Below, piece after piece: positions 1-64,000 of a DNA stretch of 64,000 bases. Both the position numbers and the translations under genes were made by a program. This DNA comes from Escherichia coli (GTDB lineage Bacteria > Pseudomonadota > Gammaproteobacteria > Enterobacterales > Enterobacteriaceae), in the NCBI RefSeq assembly GCF_003334785.1, contig NZ_QOWV01000002.1. The stretch is one strand, 5' to 3'. The first letter of the stretch is position 1. The number at the start of each line of letters is the position of its first letter. Below the pieces are notes generated by a model, which worked only from the letters and a program-made list of their open reading frames with translations, made no database searches and had not been told where the DNA came from.

Positions 1-354
1 AATACCCTGACTTCTTCGGGTGGCGCAGTACTGGCTGATAAGCGATTTCGTAATTTGAAATGCGCATGGGTCATTCGTTATTTTTGTGAAGATTTCAATT
101 TTTCCAAGATTAGATTTCCCATGCTCTTCGTGTTTACCCTTTAAATCCCACCAGATCTGTGTCAGCTCCGACAGACGTCGCTTGTCTGTTGGTTTTGATA
201 GCCATTCTTTATTGTGGTGGTTGTACAACGTGTATTTCTCGAAAGCGACAGCTTCGCTTTTCTTATCAAACTTCCTACGGATGCGTTTTCCATTACGTCC
301 AGTAGGGCGGATGTCCACTTCATATCGACCATCATCGAGTTTTTTGATTGCCAT
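1..354 (-). CDS. int: P2-type tyrosine integrase, N-terminal 118 codons only (gene runs off the window start)
   Basis: Reverse-strand translation from ATG at 354-352 reads MAIKKLDDGRYEVDIRPTGRNGKRIRRKF..., matching the P2 Int N-terminus as I recall it; adjacent to C repressor as in P2. Not in the ORF track because no stop lies inside the window. Confidence 0.8.
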   Translation of the reverse strand, partial: MAIKKLDDGRYEVDIRPTGRNGKRIRRKFDKKSEAVAFEKYTLYNHHNKEWLSKPTDKRRLSELTQIWWDLKGKHEEHGKSNLGKIEIFTKITNDPCAFQITKSLISQYCATRRSQGI

Positions 355-469
355 CAGAAAACCCTCCGAGTGGTGTGTTTTTTTGCGACTACTAATCGCT
401 TTTTTCGTGGTGGCTGAAATTTAGCCACCAATAGTAGGCACTTGTGATGAATATATTCACGATGAATTG

Positions 470-769
470 TTAACCAGTCTTTTGACCGGAGTGGGGCGAC
501 GTTGTTTCGTTTTGCCCAAAGTGTGCGAGAGCGGGCGCAATTTGCCCGGACTCAGGAGCGATCTGATTGGTCATGAACCATAAAGTGTATTTGGTGAATT
601 GTGGGGTCTGCAGGATGTTCATCATGACATCTGTTGGAGGTGTTGAACGACCACTTTCATAGTAACTCAGCGTGCCATACGGAACCCCTGTTAAATCAGC
701 AAGTTGTTGTCTGCTCAAATACTCTGATTTTCGCATTAAGACTATCTTCTCGCTTATCGTGTTTGACAT
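470..769 (-). CDS. C: P2 immunity repressor C (99 aa)
   Basis: 99-aa ORF MSNTISEKIVLMRKSEYLSRQQLADLTGVPYGTLSYYESG... with HTH; size, sequence and position (between int and cox) match P2 C. Confidence 0.85.
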   Translation of the reverse strand: MSNTISEKIVLMRKSEYLSRQQLADLTGVPYGTLSYYESGRSTPPTDVMMNILQTPQFTKYTLWFMTNQIAPESGQIAPALAHFGQNETTSPHSGQKTG

Positions 770-883
770 GGTGTTTAGATCTCAATAGTATTTAGTTTAG
801 ATGTAGATTGTTTAGTGCTTGGATGTGGGCACTAAAAGGCATTATAAGACATTAAACGCAATTCATGAGGGCTAGAGGACGAC
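770..883. promoter_or_regulatory. Divergent Pc/Pe early control region with C operator direct repeats (TTTAGAT at 774-780 and 796-802, 22 bp apart)
   Basis: Intergenic region between divergent C and cox; two direct TTTAGATNT repeats spaced 22 bp centre to centre, as described for the P2 operator. Confidence 0.5.
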
Positions 884-1030
884 ATGAGCAAGCAAGTAAC
901 ACTCATGACTGATGCGATTCCTTATCAGGAGTTCGCAAAACTAATAGGAAAATCGACATGAAGTGGTTTACTGAATTTGGCCACCTGAACAGAGGTGATA
1001 TGCTCACCTCAGAACAACACAGGTGCCATA

Positions 1031-2178
<1,148 letters not shown>

Positions 2179-2398
2179 CTCGGTGGCCAGTTTTTGTTGA
2201 CCACTTCAACAGGAGCGGTTCGTCGGATGATCGATAAAGGAAAGCTGCCTGTAATTGATATGACCGATCCACAATCAGCTTCAGGTCGTGCAGGTGAATA
2301 TTGGGTATACCTTCCGGCATGGAATAACGGACTAAAACTGGCTTATGAAAGCCGCCCTAAAGAGATTCGTGACGGCTGGTTGATGTGGTTAGGTCTCG

Positions 2399-2593
2399 GT
2401 GAACCACGTTAAGGAGAACCGTATGAATGAGCCTCGTTGTATTGCTCAGTTACTGCGTAACGAAAGCCCCAGGGCGATTGACTTCACCATCACCCACGGT
2501 AAGGGGCGTAAGGGAATCATTATCCGCACCAAAAAACAGAGTCCGTTAAAAAAGGCTCTGACCTTTCTGAAAAGCCGGAGGGTATGGAAATGA
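2399..2593 (+). CDS. Small early-operon protein (P2 orf78 position)
   Basis: ORF directly after cox and before B; synteny with P2 early operon. Start uncertain. Confidence 0.45.
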   Translation: MNHVKENRMNEPRCIAQLLRNESPRAIDFTITHGKGRKGIIIRTKKQSPLKKALTFLKSRRVWK

Positions 2594-3090
2594 CAGTGAT
2601 GACGCTCAATCTCGTTGAAAAACAGCCAGCAGCTATGCGCCGGATAATTGGTAAGCATCTTGCCGTTCCTCGCTGGCAGGATACATGTGATTATTATAAT
2701 CAGATGATGGAGCGCGAACGGTTAACGGTTTGCTTCCATGCTCAGTTAAAACAGCGTCACGCAACGATGTGTTTTGAAGAAATGAACGACGTCGAACGTG
2801 AACGACTGGTATGTGCAATTGATGAATTGCGTGGGGCATTCTCAAAACGCCGTCAGGTTGGCGCAAGTGAGTATGCATATATTAGTTTTTTAACAGTCAG
2901 TCAGCGTCGTACTTTATTTATGCATGCCGGATTGACTGAAAAAGAATTCAACCAGCCATACTGGCGAATTAATGAAGAATCATGTTACTGGCGTGATGCT
3001 TTATTCCGTGCATTACGTGAATTATTCAGCCTGTTTGAGTATGCACCGACAATTCTGACGTCGGTAAAACCAGAGCAATATCTGCATTAA
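2590..3090 (+). CDS. B: P2 B protein (replication, helicase-loading function)
   Basis: MTVMTLNLVEKQPAAMRRIIGKHLAVPRWQDTCDYYNQMMERERL...; 166 aa from this start; position between cox and A. Confidence 0.75.
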   Translation: MTVMTLNLVEKQPAAMRRIIGKHLAVPRWQDTCDYYNQMMERERLTVCFHAQLKQRHATMCFEEMNDVERERLVCAIDELRGAFSKRRQVGASEYAYISFLTVSQRRTLFMHAGLTEKEFNQPYWRINEESCYWRDALFRALRELFSLFEYAPTILTSVKPEQYLH

Positions 3091-3153
3091 GTAATTAACC
3101 AGAGTTTTTAACGCACTTAATCGTGCGGGGCTTCTTTTTGCCTGGAGAAAGTC

Positions 3154-3378
3154 ATGCATACAGTTTCTGAAAATCAGTGCGGTAAATTCGCATTACTGCT
3201 GCAACAGGCCAGAACCGAAGCACAGGCCGACGCTGCGACGCGCTTTTCTTCTCATCTTGACGCCATGATTCGCCACATCACAAAGGCGGAGTTATCCCGA
3301 GTGGAGATAGTCGAGCTGCTCAGTCAGGAGTCGGAAAAATTTCACAATATCGGATTGTCTCGCGGGGAGGTGCTTTGA
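3154..3378 (+). CDS. Hypothetical early protein (P2 orf80 position)
   Basis: ORF with RBS-like spacing in early operon; synteny only. Confidence 0.45.
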
Positions 3379-3680
3379 TGTCCTGTTCTCATTCAGTTGT
3401 ATTACTGAATAACGCCTTAAAAATCGCCGTTATGGAAAATGGCGATTTGTCTCTTATTCAACTTTGTCTTGATAAAGAAAAACGCGACATCACTGAATCT
3501 GTTATCGCGATTTATCAGAATGAATTAAACCTCCTGTCTGATGTGGTCAATTTACTTGTTAAACGCGCTGTATTCCACAAGCAAATTTCCTCCGTGGATG
3601 AACTGACAAAATTAACGACAGAACTTGCCAGTTATTGCGCTGATGTATCCAGGAAACTTAACGATAAAAGGAGCTGGTAA
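3375..3680 (+). CDS. Hypothetical early protein (P2 orf81 position)
   Basis: Start overlaps previous stop (ATGA coupling); synteny only. Confidence 0.45.
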
Positions 3681-3904
3681 TGCCGGACAACGTAGATTTT
3701 ATTCAGGAACAACAGGCTGAATTACTGGAGCGCCAGATTAACGCGGCAAGGGTAAAACATTGCGGTGCTTCTGCGCTGGTTTGCGAAGAGTGTGACGCGC
3801 CAATACCTGCTGCCCGTCGTGCGGCTTACCCGTCAGCCACGCGTTGTGTTTCCTGTCAGTCAGTCTTTGAAGCAAAAAACAAACATTACCGGAGAACGGC
3901 ATGA
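3680..3904 (+). CDS. TraR/DksA-family C4 zinc-finger protein (P2 orf82 position)
   Basis: CEECDAPIPAARRAAYPSATRCVSCQ four-cysteine motif in a 74-aa protein. Confidence 0.6.
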   Translation: MPDNVDFIQEQQAELLERQINAARVKHCGASALVCEECDAPIPAARRAAYPSATRCVSCQSVFEAKNKHYRRTA

Positions 3905-4176
3905 GTATTCGTATTGAAATTGGCGAACGTTATGTCGTTACCAGTGACAGCTTTCAGTTTATTCTCCACGAGAAAAAGAGAGCGGAAAGCGGTAAAAACG
4001 CCGGTCAGGAATGGCTGGCGGTGGTTGGTTATTACCCGAAATTAAGCCAGCTCGTTTCCGGCCTGATGCATCACGATATTCTGACCGGAAGCGCAAAGTC
4101 TTTTGCTGATTTAAACGCGCAGGTTGAGCAACTCAGCAAGCGTTGTTCAGAGGCTTTTGGCTCATATGGCCGTTAA
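3901..4176 (+). CDS. Hypothetical early protein (P2 orf83 position)
   Basis: ORF overlapping A start; synteny only. Confidence 0.45.
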   Translation: MSIRIEIGERYVVTSDSFQFILHEKKRAESGKNAGQEWLAVVGYYPKLSQLVSGLMHHDILTGSAKSFADLNAQVEQLSKRCSEAFGSYGR

Positions 4177-6451
4177 AGCCTCCGGGCGTTTTGTCCCTCC
4201 GTCAGCATTTGCTGCAGGCACCGGTAAGGCGTTTACCGGTGCTTATGCATGGAACGCGCCACGCGAGGCTGTCGGGCGCGAAAGACCCCTTACACGTGAC
4301 GAGATGCGTCAGGTGCAAGGTGTTTTATCCACGATTAACCGCCTGCCTTACTTTTTGCGCTCGCTGTTTACGTCACGCTATGACTACATCCGGCGCAATA
4401 AAAGCCCGGTGCACGGGTTTTATTTCCTCACATCCACTTTTCAGCGTCGTTTATGGCCGCGCATTGAGCGTGTGAATCAGCGCCATGAAATGAACACCGA
4501 CGCGTCGAAGCTGTTTCTGGCTGAGCGTGACCACTATGCGCGCCTGCCGGGAATGAATGACAAGGAGCTGAAAAAGTTTGCCGCCCGTATCTCATCGCAG
4601 CTTTTCATGATGTATGAGGAACTCAGCGATGCCTGGGTGGATGCGCATGGCGAGAAAGAATCGCTGTTTACGGATGAGGCGCAGGCTCACCTCTATGGTC
4701 ATGTTGCTGGCGCTGCACGTGCTTTCAATATTTCCCCGCTTTACTGGAAAAAATACCGTAAAGGACAGATGACCACGAGGCAGGCATATTCTGCAATTGC
4801 CCGTCTGTTTAACGATGAGTGGTGGACTCATCAGCTTAAAGGCCAGCGTATGCGCTGGCATGAAGCGTTACTGATAGCTGTCGGGGAGGTCAATAAAGAC
4901 CGTTCTCCTTATGCCAGTAAACACGCCATTCGTGATGTGCGTGCGCGCCGCCAGGCAAATCTGGAATTTCTTAAATCGTGTGACCTTGAAAACAGGGAAA
5001 CCGGCGAGCGCATCGACCTTATCAGTAAGGTGATGGGCAGTATTTCTAATCCTGAAATTCGCCGGATGGAGCTGATGAACACCATTGCCGGTATTGAGCG
5101 TTACGCCGCCGCAGAGGGTGATGTGGGGATGTTTATCACGCTGACCGCGCCGTCAAAGTATCACCCGACACGTCAGGTCAGAAAAGGCGAAAGTAAAACC
5201 GTTCAGCTAAATTACGGCTGGAACGATGAGGCATTTAATCCAAAGGATGCGCAGCGTTATCTCTGCCGTATCTGGAGCCTGATGCGCACGGCATTCAAGG
5301 ATAATGACTTACAGGTCTACGGTTTGCGTGTCGTCGAGCCACACCACGACGGAACGCCGCACTGGCATATGATGCTTTTTTGTAATCCACGCCAGCGTAA
5401 CCAGATTATTGAAATCATGCGTCGCTACGCGCTCAAAGAGGATGGAGACGAAAGAGGAGCTGCGCGAAACCGTTTTCAGGCAAAACACCTTAACCGGGGC
5501 GGTGCTGCGGGGTATATCGCGAAATACATCTCAAAAAACATCGATGGCTATGCACTGGATGGTCAGCTCGATAACGACACCGGCAGGCCGCTGAAAGACA
5601 CAGCCGCGGCTGTTACCGCATGGGCGTCAACGTGGCGCATACCACAATTTAAAACGGTTGGCCTGCCGACAATGGGGGCTTACCGTGAACTACGCAAATT
5701 GCCCCGCGGCGTCAGCATTGCTGATGAGTTTGACGAGCGCGTCGAGGCTGCACGCGCCGCCGCAGACAGTGGTGATTTTGCGCTGTATATCAGCGCGCAG
5801 GGCGGGGCAAATGTCCCGCGCGATTGTCAGACTGTCAGGGTCGCCCGTAGTCCGTCGGATGACGTTAACGAGTACGAGGAAGAAGTCGAGAGAGTGGTCG
5901 GCATTTACGCGCCGCATCTCGGCGCGCGTCATATTCATATCACCAGAACGACGGACTGGCACATTGTGCCGAAAGTTCCGGTCGTTGAGCCTTTGACTTT
6001 AAAAAGCGGCATCGCCGCGCCTCGGAGTCCTGTCAATAACTGTGGAAAACTCACCGGTGGTGATACTTCGTTACCGGCTCCCACACCTTCTGAGCACGCC
6101 GCAGCAGTGCTTAATCTGGTTGATGACGGTGTTATCGAATGGAGTGACCCGGAGGTCGTGAGGGCGCTCAGAGGTGCATTAAAACACGGTCGGAGAACGC
6201 CAAGTCGTCAGCAAAGAAACGGAAGCCCGTTAAAACCACATGAAATTGCACCATCGGCCAGACTGACCCGGTCGGAAAGAATGCAAATTACCCGTATCCG
6301 CGTTGACCTTGCTCAGAACGGTATCAGGCCGCAGCGATGGGAGCTTGAGGCGCTGGCGCGTGGCGCGACCGTAAATTATGACGGGAAAAAATTCACGTAT
6401 CCGGTCGCTGATGAGTGGCCGGGATTCTCAACAGTAATGGAGTGGACATGA
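4166..6451 (+). CDS. A: P2 A protein, rolling-circle replication initiation endonuclease (761 aa)
   Basis: MAVKASGRFVPPSAFAAGTG... with HUH-type motif region (PHWHMMLF) and active-site Tyr region (GYIAKYISK); length and sequence match P2 gpA as recalled. Confidence 0.85.
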   Translation: MAVKASGRFVPPSAFAAGTGKAFTGAYAWNAPREAVGRERPLTRDEMRQVQGVLSTINRLPYFLRSLFTSRYDYIRRNKSPVHGFYFLTSTFQRRLWPRIERVNQRHEMNTDASKLFLAERDHYARLPGMNDKELKKFAARISSQLFMMYEELSDAWVDAHGEKESLFTDEAQAHLYGHVAGAARAFNISPLYWKKYRKGQMTTRQAYSAIARLFNDEWWTHQLKGQRMRWHEALLIAVGEVNKDRSPYASKHAIRDVRARRQANLEFLKSCDLENRETGERIDLISKVMGSISNPEIRRMELMNTIAGIERYAAAEGDVGMFITLTAPSKYHPTRQVRKGESKTVQLNYGWNDEAFNPKDAQRYLCRIWSLMRTAFKDNDLQVYGLRVVEPHHDGTPHWHMMLFCNPRQRNQIIEIMRRYALKEDGDERGAARNRFQAKHLNRGGAAGYIAKYISKNIDGYALDGQLDNDTGRPLKDTAAAVTAWASTWRIPQFKTVGLPTMGAYRELRKLPRGVSIADEFDERVEAARAAADSGDFALYISAQGGANVPRDCQTVRVARSPSDDVNEYEEEVERVVGIYAPHLGARHIHITRTTDWHIVPKVPVVEPLTLKSGIAAPRSPVNNCGKLTGGDTSLPAPTPSEHAAAVLNLVDDGVIEWSDPEVVRALRGALKHGRRTPSRQQRNGSPLKPHEIAPSARLTRSERMQITRIRVDLAQNGIRPQRWELEALARGATVNYDGKKFTYPVADEWPGFSTVMEWT

Positions 6452-6777
6452 TGGCAAAAATTCACGAGGTAAAGCTGCACGCAAAATATTTCGACCTTGT
6501 ACTGGAAGGAAAGAAACGCGCAGAGTTTCGGAAAAAAGATCGTAATTATGAGCGCGGGGGCACGTTGATTTTGCATGAATGGGTGCAGGGTGTGTTTACG
6601 GGGCGAAAGGTTGAAGCCCGGATAACAGATGTTACTGACCTGTCAGACTGGCTGGAAGATTATGTCTTGCTGCACAGAATACTAGGTGAGATACTGCCGC
6701 TGACTGTCAAGCTGGCAGTATCCTCCACATTTTTTATAAATCTAAGGCGAAGAACGGTGGCAATATATTTGCTTTAA
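6448..6777 (+). CDS. Hypothetical protein (P2 orf91 position)
   Basis: MAKIHEVKLHAKYFDLVLEGKKRAEFRKKDRNYERGG...; start overlaps A stop; follows A as in P2. Confidence 0.5.
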   Translation: MMAKIHEVKLHAKYFDLVLEGKKRAEFRKKDRNYERGGTLILHEWVQGVFTGRKVEARITDVTDLSDWLEDYVLLHRILGEILPLTVKLAVSSTFFINLRRRTVAIYLL

Positions 6778-6815
6778 ATTGTAAATAAGCAAATTATTCT
6801 AAGCCACAAATGATA

Positions 6816-7577
6816 TCAATTGAGTATCGATTTTCGTTCGAATATAACCATAACGCCAAGCGTCAAATGTAAGTCATCTATATGTGATTCGTATTCATAT
6901 TGGTCAGCATCAGGAGGTAGTAAATGCTCTGCTGCTGTAAAAACATCAATTGTAACAGATATATCGTCTGGAATTTCTTCATTTAATTCGGATATGTATT
7001 TTTTATATTTGTTTTTTAATTTCCTTATCATGTCTTCCTTATGGTGGATTGTAGTGCAGTAATTTTTTTTAGTTGAATCATTGTATGAATGGAATGAACA
7101 GTTTAATGCTAGGCCAAGACTTGAATTTCCTGTAGGGCCTGTGTGTTTAAAGTATTCAAGATTTCTTCTTATGTCAGAAAATAAAAGACTTTTACAGGGG
7201 GCATTTCCTTTAACTTCTATTGCACATATTGGAATGTCGAAAAATGGTCTGCTGTCCAATATGGCAATATCAATTCTGCCTGATCTTGTTGTGTTTGTGT
7301 TTTTTCTGACAGTTTTTTTTGAGAATGTTTTTTGGGGGTCAGACCGTTTCGATAAAGGAACTGTTGCATTAATGAATTTATTTGTATGGTACTCAAATAT
7401 AACTTTGTAATCACCATGGCGAAAAGATTTTATTTCTAACAACGATAGACCTATAGATACGGTAGCTACATATTCAGTGTTTATTTTTGCACCAGACCTG
7501 AAATCCATTAAATAAGTTGCGTCGGCTGACTTTTTCATTCCATCTTTTACAGCTTTCACAATATCCATGTTATTCAT
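6816..7577 (-). CDS. tin: Tin-like protein (253 aa), the P2 T-even phage inhibition function
   Basis: 253-aa AT-rich ORF immediately downstream of old in the A-to-cos hotspot, the position of tin in P2. Identity rests on synteny and recalled size, not on a recognised motif. Confidence 0.55.
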   Translation of the reverse strand: MNNMDIVKAVKDGMKKSADATYLMDFRSGAKINTEYVATVSIGLSLLEIKSFRHGDYKVIFEYHTNKFINATVPLSKRSDPQKTFSKKTVRKNTNTTRSGRIDIAILDSRPFFDIPICAIEVKGNAPCKSLLFSDIRRNLEYFKHTGPTGNSSLGLALNCSFHSYNDSTKKNYCTTIHHKEDMIRKLKNKYKKYISELNEEIPDDISVTIDVFTAAEHLLPPDADQYEYESHIDDLHLTLGVMVIFERKSILN

Positions 7578-7751
7578 ATCAACACCTTTTATATTCCAGA
7601 ATTATAAATCTTAATGATTGATTTGTTTGTGTGTTTAGGTTACTAGATTGACGTACTTATAGCACATTCTGATTTTGAAATCACCATCCTTGGGTAAAGC
7701 ACAGCCTATCACTATTGGTTTAGTACTGTGCTGTAATAGTATCAGATTAAG

Positions 7752-9512
7752 TTAAATCCATTTTATGAAATCTTCCATTTCATCATATTTTTTTATTACT
7801 GCTCTAACATCTTTGCTTTCATCACATAAACAATCTAAAAGACTATCCCATTCAGTTTGTTTTTTACCAAATCCATAAACAGCCTCTATATCACCGGATT
7901 TCCATATATAGATTCCGTTATCTTTCAATTTTTGATGTATTTCATGTATATGCTTTTGTGTTTTTTCATGGTTACATATTTTGATGAAGTCTTTGCTTGA
8001 AATGCTTTTGAATGACTCAAAAGTAGTAACTTTTGTATTTAAACTAAGCTCTCCTGAGTTGATTGATTCAATCAAAGCAGTCAATAGATTATCACATTCA
8101 GTACTAAGTAAGTCTTTATGCTCTGTTAATAGAATATTTGATAAGAAATCACAATCAGCTAGAATCCTTGTTTTTATGCCGATGGCATTGATGATTTGTG
8201 ACATCTTAAATAAACTACCCTTACCGTCAACGGCAACAATGCAGATTTTACTCGGGTTGAGTTCATGTCCGTTAATTTTTTTATAAAGTGCATATAGAAC
8301 GTTTGTCTCTGTTTTCCCTTCAACAAGCAAAACTTCTTCAGAAAATAAAAGGTATGATGAATTAGAAAGCGTGAATGCTGAGTGCAATTGCGGTGATGAA
8401 GATTTATATAATTCTTCGATTTTTTCAGATATAGTCTTCCTTGCTATGGTTCCATTAGAATCCTTACAAACCTGAATCGCATTTGCTGCATGCTTTGCAG
8501 AAAGCATACTGGCTGAGTGAGTTGATATTATAACCTGATACCCTGATTCACTTAATGTGACAAGTGATTCTCTGACAGAATTAATGGCTGAAGGGTGTAA
8601 ATATAACTCAGGTTCATCAATGAAAATCAAAGTGTTTGATTTTTTTGATTCGCTGTTTTCTTTTTTTATTTCGGCCAGGTATTGAATTAATGCCATTTGA
8701 ATGGAACGTTGTGTTCCGTGACCAAATCGGCTGATATCTCTCATTACCGGTTCATCTTCCCGAGACTCAAAAACTTTCAGAGTGCCGGATTTAAATATCT
8801 CATCTAATGTCGGTGTGGGAAAGTGTAACTTTACACTTACGTCGGGAAAAAATTGGTTTACTTTTTTATTTACGCCTGAGTCTATTTTATTAAGGCTTTC
8901 TAATCTGTTCTCACCGTTGTGAGAAAGATATTTACCTATTTCTGATATGTTTTTTGAAAATTTTTCTTCGTGTTCTTGTTTTATTTCAGAAACAATTGCG
9001 GAAAGTATCTTTCCTATTGTGGTCGTGTTTTTGCATTTTGTTGAGTCTTCGACAGCGTCAGACATTGCAGGGATATGAATTGGTTCCGGAAATATATTGG
9101 AGATTGCACCATCTATGCCGCCAGGGTTTTTCTTCCACGTGGTACCGTCATATACATCCAGACTTTTTTTGGCTTTTCCTGTTTCCTTATTAAATTCCTG
9201 TCTTCTTGCAAAGGTAAGAGTCCCGTCAATTATAAACGGAGCTATTTTTTGTTGATTCTCTTCTGTTAACAAAGACAGAGTATCATCTGTTATACCTTGA
9301 ATAACGCCTTCAACGGATACGGGGTGTGTAGGATCGTACACATCTGATTCTGAAATCAAAGAGCCATCTAACAGCCACTTAATTGCTAAGATAATATTTG
9401 ATTTTCCTGCGTTATTATAACCAACTAAAGCAGTGAAGGGGCGCAAAATAGCCGATGTTGACTTACAAGAACGAAAGTTGCTAATTGAAACTGAAGCAAG
9501 ACGTACAGTCAT
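7752..9512 (-). CDS. old: Old exclusion protein: OLD-family ATPase/nuclease (586 aa)
   Basis: Walker A LVGYNNAGKSN near the N-terminus, Walker B-like LIFIDEPELYLHP mid-protein, C-terminal nuclease-type region; 586 aa and position next to cos match P2 Old. Confidence 0.8.
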   Translation of the reverse strand: MTVRLASVSISNFRSCKSTSAILRPFTALVGYNNAGKSNIILAIKWLLDGSLISESDVYDPTHPVSVEGVIQGITDDTLSLLTEENQQKIAPFIIDGTLTFARRQEFNKETGKAKKSLDVYDGTTWKKNPGGIDGAISNIFPEPIHIPAMSDAVEDSTKCKNTTTIGKILSAIVSEIKQEHEEKFSKNISEIGKYLSHNGENRLESLNKIDSGVNKKVNQFFPDVSVKLHFPTPTLDEIFKSGTLKVFESREDEPVMRDISRFGHGTQRSIQMALIQYLAEIKKENSESKKSNTLIFIDEPELYLHPSAINSVRESLVTLSESGYQVIISTHSASMLSAKHAANAIQVCKDSNGTIARKTISEKIEELYKSSSPQLHSAFTLSNSSYLLFSEEVLLVEGKTETNVLYALYKKINGHELNPSKICIVAVDGKGSLFKMSQIINAIGIKTRILADCDFLSNILLTEHKDLLSTECDNLLTALIESINSGELSLNTKVTTFESFKSISSKDFIKICNHEKTQKHIHEIHQKLKDNGIYIWKSGDIEAVYGFGKKQTEWDSLLDCLCDESKDVRAVIKKYDEMEDFIKWI

Positions 9513-9716
9513 TATTTTTCCTTAAATGTGCTATTTGTATGCAATGAGTTCATGCGAAACGCTTTTTTACATTTTATAGTCGTTGCATTCAAGGGTGCAT
9601 GAGATTGCATTAAGGGAAACTGTGATATGGCTTGGCTTTTGACTGGAAATACTGATGGCTCATTAGTTTTATTAAGGTGCATTAAAACCGCCCCGTGAAG
9701 CGGGCGGGCGAGGCGG

Positions 9717-9735
9717 GGAAAGCACTGCGCGCTGG
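9717..9735. other. cos cohesive-end sequence GGCGAGGCGGGGAAAGCAC
   Basis: Exact 19-nt match to the P2 cohesive end as I recall it, located between old and Q in a GC-rich region. Confidence 0.5.
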
Positions 9736-9865
9736 CGGTGGTGCTGATTTTGTTTTTTCAGCGTCTGAGCGCGTCGTGAAGGCGCTTAGTCTGCCCGTTG
9801 AGGCGTTGGTGTGTCTGCGGGGTGTTTTGTGCGGTGGTGAGCGTGTGAGGGCGTGATGACGGGGT

Positions 9866-9889
9866 GTAAAAAAGCCGCCCGCAGGCGGC
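9866..9889 (-). terminator. Rho-independent terminator just downstream of Q
   Basis: Palindrome GCCGCC-CGCA-GGCGGC (9874-9889) followed on the minus strand by a U-tract (plus-strand A-run 9868-9873). Confidence 0.6.
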
Positions 9890-9894
9890 GATGT

Positions 9895-10929
9895 TCAGCC
9901 GTTGTCTGTGTCCAGTGAGTAGTTTTTAAAGCGGATGACCTCCTGACCGAGCCAGCCGTTTATTTCCCGAATCCTGTCCTGTAACGGGATAAGCTCATTG
10001 CGGACAAAGACCTTTGCCACTTTCTCAATATCACCCAGCGACCCGACGTTCTCCGGCTTGCCGCCCATCAACTGAAAGGGGATGCGGTGCGCGTCCAGCA
10101 GGTCAGCGGCGCTGGCTTTTTTGATATTAAAAAAATCGTCCTTCGTTGCCACTTCACTGAGCGGGATAATTTTAATGCCGTCAGCTTTCCCCTGCGGGGC
10201 ATAGAGAAACAGATTTTTAAAGTTGTTGCGGCCTTTTGACTTCACCATGTTTTCGCGAAGCATTTCGATATCGTTGCGATCCTGCACGGCATCGGTGACG
10301 TACATGATATATCCGGCATGAGCGCCGTTTTCGTAATACTTGCGGCGGAACAGCGTGGCCGACTCATTCAGCCAGGCAGAATTAAGGGCGCTGAGATATT
10401 CCGGCAGGCCGTACAGCTCCTGATTAATATCCGGCTCCAGCAGGTGAAACACGGAGCCGGGCGCGAAGGCTGTCGGCTCGTTGAAGGACGGCACCCACCA
10501 GTAAACATCCTCCTCCACACCACGGCGGGTATATTTTGCCGGTGAGGTTTCCAGTCTGATGACCTTACCGGTGGTGCTGTAACGCTTTTCCAGAAACGCA
10601 TTACCGAACACCAGAAAATCCAGCACAAAGCGGCTGAAATCCTGCTGGGAAAGCCACGGGTGCGGAATAAACGTTGAAGCCAGAATATTACGTTTGACGT
10701 AAATCGGTGAGCTGTGATGCACGGCAGCACGCAGGCTTTTTGCCAGACCGGTAAAGCTGACCGGTGGCTCATACCATCTGCCGTTACTGATGCACTCGAC
10801 GTAATCCAGAATGTCACGGCGGTCGAGTACCGGCACCGGCTCACCAAAGGTGAATGCCTCCATTTTTGGGGCACTGGCAGTCATTTTTTTTGCCGCAGGT
10901 TGCGGTGTTTTCCCTTTTTTCTTGCTCAT
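9895..10929 (-). CDS. Q: Portal protein gpQ (344 aa)
   Basis: Size, order (Q-P divergent from O-N-M-L) and sequence match P2 Q. Confidence 0.85.
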   Translation of the reverse strand: MSKKKGKTPQPAAKKMTASAPKMEAFTFGEPVPVLDRRDILDYVECISNGRWYEPPVSFTGLAKSLRAAVHHSSPIYVKRNILASTFIPHPWLSQQDFSRFVLDFLVFGNAFLEKRYSTTGKVIRLETSPAKYTRRGVEEDVYWWVPSFNEPTAFAPGSVFHLLEPDINQELYGLPEYLSALNSAWLNESATLFRRKYYENGAHAGYIMYVTDAVQDRNDIEMLRENMVKSKGRNNFKNLFLYAPQGKADGIKIIPLSEVATKDDFFNIKKASAADLLDAHRIPFQLMGGKPENVGSLGDIEKVAKVFVRNELIPLQDRIREINGWLGQEVIRFKNYSLDTDNG

Positions 10930-12701
10930 CAGTAAAACTCCAGAATGGTGGATGTCAGCGGGGTGCTGATACCGGCGGTGAGTGGCTCATTTAACAGGGC
11001 GTGCATGGTCGCCCAGGCGAGGTCGGCGTGGCTGGCTTCCTCGCTGCGGCTGGCCTCATAGGTGGCGCTGCGTCCGCTGCTGGTCATGGTCTTGCGGATA
11101 GCCATAAACGAGCTGGTGATGTCGGTGGCGCTGACGTCATATTCCAGACAGCCACGACGGATAACGTCTTTTGCCTTGAGCACCATTGCGGTTTTCATTT
11201 CCGGTGTGTAGCGGATATCGCGCGCGGCGGGATAGAACGAGCGCACGAGCTGGAACACGCCGACACCGAGGCCGGTGGCATCAATACCGATGTATTCGAC
11301 GTTGTATTTTTCGGTGAGTTTGCGGATGGATTCAGCCTGGGTGGCAAAGTCCATGCCTTTCCACTGGTGACGCTCAAGTATTCTGAATTTGCCACCGGCC
11401 ACCACCGGCGGTGCCAGCACCACGCATCCGGCGCTGTCGCCACGGTGTGACGGGTCGTAACCAATCCATACCGGGCGGGAGCCGAACGGATTGGCGGCAA
11501 ACGGCGCATAGTCTTCCCATTCTTCCAGCGTGTCGACCATGCAGCGTTGCAGCTCCTCGAACGGGAACACCGACGCCTTGTCGTCCACAAATTCACACAT
11601 GAACAGGTTTTTAAAATCGTCGGCGCTGTTTTCACGTTTGAGCTGCTCAATGTCGAACAGCGTGCAGCCGCCTTTCAGGGCATCCTCAATGGTGACAATC
11701 TGCCGCCACTGGCCGTCCGCACAGAGAAGCCCACCGGCAAGGGCGTTATGACTGACGTCGATTTCCACGCGTTCAGCGGCGCTGGCGCGTCCCCGGTTAA
11801 ACAGTTCACCCGACCAGAACGGGTAGGCGTCGTGCGCCAGCGTGGACGGGGTGGAGAAATAGGTCGAGCGCAGGTGACTCTGTGAGGCCATACCTGATGC
11901 CACCTTACGCAGTACCTGAAAATTCGGGATCCAGAAAATCTCATCGACGTACAGGTCGCCGTTATGGCTCTGTGCGGTGTTGGAGTTGGTGCCGAGAAAA
12001 ATCAGTTTTGCACCGTTATTGCCCAGGACAATCGGGTCACCGGTCAGGTCAACGTCAACCAGCCGGGCAAAGGCGATGATGTATTCGCGGAACACATACG
12101 CCTGCGTTTTACTGGCCGACAGAAAAATCTGGTTATGACCGGTTTTCAGGGCGCGCAGCAGCGCCTCGCGGGAAAAATAAAACGTCGCGCCAATCTGGCG
12201 GGATTTCAGGATATCGCGGATGCGGTGCTCAAGCCCGGCGCGATACCAGTGCAACTGATATTCGAAAGACTGCTCAAAGAAAATCTGCTCCAGCTTTTCG
12301 ATGGCCTCGTCACTGAAAAAATTCTTTTTCGGTTTGCGGCGTTCGCCTTTGTTGCGGTTAGCGACGTTCGGATTAAGGTCTGCCTCGTTGCCGGTCTGGC
12401 TGTAACGGTTGACCCGTGCCAGTCGTTCAATCTGGCGTCCCAGCAGGTCAATTTCCTTGAAGTCCCCGCCGGTTTTCTGCGGTTTGATGATGAGCTGGGT
12501 CAGCCGCGCTTCCAGACTCATTTCGACACGGCTGATGGGAGCAACGCTGTCCCAGCCGTCGCGCTGTTTCCAGCTCTGCACCGTCGGGCGTTTCATCTGC
12601 AACATGGCGGCAATCTGCGGCACGGAAAACCCCTGCCAGTACAGCAGCGCCGCCTGACGACGCGGGTCGTGTAAAAGAGTGGTGTCTGTGGTGATGGTCA
12701 T
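10929..12701 (-). CDS. P: Terminase large (ATPase) subunit gpP (590 aa)
   Basis: MTITTDTTLLHDPRRQAALLYWQGF...; start trimmed from the longer track ORF to give 590 aa. Confidence 0.85.
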   Translation of the reverse strand: MTITTDTTLLHDPRRQAALLYWQGFSVPQIAAMLQMKRPTVQSWKQRDGWDSVAPISRVEMSLEARLTQLIIKPQKTGGDFKEIDLLGRQIERLARVNRYSQTGNEADLNPNVANRNKGERRKPKKNFFSDEAIEKLEQIFFEQSFEYQLHWYRAGLEHRIRDILKSRQIGATFYFSREALLRALKTGHNQIFLSASKTQAYVFREYIIAFARLVDVDLTGDPIVLGNNGAKLIFLGTNSNTAQSHNGDLYVDEIFWIPNFQVLRKVASGMASQSHLRSTYFSTPSTLAHDAYPFWSGELFNRGRASAAERVEIDVSHNALAGGLLCADGQWRQIVTIEDALKGGCTLFDIEQLKRENSADDFKNLFMCEFVDDKASVFPFEELQRCMVDTLEEWEDYAPFAANPFGSRPVWIGYDPSHRGDSAGCVVLAPPVVAGGKFRILERHQWKGMDFATQAESIRKLTEKYNVEYIGIDATGLGVGVFQLVRSFYPAARDIRYTPEMKTAMVLKAKDVIRRGCLEYDVSATDITSSFMAIRKTMTSSGRSATYEASRSEEASHADLAWATMHALLNEPLTAGISTPLTSTILEFY

Positions 12702-12874
12702 GAATACCTCGCCGTGATGAATACACGGCAAGGCTACTGAGTCGCGCCCCGCGATTCGCTAAGGTGCTGTTGTGTCAGTGATAAGCCATCCGGGACTGAT
12801 GGCGGAGGATGCGCATCGTCGGGAAACTGATGCCGACATGTGACTCCTCTAATCACTATTCAGGACTCCTGACA

Positions 12875-13729
12875 ATGGCAAAAAAAGTCTCAAAATTCTT
12901 TCGTATCGGCGTTGAGGGTGACACCTGTGACGGGCGTGTCATCAGTGCGCAGGATATTCAGGAAATGGCCGAAACCTTTGACCCGCGAGTCTATGGTTGC
13001 CGCATTAACCTGGAACATCTGCGCGGCATCCTGCCTGACGGTATTTTTAAGCGTTATGGCGATGTGGTCGAACTGAAGGCCGAAAAGATTGACGATGATT
13101 CGGTGCTGAAAGGCAAATGGGCGCTGTTTGCGAAAATCACCCCGACCGATGACCTTATCGCGATGAACAAGGCCGCGCAGAAGGTCTACACCTCAATGGA
13201 AATTCAGCCGAACTTTGCCAATACCGGCAAATGTTATCTGGTGGGTCTGGCCGTCACCGATGACCCGGCAAGCCTCGGCACGGAATACCTGGAATTCTGC
13301 CGCACGGCAAAACACAACCCTCTGAACCGCTTCAAATTAAGCCCTGAAAACCTGATTTCAGTGGCAACGCCTGTTGAGCTGGAATTTGAAGACCTGCCTG
13401 AAACCGTGTTCACCGCCCTGACCGAAAAGGTGAAGTCCATTTTTGGCCGCAAACAGGCCAGCGATGACGCCCGTCTGAATGACGTGCATGAAGCGGTGAC
13501 CGCTGTTGCTGAACATGTGCAGGAAAAACTGAGCGCCACTGAGCAGCGCCTCGCTGAGATGGAAACCGCTTTTTCCGCACTTAAGCAGGATGTGACTGAC
13601 AGGGCGGATGAAACCAGCCAGGCATTCACCCGCCTGAAAAACAGTCTCGACCACACCGAAAGTCTGACCCAGCAGCGCCGCAGCAAGGCCACCGGTGGTG
13701 GCGGTGACGCCCTGATGACGAACTGCTGA
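12875..13729 (+). CDS. O: Capsid scaffolding protein gpO (284 aa)
   Basis: MAKKVSKFFRIGVEGDTCDGRVISAQDIQEMAETFDPRVYGCRINLEH...; position and size match P2 O. Confidence 0.8.
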   Translation: MAKKVSKFFRIGVEGDTCDGRVISAQDIQEMAETFDPRVYGCRINLEHLRGILPDGIFKRYGDVVELKAEKIDDDSVLKGKWALFAKITPTDDLIAMNKAAQKVYTSMEIQPNFANTGKCYLVGLAVTDDPASLGTEYLEFCRTAKHNPLNRFKLSPENLISVATPVELEFEDLPETVFTALTEKVKSIFGRKQASDDARLNDVHEAVTAVAEHVQEKLSATEQRLAEMETAFSALKQDVTDRADETSQAFTRLKNSLDHTESLTQQRRSKATGGGGDALMTNC

Positions 13730-13787
13730 CCGGCGTCAGTCAGTCCGGGAAAACCTTCACGATTAACCCTTAATTTCAGGAAAAACT

Positions 13788-14861
13788 ATGCGCCAGGAAA
13801 CCCGCTTTAAATTTAATGCCTACCTGTCCCGTGTTGCCGAACTGAACGGCATCGACGCCGGTGATGTGTCGAAAAAATTCACCGTTGAACCGTCGGTCAC
13901 CCAGACCCTGATGAACACCATGCAGGAGTCCTCTGACTTTCTGACCCGCATCAACATTGTGCCGGTCAGCGAAATGAAAGGGGAAAAAATTGGCATCGGT
14001 GTCACCGGCTCCATCGCCAGCACCACCGACACCGCCGGTGGCACCGAGCGTCAGCCGAAGGACTTCTCGAAGCTGGCGTCAAACAAGTACGAATGCGACC
14101 AGATTAACTTCGATTTTTATATCCGCTACAAAACGCTGGACCTGTGGGCGCGTTATCAGGATTTCCAGCTCCGTGTCCGTAACGCCATTATCAAACGCCA
14201 GTCCCTTGATTTAATCATGGCCGGTTTTAACGGCGTGAGGCGTGCCGAAACCTCTGACCGCAGCAGCAATCCGATGCTGCAGGATGTGGCGGTCGGCTGG
14301 CTGCAGAAATACCGCAATGAAGCCCCGGCGCGCGTGATGAGCAAGGTCACTGACGAGGAAGGGCACACCACCTCTGAGGTTATCCGCGTGGGTAAGGGCG
14401 GTGATTATGCCAGCCTTGACGCACTGGTGATGGATGCGACCAACAACCTGATTGAGCCGTGGTATCAGGAAGACCCTGACCTTGTGGTGATTGTGGGACG
14501 TCAGCTACTGGCGGACAAGTATTTTCCCATCGTCAACAAGGAGCAGGACAACAGCGAAATGCTGGCCGCTGACGTCATCATCAGCCAGAAACGCATCGGT
14601 AACCTGCCGGCGGTACGCGTCCCGTACTTCCCGGCGGATGCGATGCTCATCACAAAGCTGGAAAACCTGTCCATCTACTACATGGATGACAGCCATCGCC
14701 GCGTGATTGAGGAAAACCCGAAACTCGACCGCGTGGAGAACTACGAGTCAATGAACATTGATTACGTGGTGGAAGACTACGCCGCCGGTTGTCTGGTGGA
14801 AAAAATTAAGGTCGGTGATTTCTCCACACTGGCTAAAGCGACCGCAGAGCCGGGAGCGTAA
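13788..14861 (+). CDS. N: Major capsid protein gpN (357 aa)
   Basis: 357-aa ORF following O; sequence matches P2 N as recalled. Confidence 0.85.
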   Translation: MRQETRFKFNAYLSRVAELNGIDAGDVSKKFTVEPSVTQTLMNTMQESSDFLTRINIVPVSEMKGEKIGIGVTGSIASTTDTAGGTERQPKDFSKLASNKYECDQINFDFYIRYKTLDLWARYQDFQLRVRNAIIKRQSLDLIMAGFNGVRRAETSDRSSNPMLQDVAVGWLQKYRNEAPARVMSKVTDEEGHTTSEVIRVGKGGDYASLDALVMDATNNLIEPWYQEDPDLVVIVGRQLLADKYFPIVNKEQDNSEMLAADVIISQKRIGNLPAVRVPYFPADAMLITKLENLSIYYMDDSHRRVIEENPKLDRVENYESMNIDYVVEDYAAGCLVEKIKVGDFSTLAKATAEPGA

Positions 14862-14864
14862 CCG

Positions 14865-15608
14865 ATGACGAGTCCCGCACAGCGCCACATGATGCGGGTC
14901 TCGGCAGCGATGACCGCGCAGCGGGAAGCCGCCCCGCTGCGACATGCAACTGTCTATGAGCAGATGCTGGTTAAGCTCGCCGCAGACCAGCGCACACTGA
15001 AAGCGATTTATTCAAAAGAGCTGAAGGCCGCGAAAAAACGCGAACTGCTGCCGTTCTGGTTGCCGTGGGTGAACGGCGTGCTGGAGCAGGGCAAAGGTGC
15101 ACAGGATGACATTCTGATGACGGTCATGCTGTGGCGTCTGGATACCGGCGATATTGCCGGTGCGCTGGAGATTGCCCGTTATGCCCTGAAATACGGTCTG
15201 ACCATGCCGGGTAAACACCGCCGCACCCCGCCGTACATGTTCACCGAGGAGGTGGCACTTGCGGCCATGCGCGCCCACGCTGCCGGTGAGTCTGTGGATC
15301 CCCGCCTGCTGACGGACACCCTCGAACTGACCGCCACGGCTGACATGCCTGATGAAGTGCGCGCAAAGCTGCACAAAATCACCGGTCTGTTTCTGCGTGA
15401 CGCTGGTGATGCCGCCGGTGCGCTGGCTCACCTGCAGCGTGCGACACAGCTCGACTGTCAGGCAGGCGTCAAAAAAGAGATTGAACGACTGGAGCGGGAG
15501 CTGAAACCGAAGCCGGAGCCGCAACCAAAAGCGGCCACCCGCGCCCCGCGTAAGACCCGGAGCGTGACACCGGCAAAACGTGGACGCCCGAAAAAGAAAG
15601 CCAGTTAA
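14865..15608 (+). CDS. M: Terminase small (endonuclease) subunit gpM (247 aa)
   Basis: 247-aa ORF following N; Lys/Arg-rich C-terminus; synteny. Confidence 0.8.
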   Translation: MTSPAQRHMMRVSAAMTAQREAAPLRHATVYEQMLVKLAADQRTLKAIYSKELKAAKKRELLPFWLPWVNGVLEQGKGAQDDILMTVMLWRLDTGDIAGALEIARYALKYGLTMPGKHRRTPPYMFTEEVALAAMRAHAAGESVDPRLLTDTLELTATADMPDEVRAKLHKITGLFLRDAGDAAGALAHLQRATQLDCQAGVKKEIERLERELKPKPEPQPKAATRAPRKTRSVTPAKRGRPKKKAS

Positions 15609-15647
15609 CAACCGAATGCGCCCCGCGCCAGGGCGGCACGCCGGTCA

Positions 15648-16076
15648 GTGAGGGTGACCGGACTTATTGAATCGCTGTCACCGTCAGGGCGTCGGCGACT
15701 GAGCGCCGAACTGGCGAAACGTCTGCGGCAGAGTCAGCAGCGCCGGGTGATGGCACAGAAAGCCCCGGACGGCACACCCTACGCACCACGCCAGCAGCAG
15801 AGCGCCAGAAAAAAGACCGATCGCGTTAAGCGAAAAATGTTTGCGAAACTTATCACCAGTCGTTTTTTGCATATCCGCGCCAGCCCGGAACAGGCATCAA
15901 TGGAGTTTTTCGGCGGGAAGTCACCGAAAATCGCCAGCGTGCATCAGTTCGGTCTGTCGGAAGAAACCCGGAAAGACGGTAAGAAAATTGATTATCCGGC
16001 GCGTCCTCTGCTCGGCTTTACCGGTGAGGATGTGCAGATGATTGAAGAGATTATCCTGGCTCACCTTGAGCGTTAG
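15648..16076 (+). CDS. L: Head completion protein gpL (GTG start assumed)
   Basis: ORF in the same frame directly after M; last recognisable P2 head gene before the replaced segment. Confidence 0.7.
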   Translation: MRVTGLIESLSPSGRRRLSAELAKRLRQSQQRRVMAQKAPDGTPYAPRQQQSARKKTDRVKRKMFAKLITSRFLHIRASPEQASMEFFGGKSPKIASVHQFGLSEETRKDGKKIDYPARPLLGFTGEDVQMIEEIILAHLER

Positions 16077-16106
16077 TTTTATCCAGGCAGAGGCTGATGC
16101 GCAATT

Positions 16107-16140
16107 AAACATTGAGCGCCGTGCTGGTCGCTCAATGTTT
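16107..16140. terminator. 12-bp perfect inverted repeat AAACATTGAGCG / CGCTCAATGTTT, possible bidirectional terminator at the junction
   Basis: Seen directly; lies between the L stop and the stop of the reverse-strand 261-aa gene. No clean U-tract. Confidence 0.3.
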
Positions 16141-16146
16141 AGAGGT

Positions 16147-16932
16147 TTATGAGTGGTTTTTATTTGATGCTTTGTATTCTAAAACCTTCTTATTGGCGTA
16201 AAAGAATTTTGTATATGACAGGAATATAAGCAGACCTGAAATGAAATAGATTAGGGATATTATTAATAATGTTTTTCTGTGGCTGTTATTATCTTTAATC
16301 TCCTGACTTAACCATTCGGAGTCCTCCTCGTTTAGCTGTAAGAGCTTATTGCAGGCGATCTCAGGAAGTGTGTCTTTTATAAATACGTTTTGCAGACTCT
16401 TGCAATCGGCAAGGCTATAAGTTTTATTAAATTCAACTGTTTTATTTTTGAAGGATAAAAGAACTTTGTCACTATAAACATAGTACATCATATTTTTATA
16501 TGGTATACCTATGGCATCCCTTACTATAGCGGATTGTTCATTGTGTATGTAACATGCGAAGATAATATAAAGAATTCCGGCCAGGACTGCACTCATTGTT
16601 TTTGTGATGCATGGCGGTTCTGTTATGTCTCCCCAGAAGCGAGTAAGGAAAAAATCCGATGTTTTTAGTTTTCCATCAATCAGCCCCTGCTGTATCATTC
16701 TCACATCTTCGATGCCTGATACATTGATTCCGTTAAGTGTTTTAAATAGTTGAATATCGCGCCACTCGCGGTCCAGTCTTTTTAATTTTTTGTCTGAATA
16801 TCCAAATTTGAAATAATGTGCAATAAGCCTCATAAGGTTACTTTTACCAAAGCTAAAAAATGCTAATACTGCAAAGACCAAAAGATACAAAACGATTAGC
16901 TCCCACACATTAGTCACATTATAGCTGACCAT
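16147..16932 (-). CDS. Hypothetical multi-pass membrane protein (261 aa), AT-rich foreign cargo
   Basis: Complete ORF on the opposite strand to flanking late genes; hydrophobic stretches at aa ~10-28, ~113-131 and ~222-240; strongly AT-rich, Lys/Asn/Ile/Tyr-rich; no motif recognised. Confidence 0.6.
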   Translation of the reverse strand: MVSYNVTNVWELIVLYLLVFAVLAFFSFGKSNLMRLIAHYFKFGYSDKKLKRLDREWRDIQLFKTLNGINVSGIEDVRMIQQGLIDGKLKTSDFFLTRFWGDITEPPCITKTMSAVLAGILYIIFACYIHNEQSAIVRDAIGIPYKNMMYYVYSDKVLLSFKNKTVEFNKTYSLADCKSLQNVFIKDTLPEIACNKLLQLNEEDSEWLSQEIKDNNSHRKTLLIISLIYFISGLLIFLSYTKFFYANKKVLEYKASNKNHS

Positions 16933-17015
16933 TACGCTCTCCTTGAATGTTGTCTGGTGGTTCTACAAATGAATCCAGATAGCATAACTTTTATATATTG
17001 TGCAATCTCACATGC

Positions 17016-17651
17016 ATGAACACTCTCGCAAATATTCAGGAACTCGCGCGCGCACTGCGCAACATGATCCGCACCGGCATTATCGTTGAAACCGACCTTA
17101 ACGCCGGTCGCTGCCGTGTGCAGACCGGCGGCATGTGCACCGACTGGCTTCAGTGGCTGACCCATCGCGCCGGACGTTCGCGCACATGGTGGGCACCTTC
17201 CGTGGGGGAACAGGTGCTGATTCTGGCCGTGGGCGGTGAACTCGACACGGCGTTCGTTCTGCCGGGGATTTATTCCGGCGATAACCCTGCGCCGTCTGCG
17301 TCGGCTGATGCCCTGCATATCCGTTTCCCTGACGGGGCGGTGATTGAGTATGAGCCCGAAACCAGTGCACTCACGGTAAGCGGAATTAAAACGGCCAGCG
17401 TGACGGCTTCTGATTCTGTTACTGCCACGGTGCCGGTGGTCACGGTGAAAGCATCAACCCGCGTCACCCTGGACACACCAGAGGTGGTCTGCACCAACAG
17501 GCTGATTACCGGCACGCTGGAAGTGCAGAAGGGCGGGACGATGCGCGGCAACATTGAACACACCGGCGGTGAACTCTCATCAAACGGTAAGGTACTGCAT
17601 ACCCATAAACACCCCGGCGACAGCGGCGGCACAACCGGGAGTCCTCTATGA
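17016..17651 (+). CDS. V: Baseplate spike protein gpV (211 aa)
   Basis: MNTLANIQELARALRNMIRTGIIVETDLNAGRCRVQTGGMCTDWLQW... matches P2 V. Confidence 0.85.
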   Translation: MNTLANIQELARALRNMIRTGIIVETDLNAGRCRVQTGGMCTDWLQWLTHRAGRSRTWWAPSVGEQVLILAVGGELDTAFVLPGIYSGDNPAPSASADALHIRFPDGAVIEYEPETSALTVSGIKTASVTASDSVTATVPVVTVKASTRVTLDTPEVVCTNRLITGTLEVQKGGTMRGNIEHTGGELSSNGKVLHTHKHPGDSGGTTGSPL

Positions 17652-17995
17652 CAGCGCGTTATCTCGGAATGAATCGCAGTGATGGCCTGACTGTCACTGA
17701 CCTTGAGCATATCAGCCAGAGTATCGGCGATATCCTGCGCACACCGGTCGGCTCACGGGTGATGCGTCGTGATTACGGCTCGTTGCTGGCGTCAATGATT
17801 GACCAGCCGCAGACTCCGGCGCTTGAGTTGCAGATTAAGGTCGCCTGTTACATGGCAGTGCTGAAATGGGAACCCCGCGTCACCCTGTCATCCGTCACCA
17901 CGGCGCGCAGTTTTGACGGGCGAATGACGGTCACGTTAACCGGTCAGCACAACGACACCGGCCAGCCACTTTCGTTAACCATCCCTGTGAGTTGA
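17648..17995 (+). CDS. W: Baseplate protein gpW (115 aa)
   Basis: 115-aa ORF overlapping V stop; matches P2 W. Confidence 0.85.
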   Translation: MTARYLGMNRSDGLTVTDLEHISQSIGDILRTPVGSRVMRRDYGSLLASMIDQPQTPALELQIKVACYMAVLKWEPRVTLSSVTTARSFDGRMTVTLTGQHNDTGQPLSLTIPVS

Positions 17996-17999
17996 AACC

Positions 18000-18908
18000 A
18001 TGCCGATTATCGACCTGAACCAGCTACCCGCACCGGATGTGGTCGAGGAGCTGGACTTTGAAACCATTCTTGCCGAACGCAAGGCGACACTGATTTCCCT
18101 TTACCCGGAAGACCAGCAGGAGGCGGTCGCCCGTACCCTGACGCTGGAATCCGAACCTCTCGTCAAACTGCTGGAGGAAAATGCTTATCGTGAGCTTATC
18201 TGGCGTCAGCGTGTGAATGAGGCCGCACGGGCGGTAATGCTGGCCTGTGCCGCCGGTAATGACCTTGATGTGATTGGTGCCAATTACAACACCACGCGCC
18301 TGATTATCACCCCGGCAGATGATTCGACCCTCCCGCCGACACCGGCAGTGATGGAATCTGACACCGATTATCGTCTGCGTATTCAGCAGGCGTTTGAGGG
18401 CTTAAGCGTCGCCGGGTCGGTGGGTGCCTATCAGTATCATGGTCGCAGTGCCGACGGGCGTGTCGCAGATATCTCTGTCACCAGTCCGTCTCCGGCCTGC
18501 GTCACTATCTCCGTGCTGTCACGTGAAAATAACGGTGTGGCATCCGAAGACCTGCTGGCGGTGGTGCGTAACGCCCTTAATGGCGAGGACGTCAGGCCGG
18601 TGGCCGACCGCGTGACCGTGCAGTCTGCCGCCATTGTTGAATACCAGATAAACGCCACGCTTTACCTTTACCCTGGTCCCGAAAGCGAACCCATCCGCGC
18701 CGCCGCCGTGAAAAAACTGGAAGCGTATATCACGGCACAGCACCGGCTGGGGCGTGACATCCGTCTGTCTGCCATTTATGCCGCTTTGCATGTGGAAGGC
18801 GTGCAGCGTGTCGAGCTGGCCGCACCACTGGCCGACATTGTGCTCAACAGTACGCAGGCGTCTTTCTGCACCGAATACAGCGTCGTGACCGGAGGCTCGG
18901 ATGAGTGA
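18000..18908 (+). CDS. J: Baseplate protein gpJ (302 aa)
   Basis: 302-aa ORF; matches P2 J in size and order. Confidence 0.85.
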   Translation: MPIIDLNQLPAPDVVEELDFETILAERKATLISLYPEDQQEAVARTLTLESEPLVKLLEENAYRELIWRQRVNEAARAVMLACAAGNDLDVIGANYNTTRLIITPADDSTLPPTPAVMESDTDYRLRIQQAFEGLSVAGSVGAYQYHGRSADGRVADISVTSPSPACVTISVLSRENNGVASEDLLAVVRNALNGEDVRPVADRVTVQSAAIVEYQINATLYLYPGPESEPIRAAAVKKLEAYITAQHRLGRDIRLSAIYAALHVEGVQRVELAAPLADIVLNSTQASFCTEYSVVTGGSDE

Positions 18909-19512
18909 TTCGCGACTGCTGCCGACTGGCTCATCACCGCTTGAAGTCGCCGCCGCAAAAGCCTGTGCGGAAATTGAAAAAACGCCGGTCAGTATTCGTG
19001 AGCTGTGGAACCCGGACACCTGCCCGGCAAATCTGCTGCCGTGGCTGGCGTGGTCATTTTCGGTCGACAGGTGGGATGATAAGTGGCCGGAAGCGACAAA
19101 ACGCGCTGTTATCCGCGATGCGTATTTCATTCACTGCCATAAGGGCACTATTGGTGCGATTCGCCGTGTGGTGGAGCCGCTCGGCTATCTGATTGAGGTG
19201 AGGGAGTGGTGGCAGCTCAACGAGGAGCCGGGGACGTTCCGCATCGTTGTTGGCGTGCTTGAGCAGGGTATTACCGAGGAAATGTATCAGGAGCTGGAGC
19301 GCCTCGTTGCTGATGCAAAACCGGCGAGCCGCCATCTGACGGGACTGGCTATCAGTTTAAGTACAACCGGCAACATTTTTGCCGGTGCGGGATGCTATCA
19401 CGGTGACGCCCTGACGGTTTATCCCTACACCCCGGAGGCCATTATTGTCGGAGGGGATTATTTCCCGGCCTCGGCCATTCATTTAATTGATAACCTGAGA
19501 GTAAACGCATGA
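18901..19512 (+). CDS. I: Baseplate protein gpI
   Basis: MSDSRLLPTGSSPLEVAAAKACAEIEKTPVSIRELWNPDTCPANLLPWLAW...; order J-I-H. Confidence 0.8.
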   Translation: MSDSRLLPTGSSPLEVAAAKACAEIEKTPVSIRELWNPDTCPANLLPWLAWSFSVDRWDDKWPEATKRAVIRDAYFIHCHKGTIGAIRRVVEPLGYLIEVREWWQLNEEPGTFRIVVGVLEQGITEEMYQELERLVADAKPASRHLTGLAISLSTTGNIFAGAGCYHGDALTVYPYTPEAIIVGGDYFPASAIHLIDNLRVNA

Positions 19513-29588: not shown

Positions 29589-29615
29589 AAAAAATAAGCC
29601 CGTGTAAGGGAGATT
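29589..29615. other. Prophage attachment core (attR), AAAAAATAAGCCCGTGTAAGGGAGATT
   Basis: 27-bp sequence matching the P2 att core as I recall it; coincides with the terminator/3' end of cyaR. Confidence 0.6.
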
Positions 29616-29675
29616 ACACAGGCTAAGGAGGTGGTTCCTGGTACAGCTAGCATTTTATGGGTTATGTTTTTCAGC
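29589..29675 (-). ncRNA. cyaR: CyaR (RyeE) Hfq-dependent sRNA
   Basis: Reverse complement reads GCTGAAAAACATAACCCATAAAATGCTAGCTGTACCAGGAACCACCTCCTTAGCCTGTGTAATCTCCCTTACACGGGCTTATTTTTT, the CyaR sequence as recalled, with terminator hairpin and U-tract. Confidence 0.85.
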
Positions 29676-29759
29676 GAAACGGATGATAACCTTAATAAAT
29701 GCAGCTGTATGTGATCGGTTTCTAAGAATTTTCCATCCGGGAAAAATAATCGAAATTAA

Positions 29760-31121
29760 TCACTTACCGTGGGGGTTACGCGTGGTTTCCCCGGAGAAAT
29801 TACGCATCAGCAGCGCGTAATTGAGCTCAAGATCCTGCGGGACCGGGAGCCACACAGTATAACCATCGCCTGGTGCGACCGGCATCGCTTCACCTTTGGC
29901 GTTTTCCATGTGCTCAAGGGTAAAGTTAATGTTGCCTTGCGGCGTCATCAGCTCAAGGCTGTCGCCAACGGAGAATTTATTTTTCACCGCTACCGCTGCG
30001 AGGTCCCCCTTGCGCTCACCGGTAAACTCACCAACAAACTGCTGGCGGTCAGAAACTGAATAACCGTATTCGTAGTTCTGATAATCGTCGTGAGTATGAC
30101 GACGAAGGAAACCTTCGGTATAGCCACGATGCGCCAGACCTTCCAGAGTTTCCAGCAGGCTGGTATCGAACGGTTTGCCCGCAGCGGCGTCATCGATAGC
30201 TTTACGGTAAACCTGTGCGGTGCGTGCGCAATAGTAGAAAGATTTAGTACGGCCTTCGATTTTCAGCGAATGCACGCCCATTTTGGTCAGGCGTTCTACA
30301 TGGGCGATGGCGCGCAGATCTTTCGAGTTCATGATGTAAGTGCCGTGCTCATCTTCAAACGCGGTCATATACTCGCCCGGACGCTGGGCCTCTTCGATCA
30401 TAAACACTTTGTCGGTTGGTGCGCCGATACCCAGCGTCGGCTCAACATTTTGCACCGGAATCGGCTCGTACTTGTGTACGATGTTGCCAACATCATCTTC
30501 TTTCCCTTCCTGGACGTTGTACTCCCAGCGGCAGGCGTTGGTGCAGGTGCCCTGGTTCGGGTCGCGCTTGTTGATATAGCCAGAGAGCAGGCAGCGACCG
30601 GAGTAGGCCATGCACAGCGCGCCGTGAACGAAGATCTCGATCTCCATATCCGGCACCTGATTGCGGATCTCTTCAATCTCTTCCAGCGACAGCTCGCGAG
30701 AGAGGATCACGCGGGTCAGGCCCATTTGCTGCCAGAATTTCACCGTCGCCCAGTTCACGGCGTTAGCCTGCACCGAAAGGTGGATCGGCATTTCAGGGAA
30801 GTGCTCACGCACCAGCATAATCAGCCCTGGATCGGACATAATCAGCGCATCCGGCCCCATTTCCACCACCGGTTTCAGGTCACGGATAAAGGTTTTCAGC
30901 TTGGCGTTGTGCGGTGCAATGTTGACCACGACATAAAACTTTTTCCCCAGCGCGTGGGCTTCATTGATGCCGAGCTGAAGATTTTCGTGGTTGAATTCGT
31001 TGTTGCGCACACGCAGGGAGTAACGCGGCTGGCCCGCATAAACAGCATCTGCGCCATAAGCGAAAGCGTAACGCATATTTTTCAGCGTTCCCGCCGGGGA
31101 AAGGAGTTCCGGTTTAAACAT
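29760..31121 (-). CDS. yegQ: Peptidase U32-family protein YegQ (453 aa)
   Basis: MFKPELLSPAGTLKNMRYAFAYGADAVYAGQPRYSLR...; K-12 gene order. Confidence 0.9.
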   Translation of the reverse strand: MFKPELLSPAGTLKNMRYAFAYGADAVYAGQPRYSLRVRNNEFNHENLQLGINEAHALGKKFYVVVNIAPHNAKLKTFIRDLKPVVEMGPDALIMSDPGLIMLVREHFPEMPIHLSVQANAVNWATVKFWQQMGLTRVILSRELSLEEIEEIRNQVPDMEIEIFVHGALCMAYSGRCLLSGYINKRDPNQGTCTNACRWEYNVQEGKEDDVGNIVHKYEPIPVQNVEPTLGIGAPTDKVFMIEEAQRPGEYMTAFEDEHGTYIMNSKDLRAIAHVERLTKMGVHSLKIEGRTKSFYYCARTAQVYRKAIDDAAAGKPFDTSLLETLEGLAHRGYTEGFLRRHTHDDYQNYEYGYSVSDRQQFVGEFTGERKGDLAAVAVKNKFSVGDSLELMTPQGNINFTLEHMENAKGEAMPVAPGDGYTVWLPVPQDLELNYALLMRNFSGETTRNPHGK

Positions 31122-31267
31122 AATTCTCTCGTTCTGATGACAGGTCAGATCCGCTTCACCTGATGAAGCGGTTAGGGGAGTGCCCCCACTTTAAGGGCGG
31201 GCATTGTAGCGCTGTGGGGGGATCTGGTAAAGCGCCGGACGCCAACAACCCACGCCCGGCATCGTAA

Positions 31268-31600
31268 TTACGTATTGTCTTTCACCGTCTGGCTTGTGCC
31301 ATTGGCTTTAACGGAGGCAATTCCGGTTTCACGAGATTGCGCGGTGGCGTACATCTGGCTGGAGCCGATAATTTGATGATTAGCGGCTTTCAGATTGAAA
31401 TAGAATTTGCCGTTACTTGCCGTTTTTTTCTCATAGCGTTCTTCTTGCGGGCTGTTGCTACGCACCGACGCGATGCCCTTTTCCGCAGAGGCTTTTGAGG
31501 TATAAAGCTCGCTGGTGAGGATCGTCTCACCATTGCCCGCTTTTAGCACAAACCGGAACTGATTATCACTGCTCTTACTGAGTTCAAACCAACCAGCCAT
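31268..31600 (-). CDS. yegP: YegP (UPF0339/DUF1508 tandem-repeat protein, 110 aa)
   Basis: MAGWFELSKSSDNQFRFVLKAGNGETILTSELYTSKASAEKGIASVRSNS... Confidence 0.85.
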   Translation of the reverse strand: MAGWFELSKSSDNQFRFVLKAGNGETILTSELYTSKASAEKGIASVRSNSPQEERYEKKTASNGKFYFNLKAANHQIIGSSQMYATAQSRETGIASVKANGTSQTVKDNT

Positions 31601-31790
31601 AATGACTCCTTGATTGAAATTGTGTATCGAAAACAGCATCTAAAGGTGCTGTTTACCGATTAAAGTATGAGCGATTTTCTGATGCCTGCCAGGGCGGAGA
31701 GATAATGTCAGTTTGCTGACCATGCGTGGGATAATGTTGCCGGATCTGGTCTGAACGCCATCTCCGGCTAACAAAATAATGTCGCTAAAA

Positions 31791-32513
31791 CTAAACGATG
31801 CGGCAGGCGTCGGCTTCCCAGCGGTAACCGACGCCATAAACGGCGCGGATAAATGACTGTTCGGCGTCGAGAGATTCCAGCTTGCGGCGCAGGTTTTTAA
31901 TGTGGCTGTCGATGGTGCGGTCGGTTACTACGCGGTAGTCGTCATAAAGATGATTGAGCAATTGCTCGCGGGAGAACACTTTTCCTGGTTCGTGAGAGAG
32001 CGTTTTCAGCAGACGAAATTCCGCAGGCGTCAGGTCAAGCATTTTACCGCGCCATGAAGCCTGAAAACGACCTTCGTCGATAATCAACGGGCTTTCAGCA
32101 TCCTGTTGCTGCAACTCGCGCTGCGGTTTGCAACGGCGCAAAATGGTTTTGACGCGCGCTACCACTTCCCGTGGGCTGTACGGCTTACAGATATAATCAT
32201 CTGCGCCAATCTCCAGCCCCAGCAGGCGATCGATCTCTTCGATTTTTGCCGTCACCATCACGATCGGAATGTCAGAAAAACGACGAATTTCCCGGCACAG
32301 CGTCAGGCCATCGGTGCCAGGGAGCATCAGATCTAACAGGATCAGATCCGGTGGTGTCTGGCGCACATACGGCAGTACCTGATCGCCGTGGCTGATAAGC
32401 GTCGGCGCATAGCTCGCAGCACGCAGATAATCAATGAGCAACTGCCCCAGCTTCGGTTCATCTTCCACGATCAAAATACGCGGTGTGTTTTCGTCGATTG
32501 GTAACTCGGTCAT
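31791..32513 (-). CDS. baeR: Response regulator BaeR (OmpR family, 240 aa)
   Basis: Receiver domain (LIVEDEP...DLMLPG) plus winged-helix C-terminus; follows baeS. Confidence 0.9.
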
Positions 32514-33913
32514 ACTTCTCTCTGTAAATCCCGTTCCAGCGGTAACTCTACTGTAATGCTTACCCCGCCAAAAGGCGAATGGGCAGCAATAATGCGACCA
32601 TTATGTGCTTCAACAATGTTCAGGCAAATCGCCAGCCCCAGCCCGGAACCGCCGCTGGCACGGTTGCGGGAACCTTCGGTGCGATAAAAACGTTCAAACA
32701 ATTTTTGTAGCTGATCGTCACTGACACCTGGCGCACTGTCGGCAAAGGTCAGGCGCACCGTTTTGTCGCGCTGCCCGGCAGAGATTTGCAGGCTGCCGCC
32801 GCTGTCAGTGTAGCGCAGGCTGTTTTCCAGTAAGTTATTGAATAACTGCATTAAACGGTCGCGATCGCCAAATACGGTAATACTGTCTGGCAGGGAAAAT
32901 TGCAGTTTCAGGCCACGACTGGCGAATCGTTCGCGAAATGCGCCGCCCGCCACTTCCAGCAGTGGGATCAAATCTACCGGTGCTTTTTGATAGGCGAGAG
33001 CGCCTTCATCAGACATCGACAACTGATGGAGATCGTCAACCAGTTTGGTCAGTGTACCGACCTCCGCCTGTAAAGACGCCACCGTCTCCGGCGTGAATTT
33101 ACGCACGCCATCCTGAATGGCTTCCAGTTCACCGCGCAGCACCGCTAATGGCGTACGCAGTTCGTGAGAAATATCGGCCATAAAATCGCGCCGCATTTGC
33201 TGGTTTTTCTCCAGTGTGCTGGCAAGCTGGTTGAAGTCTTGCGCCAGTTTGCCCAGTTCATCTTCACTGGTGGGCGTTACGCGGGTAGTGAAATCGCCCG
33301 CCGCCAGTTTGTGCGTGCCATCGACAAGTCGTTTTACCGGTGCCAGTAAACCGCGCGCCAGCAGAAAAGTGGCAAGTGCCGCGAGTAACGTTGCCAGGGC
33401 GACAATCAACCAGCTGGTTTGCCGCTGTTGTTTATCGAAATTGATATCAGTATTGCGCGTTAACCGCTCAACGGGGGAGGCGATCACCGCGCCAACTTCC
33501 GCACCGTTGACCAGAATGGGTCGCCGTGTACCGTCAGGTGGAATCGGCGCTCGCGGACCAACCAGCACTTTGTTGTTTTGATCAACCACCCAGAACTGGG
33601 TACGCCAGCCGTGCGGTGGCATACCCGGGCCGGGTTTATCTTCCGAATTATCGTGTTCAAATGAACGCAGGATCTGAAAGACAAAGCGATCATTGTTGCG
33701 CAGGAAGCGCCAGTTGCCATGCTGCGCATACTGCTCGCCAAGCGCATCACTTAACAGTTGTAATCGCTGTTCATTACCATGCTTGATGTAATCAATAAAG
33801 CCACGCTCAAAACTGATACGCACCGCCCAGTGCATACTGATCAGCAAGACAATGCAGGTGGCGAAAATCGCCAGAAACAGTTTGCCGGTAATACCGGGTC
33901 GCCAGAACTTCAT
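32510..33913 (-). CDS. baeS: Sensor histidine kinase BaeS (467 aa)
   Basis: Two TM segments, HAMP, H-box (SHELRTPL) and ATPase motifs; overlaps baeR start. Confidence 0.9.
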
Positions 33914-35325
33914 TGCGCGCTCCTTTTTCGCCGCGAAATAGCTACATTTTGATGCGTATCGTTCGGCACTCTGGCAAAGATGAACGCCGGAAGGGCGATG
34001 ATCAACGCCATGCTAAGCCAGGTGTACATAAAGACGGTTTGTGTGGTGCCGCTGTCGACGCTGACATGCTGTGAACCAAAAAGTCCCAGCAACAGCCCGG
34101 CGATAGTGACGCCGATACTCATCGACAATTGCATAATCATCGACAGCAGGCTGTTGCCGCTGCTCGCCAGATTGTCCGGGAGATCTTTCAGCGTCAGGGT
34201 GTTCATGGAGGAGAAACGCGTCGAGTTGACCATCCCTTGTAAAAACAGGACGAACGGCAAAACGTAGTACCAGCCCAGCAGGGCGGTAGTCATAAACAAC
34301 AGGGTGACCAGCGACAGACCCAGCGTGGTCGCTACCAGTACCCGACGATAACCAAAGCGATTCACCACCTGTACCACAATTCGCTTCATTCCCATGCTGC
34401 CAAGCACCATCGGGATCATCATCAGTCCGGCATGAAACGGCGAGAAACCGAGGCCAATTTGCAGGAAAACCGGTGTCATAAAGGGCAACATGCCACTGCC
34501 AATACGTCCGGCAAAGCTCCCCGCCAGGCCCAGCGAAAAGGTACGAGTACGGAACAGTTTCAGACTGAACAGGGCACGGTTGTTATTTCTGGCGTGCAGC
34601 AGATAAAGCACCAGTGCCACCACGCCAACTGCGACCAGGCCTGCAATCGTCAGCGGCGATAAACCTGTACCTTTACTGCCGTCCAGCGCCAGGGTTAATA
34701 CCGCCATGCCAACCGCCAGCAATAAAAATCCGGAGAGATCAAAGCGCCGCGTCTGCATGGTGTAGTTTGGCATTAACAGCAATGTGGCGATCGCACCGAT
34801 AATCCCCACCGGAATGTTGATCAAAAAGATCCAGTGCCACGATGCGTACTCCACCAGCAGACCGCCGAGCGCCGGACCGAGCAGCGGACCGACCTGACCG
34901 GGTAACGTGACAAAGGTCATCGCCGCCATATATTGCTCGCGCGGTACGATTTTCATCACCGTCAATCTGCCGACCGGCACCATCATCGCGCCGCCAACGC
35001 CCTGTAACGCGCGTGCCAGCAACAGTTCGTTCAGCGTGCCGGAAAGCGCGCAAAACAGTGAACCGAGAGTAAACAGCACGATGGCGGTAAAGAAAATATT
35101 GCGCACGCCGACTTTGTCCGCCAGCCAGCCGCTGGCGGGCAGCATCACCGCCACGGTCAGCACATAAGAGACAATGACCATGTGCATATGCAACGGACTT
35201 TCCCCGAGGCTTTGCGCCATTGAGGGAAGGGCGGTGTTTACGATGGTGGTGTCCAGCGACTGCATAAAGAAGCCGAAAGCCACAATCCACAATTGCCAAC
35301 GGGTGCTGTCGGGAAGATCTGTCAT
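33910..35325 (-). CDS. mdtD: MFS transporter MdtD (471 aa)
   Basis: Multi-TM MFS protein in mdtABCD-baeSR operon order. Confidence 0.9.
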
Positions 35326-38300
35326 TTACTCGGTTACCGTTTGTTTAGGTTTACGCGAAAAACGCAGCCGCAGACGGTCGAAAAAGAGATACACCACCGG
35401 CGTGGTATACAGCGTAAGGAGCTGGCTCATTACCAGTCCGCCGACAATGGTGATCCCCAGGGGTTGCCGCAGCTCCGAGCCGTCGCCGCCCGACAATACC
35501 AGCGGCAGCGCACCAAACAGCGCCGCCAGGGTAGTCATCATAATCGGGCGAAAACGCAGCAGACAGGCCTGGAAAATAGCTTCCTGCGGCGTCAGGTTAC
35601 CGTGCCGTTGGGCTTCAAGCGCAAAATCGACCATCATAATGGCGTTTTTCTTCACGATGCCGATTAATAGCATGATCCCTATCAGGGCGATTAGGCTGAA
35701 CGGGGCATTGAACAGCTCCAGCGCCAACAGCGCTCCAACGCCCGCCGAGGGCAGGGTGGAGAGAATCGTCAGCGGATGTACGTAACTCTCGTAAAGGATA
35801 CCCAGCACGATATACACCGTGGCGATGGCGGCGATAATCAGGATCACCTGCGAGTTCATCGTCTCCTGGAACACCTGCGCCGTGCCGGCAAAACTGCCGC
35901 GCACCGTCGAAGGCACACCAAGCTGGGTCATTGCGCGATCGATCGCCGCACTGGCGTCCGAGAGCGATTTTCCGGTCGGCAGGTTAAACGAAATGGTCGA
36001 GGCCGCCGATAATCCCTGATGATTCACCGATAGTGGGGCATTCGCCGGTTGCCATTTAGCGAAATACGACAGCGGGATCGCTTTGCCTTCGTTATTGATA
36101 ACGAACATTTTTTCCAGCGCACTGATGTCCTGGGTATAGCGCGGATCCACTTCCATCACCACTTTATACTGGTTCATCGGCTGGTAAATGGTCGAGATTT
36201 GCCGCTGACCGAAGGCGTTATTTAACAGACTGTTGGCGGCTTGTACGTCGATTCCCAGCCGTGCCATGGTGTCGCGGTCGTAAACCAGATTCATCTCCGC
36301 GCCGTTATCCTGCTGATCGGAGTTCACGTCCGCCAGTTCCGGCAACGTCGCCAGTTTTTTGCGGATTTTCGGCTCCCATTCTCGCAGTGCCGCCAGGTCG
36401 TCGGATAACAACGTGTACTGGTAGCTGGCGTTCGACTGACGCCCACCAACGCGAATATCCTGTACCGCCATCAGGAACAGATTCGCCCCCGGTTCTTTCG
36501 CCAGTTTTACGCGCAGACGGTCGATAATTTGCTGCGCCGTTTCGCTGCGTTCGTCGCGTGGCTTGAGGGTGATAAACATCATCCCGCTGTTCACTCGCGA
36601 ACCGCCTGTAAAGCCGGTGACATTATCCACTGCCGGATCGTCACGGATAATTTTCATGAAATCCTGCAACTTACCGCGCATCGCCTGAAACGAAATACTC
36701 TGATCCGCCTGAATCCCGCCCATCAACACGCCAGTGTCCTGCTCCGGGAAGAAGGTTTTCGGGATCGAGATATACAGCCAGATATTCAGCGCAATGGTGC
36801 CAAGCAGCACCACGCCCACCAGACGGGTATGATTGAGCACCCATTTCAGTGACTTGCCGTAGCCTTGTTGCAGGGCTACCAACATGCGACCAAAACCACG
36901 CAGTCGCTTTTGCTCGCGCGGCTTGCTGGCTTTCAGCATCCAGCCACACATCATTGGCGTTAATGTCAGAGAAACCAGCAACGATATACCAATGGCGACA
37001 GAAAGCGTCACGGCAAATTCGCGTAACAGTCGGCCCGGCAATCCGCCCATCAACAGCAGCGGCAGGAACACCGCCACCAGTGACAGACTCATCGACAGCA
37101 CCGTAAAACCGACTTCGCGAGTACCTTGCAGTGCGGCTTGCAACGGTTTCATTCCCGCTTCCAGATGACGTGCAATGTTTTCCAGCACCACGATGGCGTC
37201 ATCCACCACGAAACCAGTAGCGATGGTGAGCGCCATTAACGAAAGGTTATTGAGACTGAATCCGCACAGGTACATCGCCGCAAACGTACCAATCAGCGAA
37301 ACCGGCACCGAAACGGCGGGAATAATAGTGGCGCGACCCGAGCGCAGGAATAAAAACACCACCAGAATCACCAGCGCCACCGAGATAATCAGCGTTTGCT
37401 CGACTTCTTCCAGCGAGGCGCGAATGGTGGGGGAGCGATCCTGGGCAATTTGCAGATCAATCGCCGCCGGAATGGTTTCCTGCAACTCCGGTAATTTTGC
37501 CCGGATGCTGTCAACCGTCTGGATAATATTGGCTTCCGGCAGTTTGCGGATCATCAGTAAAATAGCCGGTTTGGCGTTGGTCATCCCGGCGTTGCGCACA
37601 TCCTGCACTGAGTCGGTCACCGTCGCCACATCGCCCAGACGAACCGCGCCGCCGTTGTTGTAGTGAATAATCAACGGCTGATATTCAGCGGCGGTTTTTA
37701 GCTCATCATTGGTCTGGATCTGCCAGCGGTGAGTGCCATCTTCCAGCGCGCCCTGCGGTTTACGCACGTTGGCATTGCTGACGGCGGTGCGTACGTCGTC
37801 CAGCGACACGCCCTGATTAAACAGCGCCTGCGGATTCAGCCCGACGCGTACGGCGGGCAGTGAGCTGCCTCCGACATCGACATCACCAACACCGTCGATT
37901 TGCGAAATCGTCGGAGCCAGCTGCGTCGAGGCGAAATCGTACAGTTCACCCTGCGAATAAGTATCGGACGTCAGCGTGAGGATCATAATTGGCGCATCCG
38001 ACGGGTTCGCTTTGCGATAGGTCGGGCGGCTGGGCATCCCACTGGGCAGCAAACTTTGTGCAGCGTTGATCGCCGCCTGCACATCACGCGCTGCGCCGTT
38101 GATATCCCGGTCAAAATCAAACTGCAAAATAATACGCGTGCTGCCGAGCGAACTGCTGGAGGTCATTTCACTGACTCCGGCAATGCGCCCAAGTGAGCGC
38201 TCCAGCGGCGTGGCAACGGAAGACGCCATTGTTTCTGGTGACGCACCGGGCAGCGAGGCGCTGACCATAATCACCGGAAAATCGACCTGCGGCAGCGGGG

Positions 38301-38403
38301 CGACCGGCAGCATACGGAAGCCCAGTATGCCGCACAGGGTAATGGCAACCGACAGTAAAATCGTCGCCACCGGACGGTAAATGAAGAGGGCAAAAAACTT
38401 CAC
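35326..38403 (-). CDS. mdtC: RND efflux pump subunit MdtC (1025 aa)
   Basis: AcrB-like RND transporter; operon position. Confidence 0.9.
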
Positions 38404-41400
38404 TTACGCCTCCTCTTCATGACGGGCAAAGCGGCTTTTGGTCCACAATGCCAGGCGGTCGAACAGCAGATAAATCACCGGCGTGGTGAACAGCGTCAGC
38501 ACCTGGCTGACAATCAGGCCGCCGACCATGCCGATACCTAACGGACGACGCAGTTCCGCGCCGACCCCGGTACTCAACATCAGCGGCAGCGCGCCAAGCA
38601 GAGCCGCCAGGGTGGTCATCAGGATCGGACGAAAACGCAACAGACAAGCCTGGTAGATTGCCTCGCGCGGCGACATGCCTTGCTCGCGCTCGGCAGCCAG
38701 CGCGAAGTCGATCATCATGATGGCGTTCTTCTTCACGATACCGATCAGCAAAATAATGCCGATAATCGCAATCACATCCAGTTCGCTACCAGCAATCAGC
38801 AACGCCAGCAGTGCGCCAACCCCTGCGGTGGGTAGCGTCGAGAGAATGGTGATCGGGTGAATAAAGCTCTCGTACAGAATGCCGAGCACGATATACATCG
38901 CCACCACCGCCGCGACAATCAGCCAGACAGTGCTGCCCAGCGCCGACTGGAAGGCGAGGGTGCTGCCCTGGAACTGCGTGGTGATATCCACCGGCAGATT
39001 CAGCGTCTTTTCGGTGTCCATAATCGCCTGCACCGCATCGCCCAGCGAATAGTTATCCGGCACGTTAAAGGAGATGGTCGTTACCGGGAACTGATCCAGA
39101 TGGTTGATGGAGAGCGGCGCAAAACGCTGCTCAATTTTGGCAATTGAGCTTAGCGGCACCACGCCGCCGTCGCTGCTGGTCAGGCGAATGGTATCCAGCG
39201 CCGCGAGGCCTGGGGTATTTTCGGTGTTGTGCTCCAGCACCACGCGATACTGGTTGGCCTGAGTATAAATAGTGGAAATCAGCCGCTGACCAAACGCGTT
39301 GTACAGGGCGTTATCGACATCCGCCATGCTGATCCCCAGACGGCTGGCGCTGTCGCGATCAACATTGACATACGCCACCAGCCCTTTGTCCTGCCAGTCG
39401 CTGGAGACATCAGAAAGCTGTGGCAGTTGCTGGAGTTTTTCCATCAACTGTGGCACCCAGGTACTGAGCGCATCCAGTGACGTGGCCTGCAAGGTAAACT
39501 GGTACTGGGTGCGGCTGACCTGAGTATCAATAGTCAGATCCTGCGTTGGTTGCAGGAAGAGATCGACGCCCGGCACTTTATCTACCGCCGTTTGCAGACG
39601 GGCGATGACTTTTTGCACCCGATCATCACGTTCATCCAACGGTTTGAGGTTGATTTGTAAACGTGCACTGTTCAGCGACGGGTTAGTGCCATCAACGCCA
39701 ACAAATGAGGTCAGGCTTTGCACTGCCGGATCCTGCAAAATCACGTCCGCGACCTGGCGTTGTCGCTGGGCCATATTGGCAAAGGAGCTGGATTGCGGTG
39801 CCTGCAAAGTGCCCTGAATAATGCCATTGTCCTGTACCGGGAAGAAACCTTTCGGAATGAACACCCACAGCAGCACGCTAAGCAGCAGCGTGCTGAGTGC
39901 CACGCTTAAGGTCAGCCACGGATGATTCAGCACTTTCGCCAGTCCACGACCATAGGCGGCGATTATCCTGTCGAACATTTTTTCCGAGGCACGGGAGAAG
40001 CGGTTCTGTTTACGCAACGACTCCTGGCTGAGCATCCGCGCGCACATCATCGGTGTCAGGGTCAGCGACACCACCGCTGAGATCAAAATCGCTACCGCCA
40101 GGGTAATAGCAAATTCGCGGAACAGTCGCCCGACGATATCGCCCATAAACAGCAGTGGGATCAACACCGCAATCAGTGAGAAGGTCAGCGAGATAATGGT
40201 AAAGCCGATTTCACCTGCGCCCTTGAGCGCCGCCGCCAACGGTTTTTCGCCTTTTTCGATATAGCGGGAAATGTTTTCGATCACCACGATGGCGTCATCG
40301 ACCACGAATCCGGTGGCGATAGTTAACGCCATCAGTGTCAGGTTATTGATTGAAAAATCGAGAAACACCATAACCGCGAAAGTGCCGATTAACGACAGCG
40401 GTACAGCAACACCGGGAATGATGGTCGCCGGAATATTGCGCAAAAACAGGTAGATAATCATGACTACCAGCGCGATAGCCATCATCAATTCAAACTGAGT
40501 ATCATCGACGGATGCGCGGATATTGGTGGTGCGATCGGAAAGCACTGTCACCTTCACCGATTTCGGCAGACTCTCAGTGAGCTGTGGCAGCATCTGCCGA
40601 ATGCTGTCGGCGGTGGAGATAATGTTAGCACCGGGCTGGCGCTGAACATTCATCACAATGGCCTGTTCTTTGTTCGCCCACGCGCCGAGCCAGCTGTTTT
40701 CTGCACCTTGCTCTACAGTTGCGACATCGCCCAGACGAATTGGCGCGCCGTTCTGGTAGGCGATGATTAGCTGGCGATACTCTTCGGCGGATTGCATCTG
40801 GTCGTTCGCGGAAAGCGTGACCGCACGGGAAGGGCCGTCGAGGCTACCTTTTGCCGAGTTAACGTTAGCGCCGGTAATGGCGGTGCGCACGGTTTCGCTG
40901 GTCAGGCCGAGGGCGGCAATCGCCTGAGCGTTAAGTTTGACGCGAACAGCCGGACGCTGACCGCCGGAAAGCGTCACCAGGCCGACGCCGGAAATCTGCG
41001 AGATTTTCTGCGCGACGCGGGTTTCCACCATATCTTCCACTTGCGTCATCGGCATGGCGGTTGAGGTGACGGCGAGCGTCATGATCGGCGGATCTGCCGG
41101 GTTCACTTTGCTGTAAACCGGCGGGTTAGGCAGATCGCTCGGCAACAAGTTGGTCGCAGCGTTAATCGCGGCCTGCACTTCCTGCTCGGCGACATCGAGC
41201 GGTAATGTTAGCTGGAACTGCAAAGTGATAACTGACGCACCGCCGGAACTTTGCGACGACATCTGTTTCAGGCCAGACATCTGCCCGAACTGGCGTTCTA
41301 GCGGCGCGGTAACGGCAGAGGTCATGACATCCGGGCTGGCACCTGGGTAGAGCGTGACCACCTGAATGGTCGGATAGTCCACTTCCGGCAGCGCCGAAAC

Positions 41401-41526
41401 GGGCAGGGTGCGATAACCGATAATCCCGGCGAGTAAGATCGCCACCATCAGCAGCGTGGTGGCCACAGGACGCATAATAAACAGGCGCGACGGGCCGCCT
41501 GTGCTGCTCGGGGGTAACACCTGCAT
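38404..41526 (-). CDS. mdtB: RND efflux pump subunit MdtB (1040 aa)
   Basis: AcrB-like RND transporter; operon position. Confidence 0.9.
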
Positions 41527-42773
41527 CAGGAGCGTGCTCCTTTTTTCGCGTATTCGCGGCTGGTGGCTTTCTCTTCCGGAGTAGTGGCGCTCTGGGCTTC
41601 CACCACTTCCACTTTCGCCCCTTCGGTCAGGCGATCAATGCCGTCTGTCACCACGCGATCGCCCGCAGAAATACCTGCACGGATCACCACTTTCTGACTG
41701 TCCTGAATGCCCGGCGTCACCAGATGTTTGCTGACCTTGTTTTCGCTATTCAGCACCCAGACAAAATGGCCTTCATTGCCCATTTGCAGGGCGGCTGTTG
41801 GGATCACTACGGCGTTTTGTTCGGTGTCGACTAACATGCGCGCGTTAACAAACTGATTGGGAAACAGCGCATCATCCTGATTATTAAAGCGTGCTTTCAC
41901 TTTAATCGTACCGGTAGTGGCATCGATTTGGTTATCTAGACTTAACAGCGTGCCTTCACTTAATTTCTTCGAGTTGGTGCGATCCCAGGCTTCTACCACC
42001 AGCGGTTTTCCGGTTTTCTGCGCCTGCACTACGGTAGCGATATCGCTTTCCGGCAGGGTAAAGACTAAATCGATAGGATGCGTCTGGGTGATCACCACGA
42101 TCCCGGTGGTATCACCACTGGAGATTTGGTTACCAACATCAACCTGCTTGAGACCAACGCGACCATCGACTGGTGCGGTAATCCGGCTCCAGTCGAGTTG
42201 CAGCTGCGCGCTGGCAACGCTTGCTTCATCAGCCTTAATGGTGCCTTCGGTTTCACTGACCAGCGCCTGTTGGGCATCCAGCTCCTGGCGGGAAACGAGA
42301 TTGGTTTTTGCCAGTTGTTGATAACGCGCCAGGTCACGGCGGGCGTTGGCAAGCGTGGCTTTATCTTTTGCCAGTTGGCCCTGGGCTTGTGCTAATGCAA
42401 CTTTGAACTGGCTGGGGTCAATTTCTGCCAGTAAATCGCCTGCTTTGACCTGCTGGCCTTCCTGGAAATGTAACGCTATCAGTTGGCCGTCCACGCGGCT
42501 GCGCACCGTAACGGTATTAGCGGCGGTAATGGTGCCAAGCCCGGTGAGGTAACGCGGAACTGCCTGTTCTACGGCGGTCGCCGCCTGAACCGGGGCTAAT
42601 GGGCCGGAACGCATACCACGTCGACCACCCGCTGGCGATTGCTGCGCTTGTTTCGTCGCCCCTGGGGCTGCACTCCGGGAGTCATTGCGGCCTTGCCAGA
42701 ACCAGAATGCGGCGATGGCGGCGATAACCACCACGATTACGATTACCCAACGGGATTTATAACTACCTTTCAT
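41526..42773 (-). CDS. mdtA: Membrane fusion protein MdtA (415 aa)
   Basis: [28 protein letters not shown]... start chosen inside the longer track ORF to give 415 aa. Confidence 0.9.
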
Positions 42774-42822
42774 CGTTAAGAGTTTCTCTTCCTGAAACGT
42801 TTCGCGGAATGATACTAGTGTA

Positions 42823-42844
42823 GCCAGCCAATAAGGGAGAAAAA
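42823..42844 (-). promoter_or_regulatory. BaeR-box-like site upstream of mdtA (TTTTTCTCCCTTATTGGCTGGC on the minus strand)
   Basis: Resembles the reported BaeR binding consensus TTTTTCTCCATDATTGGC; located about 50-70 bp upstream of the mdtA start. Confidence 0.45.

Positions 42845-64000: not shown

Follow-up and report, generated by a model that had tools for sequence, protein, structure and literature searches.

A base-identical copy of the phage P2 C operator in a damaged Escherichia coli prophage

The paired direct repeats between the C and cox genes of an Escherichia coli P2-type prophage are almost certainly O1 and O2, the operator half-sites of the P2 C repressor, in the switch region of a prophage of P2 immunity. 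The prophage lies in a 64,000-nucleotide stretch of contig NZ_QOWV01000002.1 (RefSeq assembly GCF_003334785.1); we refer to this whole stretch as the window and give all coordinates as positions in it. Nothing in the data contradicts the O1/O2 assignment. The element itself is already known in full detail, and the window holds another copy of it, identical to the type sequence and set in a damaged context.

Direct reading of the sequence located TTTAGAT on the plus strand at 774–780 and 796–802, confirming an earlier note on this DNA that had described two such direct repeats, 22 bp apart, between C and cox. The repeats are direct as described, but a 7-bp unit proved too short: each copy gains one matching base leftward, so that the true unit is the 8-bp sequence GTTTAGAT, present at 773–780 and 795–802 with 22 bp from start to start and hence from centre to centre, a distance of two helical turns. 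The pair sits inside the 114-bp gap that extends from the C start codon (767–769, minus strand) to the cox start codon (884), and the third and last copy of GTTTAGAT in the 64-kb window is found at 21509 on the minus strand. Of 1121 window tiles of 114 bp, 93 held an exact direct repeat of 8 bp or longer with its copies 10–40 bp apart; sequences from a Markov-1 simulation of this AT-rich stretch did so in 7.4% of cases. Restricting the spacing to 21–22 bp lowered these values to 6 tiles of the 1121 and 0.5% of the simulated sequences. Judged by counting, the repeat is only weakly unusual and not compelling, and the case for an operator therefore rests on its match to an experimentally defined site.

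Comparison with the P2 operator, which the earlier note had proposed as a check, revealed identity. In a megablast search of phage genomes, window positions 360–960 matched bacteriophage P2 (AF063097 / NC_001895) at 100% over 599 bases, as did several Peduovirus records at 100%, and ungapped comparison with AF063097 showed no mismatches across 1–958 or across 2209–2834. The curated features of AF063097 map to the window at a constant offset of 25121. The octamers coincide with its annotated half-sites, in keeping with the P2 C operator architecture that had been suggested for them: O1 (773–780, plus strand) corresponds to 25894–25901 (misc_feature 'O1 repressor binding site') and O2 (795–802, plus strand) to 25916–25923 ('O2 repressor binding site'). 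The segment between them, CTCAATAGTATTTA at 781–794, is a 14-bp linker with 11 AT and 3 GC positions, as described in PMC2995052.

The promoters and the repressor gene follow the same mapping. The −35 hexamer of the early promoter Pe, TTGACA (763–768, plus strand; AF063097 25884–25889, 'minus_35_signal early promoter Pe'), overlaps the opening codons of C on the opposite strand, and the Pe −10 hexamer, TAGTAT (786–791, plus strand; 25907–25912), lies between O1 and O2. A consensus scan of 400–2500 returned TTGACA-17-TAGTAT at 763–791 as the sole sigma-70-like site, with 10/12 hexamer matches. On the minus strand, the −10 hexamer of Pc, TATAAT, is at 841–846 (25962–25967, 'minus_10_signal Pc promoter'), and the Pc −35 hexamer, as annotated in P2, is at 861–866 (25982–25987). 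The open reading frame at 470–769 (minus strand) encodes the 99-residue immunity repressor C; its product is 100% identical to P2 gpC and agrees at 99/99 residues with the 'C protein' of PDB 2XCJ/2L49, the crystallised P2 C. The immunity type, which the earlier note had expected the repeats to identify, is P2, as established by the 958 bp of identity and by the agreement of C with 2XCJ/2L49 over its full length. Half-site sequence, 22-bp spacing, flanking of the −10 hexamer and the adjacent C and Pc all place the element in the P2-immunity-class operator, and even a published EMSA primer, GCATTAAGACTATCTTCTCG, is found unchanged at window positions 733–752.

EMSA with purified C, another check that had been suggested, is already published for the identical sequence, along with SPR, footprinting and reporter work (PMC1904268, PMC1904263, PMC2995052). 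P2 C binds two 8-bp direct repeats, 22 bp apart from centre to centre, that flank the Pe −10 hexamer (PMC1904268), and the 22-bp half-site distance is also given in PMC2995052. Repression in vivo was lost or reduced by mutating the two half-sites together, and EMSA in vitro could not tell apart single or double half-site point mutants (PMC1904268), so the exact contacts made by C remain a model (PMC2995052). In that model, C is a symmetric dimer in which one recognition helix per dimer reads the octamer and the other makes less specific contacts outside it, with bending of the DNA (PMC2995052). DNase footprinting of C showed four short protected patches: one each at O1, the spacer and O2, and a fourth that takes in about 12 nt downstream of O2 (PMC1904263). 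Because this last patch reaches roughly +16 of Pe (PMC1904263), the Pe start would fall at about 799, inside O2. The Pe and Pc transcripts share an overlap of about 35 nt (PMC1904263). C binding and Pe repression have thus been shown in the literature for the identical sequence, to which the present comparison adds identity of sequence and of layout in this prophage.

A partial third copy of the half-site, TGTTTAGTG (809–817, plus strand), has 7/9 bases in common with TGTTTAGAT at O1, with TGTTTAG occurring at both 772 and 809; its role is uncertain. It begins 7 bp past O2 and overlaps the extended C footprint of PMC1904263. Position 811, within this copy, is changed from T to C in one E. coli prophage, and TGTTTAGTG is therefore not invariant. 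We also considered a larger array of half-sites, with TTTAG at 791 and 811 and TAGAT at 804, of which only TGTTTAGTG meets the published extended footprint.

Cox represses Pc via cox-boxes (PMC3936717). Scanning with the consensus TTAAA(G/C)NC(A/C) from that work, allowing one mismatch, we found two cox-box-like sequences over Pc, both on the plus strand: TAAAAGGCA at 833–841, with one mismatch, and TTAAACGCA at 852–860, with none. The pattern is unspecific: the window has 196 matches where about 155 would be expected, and as evidence beyond the Pc region the scan was dropped as too loose.

The cox gene is broken downstream, as had been noted, by a 1250-bp insertion sequence that cuts it after codon 25. 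The 5′ fragment (codons 1–25; 884–958, plus strand) matches residues 1–25 of P2 Cox at 100% identity by tblastn, and its frame ends at TGA (959–961), the first three bases of the insertion. The 3′ fragment (codons 25–91 and the stop; 2209–2412, plus strand) is separated from the cox start codon. Between the two lies an IS3-family element of ISEc52 type (959–2208, plus strand), with orfA and orfB co-directional with Pe, terminal inverted ends TGAAGTGG...CCACTTCA and a 3-bp target duplication, ACA, at 956–958 and 2209–2211. Membership in the IS3 family is evident from the TG...CA ends, the 3-bp duplication and a DDE-domain OrfA/OrfB transposase, and the orfB product scored 302.8 bits against the IS3 family transposase model NF033516 (cut-off 160). 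Copies 99.8–100% identical to the element occur in E. coli genomes, where they are annotated as ISEc52 family ('IS3-like element ISEc52 family transposase'); full-length E. coli copies annotated as IS911 family are 94.0–94.1% identical, which places the element outside IS911 in the strict sense. It shares with IS911 the length of 1250 bp, the TGAAGTGG...CCACTTCA inverted ends, the 3-bp duplication and the orfA/orfB arrangement with an A-AAA-AAG slippery site. Going by the annotations of E. coli copies, the element is a relative of IS911 for which ISEc52 is the better name.

The earlier note had Pe transcription running into IS911. The geometry it implied held up, as the element is co-oriented with Pe and no intrinsic terminator was predicted on the plus strand from Pe to 2500, so that a Pe transcript would reach the element about 160 nt from its start. 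The identification as IS911 gave way to ISEc52, and such transcription should be rare: Pe would normally be repressed, because C, Pc and the operator look intact and Cox, the sole known repressor of Pc, is destroyed. A predicted open reading frame at 2194–2412 has a TTG start in the right end of the element, in frame with the cox 3′ fragment, and would put five IS-encoded residues before Cox residues 25–91. Residues 1–24 of Cox, a protein with its winged helix-turn-helix domain in the N-terminal half, are missing from this frame. No record among 5,426 complete E. coli RefSeq genomes covered the cox::IS junction, a 34-mer spanning the junction had no exact match among species representatives (one genome per species), and the 64-kb window contains no further copy of the element.

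Alignment of the whole P2 genome showed that the prophage spans from inside int (window position 1) to attR near 29615 and, apart from two near-identical blocks, matches P2 at 95–98.5% identity. Some 3 kb of the P2 genome (5950–8942 in P2) is missing, comprising L, X, Y (holin), K (endolysin), lysA, lysB, lysC and R together with the first nine codons of S, with a junction at about 15652–15657 (region 15640–15660) that has a 6-bp overlap. Through the L-to-S loss, the prophage would be unable to lyse the cell or to complete capsids and tails. The genes old, tin, A, B and ogr and the remaining structural genes are present. Judged by its gene content, the prophage is defective in at least two independent ways, with its immunity module intact.

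The H/G/fun(Z) region of P2 is replaced at 19331–22804, and fun(Z) is absent. The replacement carries a 378-residue H-like tail-fibre frame whose N-terminal part shows 43% identity to P2 H, small open reading frames that face each other and a 199-residue serine recombinase (22225–22824); it looks like an invertible tail-fibre host-range cassette. The exclusion genes within 6819–9512 are intact, with protein identities to P2 of 99.2% for tin and 100% for old. Identity to P2 is mosaic along the prophage: the 1584 bp that surround the immunity region (1–958 and 2209–2834) contain 0 mismatches, the 3 kb with orf91, tin and old (6709–9725) at most 5, and the sequence between these blocks 8–23 per 500 bp. 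Such a pattern suggests that modules were exchanged by recombination, as opposed to diverging uniformly. The prophage end, at about 29590–29615, is the yegQ side of the locus, at which many E. coli genomes carry only an ogrK / gpD-fragment remnant of P2. Beyond it, the host flank at 29616–53300 (yegQ, yegP, baeRS, mdtDCBA onward) is collinear with E. coli NCTC9100 and 99.87% identical to it.

The switch region is common within the species, its whole C–Pe/Pc–cox 5′ segment being present in 404 of 5426 complete E. coli genomes with an identity of at least 98.8%. Six copies in E. coli prophages diverge slightly, by 1–6 substitutions each, at positions 562, 569, 608, 683, 770, 811, 828, 849, 874, 876 and 940, with no change in O1, O2 or the Pe hexamers. 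In this small sample, the pattern of substitutions is consistent with constraint. An isolated 56-bp copy of window positions 752–807, comprising Pe, O1 and O2 and without C or cox, was found in E. coli CM2 (L014, NZ_CP114891.1) at 2501–2556, about 150 bp from a gene for a 709-residue Dam-family methyltransferase. The CM2 record gives its country as 'not applicable', and this copy looks as if the P2 promoter-operator had been put to use by engineering.

We weighed two readings in which the octamers are not sites for C. One holds that they are a chance repeat in AT-rich promoter DNA, with no binding role, and leaves the promoter hexamers as the only elements that count. Repeats of 8 bp or more are indeed common enough in comparable sequence, as the 93 of 1121 tiles and the 7.4% of simulated sequences attest. 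However, the identical P2 operator loses repression in vivo when both half-sites are mutated (PMC1904268), C footprints over both half-sites (PMC1904263), which are annotated as O1 and O2 in AF063097, other immunity types retain paired direct repeats of unrelated sequence, and the octamers are unaltered in all six variant prophages; taken with these observations, coincidence is scarcely credible. It is also very improbable that the repeats mainly bind a protein other than C, be it Cox that spreads from Pc or a nucleoid protein of the host. A cox-box-like 9-mer, CTAAACACC (770–778, minus strand, one mismatch), overlaps O1, and Cox at high concentration is reported to extend toward Pe and to repress it (PMC3936717). 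Yet this match comes from the same loose pattern, whose good boxes lie over Pc at 833–860, and Cox is cut to 25 residues in this copy, so that no Cox would be available. Binding of C at O1 and O2 is directly documented in the literature, moreover, and the P2 footprint obtained with C alone protects the equivalent of 773–814.

A different concern is that the operator is intact in sequence and functionally dead, a relic in a defective prophage in which C is no longer expressed. The multiple damage to the prophage, with cox interrupted by the insertion and L, X, Y, K, lysA, lysB and R lost along with the start of S, speaks for such a relic, but the C frame, Pc, O1/O2 and Pe are base-identical to those of functional P2. 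With Cox gone, Pc is without its only known repressor, a change that by the switch logic of PMC3936717 and PMC1904263 would favour expression of C over its silencing. We consider a dead operator unlikely and retain the reading of the repeats as O1 and O2 of a C-controlled switch.

In this switch, C dimers on O1 and O2, together with contacts in the spacer and just past O2, would bend the DNA and exclude RNA polymerase from Pe. Repression of Pe would silence cox, B and A, and hence lytic growth, and would leave the cell immune to superinfecting phages of P2 immunity. C would be transcribed from the convergent Pc (841–866, minus strand), which Cox shuts off in intact P2; with cox truncated after codon 25, the Cox arm would be lost and the switch locked with C on and Pe off. 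Both expression of C in this strain and the locking of the switch in this state are our inference. The cox::IS insertion, the L-to-S deletion and the P2 operator together mark the prophage as a probable locked, non-excising remnant. From its immunity class, the host should be immune to phages of P2 immunity and sensitive to heteroimmune ones, for example of the Wphi and L-413C types.

A more speculative proposal, to which we give only a small chance of being right, is that the base-perfect C/Pc/O1–O2 module of this prophage, no longer able to excise, lyse or assemble, has been kept as a superinfection-immunity cassette that serves the host beside the intact old and tin, with Pe acting as a repressor-gated promoter into the ISEc52 transposase genes. 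If so, activity of the insertion sequence and residual expression of B and A would rise only on inactivation of C, for example by the P4 antirepressor. The value of this copy is practical only; being identical, it sheds no further light on the way in which a symmetric dimer of C recognises direct repeats that are not palindromic.

Comparison with other immunity types had likewise been proposed as a check. A tblastn search with C returned 140 phage records, of which 10 were at 99% identity or more and the rest below about 62%. Wphi, L-413C and P2 Hy dis resemble the window in having two direct, not inverted, half-sites between C and cox near Pe, and they encode a homologous C repressor of the 99-residue class (PMC1904268), but the sequence, length and spacing of their half-sites are unlike those of the window. 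The C–cox region of Wphi has TATTGGTGAC twice, 34 bp apart, in agreement with the literature, that of L-413C has CTATATAGG twice, also 34 bp apart, and in P2 Hy dis the sites are 8 bp long, lie 26 bp apart and flank the −35 hexamer (PMC1904268). The C proteins of Wphi and L-413C are just 43–46% identical to C of the window. The switch regions of pro483 and of Klebsiella phage 3LV2017 contained no exact direct repeat of 7 bp or more. Because the half-sites of the heteroimmune Wphi and L-413C differ, GTTTAGAT at 22-bp spacing, together with this C, is specific to the P2 immunity class. With P2 itself, the window shares the octamer, the 22-bp spacing, the placement around the Pe −10 hexamer, the 14-bp AT-rich linker, the convergent Pc, C at 99/99 residues and 958/958 flanking bases. 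The operator is no different from that of P2; what differs is its context, in which cox is interrupted by the insertion sequence 75 bp into the gene and the prophage carries further deletions and replacements.

Follow-up and report, generated by a model that had tools for sequence, protein, structure and literature searches.

Does the small zinc-finger gene in the early operon of this prophage encode a regulator that acts directly on the host RNA polymerase, and does it give the phage a route to the enzyme separate from that of the late activator Ogr? The first-pass annotation had proposed both, having read in a 74-aa open reading frame the CEEC...CVSC motif of the TraR/DksA-type secondary-channel binders. 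These proposals were followed up in a window of 64,000 nucleotides, the whole stretch of Escherichia coli DNA that was analysed. The gene proves to be orf82 of phage P2. Its product is a TraR-like secondary-channel regulator, already known from biochemical work on the identical protein.

Identity of orf82 and its place in the TraR family

The 74-aa open reading frame with its two cysteine pairs is present on the + strand at 3680..3904. Direct reading of the sequence places a Shine-Dalgarno GGAG at 3670..3673 (+), 6 nt 5′ of the ATG. The start codon has one base in common with the stop codon of orf81 (TAATG, 3678-3682), and at the other end the stop codon TGA runs into the orf83 ATG (ATGA, 3901-3904), as is characteristic of phage operons with translational coupling. 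The motif cysteines are C35 and C38 (CEEC) and C56 and C59 (CVSC), in the spacing CEEC-N17-CVSC; a fifth cysteine, C28, is not part of the motif. The protein is identical to phage P2 Orf82 (NP_046793 / AAD03304) at 74/74 residues, there are no differences from P2 orf82 in 225 nt of DNA, and the gene occupies the same place between orf81 and orf83. Positions 2400-6500 of the window match phage P2 at 97.5% identity over their full length and, judged by sequence, the DNA around orf82 is a P2-type prophage. Relatives of orf82 were found in 166 phage records at E<=1e-5 (tblastn), and an exhaustive search of cluster representatives returned 665 at E<=0.001. Given these numbers and the identity to P2 in both protein and DNA, orf82 is a real conserved gene and not a chance reading frame. 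The RefSeq product name of P2 orf82 is 'DksA-like zinc-finger protein', whilst other depositors have named close copies 'TraR/YbiI family protein', 'traR' or 'dksA'. A tblastn search of the window with Orf82 and TraR as queries matched only 3680-3901, and no second TraR/DksA-like gene was found there.

Profile searches place the protein in the TraR family. Orf82 passes the NCBIfam model TIGR02419 (phage/conjugal plasmid C-4 type zinc finger protein, TraR family) with 78.3 bits against a cutoff of 59.7, the match spanning profile positions 1-64 of 64. It also matches Pfam PF01258 (zf-dskA_traR; E 4.6e-11) and PHROG 54, 'DksA-like zinc-finger protein' (E 1.5e-32). Among PDB sequences the best matches are to F-plasmid TraR (5w1s_M, E 8.9e-10; 6n57_M, 1.6e-09), followed by YbiI (2kgo, 1.4e-07) and then, weakly, by DksA-type proteins. 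Orf82 does not belong to any of the narrower equivalog groups. It scores below the cutoff for conjugal TraR (NF010268, 43.2 bits vs 108) and does not lie in a tra operon, and it likewise falls below the DksA models TIGR02420 and NF033459 (20.0 bits vs 115.5 and 27.7 vs 105) and the YbiI-type model NF008243 (47.1 bits vs 96).

The structure was predicted with AlphaFold2 from an alignment of 59 full-length diverse homologs out of the 665 representatives. The model has a mean pLDDT of 83 and helices at 4-24, 44-49 and 57-73, with a zinc-ribbon globule lying between the N-terminal helix and the C-terminal one. Its top Foldseek matches in the PDB are to TraR in RNA polymerase complexes (6n57_M, 5w1s_M/N; probability 1.00, TM 0.55-0.65), and the next are YbiI and then DksA (7khi, 5vsw, 1tjl), including DksA bound to polymerase. 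The first-pass annotation had made its proposal depend on structural similarity to TraR/DksA; this similarity was found, the best PDB matches of the model being TraR bound to polymerase. The assignment to the TraR/DksA type is thus borne out by TIGR02419, by PF01258, by the TraR sequences in the PDB and by Foldseek. Of the features that mark the TraR subfamily, Orf82 has the profile scores above threshold, the CxxC-N17-CxxC spacing, the three-element fold of ~73 residues, the aspartates D3 and D6 and the arginine pair; the alanine of the DxxDxA motif is the one that it lacks, having I8 in its place.

With this in mind, residues with roles reported for TraR (PMC9239242, PMC6970531) were mapped onto Orf82, and their conservation was taken from the 59-sequence alignment. 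The two DxxDxA aspartates, which are needed for TraR function, are retained at the same positions, D3 in 55/59 homologs and D6 in 56/59. TraR R48 and R49, which touch the beta-prime rim helices and Si3, correspond to Orf82 R46 (59/59) and R47 (52/59), and TraR E66 corresponds to E64 (58/59). The motif cysteines C35, C38 and C56 are found in 59/59 homologs and C59 in 58/59. The DxxDxA motif itself is imperfect (D3-N-V-D6-F-I8). At the position of TraR A8 the homologs have alanine in 36, valine in 10 and isoleucine in 5 of the 59, and the 'missing A8' of Orf82 was suggested by the authors of PMC9239242 as a possible part of the explanation for its ~5-fold weaker activity. Since Orf82 is still active with this residue missing (PMC9239242), I8 is no bar to membership of the TraR subfamily and the alanine is not strictly family-defining. 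TraR uses R49, E46 and K50 at the Si3 interface for activation (PMC6970531). Neither of the latter two is conserved: E46 corresponds to Orf82 A44 (E in 27/59 homologs) and K50 to A48 (K in 11/59). Two of the three central residues of this interface are therefore replaced in Orf82, and its mechanism of activation may differ in detail.

Action on RNA polymerase and relation to Ogr

The effect on rRNA promoters, which had been put forward as a check on the assignment, has been published for the identical protein and is positive. P2 Orf82 was among five TraR homologs tested by Gopalkrishnan et al. (2022, mBio 13:e00952-22; PMC9239242), where it inhibited rrnB P1 without ppGpp at an IC50 of ~250 nM, compared to ~50 nM for TraR. 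The purified protein competed with labelled DksA for polymerase at 0.65-1 uM, similarly to TraR (PMC9239242), and this competition shows that Orf82 occupies the DksA/TraR site on the enzyme. Transcription of thrABC and argI rose ~2-4-fold with some of the homologs, P2 Orf82 included, and a dksA-null strain of E. coli was complemented by induced Orf82 on minimal medium (PMC9239242). Overexpression of Orf82 leads to growth arrest according to Liu et al. (1993), as cited in PMC9239242. The authors proposed that phage TraR homologs serve to divert the host's transcription from making ribosomes while the phage grows lytically (PMC9239242). At the level of the phage, no phenotype of P2 orf82 is reported in the literature, lambda Orf73 being the only homolog to have been tested in a phage; the phage 186 homolog of orf82 is annotated as 'not essential'.

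Taken together, we give a probability of about 0.9 to the explanation that the gene is P2 orf82 and that its product is a TraR-family protein acting directly on RNA polymerase without binding DNA. By homology to the cryo-EM structures of TraR, the N-terminal helix of Orf82 (~4-24, with D3 and D6) would extend through the secondary channel in the direction of the active site; the beta-prime rim helices and Si3 would carry the zinc-ribbon globule (C35/C38/C56/C59, R46/R47), and the C-terminal helix (57-73) would touch the beta lobe and Si1. Binding alters the conformation of the polymerase. The rRNA and ribosomal-protein promoters, whose open complexes are short-lived, are inhibited and those of the amino-acid-biosynthesis type stimulated, with ppGpp not needed for either. 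In P2, orf82 is transcribed from Pe along with the replication genes, and its presumed role would be to move host transcription off ribosome synthesis in lytic growth, to the likely benefit of P2.

Amongst characterised relatives, F-plasmid TraR (PDB 5W1S, 6N57, 6N58) resembles Orf82 in size (73 vs 74 aa), in its three-element architecture and CxxC-N17-CxxC spacing, in the equivalents of D3, D6 and R48/R49, in its site on polymerase and in its independence of ppGpp. The two proteins share only 36-38% identity, however, and Orf82 differs further in having I for A8 and A for both E46 and K50, in falling below the NF010268 cutoff, in its ~5-fold weaker effect on rrnB P1 and in its genetic setting, a phage early/replication operon where TraR has a tra operon. 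Lambda Orf73 is likewise a phage-encoded TraR homolog; it is made early in the lytic cycle and inhibits the promoters of rRNA and r-protein genes, whereas no effect of it was seen on lambda promoters. Unlike Orf82, it keeps the DxxDxA motif perfect, carries six cysteines, is about as potent as TraR and activates little or not at all, and it has demonstrated phage phenotypes, namely a ~4-fold higher yield and slower host growth. E. coli DksA has the zinc-ribbon globular fold, the secondary-channel site and an acidic tip of the DxxDxA type in common with Orf82, but is a protein of 151 aa with a two-helix coiled coil that requires ppGpp for full activity, whereas Orf82 has a single N-terminal helix.

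The second zinc-finger gene, ogr, lies at 29268..29486 (+) and encodes a late-gene activator, a 72-aa zinc-finger protein that scores 177.6 bits with NF007241 (cutoff 116) and is 100% identical to P2 Ogr; it lies where the first-pass annotation had placed a separate zinc-finger activator. Ogr activates the P2 late promoters, PP, PO, PV and PF, from upstream binding sites. Like Orf82, the P2 Ogr / P4 Delta family consists of small zinc-binding phage proteins that act through host RNA polymerase. Unlike Orf82, Ogr has a genetic link to the alpha subunit: according to King et al. (1992), as cited in PMC11434276, ogr mutations suppress the alpha-subunit mutation rpoA109 (L290H). The two routes to RNA polymerase that had been suggested are therefore real, Ogr acting via the alpha subunit (rpoA109 suppression) and Orf82 via the secondary channel at the DksA/TraR site; the reading is correct, but it is established knowledge and not new. 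We rejected the idea that the two zinc fingers are related, as their sequences show no similarity (E 0.95) and the Ogr cysteines (C4, C7, C30, C35) are spaced differently. The same findings bear on whether Orf82 could be a sequence-specific DNA-binding regulator of phage promoters, an activator or repressor in the manner of Ogr. In favour of this, Orf82 is small, has a C4 zinc finger and is encoded in a regulatory, early region, and the authors of PMC9239242 remarked that some TraR homologs could regulate the promoters of their own phage. Orf82, however, has neither similarity to Ogr nor a match to the Ogr/Delta model NF007241, and TraR and DksA both act without binding DNA, making such a role very improbable indeed.

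The early operon and possible further roles

In the annotated P2 record the early operon runs Pe-cox-orf78-B-orf80-81-82-83-A, and the placement of the zinc-finger gene in an early operon was accordingly right for P2; in the present copy, a 1250-bp insertion sequence (IS) in cox interrupts the operon. The early promoter Pe (TTGACA-17-TAGTAT) was recovered by a promoter scan at 763..791 (+) and matches the annotated -35 and -10 of P2 Pe. A putative rho-independent terminator between B and orf80 (3112..3139, +; terminator scan) is the P2 feature 26980-27007. It is followed on the same strand by orf80 (3154..3378, +; DUF2732 family, assigned from PHROG 128, the P2 annotation and synteny), by orf81 (3378..3680, +), which has no assigned function and is translationally coupled to orf82, and, after orf82, by orf83 (3901..4176, +; DUF5405 family). 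The most diverged early gene relative to P2 is orf81, with 21 nt and 12 aa differences in 303 nt; orf82 has 0 differences, orf80 has 4 and gene A has 70 nt (17 aa). The pattern in orf81 suggests a recombination patch, or else relaxed or diversifying selection.

We also surveyed the neighbourhood of TraR-like genes in other phages. In every P2/186-type phage examined, a DUF2732 gene (orf80-like) lies 0-1 genes upstream of the TraR-like gene and usually overlaps; this was seen in the P2-type loci, 186, Fels-2, a Klebsiella phage and another 186-like contig. The downstream gene is variable in these phages (exonuclease, Dam methylase, DUF3850 or DUF5405). A Mu-like contig has a Tad2-like gene upstream of its TraR-like gene. 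DUF2732 as a universal companion of TraR-like genes was rejected, being absent from one Mu-like and one lambdoid context. The adjacency is confined to one phage family (Peduoviridae) and therefore may be inherited gene order. A survey with tighter alignment gave mostly near-identical relatives of P2 and added little diversity.

These neighbourhoods raise the question of whether Orf82 does more than TraR-like damping of rRNA synthesis, either with a conserved partner, for which the DUF2732 protein Orf80 is the candidate (compare QisA-TraR of VP882), or by tuning the promoters of P2 itself, such as the Ogr-dependent late promoters or the Pe/Pc switch. We think this unlikely. Were P2 promoters tuned in this way, two zinc-finger proteins would be functionally coupled on one RNA polymerase. 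The more specific proposal, that Orf82 acts in vivo in complex with Orf80, Orf81 or Orf83, draws on the TraR of phage VP882 (gp61). That protein is 36% identical to Orf82 and is, like it, translationally coupled to an upstream gene in a repressor-controlled early operon. It differs in working with QisA (gp60), the product of the upstream overlapping gene, and in being countered by QtiQ; VP882 TraR co-purifies with QisA, and the pair arrests growth far more than TraR alone (2026 preprint). The overlap of orf82 with both of its neighbours and the DUF2732 gene in every Peduoviridae locus examined would fit such a complex. Searches with gp60 against all P2 early proteins (BLASTP and phmmer, filters off) gave a best E of ~0.3, however, and a QisA-like partner was rejected at the level of sequence; the DUF2732 adjacency, missing from the Mu-like and lambdoid contexts, may be no more than inherited synteny, and purified Orf82 is active alone (PMC9239242). 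A complex of this kind seems to us quite improbable.

A role mainly in phage or host DNA replication, for example in clearing polymerase ahead of P2 rolling-circle replication or in depressing host initiation, would account for the position of orf82 within the replication module, between B and A. The order B-orf80-81-82-83-A was found in 76 of the 80 P2-type loci on viral contigs, the other four being cut at the end of the locus, and in the 186, Fels-2 and Klebsiella phages the TraR-like gene is directly upstream of the A-type replication gene cluster. Moreover, the lambda orf73 cluster was earlier implicated in inhibiting host replication initiation, and DksA is said to promote DNA replication. 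Against this, the PHROG labels 'replication initiation protein' on orf81 and orf83 are annotations only, and the demonstrated activities of Orf82 all concern transcription initiation. Replication as the main role is thus a rather doubtful proposition, yet it is compatible with direct action on transcription and does not exclude it.

State of this prophage copy

Compared to P2 the gene itself is unchanged and its context alone differs: the prophage around it is degraded, cox being broken by ISEc52 and ~3 kb with lysis and head/tail completion genes being deleted. The insertion (IS3 family, 1250 bp; 959..2208, +) lies between Pe and orf82, is flanked by a 3-bp target duplication ACA (956-958 and 2209-2211) and is 100% identical to copies annotated as ISEc52. 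The cox::IS junction was found in none of 5,426 complete E. coli genomes. The deletion covers ~3.0 kb of P2 (5950-8942) and maps to window positions ~15652-15657, where the junction shows a short TGA microhomology. From the BLAST map against P2 it takes out L, X, Y (holin), K (endolysin), lysA, lysB, lysC, R and the first codons of S, and the prophage should therefore be unable to lyse its host or to complete virions.

Further along, 19337-22804 has no match in P2 and replaces the region of the H C-terminus, G and fun(Z). Within it, 22225-22824 encodes a 199-aa serine recombinase with invertase-like NCBIfam matches, beside ORFs on the opposite strand at 21059-21661 and 21661-22203. The arrangement suggests an invertible tail-fibre cassette in the style of Mu/P1; a search for inverted repeats of at least 20 nt flanking the putative invertible segment found none. 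The P2 lysogenic-conversion genes tin (6816-7577, -) and old (7752-9512, -) are both intact, with 2 aa differences from P2 in Tin and 0 in Old. Their retention despite the loss of the lysis genes and cox is consistent with useful anti-phage genes being kept in a decaying prophage.

Is orf82 expressed from this copy? The C repressor is intact and 100% identical to P2 C, ISEc52 separates Pe from orf82, and the lysis genes are gone; for these reasons orf82 may never be expressed here, and in the lysogen it is probably silent. Between the IS and orf82 the promoter scan returned a single promoter-like site, a weak consensus match within gene B (2673-2700), and promoter-like sites are rarer than in shuffled sequence (2 vs a mean of 5.8). 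We considered, and rejected, a hybrid promoter pointing outward from the right end of the IS: no -10-like hexamer lies at a spacing of 16-18 bp from the outward TTGACC (2197-2202), and the promoter scan called none there. It must be set against this that the early ORFs downstream of the IS are all intact, with no internal stops, and that the transposase genes are oriented as Pe, so that read-through is possible. On balance we lean towards the gene being a silent passenger in a defective, repressed prophage, with neither Orf82 nor Ogr currently affecting the host RNA polymerase.

At its right end, where the match to the attP core stops at 29615, the prophage overlaps the gene for the CyaR/RyeE sRNA (29592-29677, -, 100.7 bits). 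Past CyaR lie yegQ, yegP, baeR and baeS, the ogrK region of the E. coli chromosome, a position that we take to be the classical P2 attachment site locI. The host flank also carries two tandem Sib RNA genes at 43037-43179 and 43366-43514 (-; 142 and 149.5 bits); Sib RNAs act as the antitoxins in type I toxin-antitoxin loci of the Ibs/Sib kind. A JUMPstart (ops-containing) element at 59328-59366 (+) lies upstream of a + strand operon from ~59545, an arrangement typical of RfaH-controlled polysaccharide gene clusters.

Lastly, for orf82 the question posed at the outset had already been taken up, and answered, with the identical protein, and the present check confirms the annotation. Its wider interest is that of the family: through TraR-family proteins, plasmids and phages impose a stringent-response-like programme on their hosts without ppGpp, and this bears on how phages take over the host.

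Follow-up and report, generated by a model that had tools for sequence, protein, structure and literature searches.

The old–tin cassette of bacteriophage P2 in a defective P2-type prophage of Escherichia coli

Layout of the cassette and state of its carrier

The window—the whole stretch of DNA analyzed here, 64,000 nucleotides from Escherichia coli (GCF_003334785.1 NZ_QOWV01000002.1)—carries a low-GC cargo segment between the replication gene A (4124–6451) and cos. In 500-nt windows, the GC content is 0.30 to 0.39 from approximately 6750 to 9500 and 0.50 to 0.60 on either side. Taken by segment, it amounts to 0.345 for 6672–9660, with an approximate right edge (tin, 0.332; old, 0.349), compared with 0.528 for the rest of the prophage and 0.529 for the host flank, in line with the low GC that a preliminary description had noted between gene A and cos. 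The segment holds two genes on the minus strand: old (7752–9512, 586 aa) and tin (6816–7577, 253 aa), both of which that description had placed correctly.

The left hotspot border is formed by orf91 (6448–6777, plus strand), a DUF3850/ASCH-domain gene of 109 aa (Pfam DUF3850, 8.5e-15; ASCH, 4e-10) that is identical to P2 Orf91 at 108 of 109 residues. The last ~35 codons of orf91 (from ~6672) fall inside the variable segment. The full-length version in other prophages is 147 aa long, and PGAP marks the P2-type copy as C-terminally incomplete. The right hotspot border is cos, a 19-nt site (9707–9725, plus strand) that matches GGCGAGGCGGGGAAAGCAC exactly and corresponds to cosR of AF063097 (33575–33593); this is the only copy in the window, and 100 shuffles contain none. 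The cos of the prophage is a joined cosR/cosL. The portal gene Q follows at 9895–10929. An Rfam search of 6300–10000 at E ≤ 1 returned no RNA family. The preliminary description had drawn the locus as 6448–9512: This covers old and tin, leaves out their promoter and leader (~9513–9592), and takes in the 5′ two-thirds of orf91, a conserved part outside the variable segment. Position 6448 is the ATG of orf91, a third gene that was absent from the description.

Other P2-like phages are homologous up to 6671 and again from near 9665, ~60 nt short of cos. Of the 78 phage records that match, P2 alone spans the variable segment, and 76 match the flanks only. Hence, the cargo between gene A and cos/gene Q differs among colinear P2-like phages, as is expected of a hotspot. 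The gpA-to-gpQ (cos-proximal) defence hotspot of P2-like phages was defined by Rousset et al. 2022 (PMC9122126), so the earlier mention of a known variable anti-phage hotspot agrees with the published locus.

The window from 6300 to 9725 aligns with 30168–33593 of phage P2 (AF063097) at a nucleotide identity of 99.7% over 3426 nt, and the annotations beneath this match are old, tin, orf91, A, and cosR. The region 6672–9660 is almost certainly the classical lysogenic-conversion cassette of bacteriophage P2, consisting of old and tin as two independent anti-phage genes, and nothing argues against this identification. The cassette has been described before, and other groups have put both systems to experimental test. 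The identification itself is of minor importance: P2 lysogenic conversion by old and tin is textbook knowledge, and their hotspot is published. The cassette is rare: Of 5426 complete E. coli genomes, 17 carry it, although 1132 genomes match the prophage junction (ogr/yegQ) at the same site.

The carrier prophage is defective. A 1250-bp IS3-family element interrupts cox, a deletion of ~3 kb has removed L, X, the holin and endolysin genes, lysA/B/C, and R (lysis and head/tail-completion functions), and S lacks a start. Such damage could suggest that the cassette, too, is a decaying, non-functional relic. This is highly improbable: The old and tin ORFs are of full length with neither frameshift nor stop; Old differs from P2 by only two synonymous changes, and Tin has the same sequence as its counterpart in a wild prophage that is intact; no damage is seen in the promoter, the ribosome-binding sites, or any catalytic residue; and the cassette is more conserved relative to P2 (99.8–99.9%) than the flanking gene A (about 97–98%). 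The cassette genes are thus intact, although the defective carrier is a caveat to their function in this copy. An intact cassette in a prophage unable to excise or lyse fits retention for host benefit.

Transcription and independence of old and tin

The two genes would be transcribed leftward from a single constitutive promoter adjoining cos, in a P2-type prophage inserted beside yegQ. The P2 record (AF063097) annotates one old–tin mRNA, and its transcript starts at 33426/33424 transfer via the colinear alignment to 9558 and 9556. The putative promoter (9556–9592, minus strand) features a −35 hexamer TTGAAT (9592–9587), a 17-nt spacer, and a −10 hexamer TAAAAA (9569–9564), a geometry that fits the annotated transcript starts. 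A sigma-70 consensus scan, which found 4 promoter-like sites compared with 11.3 in shuffles, missed the annotated old promoter because its −10 is weak; the promoter was therefore placed from the transcript starts of the P2 record. A 56-aa ORF (9512–9682, minus strand) that overlaps the old promoter and leader was dismissed as non-coding.

A spacer of 174 nt (7578–7751, minus strand) separates old from tin, and the tin ribosome-binding site (AAAAGGTG) forms its end. The consensus scan of its minus strand gave no promoter, so a separate tin promoter is unsupported. The terminator scan detected a terminator-like, G+C-rich hairpin with a TTTT tail (9688–9707, minus strand); it sits between cos and the old promoter and probably insulates old–tin against late P–Q read-through. 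The P2 tQ terminator lies farther upstream, at 9874–9889.

The adjacency of old and tin on one strand, their single annotated mRNA, their co-occurrence in the 17 E. coli genomes and in one diverged allele pair, and the listing of ‘Old-tin’ as one system in some reviews could be taken to indicate a two-component system, in which Tin serves as partner or effector—like GajB for GajA—and neither protein works alone. Genomic context and literature reject this reading, which was already largely refuted and which we give very little credence. Homologues of Tin occur without any OLD gene in five of the six distinct contexts sampled: in a Pectobacterium AlpA island, in a Klebsiella AlpA/DUF927 island, in P2-like prophages between S and V, in such prophages after the tail-fibre assembly gene, and in a Morganella lambdoid prophage. 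In addition, Old and Tin were tested separately in BASEL and differ in their target ranges, and OLD alone yields defence and toxicity (preprint 10.64898/2026.07.10.737580). The rates of protein evolution are also far apart, with omega at 0.41 for Tin and 0.04 for Old—in the one allele pair compared, Tin changes ~10 times faster than Old on the same transcript. The faster change resembles an arms race with a phage protein, for which one pair is weak evidence.

Old and Tin are independent modules sharing a transcript, since the homologues of Tin mostly lack Old, and Tin is a single-gene module that moves among no fewer than five types of site in prophages or islands. Of the preliminary wording ‘classical old/tin pair’, ‘classical’ thus stands for the P2 genes, and ‘pair’ gives way to two independent systems.

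The Old and Tin proteins

Old is a stand-alone class 1 OLD-family protein, in which an ABC-type ATPase sensor (residues ~1–340) is fused to a Toprim nuclease (~389–455 and the C-terminal region). It is identical to P2 Old (AAD03309) at 586 of 586 residues, with two synonymous nucleotide changes, and hence is the founding OLD exclusion protein, as had been supposed; it matches the PADLOC Old model at 1.3e-214. Its Pfam domains are AAA_15, AAA_21, SMC_N, and OLD-like_TOPRIM (PF20469, 4.2e-17, residues 389–455). The ATPase motifs are complete: Besides the Walker A and Walker B motifs noted before—GYNNAGKS at residues 31 to 38, including K37, and LIFIDEPELYLHP from residue 295—there is an H-loop with H332. 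The nuclease-type C terminus seen in the preliminary description proves to be the Toprim domain, and all of the residues E398, K400, E402, D453, D455, and D541, which constitute the catalytic pocket of P2 OLD according to preprint 10.64898/2026.07.10.737580, are found.

The structure and tRNase mechanism of the identical Old were recently described in the same preprint (10.64898/2026.07.10.737580). According to it, P2 OLD rests as a closed tetramer and is triggered by aberrant DNA, which builds up in the absence of RecBCD or under its inhibition (by lambda Gam, for instance), and also by single-stranded hairpins at the replicating phage origin. Activated P2 OLD excises the anticodon arm from a subset of host tRNAs, leading to a translation stop and aborted infection. 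The literature on the identical protein covers lambda exclusion, killing of recBC cells, and cleavage of tRNA anticodon arms. Because the proteins are identical, the published mechanism transfers directly to Old here.

Tin is a single-domain T-even exclusion protein of 253 aa with a predicted PD-(D/E)xK fold. It is identical to P2 Tin (AAD03308) at 251 of 253 residues, with the same length and position, and to Tin of the P2 prophage of wild E. coli 101EVA at 253 of 253. The two differences to P2 Tin, I84T and S221P, fall at alignment positions where family members vary freely. Tin matches the PADLOC Tin model at 8.8e-98 (residues 2–249) and phrog_9821 at 1.3e-176, and tin sits downstream of old in the A-to-cos locus, colinear with AF063097 including the annotated transcript starts. 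The assignment, made beforehand on synteny and size, no longer depends on these alone because of the identity to P2 Tin and the PADLOC match. The preliminary description had allowed that the 253-aa protein might bear no similarity to P2 Tin and that the 586-aa protein might lack the catalytic Toprim residues; neither is the case.

The structure prediction of Tin, which is of high confidence (pLDDT 94), features a restriction-endonuclease-like PD-(D/E)xK fold with an alpha-beta-beta-beta-alpha-beta core. In the predicted core, E35 lies on helix 1, D103 (in GRIDIA) on strand 2, and E121-V-K123 (in CAIEVKG) on strand 3. All 63 distant relatives, at 17 to 45% identity, retain E35, E62, D103, E121, K123, D135, and R138. 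Full-length AFDB relatives retrieved by Foldseek carry restriction endonuclease or PD-(D/E)XK annotations. At the level of sequence profiles, Pfam gives no match for Tin or for any of the 63 relatives, NCBIfam gives none for Tin, and the search of PDB sequences with two profiles yields no convincing match, so that no curated nuclease family is matched. The sole matches were to RASSF5, LytE, and NDUFA6 at E values of 0.1 to 0.5 and are regarded as chance, being low-complexity and helical. The family comprises about 200 clusters at 50% identity and has neither a Pfam nor an NCBIfam model.

[quoted passage not shown] 1997, as cited in later work). The predicted fold and the invariant E-D-ExK site lead to the reading of Tin as a nuclease. 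Tin may be an active PD-(D/E)xK nuclease and the founder of an uncurated family of stand-alone defence nucleases of ~250 aa, with cleavage licensed by T-even gp32—a proposal that we hold evenly in the balance. In this proposal, the nuclease would be Mg-dependent, and its action would depend on gp32 or gp32-coated replication DNA instead of being purely that of a stoichiometric ‘poison’. The nucleic acid cleaved could be replication DNA or another nucleic acid.

Inactive PD-(D/E)xK scaffolds are known in the superfamily. Tin could likewise be non-catalytic, its fold a scaffold only, and bind and ‘poison’ T-even gp32 stoichiometrically; this we consider a serious, if somewhat doubtful, alternative. 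Poisoning of gp32 is the published model, and the escape mutations map to gene 32 (Mosig et al. 1997, as cited in later work); furthermore, no report of a nuclease activity of Tin was found in the literature searched. Nor did that literature contain a paper that links Tin to a nuclease fold, although database wikis or subscription journals could hold one. Against the scaffold stands the full set of metal-binding and catalytic residues (E35, D103, E121, and K123), which none of the 63 relatives lacks, even at 17% identity. The surface of Tin diverges quickly beside this invariant site, a pattern difficult to reconcile with dispensable catalysis, and relatives are found in bacteria and settings in which gp32 of T-even phages cannot be the sole ligand.

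The fold and the invariant active-site residues of a restriction-type nuclease in Tin are the only, and mildly, new point. The mechanism of Tin had rested on the ‘gp32 poisoning’ model of 1997, and Tin bears a fully conserved nuclease site of the restriction type. If gp32-licensed cleavage is true, Tin would join the newer defence systems in which SSB or replication proteins of the phage are sensed, such as retron Eco8, Hachiman, and Nhi.

Comparison with known systems

The type II restriction endonucleases of the BamHI/BglII/OkrAI group and the CBASS effector NucC share ~10% identity with Tin and have no profile-level link to it. An orphan type II restriction enzyme was considered for Tin, and membership in type II restriction-modification was rejected: A neighbouring methyltransferase is missing from every context examined, both the cassette of the window and nine homologue contexts. 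As for a NucC-type effector, there is no evidence for a cyclic-nucleotide-binding site or a signalling partner in Tin.

P2 Old (AAD03309) has the same sequence, position, orientation, promoter, and neighbour genes as Old here; the difference lies in the carrier, which is a diverged, defective P2-type prophage and not P2 itself. The nearest solved relatives are the class 1 OLD of Thermus scotoductus (PDB 6p74) and Gabija GajA (for example, 8j4t and 8jq9). They share the ABC ATPase and Toprim parts with Old, and the region from Walker B to Toprim aligns with E values of 1e-10 to 4e-9; the sequence similarity is distant. The PADLOC profiles of GajA and AriA match Old at 1e-20 to 1e-33. Unlike GajA with GajB, Old has no UvrD-type helicase partner: Its neighbours are tin (253 aa, lacking a helicase domain) and the promoter/cos region, with no UvrD/PcrA-type helicase adjacent. 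Finally, Old is reported as a resting tetramer that cuts tRNA rather than DNA.

The old-tin cassette and its locus

The region 6400–9900 contains three sizeable ORFs: orf91 (6448–6777, + strand, 109 aa), tin (6816–7577, − strand, 253 aa), and old (7752–9512, − strand, 586 aa). The left neighbor is gene A (4124–6451, + strand) and the right neighbor is the portal gene Q (9895–10929, − strand). The range of 6448–9512 in the preliminary description encloses these ORFs; however, it begins at the start codon of orf91, which went unmentioned, and ends at the start codon of old, so that the promoter is left outside. The low GC content noticed there between gene A and cos is borne out: GC drops from 0.50–0.57 to 0.30–0.39 over about 6750–9500 and then rises again. 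The segment 6672–9660 has a GC of 0.345 (tin 0.332, old 0.349), compared with 0.528 for the rest of the prophage and 0.529 for the host flank. The cos 19-mer GGCGAGGCGGGGAAAGCAC occurs a single time in the window, at 9707–9725.

A megablast of 6300–9900 against 50,697 phage records yields phage P2 (AF063097/NC_001895) at 99.7% identity across 3426 nt. This alignment stops precisely at the right cohesive end and spans the annotated features A, orf91, tin, old, and cosR. Old is identical to P2 Old in 586/586 residues, with two synonymous nucleotide changes, Tin in 251/253 (I84T and S221P), and Orf91 in 108/109. PADLOC recognizes both Old (1.3e-214) and Tin (8.8e-98). The pair is, as had been judged, the classical one of P2 rather than a new one, and the assignment of Tin, formerly based on synteny and size, now has direct similarity behind it. 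The cassette is nearly identical to the founding old-tin cassette and already known. Since Tin of the window matches Tin of E. coli 101EVA, where the P2 prophage is intact, in 253/253 residues, I84T and S221P are natural polymorphisms relative to the laboratory P2 record; both sit in freely varying columns of the Tin-family alignment.

The two old-tin transcript starts of the P2 record map to 9558 and 9556. Upstream of them, on the − strand, lies a promoter with the −35 element TTGAAT (9592–9587), a 17-nt spacer, and the −10 element TAAAAA (9569–9564). A consensus promoter scan missed this promoter and found no separate one for tin. Between cos and the old-tin promoter, a G+C-rich hairpin followed by TTTT is located at 9707–9688 (− strand), and the tQ terminator at 9889–9874 (− strand). 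Together, these two elements would halt late P–Q transcription short of old. No RNA family was found around the cassette.

The A-to-cos locus, described earlier as a variable antiphage hotspot, corresponds to the gpA–gpQ defense hotspot of Rousset et al. 2022 (PMC9122126), for which 18,150 locus occurrences with 1,650 gene arrangements were reported; broad defense by cloned old-tin was confirmed in the same study. Among the 78 matching phage records, only the two of P2 cover the cargo. The others match 6300–6671 and, in some cases, also the last approximately 60–240 nt before and beyond cos. The left break falls at 6671–6674, inside orf91. At this position, other prophages carry a 147-aa DUF3850/ASCH/DUF7415 protein, and PGAP calls the P2-type copy C-terminally incomplete. 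As judged by these comparisons, orf91 is a C-terminally replaced form of the 147-aa gene that is intact in other P2-like prophages, and the left recombination boundary of the hotspot falls inside it. The old-tin cargo is rare, occurring in 17 of 5426 complete E. coli genomes (14 at ≥99% and 3 at 93–95%); a probe for the ogr/yegQ junction matched over at least 80% in 1132 of the same 5426.

The carrier prophage

The layout of the prophage was determined by aligning the window locally with P2 (blastn). The window begins within int, and the prophage ends at 29615, adjoining yegQ/trhP, the insertion site, at which K-12 keeps the ogrK remnant. Among the 5426 complete E. coli genomes, the host flank reaches at best 99.6% identity, so the source strain is absent from this set. 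The cox gene is split by an IS3-family element of 1250 bp (959–2208), which may hint at a Shigella-like background, with IS911-type ends (TGAAGTGG...) and a 3-bp target duplication, ACA, at 956–958 and 2209–2211. This insertion should prevent excision as well as the lytic switch. At approximately 15652–15657, P2 5950–8942 (~3 kb) is deleted, which takes out L, X, the holin Y, the endolysin K, lysA/B/C, and R and also strips S of its first ~9 codons. Because of this loss, the prophage can neither lyse the cell nor complete virions, and the carrier is defective.

In addition, 19338–22803 takes the place of P2 12630–17571, which comprises the end of I together with H, G, and fun(Z). The replacement features a different, shorter tail-fiber gene (19509–20645), a fiber assembly gene (20647–21087), an alternative pair of fiber tip and assembly gene in opposite orientation (21059–22203, − strand), and a serine recombinase (22225–22824). 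It resembles an invertible host-range segment of the Mu/P1 type. The third P2 defense gene, fun(Z), is absent from the prophage. The nucleotide identity to P2 is higher for old-tin (99.8–99.9%) than for gene A (about 97–98%).

The S–V junction carries P2 orf30 (16147–16932, − strand), which encodes 261 aa at a GC of 0.349 and has no PADLOC or NCBIfam match. In another P2-like prophage (sequence L015, 6001–6804), a Tin homologue occupies exactly this site, which suggests that the position of orf30 is a further cargo or defense site.

Old and Tin as separate modules

Old features matches to AAA_15, AAA_21, and SMC_N across the N-terminal 340 residues and to OLD-like_TOPRIM at 389–455. The Walker A and Walker B strings noticed earlier begin at residues 31 and 295, and the C-terminal region does prove to be of the nuclease type, with the Toprim residues present. 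The closest solved relatives by sequence are the class 1 OLD of Thermus scotoductus (6p74) and several GajA structures. Old retains K37, H332, E398, K400, E402, D453, D455, and D541. These are the residues that a preprint on P2 Old of July 2026 (10.64898/2026.07.10.737580) assigns to the H-loop and the Toprim pocket; defense is reported there to be lost in H332A and E402A. According to this work, Old at rest is an inactive tetramer, whose Toprim cleft opens upon destabilization to dimers. When active, the protein excises the anticodon arm of tRNA-Thr(UGU), Gly(UCC), fMet, Val(UAC), and Pro(UGG). It is reportedly activated by aberrant DNA in RecBCD-deficient cells, by inhibitors of RecBCD (lambda Gam, for example), and by ssDNA hairpins at the lambda origin. 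Because the two proteins are identical, the published tRNA-cleavage mechanism would apply to Old of the window, on the basis of this literature.

Old and Tin could in principle form a single system, as both are carried on one transcript. Among six Tin homologues (41–82% identity), an OLD neighbor occurs only for the 82%-identical E. coli allele at the same A-to-cos locus. The others reside in a Pectobacterium AlpA/H-NS island, in a P2-like prophage after the tail-fiber assembly gene, in a Morganella lambdoid prophage between integrase and tail fiber, in a Klebsiella AlpA/DUF927 island, and in the S–V interval of a P2-like prophage. Furthermore, Old and Tin were assayed separately in BASEL, and OLD alone gives defense (10.64898/2026.07.10.737580). 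These contexts and assays argue against a single system and show that Old and Tin are two independent modules with a common transcript in P2.

Three more distant Tin relatives lie in transposase-rich DNA, by a ThsB-TIR gene, and by a resolvase; none of the three has a methyltransferase neighbor. One distant family member (P0050) is located immediately upstream of genes for a ThsB-type TIR protein and an '8xMP' membrane protein in two independent metagenome contigs (L018, 324–2473; L019, 234–2383). This grouping may be a defense-island association.

The two genes also differ in evolutionary rate, as judged by the Nei–Gojobori method applied to 6816–9512 and a diverged natural allele from E. coli NCTC11476 (L022, 1616–4321). 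Tin differs in 45/253 residues and Old in 9/586. The values are dS 0.24, dN 0.096, and ω 0.41 for tin and dS 0.16, dN 0.0065, and ω 0.04 for old, with an ω of 0.05 for Q. Since synonymous divergence is similar, the protein sequence of Tin changes about ten times faster than that of Old within one operon in the one pair compared. The catalytic residues—putative in the case of Tin—are all unchanged in both proteins. The high ω of tin may stem from relaxed constraint or from diversifying selection acting on the Tin surface, this single pair being compatible with both alike.

Predicted fold of Tin

Searches of Pfam, NCBIfam, and PDB sequences gave no match for Tin. Only 23 clusters, all 'hypothetical', came from a word-indexed search of 5.8 billion proteins. 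When 1.84 billion representatives were scanned in full with an HMM, 196 clusters passed E ≤ 1e-3, almost all of them single-domain proteins of about 250 aa. Across 63 aligned full-length members (17–45% identical to Tin), seven positions are invariant: E35, E62, D103, E121, K123, D135, and R138. Two AlphaFold2 models, built from 21 and 63 sequences with a pLDDT of 81.9 and 93.9, respectively, both feature an α-β-β-β-α-β core. E35 is positioned at the start of helix 34–46, D103 on strand 101–109 (motif GRIDIA), and E121-V-K123 on strand 114–125 (motif CAIEVKG). In the models, this placement corresponds to the canonical PD-(D/E)xK arrangement. Foldseek against AFDB50 retrieved full-length relatives (TM 0.7–0.8, 20–38% identity), several of which carry the label restriction endonuclease or PD-(D/E)XK. 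Hence, a restriction-endonuclease-like fold is predicted for Tin with high confidence, and since the catalytic signature is universally retained, Tin is likely catalytic.

NgoMIV, BstYI, and Bse634I are named beside this predicted fold. In the searchable papers, Tin is described only as a protein that poisons T4 gp32 (Mosig et al. 1997, as cited there), as specific for all Tevenvirinae (BASEL), or as one among several systems that are escaped via mutations in replication proteins; a nuclease fold is mentioned in none of them. The predicted nuclease site bears on the poisoning model of 1997.

Follow-up and report, generated by a model that had tools for sequence, protein, structure and literature searches.

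The region between old and Q of a P2-type prophage in Escherichia coli: a very probable cos site with the transcription signals of both neighbours

Within a 64-kb stretch of Escherichia coli DNA, which we call the window, the interval 9513-9894 lies between a leftward reading frame of the length of P2 Old and a portal gene. Is this interval the packaging site of a prophage and, if so, which of its parts would a terminase use? We consider it very probable (about 90%) that a P2-type (Peduovirus) prophage has its cos site in this interval, together with the transcription signals of both neighbours. Nothing was found against the identification of cos and of the terminator tQ, and cos, its core and tQ are already known as textbook features of P2. 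The finding confirms that the window carries a P2-type prophage whose packaging site is intact, which is useful for annotation because RefSeq leaves cos without any annotated feature.

The cohesive end, the core and their prophage setting

The interval separates old from Q in a P2-type prophage; across the first 25 kb of the window, identity to P2 was 97.6%, with 81% of the length covered. The genes around it are the following:

7752-9512, minus strand: ORF of 586 aa, the length of P2 Old; the DNA carries the P2 old annotation
9895-10929, minus strand: Q, portal, 344 aa (phrog_68, E=1.7e-176)
10929-12731, minus strand: P, large terminase gpP, beyond Q
14865-15608, plus strand: M, small terminase gpM, farther along than P

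The site has the gpA-side cargo hotspot on one side and the portal gene Q on the other, and P and M, which encode the terminase, are close by. The cargo hotspot of P2-type phages is located on the gpA side of cos (PMC9122126). The adjoining of old, cos and Q is the arrangement expected of an integrated, circularly permuted P2 genome. Integration in an order permuted with respect to virion DNA leaves the cos of the window uncut and internal, in which it differs from that of P2.

The search for the P2 19-mer GGCGAGGCGGGGAAAGCAC revealed one exact match (0 mismatches) in the 64-kb window, at 9707-9725, and none in 100 shuffles. By megablast, the P2 record (AF063097) ends at window position 9725 and begins at window position 9707, and the annotated P2 cosL (1-19) and cosR (33575-33593) both fall on 9707-9725. 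The mapping of both record ends to this place bears out the claim of an earlier note that a cos region lies between old and Q. The same note had correctly recognised a 19-nt cohesive end, identical to that of P2, but had placed it 10 bases off, at 9717-9735; these positions read GGAAAGCACTGCGCGCTGG, which is not the cohesive end. Its proposed refutation by alignment to P2 therefore applies literally to 9717-9735, although this is a coordinate slip only, since the 19-mer 10 bases upstream matches P2. Left of the cut, 225 of 226 positions (9500-9725) were identical to P2. From 9707 to 9900 (about 194 aligned positions) there were nine small differences, including two 1-nt indels, which lie between +29 and the Q stop.

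The cut geometry was taken from the annotations of 186, PSP3 and EtG, where the top strand is cut 5' of the 19-mer and the bottom strand at its 3' end. By this analogy, the predicted cuts are 5' of 9707 on the top strand and between 9725 and 9726 on the bottom strand, which would leave 5' overhangs. Offsets below are counted from the top-strand cut. The limits of the core were set by aligning the window to P4 and 186, each with its ends joined. Similarity to both begins at 9678 (TGCATTAAAACC...), and similarity to P4 stops at 9732 (...TGCGCGC). Three features belong to this part:

9707-9725, plus strand: cohesive end, 19 nt; exact unique match to P2 cosL/cosR
9678-9732, no strand: cos core, 55 bp, identical to P2; it starts with TGCAT (9678-9682, offset -29) and ends with TGCGCGC (9726-9732)
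9688-9707, no strand: imperfect dyad CCGCCC-N8-GGGCGG, abutting the cut

The core matched P4 at 52 of 55 positions. A 55-bp core common to P2 and P4 is credited to Ziermann & Calendar (1990) in the citing passages of two later papers (PMC9594776, PMC5694545).

The scan scored the dyad as terminator-like on the minus strand. We rejected it as a conserved hairpin or terminator: one arm is altered without compensation in relatives (CCGACC...GGGCAG in 186-type phages, CCACTC...GGGCGG in Ralstonia phage RSY1). Because these arm changes are uncompensated, we regard the dyad as sequence and not as structure, and it is probably not a selected hairpin.

The comparative sample came from a pattern scan of IMG/VR with a degenerate core, which gave 120 loci (L011-L130). 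The invariance of the core in this set is partly a product of construction because the scan pattern fixes much of it; the TGCAT and TGCGCGC columns were nearly invariant although both are absent from the search pattern. A Q homologue was present to the right in 95 sequences (the window included). The Q stop was 180-211 nt from the cut in 86 loci, and a few others carry cargo in between. The 29 sequences without a Q homologue within 1.6 kb were mostly P4-type satellites, with a few truncated loci and one small helper-like group. In the latter (L011, L061, L062, L082, L083 and L090) the right flank resembles that of helpers, with CCTGAGCGCGTCGCTG and then a G-rich tract; these loci may represent a lineage whose portal is divergent or into which cargo has been inserted.

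A jump to very high GC between old and Q had also been noted earlier. It is real in the right-hand 60% of the interval, where it is moderate (0.69 in 9678-9732, 0.55 in 9733-9799 and 0.63 in 9800-9867), but 9513-9677 has a GC content of only 0.35. The GC of 9678-9867 is matched by stretches inside the Q and P genes.

The Q-side flank

To the right of the core, helpers share a module in the order A/T tract, CTGAGCGCG box, G-rich tract and tQ hairpin:

9746-9759, plus strand: A/T-rich tract GATTTTGTTTTTTC; A/T-rich here in 28 of 28 helper representatives, in varying sequence
9765-9773, plus strand: helper-specific box CTGAGCGCG; nearly invariant, in helpers whose Q proteins are 75-100% identical to that of the window
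9776-9867, no strand: G/T-rich tract, 92 nt, with far more G than C; C-rich and G-poor on the Q-sense (minus) strand
9868-9889, minus strand: tQ, intrinsic terminator that closes the P-Q late operon, with its stem at 9874-9889 and its U-run at 9873-9868

The terminator begins 5 nt past the Q stop and consists of the hairpin GCCGCC-CGCA-GGCGGC, with six G-C pairs, followed by U6. P2 annotates tQ at 160-181 on the minus strand, labelled "putative". The stem GCCGCC/GGCGGC and the A-run were kept in nearly all of the 28 helper representatives, and the loop varied. The z-score of the fold was only -1.5, as expected of a short hairpin in a G+C-rich context. A Q terminator hairpin at 9874-9889, as had been proposed, is thus the annotated tQ of P2 with its conserved stem.

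The G/T-rich tract is defined by composition. Over 9776-9867 the base frequencies were G 0.48, C 0.14 and T 0.29, and 9800-9867 was strongly skewed (G 0.53, T 0.29, C 0.10, A 0.07). Among the 28 helper representatives (e.g., L004, L018, L032, L054 and L094) the tract measured 84-95 nt (mostly 91-94), with G between 0.32 and 0.54 (at least 0.42 in 27 of them) and C between 0.10 and 0.26; the C/G ratio of the minus strand was 3.4 in the window and 1.8-4.9 in the representatives. Length and skew were kept even where the sequences barely align, and between helper groups no word was shared at a fixed position in the tract.

The earlier reading of 9800-9865 as GGTGTG/GCGTGTG-like repeats was not sustained. 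When 9600-9950 was examined for tandem and dispersed repeats, Tandem Repeats Finder reported nothing, and the repeat search gave only 8-9-mers in two copies (GCGGTGGTG at 9735 and 9831, CGGGGTGT at 9818 and 9860), which is the chance level. Against mononucleotide shuffles of 9800-9867, GTG occurred 10 times versus 5.6 expected (p=0.03) and GTGTG twice versus 0.8 (p=0.2). This is a compositional tract without tandem repeats, whose words are near the expectation from composition. At gathering thresholds, Rfam gave no RNA family within 9513-9894.

Loci with inserted DNA showed how the module is partitioned. In L129, an insertion of 1.27 kb exactly at +26 has set all of the right-hand module apart from cos; it lies at about 8149-9420 (locus coordinates), directly after the TGCGCGC of the core, and the Q of this locus is 100% identical to that of the window. 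Here the tract stays with tQ and not with cos. The insert encodes a protein of 328 aa whose C-terminal part is hydrophobic and which may be the product of a defence cargo gene. Because L129 carries its insert at +26, the Q side of cos is an insertion point too. Four loci (L034, L068, L085 and L106) have about 1.1 kb between the hairpin and Q, and the module stays by cos and the hairpin. In L056 and L119 the tract stays by cos, and a small plus-strand gene separates it from the Q terminator. The extra DNA of these 186-type loci, from the post-cos hairpin to the portal gene, spans about +190 to +1330 in the first four and about +190 to +518 in the other two. The tract directly follows the hairpin in both the L129-type and the L034-type arrangements, and the hairpin appears to end the leftward late operon.

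As to what the tract does, we favour one reading, though weakly: the RNA of its minus strand may be a Rho loading (rut) site, a backup stop for late-operon read-through ahead of cos. This idea arose because the Q-sense strand of 9776-9867 is C-rich and G-poor, which is the composition of a Rho loading site; about 70-90 nt of such RNA is looked for, and the tract offers 92 nt with a minus-strand C of 0.48 and G of 0.14. Rho would then halt transcripts that read through tQ on the tract RNA, before they cross cos into the cargo genes. Little tract RNA may be made, however, because the tract lies after a strong intrinsic terminator, and the plus-strand gene between tract and Q terminator in L056 and L119 does not fit neatly.

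It is also possible, with a similar degree of reserve, that the tract has no sequence-specific function and is a spacer, the length and skew of which persist through shared descent or a local mutational bias. Its low positional conservation between helper groups speaks for this, as does the lack of a recognisable motif, RNA family or tandem repeat in it. Against it, the G-C skew (+0.41 to +0.46) is local and not genome-wide, the length is nearly constant across lineages with Q only 75-80% identical to that of the window, and A/T tract, CTGAGCGCG box, tract and hairpin stay together as one module when cargo enters on either side.

Other candidates in this flank were given low weight or rejected. 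A plus-strand terminator at 9729-9758, to which we attach low weight, would have a weak stem (three G-C pairs plus wobbles), and the tract that follows it in 186-type sequences is A-rich, not T-rich. A Chi-like role of GCGGTGGTG or GCTGGCGG was discarded by reasoning only: these are not Chi, and their orientation would be inactive for RecBCD entering at the adjacent DNA end. The A/T tract, inspected by eye for an IHF site, had no match to WATCAANNNNTTR.

TGCAT boxes on the old side

The left flank holds the start of the old-tin transcript and a series of short boxes:

9513-9558, minus strand: old-tin mRNA 5' untranslated leader, bounded by the P2 transcript starts; one base differs from P2
9564-9592, minus strand: probable old-tin promoter, with -35 TTGAAT (9592-9587), a 17-nt spacer and -10 TAAAAA (9569-9564)
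9584-9588, 9596-9600 and 9606-9610, no strand: TGCAT boxes 1-3, at offsets -123, -111 and -101 from the top-strand cut
9678-9682, no strand: fourth TGCAT box, at offset -29, inside the core

The transcript starts annotated in P2 (33424 and 33426) correspond to 9556 and 9558 in the window. The promoter assignment is a probable one, read from the sequence relative to these starts; a promoter consensus scan did not list 9564-9592. Its -35 element (9587-9592) overlaps box 1 and is embedded among the boxes.

Box offsets were compared across loci L011-L138 and the window, and the test set consisted of 62 left flanks with a mutual identity below 60%. Our results showed that TGCAT occurred at -111 (±1) in 51 of them, and at -101 (±1) in 53; 34 flanks had it at about -122 and 58 at -29, where YGCAT was present in all 62. 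Boxes at -111, -101 and -29 were found all together in 48 of the 62 divergent flanks. The background of TGCAT elsewhere in the same flanks was 5 in 7750 positions, and the segments around the boxes had a mean pairwise identity of just 0.27-0.34. The left flank is hypervariable, yet the offsets of TGCAT from the cut are fixed. Boxes were present in 9-11 of 11 satellite representatives. RSY1 has TGCAT at -124, -111, -101 and -29, and five further betaproteobacterial-type loci have T/CGCAT at -111, -101 and -29. Enterobacterales helpers, P4-type satellites and Ralstonia/Burkholderiales P2-like phages thus have the box offsets in common. Between the boxes at -111 and -101 there are 5 nt of A/T-rich sequence, which can be a T-run or an A-run.

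Because packaging by a P2-type terminase is the sole function common to the carriers, the boxes are a candidate accessory recognition array. Judged from these comparisons, the chances are about even that they would be recognised by the small terminase subunit or by a cofactor.

It is unlikely that boxes 9584-9610 are instead transcription signals of the cargo hotspot, acting either as the promoter or operator of leftward genes, old among them, or as terminator arms that end rightward cargo operons before cos. The position of the probable old -35 amid boxes 1 and 2 in P2 would agree with the former. The latter would suit P4-type and a few other sequences, in which boxes 1 and 2 extend to a stem of 9-11 bp followed by TTT(T), as might be wanted after psu. 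However, the offsets from the cut are constant whatever the cargo or its orientation, and this distance is conserved as far as the Ralstonia phages. A cargo promoter is unlikely as the common function because P4 has the boxes though its neighbour psu reads towards cos. Boxes 1 and 2 were also rejected as a terminator hairpin: they can be extended to a stem of at least 9 bp in only 5 of the 62 flanks (4 bp in the window), and the run that follows is of A or of T, a misfit with a U-tract between boxes 2 and 3. With so few stems and such a spacer, the terminator hairpin is not the conserved feature.

In the searchable literature, only the "55-bp core" was found described and no TGCAT/YGCAT array; the primary study of 1990 lay outside that search. 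The boxes may already be described there (Ziermann & Calendar, 1990), or may have been shown to be dispensable. The array may be under-described in the literature, and we do not claim novelty for it.

Which parts the terminase would use

The proposal that the GT-rich words of 9800-9865 are repeated terminase sites, an element on the Q side comparable to lambda cosB, is improbable. Like cosB, they would lie on that side of the cut which is closest to the head genes. The distance of 180-211 nt between cut and Q in 86 helper loci is strikingly constant, as are the composition and length of the tract in the 28 representatives. A cosmid study reported that cos flanks influence transduction efficiency (PMC9594776). 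Against these points, several copies of a definable repeat unit were not found in 9800-9865, and the tract barely aligns between helper groups and has no fixed shared word. The tract was neither present in every genome packaged by the terminase nor at a fixed distance from the nick site. P4-type satellites are packaged by the P2 (helper) terminase (PMC9122126), but have nothing in common with P2 past +26, where their sequences are unrelated even to one another and for the most part AT-rich. Among 23 distinct flanks of satellite type or without a portal gene, nothing was consistently shared past +26. RSY1 keeps the core without the G/T-rich tract, and both it and the satellites lack the CTGAGCGCG box. 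Because P4-type satellites and RSY1 do without the tract, and in L129 it lies 1.27 kb away, a terminase-binding role, as had been suggested earlier, is unsupported. We infer from these comparisons that everything to the right of +26, the G/T-rich tract included, is helper-specific and not required next to cos.

Least credible of all is that the interval encodes a small protein: mechanical ORF calling listed both 9695-9856 (plus strand, 53 aa) and 9512-9682 (minus strand, 56 aa), but the former crosses the cut site and its frame is shifted by the two 1-nt indels relative to P2, and the latter begins upstream of the mapped old-tin transcript starts, takes its ATG from what is merely the complement of the TGCAT box at 9678-9682 and lies in a flank that is hypervariable among relatives.

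Once P2 is induced and its DNA replicated, cos is recognised by gpM and gpP, which nick it 19 nt apart and package the DNA. P2 is reported to package from monomeric circles, a single cos supplying both ends. In the window the P2 terminase would presumably nick between 9706 and 9707 on the top strand and between 9725 and 9726 on the bottom strand, after excision and replication. P4 copies the packaging signal to be packaged by its helper. Helpers and satellites were found to share the stretch from about -125 to +26. The flank on the Q side is specific to helpers and can be separated from cos. The packaging-relevant part may accordingly be sought between about -125 and +26 and would be made up of the core and the phased YGCAT boxes (offsets of about -123, -111, -101 and -29). 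The full proposal, that the conserved accessory part is this phased array opposite the Q side, a gpM array that satellites must copy, and not the G/T-rich flank, is one that we regard as doubtful at present.

The comparison has some practical use, since P2/P4 cosmids and transducing particles are built with the "55-bp cos" or with flanks chosen arbitrarily. Should packaging depend on the boxes at -123, -111 and -101 but not on the Q-side flank, it would become possible to design minimal signals of high efficiency on a rational basis. The box model, if true, would also specify what a satellite has to imitate in order to hijack the helper terminase.

Comparison with the closest known systems places the window nearest to P2 (AF063097/NC_001895), with which it shares the 19-nt cohesive end, the 55-bp core, the tQ hairpin and the neighbours, old on one side and Q then P on the other. 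Phage 186 (NC_001317) has TGCAT at about -124, -111, -101 and -29, the core and TGCGCGC, and on the right an A/T tract, CTGAGCGC, a G-rich tract and a terminator hairpin (tW) before the portal gene. It differs at two positions of the cohesive end (GGCGTGGCGGGGAAAGCAT), its right flank is only about 72% identical, and at about -60 there is an additional inverted repeat, CGCCAGAGCTGGCG, that is absent from P2 and from the window. P4 (NC_001609) shares the 19-mer, the core as given above and the TGCAT offsets left of the cut; right of +26 it has no A/T tract, CTGAGCGCG box, G-rich tract or portal gene, and no similarity. The lambda cos (cosQ-cosN-cosB) resembles these sites in its two-subunit terminase, in accessory elements by the nick site and in its junction with head and packaging genes. 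Its overhang is 12 nt, versus 19 nt in P2-type cos, and the sequences are unrelated. In contrast to lambda, the conserved accessory boxes of P2-family cos are on the side away from the head genes.

Part of the interval matched 2153 of 5426 complete E. coli genomes, and the full old-linked version was present in 17. Because the full old-linked flank occurs in only 17 genomes, the old/tin cargo variant is rare among P2-type prophages, in line with its being one of many such variants.

At its far end, the prophage (about 1300-29500) appears to be integrated beside cyaR because this gene borders the last phage-sized ORFs: the CyaR/RyeE sRNA gene is located just past them at 29592-29677 on the minus strand (Rfam, 100.7 bits). 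Past cyaR there are host ORFs of sizes that fit yegQ, baeSR and mdtABCD. Two further elements of the host chromosome, unrelated to cos, are a tandem pair of Sib antitoxin RNA genes (43037-43179 and 43366-43514, both on the minus strand) and a JUMPstart element (59328-59366, plus strand).

Follow-up and report, generated by a model that had tools for sequence, protein, structure and literature searches.

A 173-bp spacer matching the PP/PO late control region of phage P2 in an Escherichia coli prophage

The spacer at positions 12702–12874 of the window (the whole 64,000-nucleotide stretch of Escherichia coli contig NZ_QOWV01000002.1, assembly GCF_003334785.1, that was analysed) separates two divergently transcribed operons. 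The initial annotation had expected Ogr-dependent late promoters here, and had left their sites blank for want of a clean TGT-N12-ACA dyad. The bounds that it gave for the spacer are exact, as direct reading of the start codons places the ATG of P at 12699–12701 (minus strand) and the ATG of O at 12875–12877; the 173 bp between them, to which no strand is assigned, are identical at 173 of 173 positions (100%) to positions 2994–3166 of phage P2 (AF063097, = NC_001895). Around the spacer, the window aligned with P2 1–5949 at 97.9% identity, which identifies the flanking genes as P and O of P2: the gene for the large terminase subunit, P (10929–12701, minus strand, aligned with P2 P at 1221–2993), is the first of the leftward P-Q operon, and that for the capsid scaffold, O (12875–13729, plus strand, aligned with P2 O at 3167–4021), is the first of the rightward operon. 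Over its full 64 kb, the window gave five blocks of alignment with P2, at 95–99.7% identity, and thus carries a P2-type prophage. The region lies between P-Q and O-N-M, that is, 5′ of the morphogenetic (late) operons, where late promoters belong. On this identity, the spacer is almost certainly the PP/PO control region of phage P2, and the expectation that it holds Ogr-dependent late promoters is supported both by the match at all 173 positions and by the annotation of the P2 record. The feature is an ordinary one, already known and described, and it is widespread: the spacer was present in 1506 of 5426 complete E. coli genomes, with 1427 of the 1509 matching records at least 99% identical.

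The prophage around this region has suffered considerable damage. A 1250-bp insertion sequence of the IS3 family, at 959–2208, disrupts cox, with which the early operon begins; the element is flanked by a 3-bp target duplication (ACA), its terminal repeats start TGAAGTGGT, and it contains two overlapping transposase frames. The element resembles IS911. We would expect the insertion to have a polar effect on the early operon and to prevent excision. In addition, P2 positions 5950–8942 are missing, with the loss of L, X, the holin gene Y, the endolysin gene K, lysA, lysB, lysC, R and the first 28 bases of S, so that the downstream operon cannot be O-N-M-L, as had been stated; that reading is wrong for this copy. 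The deletion junction lies at approximately 15652–15657, with short microhomology (GGTGA / GCTGA), and was contiguous in only one of the 5426 complete E. coli genomes, at 97.2% identity. Judged by its gene content, with cox interrupted and L to R deleted, the prophage is defective, and the deletion leaves it unable to bring about lysis or to finish the assembly of heads and tails. The first position of the window is within int of the prophage (P2 25122), and attL is therefore outside the window. The right end is marked by the P2 att core, AAAAAATAAGCCCGTGTAAGGGAGATT (window 29589–29615), the prophage ending at about 29615; it adjoins yegQ-baeR-baeS, and the sequence after the core is E. coli chromosome, in the order yegQ-baeR-yegP-baeS, 100% identical to several strains.

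The state of the prophage bears on whether the promoters would ever fire in this strain. Since the prophage is defective, this copy may be unable to induce Ogr unless a helper or a satellite is present, and one reading is that the region is an intact yet silent relic in this host, its cis elements functional and firing only with an activator supplied by a satellite (P4 delta) or by a second P2-like phage. The insertion in cox favours such silence, as does the deletion of the lysis genes, L, X and R with its nearly unique junction; the ogr gene is, however, intact, and the reading concerns activity in the host rather than the identity of the element, so that it is compatible with assignment of the spacer as the PP/PO region. 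We consider a silent relic possible, if rather improbable, and infer that PP and PO may be active in this particular strain.

The positions of the transcription starts were carried over from the P2 record, which places the start of the P operon at 3016 (minus strand), that of the O operon at 3127 (plus strand) and an activator site at 3057–3087; the offset between P2 and window coordinates is +9708. The PP start thus falls at 12724 (minus strand), giving a leader of 23 nucleotides, and the PO start at 12835 (plus strand), giving one of 40 nucleotides, with 111 bp between the two. The region is therefore homologous, at all 173 positions, to a pair of late promoters whose starts are recorded as mapped. 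The placing of the PO start also settles the beginning of O: an in-frame ATG at 12809 had led the program-made list of open reading frames to give O 306 amino acids, but this codon lies upstream of the PO start and is thus off the mRNA, so that the real O start is the ATG at 12875 (284 amino acids), as in P2.

Upstream of each start, a putative −10 hexamer can be recognized at −12 to −7. For PP, this is TAGCCT on the minus strand (AGGCTA on the plus strand, 12731–12736), invariant in nine of nine aligned phages; for PO, it is GAAACT on the plus strand (12823–12828), lying within a GGAAACT that is invariant in the same nine phages and also present in Erwinia phage ENT90. Each hexamer agrees with TATAAT at three of six positions, and the −35 regions of both promoters are poor, so that PP and PO both have the combination of a recognizable −10 and a poor −35 that is typical of a P2-type late promoter. 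A generic scan for sigma-70 promoters and terminators found neither promoter at the PP or the PO start; the sole match of its sigma-70 part, at 12869–12896, overlaps the O start codon and is irrelevant. The poor −35 regions and the failure of the scan to detect either promoter fit a dependence on an activator. That PP and PO are instead ordinary constitutive sigma-70 promoters in need of no activator, as the plausible −10 hexamers might suggest, is scarcely credible given the poor −35 regions, the empty scan and the activator dependence described in the literature and in the P2 and 186 records.

The activator site itself is annotated in the P2 record as a misc_feature (3057–3087, ‘activator binding site; pO, pP promoters’), and it corresponds to window positions 12765–12795, spanning −70 to −40 of PO and −71 to −41 of PP. 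Its core is an imperfect dyad, TGTGTCAGTGATAAGCCA (12771–12788), which reads TGT-N12-CCA and so differs from TGT-N12-ACA by a single mismatch, with five of the six specified bases in agreement; the right half is the degenerate one, with CCA instead of ACA. The centre of the dyad, at 12779.5, is exactly 55.5 bp from the PP start and from the PO start. Because it is equidistant from the two, a single site can occupy the canonical position near −55 for both divergent promoters, and we infer that one Ogr-bound dyad would serve both PP and PO here.

The lack of a clean dyad reported in the initial annotation is real, as an exact search of the window for TGT-N12-ACA found 11 matches, all of them outside the spacer, and the site was overlooked because it is imperfect. 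The sites that had been left blank can now be placed, in the form of one common imperfect dyad and not of one dyad per promoter. When a single mismatch was allowed, two matches appeared in the spacer, namely TGT-N12-CCA at 12771–12788 and TAT-N12-ACA at 12857–12874, but across the whole window this search returned 267 matches against 284 expected, so that the loose motif is not enriched and does not discriminate. As it has no statistical weight, the site at 12771–12788 is identified by its homology to the mapped P2 site, its geometry and its conservation, and not by a motif count. The more specific pattern TTGTG-N11-CCA matched only twice in the 64-kb window, once at 12770, in the PP/PO site, and once at 22792, in the PF site that precedes the F operon. 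Both are annotated late-promoter sites; since shuffled sequences would be expected to give 2.97 matches, only the location of the two is informative.

The second one-mismatch match, TATTCAGGACTCCTGACA at 12857–12874, might suggest that each promoter has its own activator site, with a second Ogr site in the spacer beside that at 12771–12788, particularly as it is kept in eight of the nine aligned phages. Relative to PO, however, it occupies +22 to +39, within the mRNA leader, and the PP start is 133 to 150 bp away. Its conservation is explained by the fact that it includes the ribosome-binding site, immediately 5′ of the O start codon, and we rejected it as an activator site. Furthermore, the P2 and 186 records each annotate one common activator site, and the dyad at 12771–12788 is, apart from the two −10 regions, the only upstream block that is invariant in the nine phages. 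A separate site for each promoter is thus very improbable, and the single shared dyad is the reading that we retain.

Other features of the leaders were considered. The ribosome-binding region of O contains a perfect 13-bp palindrome, TCAGGACTCCTGA (12860–12872), which overlaps the O Shine–Dalgarno sequence and is identical in eight of the nine aligned phages; the z-score for the fold of this leader was −0.33. A structured RNA or riboswitch was rejected for both leaders, since an Rfam search of 12400–13200 gave no match at E ≤ 1 and the leader folds were no more stable than those of shuffled sequences (z = −0.33 and −0.20). Around the PP start and leader there is an inverted repeat of 10 nucleotides, CCTCGCCGTG / CACGGCAAGG (12707–12716 / 12724–12733); this is probably not a conserved element, as the two arms are less complementary in the 186-type sequences of the alignment.

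Conservation among P2-like phages was examined in an alignment of nine spacers: the one studied here, which is identical to that of P2, and those of 186, PSP3, EtG, a Yersinia pestis phage, E. coli phage 613R3, SW9, a Klebsiella phage and Yersinia enterocolitica phage YenM_56.17. The mean column identity was 58%, and within this otherwise variable spacer four blocks are invariant in all nine phages: AGGCTA (12731–12736), at the PP −10; GCTGTTGTG (12766–12774), in the left half of the activator site; CA (12787–12788), in its right half; and GGAAACT (12822–12828), in the PO −10 region. In Yersinia phage YenM_56.17 and Klebsiella phage Kp4871-3, the orthologous place is occupied by a perfect TGT-N12-ACA, which in Kp4871-3 is part of a longer dyad, GTTGTG-N10-CACAAC. 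The right half CCA is common in P2 and 186, being found also in the P2 PF site and in both annotated 186 B sites (p12/pV and pJ), and over six sites, from four phages and of three promoter types, TTGTG-N12-CA is invariant.

Among more distant relatives, the arrangement is looser. Erwinia phage ENT90 (988–1132) has no TGT-N(11–13)-ACA with at most one mismatch, and it retains the AGGCTA and GGGAAACT blocks; in KS14 the only match to TGT-N(11–13)-ACA (at most one mismatch) is approximately 20 bp away from the start codon of the terminase gene; and Aeromonas phage LPM4 (1049–1067) has a perfect central palindrome with TGT-N13-ACA. In LPM4 and ENT90, which are more distant P2-like phages, the divergent layout of terminase and scaffold genes is kept and the central element is different. 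The deviations in ENT90, KS14 and LPM4 indicate that the N12 rule is not universal in the family, and from these sequences the spacing of the activator site seems to vary across P2-like phages.

Two further sites of the same regulon are found in the window. The PF activator site (22787–22815, plus strand) corresponds to P2 17555–17583, with the core TTGTGTCATCCCTTAACCA at 22792–22810. The window from 19331 to 22804 does not align with P2 12624–17571 (the end of I, the tail-fibre genes H and G, and fun(Z)), and the right boundary of this stretch is located within the PF activator site, which is unlike P2 in its left half but keeps TTGTG-N11-CCA (22792–22810). The PV activator site (16947–16974, plus strand) corresponds to P2 10239–10266, in a promoter region identical at 130 of 131 positions; the one base that differs from P2 within the site lies in its spacer part (TGGTGGTT vs TGGTAGTT). 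The PV site departs from TGT-N12-ACA, reading TGT-N11-ACA or, in the other register, TGT-N12-CAA.

The cognate activator is encoded by the same element. The intact ogr gene (29268–29486, plus strand) specifies a protein of 72 amino acids that is identical to P2 Ogr at 72 of 72 positions and scores 177.6 bits against the NCBIfam equivalog NF007241 (cut-off 116); the translation shows a C-X2-C-X22-C-X4-C motif, as befits a C4 zinc-finger activator, and the product would act in trans on PP and PO. Ogr is described as a small zinc-binding protein whose targets are conserved inverted repeats with centres near −55, and activation by it needs contact with the alpha subunit of RNA polymerase (PMC3152322); for P2, a dependence of transcription in vivo on both Ogr and this subunit is known from the literature. 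The consensus TGT-N12-ACA has been given for the P2 promoters PP, PO, PV and PF (PMC3931495), and in phage Smp131 the PP′- and PO′-like elements have been placed at the same coordinates (PMC3931495), which again implies a common site. Statements about activator binding and footprints rest here on the GenBank annotations of P2 and 186 and on these two papers as secondary citations, and for the start sites and the alpha contact we likewise rely on published work and on the two phage records; the identity, geometry and conservation of the spacer and the presence of ogr were determined in this work.

These elements suggest the following mechanism. Two divergent sigma-70 promoters, with recognizable −10 and poor −35 elements, would start transcription at 12724 (minus strand) and 12835 (plus strand), and Ogr would bind the single imperfect dyad at 12771–12788, between the promoters, at −55.5 from both starts; the related activators 186 B and satellite P4 delta would be expected to bind the same site. 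The bound activator would recruit RNA polymerase through the C-terminal domain of the alpha subunit, in the style of a class I activator, and the outcome would be expression of P-Q on the leftward side (terminase and portal) and of O-N-M and following genes on the rightward side (scaffold, capsid and small terminase). With only one half-degenerate dyad midway between the starts, it is conceivable, although we think it quite unlikely, that an Ogr oligomer might serve one RNA polymerase at a time, so that PP and PO would alternate, and that the asymmetry of the dyad (a good TTGTG and a weak CCA) might set the ratio of terminase and portal transcripts to capsid transcripts.

In comparison with P2 PP/PO, the spacer bases, flanking genes, starts, activator site and Ogr are the same and there is no difference inside the spacer; this copy differs in its downstream O operon, which is without L to R, and in the insertion sequence in cox. 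The p12/pV region of phage 186 has the same layout, with terminase and scaffold operons diverging from one B-protein site, annotated in the 186 record for ‘activation of pV and p12 promoters’ and falling in the alignment columns of window positions 12769–12788. Both TTGTG-N11-CCA and the two −10 blocks are kept in 186 as they are in the spacer of P2 and of this prophage, whereas the 186 spacer is 8 bp shorter, the activator is B and not Ogr, and the identity is approximately 80% over the 801-bp query (window 12400–13200). The delta-activated promoters Psid and PLL of satellite P4 belong to the same activator family (Ogr/B/delta) and have the same TGT-N12-ACA near −55 (PMC3931495); they are absent from this window, and the likeness is taken from the literature. 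Class I activation by CRP, as at lac, offers a working analogy, in that an upstream dyad would be combined with contact to the C-terminal domain of the alpha subunit of RNA polymerase, the alpha contact of Ogr being that reported in PMC3152322. The two proteins have unrelated folds, Ogr being a C4 zinc finger, and the Ogr site lies near −55 rather than at the −61.5 of CRP; in contrast to CRP at lac, one site would here serve two opposite promoters.

The transfer from P2 allows the region to be labelled with confidence, with both starts, both −10 elements and the common Ogr site in place, and it has little import beyond annotation. It does bear on how such sites are sought: as the form TTGTG-N11-CCA is present at PP/PO and PF of P2 and at both annotated B sites of 186, a strict scan for TGT-N12-ACA misses these real sites, while a scan that allows one mismatch yields hundreds of chance matches.

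Follow-up and report, generated by a model that had tools for sequence, protein, structure and literature searches.

An attachment core of a P2 prophage coincides with the 3′ end of the small RNA gene cyaR in Escherichia coli

We analysed a 64,000-nucleotide stretch of Escherichia coli DNA (the window) in which P2 phage genes run up to the host genes cyaR and yegQ. The window begins inside int: the 5′ third of the P2 gene lies at 1–354 on the minus strand, and the remainder, including the catalytic domain, lies beyond the window start. The residues encoded here are identical to residues 1–118 of P2 Int (118/118 aa). The P2 prophage body follows at 355–29588 on the plus strand and contains the C repressor gene (470–769, minus strand), a cox gene split by an insertion sequence (IS; 884–2412), the replication genes B and A, tin, old and the late genes through D (28023–29186). 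Between 2209 and 27000, the window is 97.5% identical to P2 over 86% of the length. The P2 exclusion or anti-phage genes tin (253 aa) and old (586 aa) occupy 6816–9512 on the minus strand and were recognized by PADLOC (Tin, 8.8e-98; Old, 1.3e-214). The tail-fibre region at 19509–22824 is unlike that of P2. On its plus strand, a fibre gene of reduced length (378 aa) is accompanied by an assembly gene; its minus strand carries an alternative fibre C-terminus and an assembly gene, and a DNA invertase is encoded at 22225–22824. This region is an invertible host-range segment that stands in place of the P2 H/G arrangement. Elsewhere in the window we found two SIB RNA genes (sibA/sibB-type antitoxin sRNAs; 43037–43179 and 43366–43514, minus strand) and a JUMPstart element (59328–59366, plus strand), as expected for that part of the E. 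coli chromosome.

The right end of the prophage is made up of ogr, its terminator and a stretch corresponding to the P2 P arm. The ogr gene (29268–29486, plus strand) encodes the 72-aa late-gene activator; its translation begins MFHCPLCQH, it belongs to PHROG 603 (transcriptional regulator), and it is named ogr in the matching phage records. The Rho-independent terminator of ogr and the F operon (29497–29524, plus strand) consists of a hairpin at 29497–29520 and a T run that extends to 29524, and a homologous terminator is annotated in P2. The 64 nt that follow (29525–29588, plus strand) appear from their sequence to be the P arm: they align to that of P2 without a gap, and the first 50 nt are identical. 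The last 14 nt before the core contain several differences from the P2 reference and match the P2 remnant of K-12. By homology with P2, in which an Int P-arm site is annotated at 24293–24320 and an IHF site at 24324–24357, Int arm-type sites are predicted at about 29526–29553 and an IHF site at about 29557–29590.

Immediately to the right of the P arm lies the 27-mer AAAAAATAAGCCCGTGTAAGGGAGATT (29589–29615, read on the plus strand), which has no second match in the 64-kb window even with up to 3 mismatches allowed. On the minus strand, the same bases form the 3′ end of the sRNA gene cyaR, also called ryeE (29589–29677), with an RNA that runs from about 29675 to 29589. Rfam family RF00112 (CyaR_RyeE) matched 29677 to 29592 on this strand over model positions 1–85 of 85, with 100.7 bits against a gathering score of 47 (E = 6e-19); the same score was obtained in genomes in which the site is unoccupied. 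In the minimum free energy fold of the 87-nt RNA (29675 to 29589), the 5′ arm of the terminator spans 29624–29614, the loop 29613–29608, the 3′ arm 29607–29597 and the tail 29596–29589. Together with a terminator scan, this fold defines an intrinsic terminator hairpin at 29597–29624 (minus strand) with an 11-bp stem and the 6-nt loop UCUCCC, followed by the tail UAUUUUUU. Counted along CyaR, the 27-mer covers nucleotides 61–87: it starts with the two uppermost bases of the 5′ arm and takes in the loop, the complete 3′ arm and the U tail. The larger part of the 5′ arm (29616–29624) falls outside it, in host-only DNA. The original prediction had described the 27-mer as the terminator region of cyaR on the minus strand, and both the Rfam match and the fold agree with that description.

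Upstream of cyaR, a CRP-like site TGTGATCGGTTTCTAA (29710–29725, minus strand) is centred approximately 42 bp from the 5′ end of the gene. This candidate, TGTGA-N6-TCTAA, was found by inspection only, and a generic sigma-70 scan found no promoter there. CRP dependence of cyaR is established (refs 26–28 of PMC3333887). The site lies in host DNA and would be untouched by integration. The host gene yegQ (trhP; 29760–31121, minus strand), identified as an open reading frame and from the RefSeq annotation under its matches, flanks cyaR here, and cyaR adjoins yegQ in all of the comparison genomes.

The 27-mer is identical over 27/27 nt to positions 24356–24382 of the P2 genome (NC_001895), which are annotated as “attP” and “Int, attP core”. 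The original prediction had named the 27-mer as the P2 attachment core, and this identification proved exact. Consistent with this identity, in a megablast comparison of window 29100–29760 with phage genomes, the match to P2 ran to query position 516, which corresponds to window position 29615, the final base of the core. The matches to six more Peduovirus genome records likewise ended at 29615. In many other P2-like phages similarity stopped at 29575–29583, 30–40 bp short of 29615, as expected of relatives with a different att specificity. The 27-mer is thus, with high confidence, the common core of attR, where a P2 prophage inserted at the preferred site locI ends on the right; locI lies at the 3′ end of cyaR. 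Nothing in the sequence speaks against this reading. It places the right-hand prophage boundary at a single base, 29615, or at a crossover within 29589–29615.

The overlap of core and cyaR might instead be a chance resemblance or an artefact of annotation. We regard this explanation as excluded. None of 100 shuffles gave a match (0/100), and 27/27 nucleotides are shared between phage and host. In addition, the exact 27-mer occurs at 11 loci in species-representative genomes; at 10 of these (Escherichia, plus eight loci in Kluyvera) it is part of a full-length CyaR match, and the remaining one is an attL from a contig assigned to Citrobacter.

We compared the junction with its counterparts in related strains, as the original prediction had proposed for the empty site. 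In two E. coli genomes with an unoccupied site (L003 and L004), the order is yegR, core, cyaR, yegQ, with a single copy of the core, and this core is the same 27 bp as in the window. The window itself has the layout of an attR: ogr, the terminator and the P arm lead up to the core, and the rest of cyaR and then yegQ continue from it. The window begins inside int, approximately 750 bp short of the expected attL, and we therefore read attL by proxy in E. coli DA33137, which carries a prophage with the same 27-mer between yegR and int (L002 2235–2261). The Int of this prophage is identical to P2 Int over 337/337 residues, and its int-C-cox region is identical to window 1–3000, with the IS removed, at 1745 of 1747 positions. 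An alignment of these sites (A1) placed attP as P-core-P′, attR as P-core-B′ (window and K-12), attL as B-core-P′ (DA33137) and the two attB sites as B-core-B′. Judged by sequence, the four-way relationship among phage site, empty site and the two prophage junctions holds.

These comparisons fit a simple scheme of integration. P2 Int belongs to the tyrosine recombinases and binds at arm sites as well as at a core site (PMC3448106). In the scheme, Int, assisted by IHF, would exchange strands between the attP core and its identical 27-bp counterpart in attB. The crossover would lie in the centre of the core, where GTGTAA, flanked by AATAAGCCC and GGGAGATT as an imperfect inverted repeat, is the natural candidate. 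Phage DNA to the left of the crossover would then make up the whole downstream flank, the U tail and probably the greater part of the terminator's 3′ arm. To the right of the crossover, the loop side, the 5′ arm, the cyaR body and its promoter would be host DNA. A joint in K-12 bears on the position of the crossover. In K-12 J53 (L005 2558–2580), the left end of the cryptic remnant is a deletion joint within a partial attL core, ...AAAAAATAAGCCCGT/GTA/GCAGAG... (GCAGAGTTCTCC), which is fused to gene D at the equivalent of window position 28974. This joint falls exactly at the core centre GTGTAA and would fit an aberrant Int-type event there. Catalysis by Int of the integration in the window lineage is itself a presumption. 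What the sequences show directly is that the cores are identical, that the att sites stand in the four-way relationship, that cyaR is intact and where exactly phage homology ends.

Because the phage and host cores are identical, CyaR and its terminator are regenerated base for base, and since the RNA and its hairpin are exactly restored, integration is silent for the RNA sequence. The claim that integration rebuilds the 3′ end of the sRNA from phage DNA therefore needs qualification: the core is indeed shared, but only the part to the left of the crossover would physically be phage DNA, and its sequence equals the host copy. Thus, as read from the sequences, integration leaves CyaR unchanged, and the DNA beyond the U tract alone becomes phage. 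After the U tract, the attR type reads UUAUUUUUU-ACGCG and the attB type reads UUAUUUUUU(U)-AUGCA. The number of tail U residues is 7 in L003 versus 6 in the window and L004.

These differences raise the question of whether integration is neutral for CyaR. The new flank, together with a convergent ogr and its terminator, could alter termination or readthrough of CyaR, and cAMP-CRP-driven transcription of cyaR could interfere, in antisense, with ogr or with attR at its Int and IHF sites. The original prediction had put the ogr terminator, convergent with cyaR, about 65 bp away, and we measured 64 bp from its end to the cyaR 3′ end and core. Readthrough at the CyaR terminator was approximately 41% in a reporter construct (PMC9765468), and the base after the U tract and the U count differ between sites, as described above. 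Moreover, when the minus strand is read (29520 to 29497), the ogr terminator again scores as a terminator-like hairpin, here facing cyaR, which could mean that the phage insulates itself. However, the hairpin and at least 6 U residues are identical in the attR and attB contexts. Furthermore, K-12, in which CyaR was characterized as a normal functional sRNA, already has an attR-type flank, and its 120 nt to the left of the core differ from those of the window at few positions. We therefore consider a non-neutral effect of integration unlikely. Refolding of the terminator by its downstream flank was rejected as a candidate effect: addition of either the attR-type or the attB-type flank in folding left the hairpin unchanged. 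The cyaR gene is intact despite the prophage. Two possible follow-up topics, terminator halves of phage descent and CRP-driven readthrough reaching ogr, are of minor weight and speculative, and the junction opens no new question by itself.

We also examined the capacity of the prophage to leave the site. An IS3-family (IS911-like) element of 1250 bp (959–2208, plus strand) lies inside cox; its terminal inverted repeats are 27 nt long, and 3 bp of target sequence (ACA) are duplicated. It interrupts cox after codon 25; in silico removal of the element and one ACA restored an open reading frame identical to cox of DA33137. The prophage accordingly has no intact Cox directionality factor. No complete E. 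coli genome covered at least 80% of window 1–3000 and none shared the IS-cox junction, to which no species-representative genome had an exact match either. Cox-defective P2 prophages release no phage (PMC3936717), and the window prophage is probably unable to excise and locked in place. Because cox, which encodes the excision directionality factor, is split by the IS, the junction is probably now fixed. The split bears on present mobility but not on the identity of the att junction.

To estimate how often the site is occupied, we searched complete E. coli genomes with three 227-bp junction probes at a coverage of at least 80%; the resulting counts are estimates. The cyaR-yegQ side was present in 5,424 of 5,426 genomes. 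Of these 5,424, 1,273 had an attR-type junction and 814 one of the attL type. Contiguous attB sites or short remnants were scored in 4,574, a class that includes K-12-type remnants since nearby pieces were joined. About 460 genomes had attR without attL. Roughly, then, an estimated 15% of the genomes have a prophage-type junction pair, 8% have a remnant, and three quarters are unoccupied. Given that attR and attL junctions recur among the 5,424 genomes, the site is used recurrently.

K-12-type remnants with exactly the same attR are thus common, and the junction in the window might be one of them, a short cryptic ogr-D′ piece with no attL partner. The roughly 460 genomes with attR but no attL are in keeping with such a reading. 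However, the window contains P2 genes from int through ogr in a contiguous 29.6-kb run, at 97.5% identity to P2. The sole disruption in the immunity region (1–3000) is a simple IS insertion with a target duplication, and the tail-fibre region departs from P2 by an invertible-segment module. A remnant is therefore very improbable, and we return to the reading of the junction as the attR of a P2 prophage.

Outside E. coli, the Kluyvera loci with the 27-mer come from at least six species (L006, L009, L010 and L012–L015 are among these loci). In K. intermedia, a P2-like P arm and a portal-gene fragment precede the core and represent a remnant. In Kluyvera sichuanensis, the terminator stem contains a C-A mismatch, because the host-only 5′ arm differs while the core is of the P2 type. 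Other types of enterobacterial cyaR gene from metagenomes keep the loop AAUCUCCCUU, have different but mostly complementary stems, and lack P2 arms. The site appears to be limited to the Escherichia/Kluyvera type of terminator. Two further candidates were rejected. The first was that phage cores track other stem variants of cyaR; a guessed consensus-type core, GCCCGCGCAAGGGAGATT, gave one match in IMG/VR, in a coding region with no CyaR, which we attribute to chance. The second was that hybrid terminators, with a phage 3′ arm and a foreign 5′ arm, exist in other genera. All 26 metagenomic cyaR loci with non-E. coli stems had their own, mostly complementary variants, and none of the 26 had a P2 arm nearby, leaving hybrids unsupported beyond Escherichia and Kluyvera. 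Separately, E. coli-type attL and attR junctions of a P2 prophage were present on metagenome-assembled contigs assigned to Citrobacter sp. and Collinsella sp. (L008 and L011), and these contigs are probably binning contaminants.

The “empty” sites also bear traces of phage sequence. Directly to the left of the core, attB carries a P2 P arm-like sequence, TCGATGTGGTCAATG, that is identical at 15/15 positions and then approximately 80% identical over 36 nt. Its alignment score was reached by 0 of 5000 shuffles, and three unrelated flanks showed no such similarity. The P arm-like stretches lie at L003 2943–2978 and L004 2954–2989, and in L016 and L002 to the left of the cores at 661 and 2235, respectively. 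The similarity extends further on the host side of DA33137 and in Escherichia sp. MOD1-EC7003, a member of a cryptic clade. In addition, yegS lies 86 bp from the core in E. coli E69, a species-cluster representative that is without the approximately 0.8-kb segment containing yegR and the fossil arm. The right border of this indel is at most 7 nt from the core (L007 2448–2540 against L003 2120–3000). Taken together, the P-arm likeness and the yegR indel suggest that the present “host” flank is the scar left by an ancient P2-like insertion.

An extension of this idea is that, in essentially every E. coli, an ancient P2-like prophage was the source of the last ~15 nt of cyaR and of the flank downstream, and that repeated integration locks the 3′ half of the terminator to the phage core while the 5′ arm drifts or compensates. 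We advance this extension tentatively and think it somewhat more doubtful than probable. The host-only 5′ arm contributes a U·G wobble to the E. coli terminator stem. We rejected the candidate that yegR, which encodes a 105-aa lipoprotein-like orphan, is phage cargo: in tblastn searches, YegR matched only two “phage” records that contain host flank and was not found in genuine phage genomes. Another feature of the empty site in L003 (2979–3014) is an 8-bp inverted repeat formed by GGGCTTAT and, 10 nt to its right, ATAAGCCC of the core; it would fold only in CyaR readthrough transcripts.

That P2-type phages insert at cyaR is correct but already known. In the E. coli W genome paper, “cyaR RNA” is tabulated as the insertion site of Wphi2 (P2), of the K-12 element ogr-D′ and of P2*B in strain B (PMC3032704, Table 2). 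Besides this table, we found nothing in the open-access literature that explicitly names cyaR as P2 locI. A 2011 survey of P2-like integrases states that P2-type phages integrate “between other genes”, with cyaR unnamed (PMC3448106). The junction described here accounts for the presence of phage genes next to cyaR in many E. coli strains, K-12 among them.

The primary papers on recombination between P2 attP and attB locI, and on the roles of Int, IHF and Cox, are reportedly Yu et al. 1989 and Barreiro & Haggard-Ljungquist 1992. The window resembles the P2 attP/locI system in its identical 27-bp core, its P arm with the 64-nt spacing from the ogr terminator, its identical Int (N-terminal 118 aa) and its neighbours yegR and yegQ. 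It departs from the P2 reference in that cox is interrupted by an IS911-like element, the tail-fibre genes give way to an invertible segment plus a DNA invertase, and the last 14 nt of the P arm are changed at several positions. Compared with the cryptic remnant of K-12, in which ogrK and a D′ fragment lie beside cyaR, the attR is essentially the same and cyaR is identical. However, K-12 retains approximately 0.6 kb of phage DNA, whereas the window carries a whole prophage. All classical work on CyaR has in fact been done on an attR-type gene.

Other small RNA loci are also recurrent hotspots for P2-type or other prophages. The sdsR/ryeB locus of Salmonella is a phage attachment site (PMC3333887), and rybB is the site of P2-type elements in E. 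coli W, B and Crooks (PMC3032704). cyaR resembles them in this respect, but it is a different sRNA with a different core sequence. Phage 186 resides in a tRNA-Ile gene and Fels-2/SopEPhi in ssrA (PMC3448106). As in such integration of temperate phages and islands at the 3′ ends of tRNA and tmRNA genes, the element at cyaR carries the 3′ end of the RNA gene, the gene is regenerated, and the displaced fragment marks the other end of the prophage. By contrast with those sites, the phage here enters a Rho-independent terminator, that of an Hfq-dependent sRNA, and not a tRNA-like fold. The cyaR junction is thus a clean example of the rule that integrating elements copy the 3′ end of a structured RNA gene, in this case the terminator of an sRNA rather than a tRNA.
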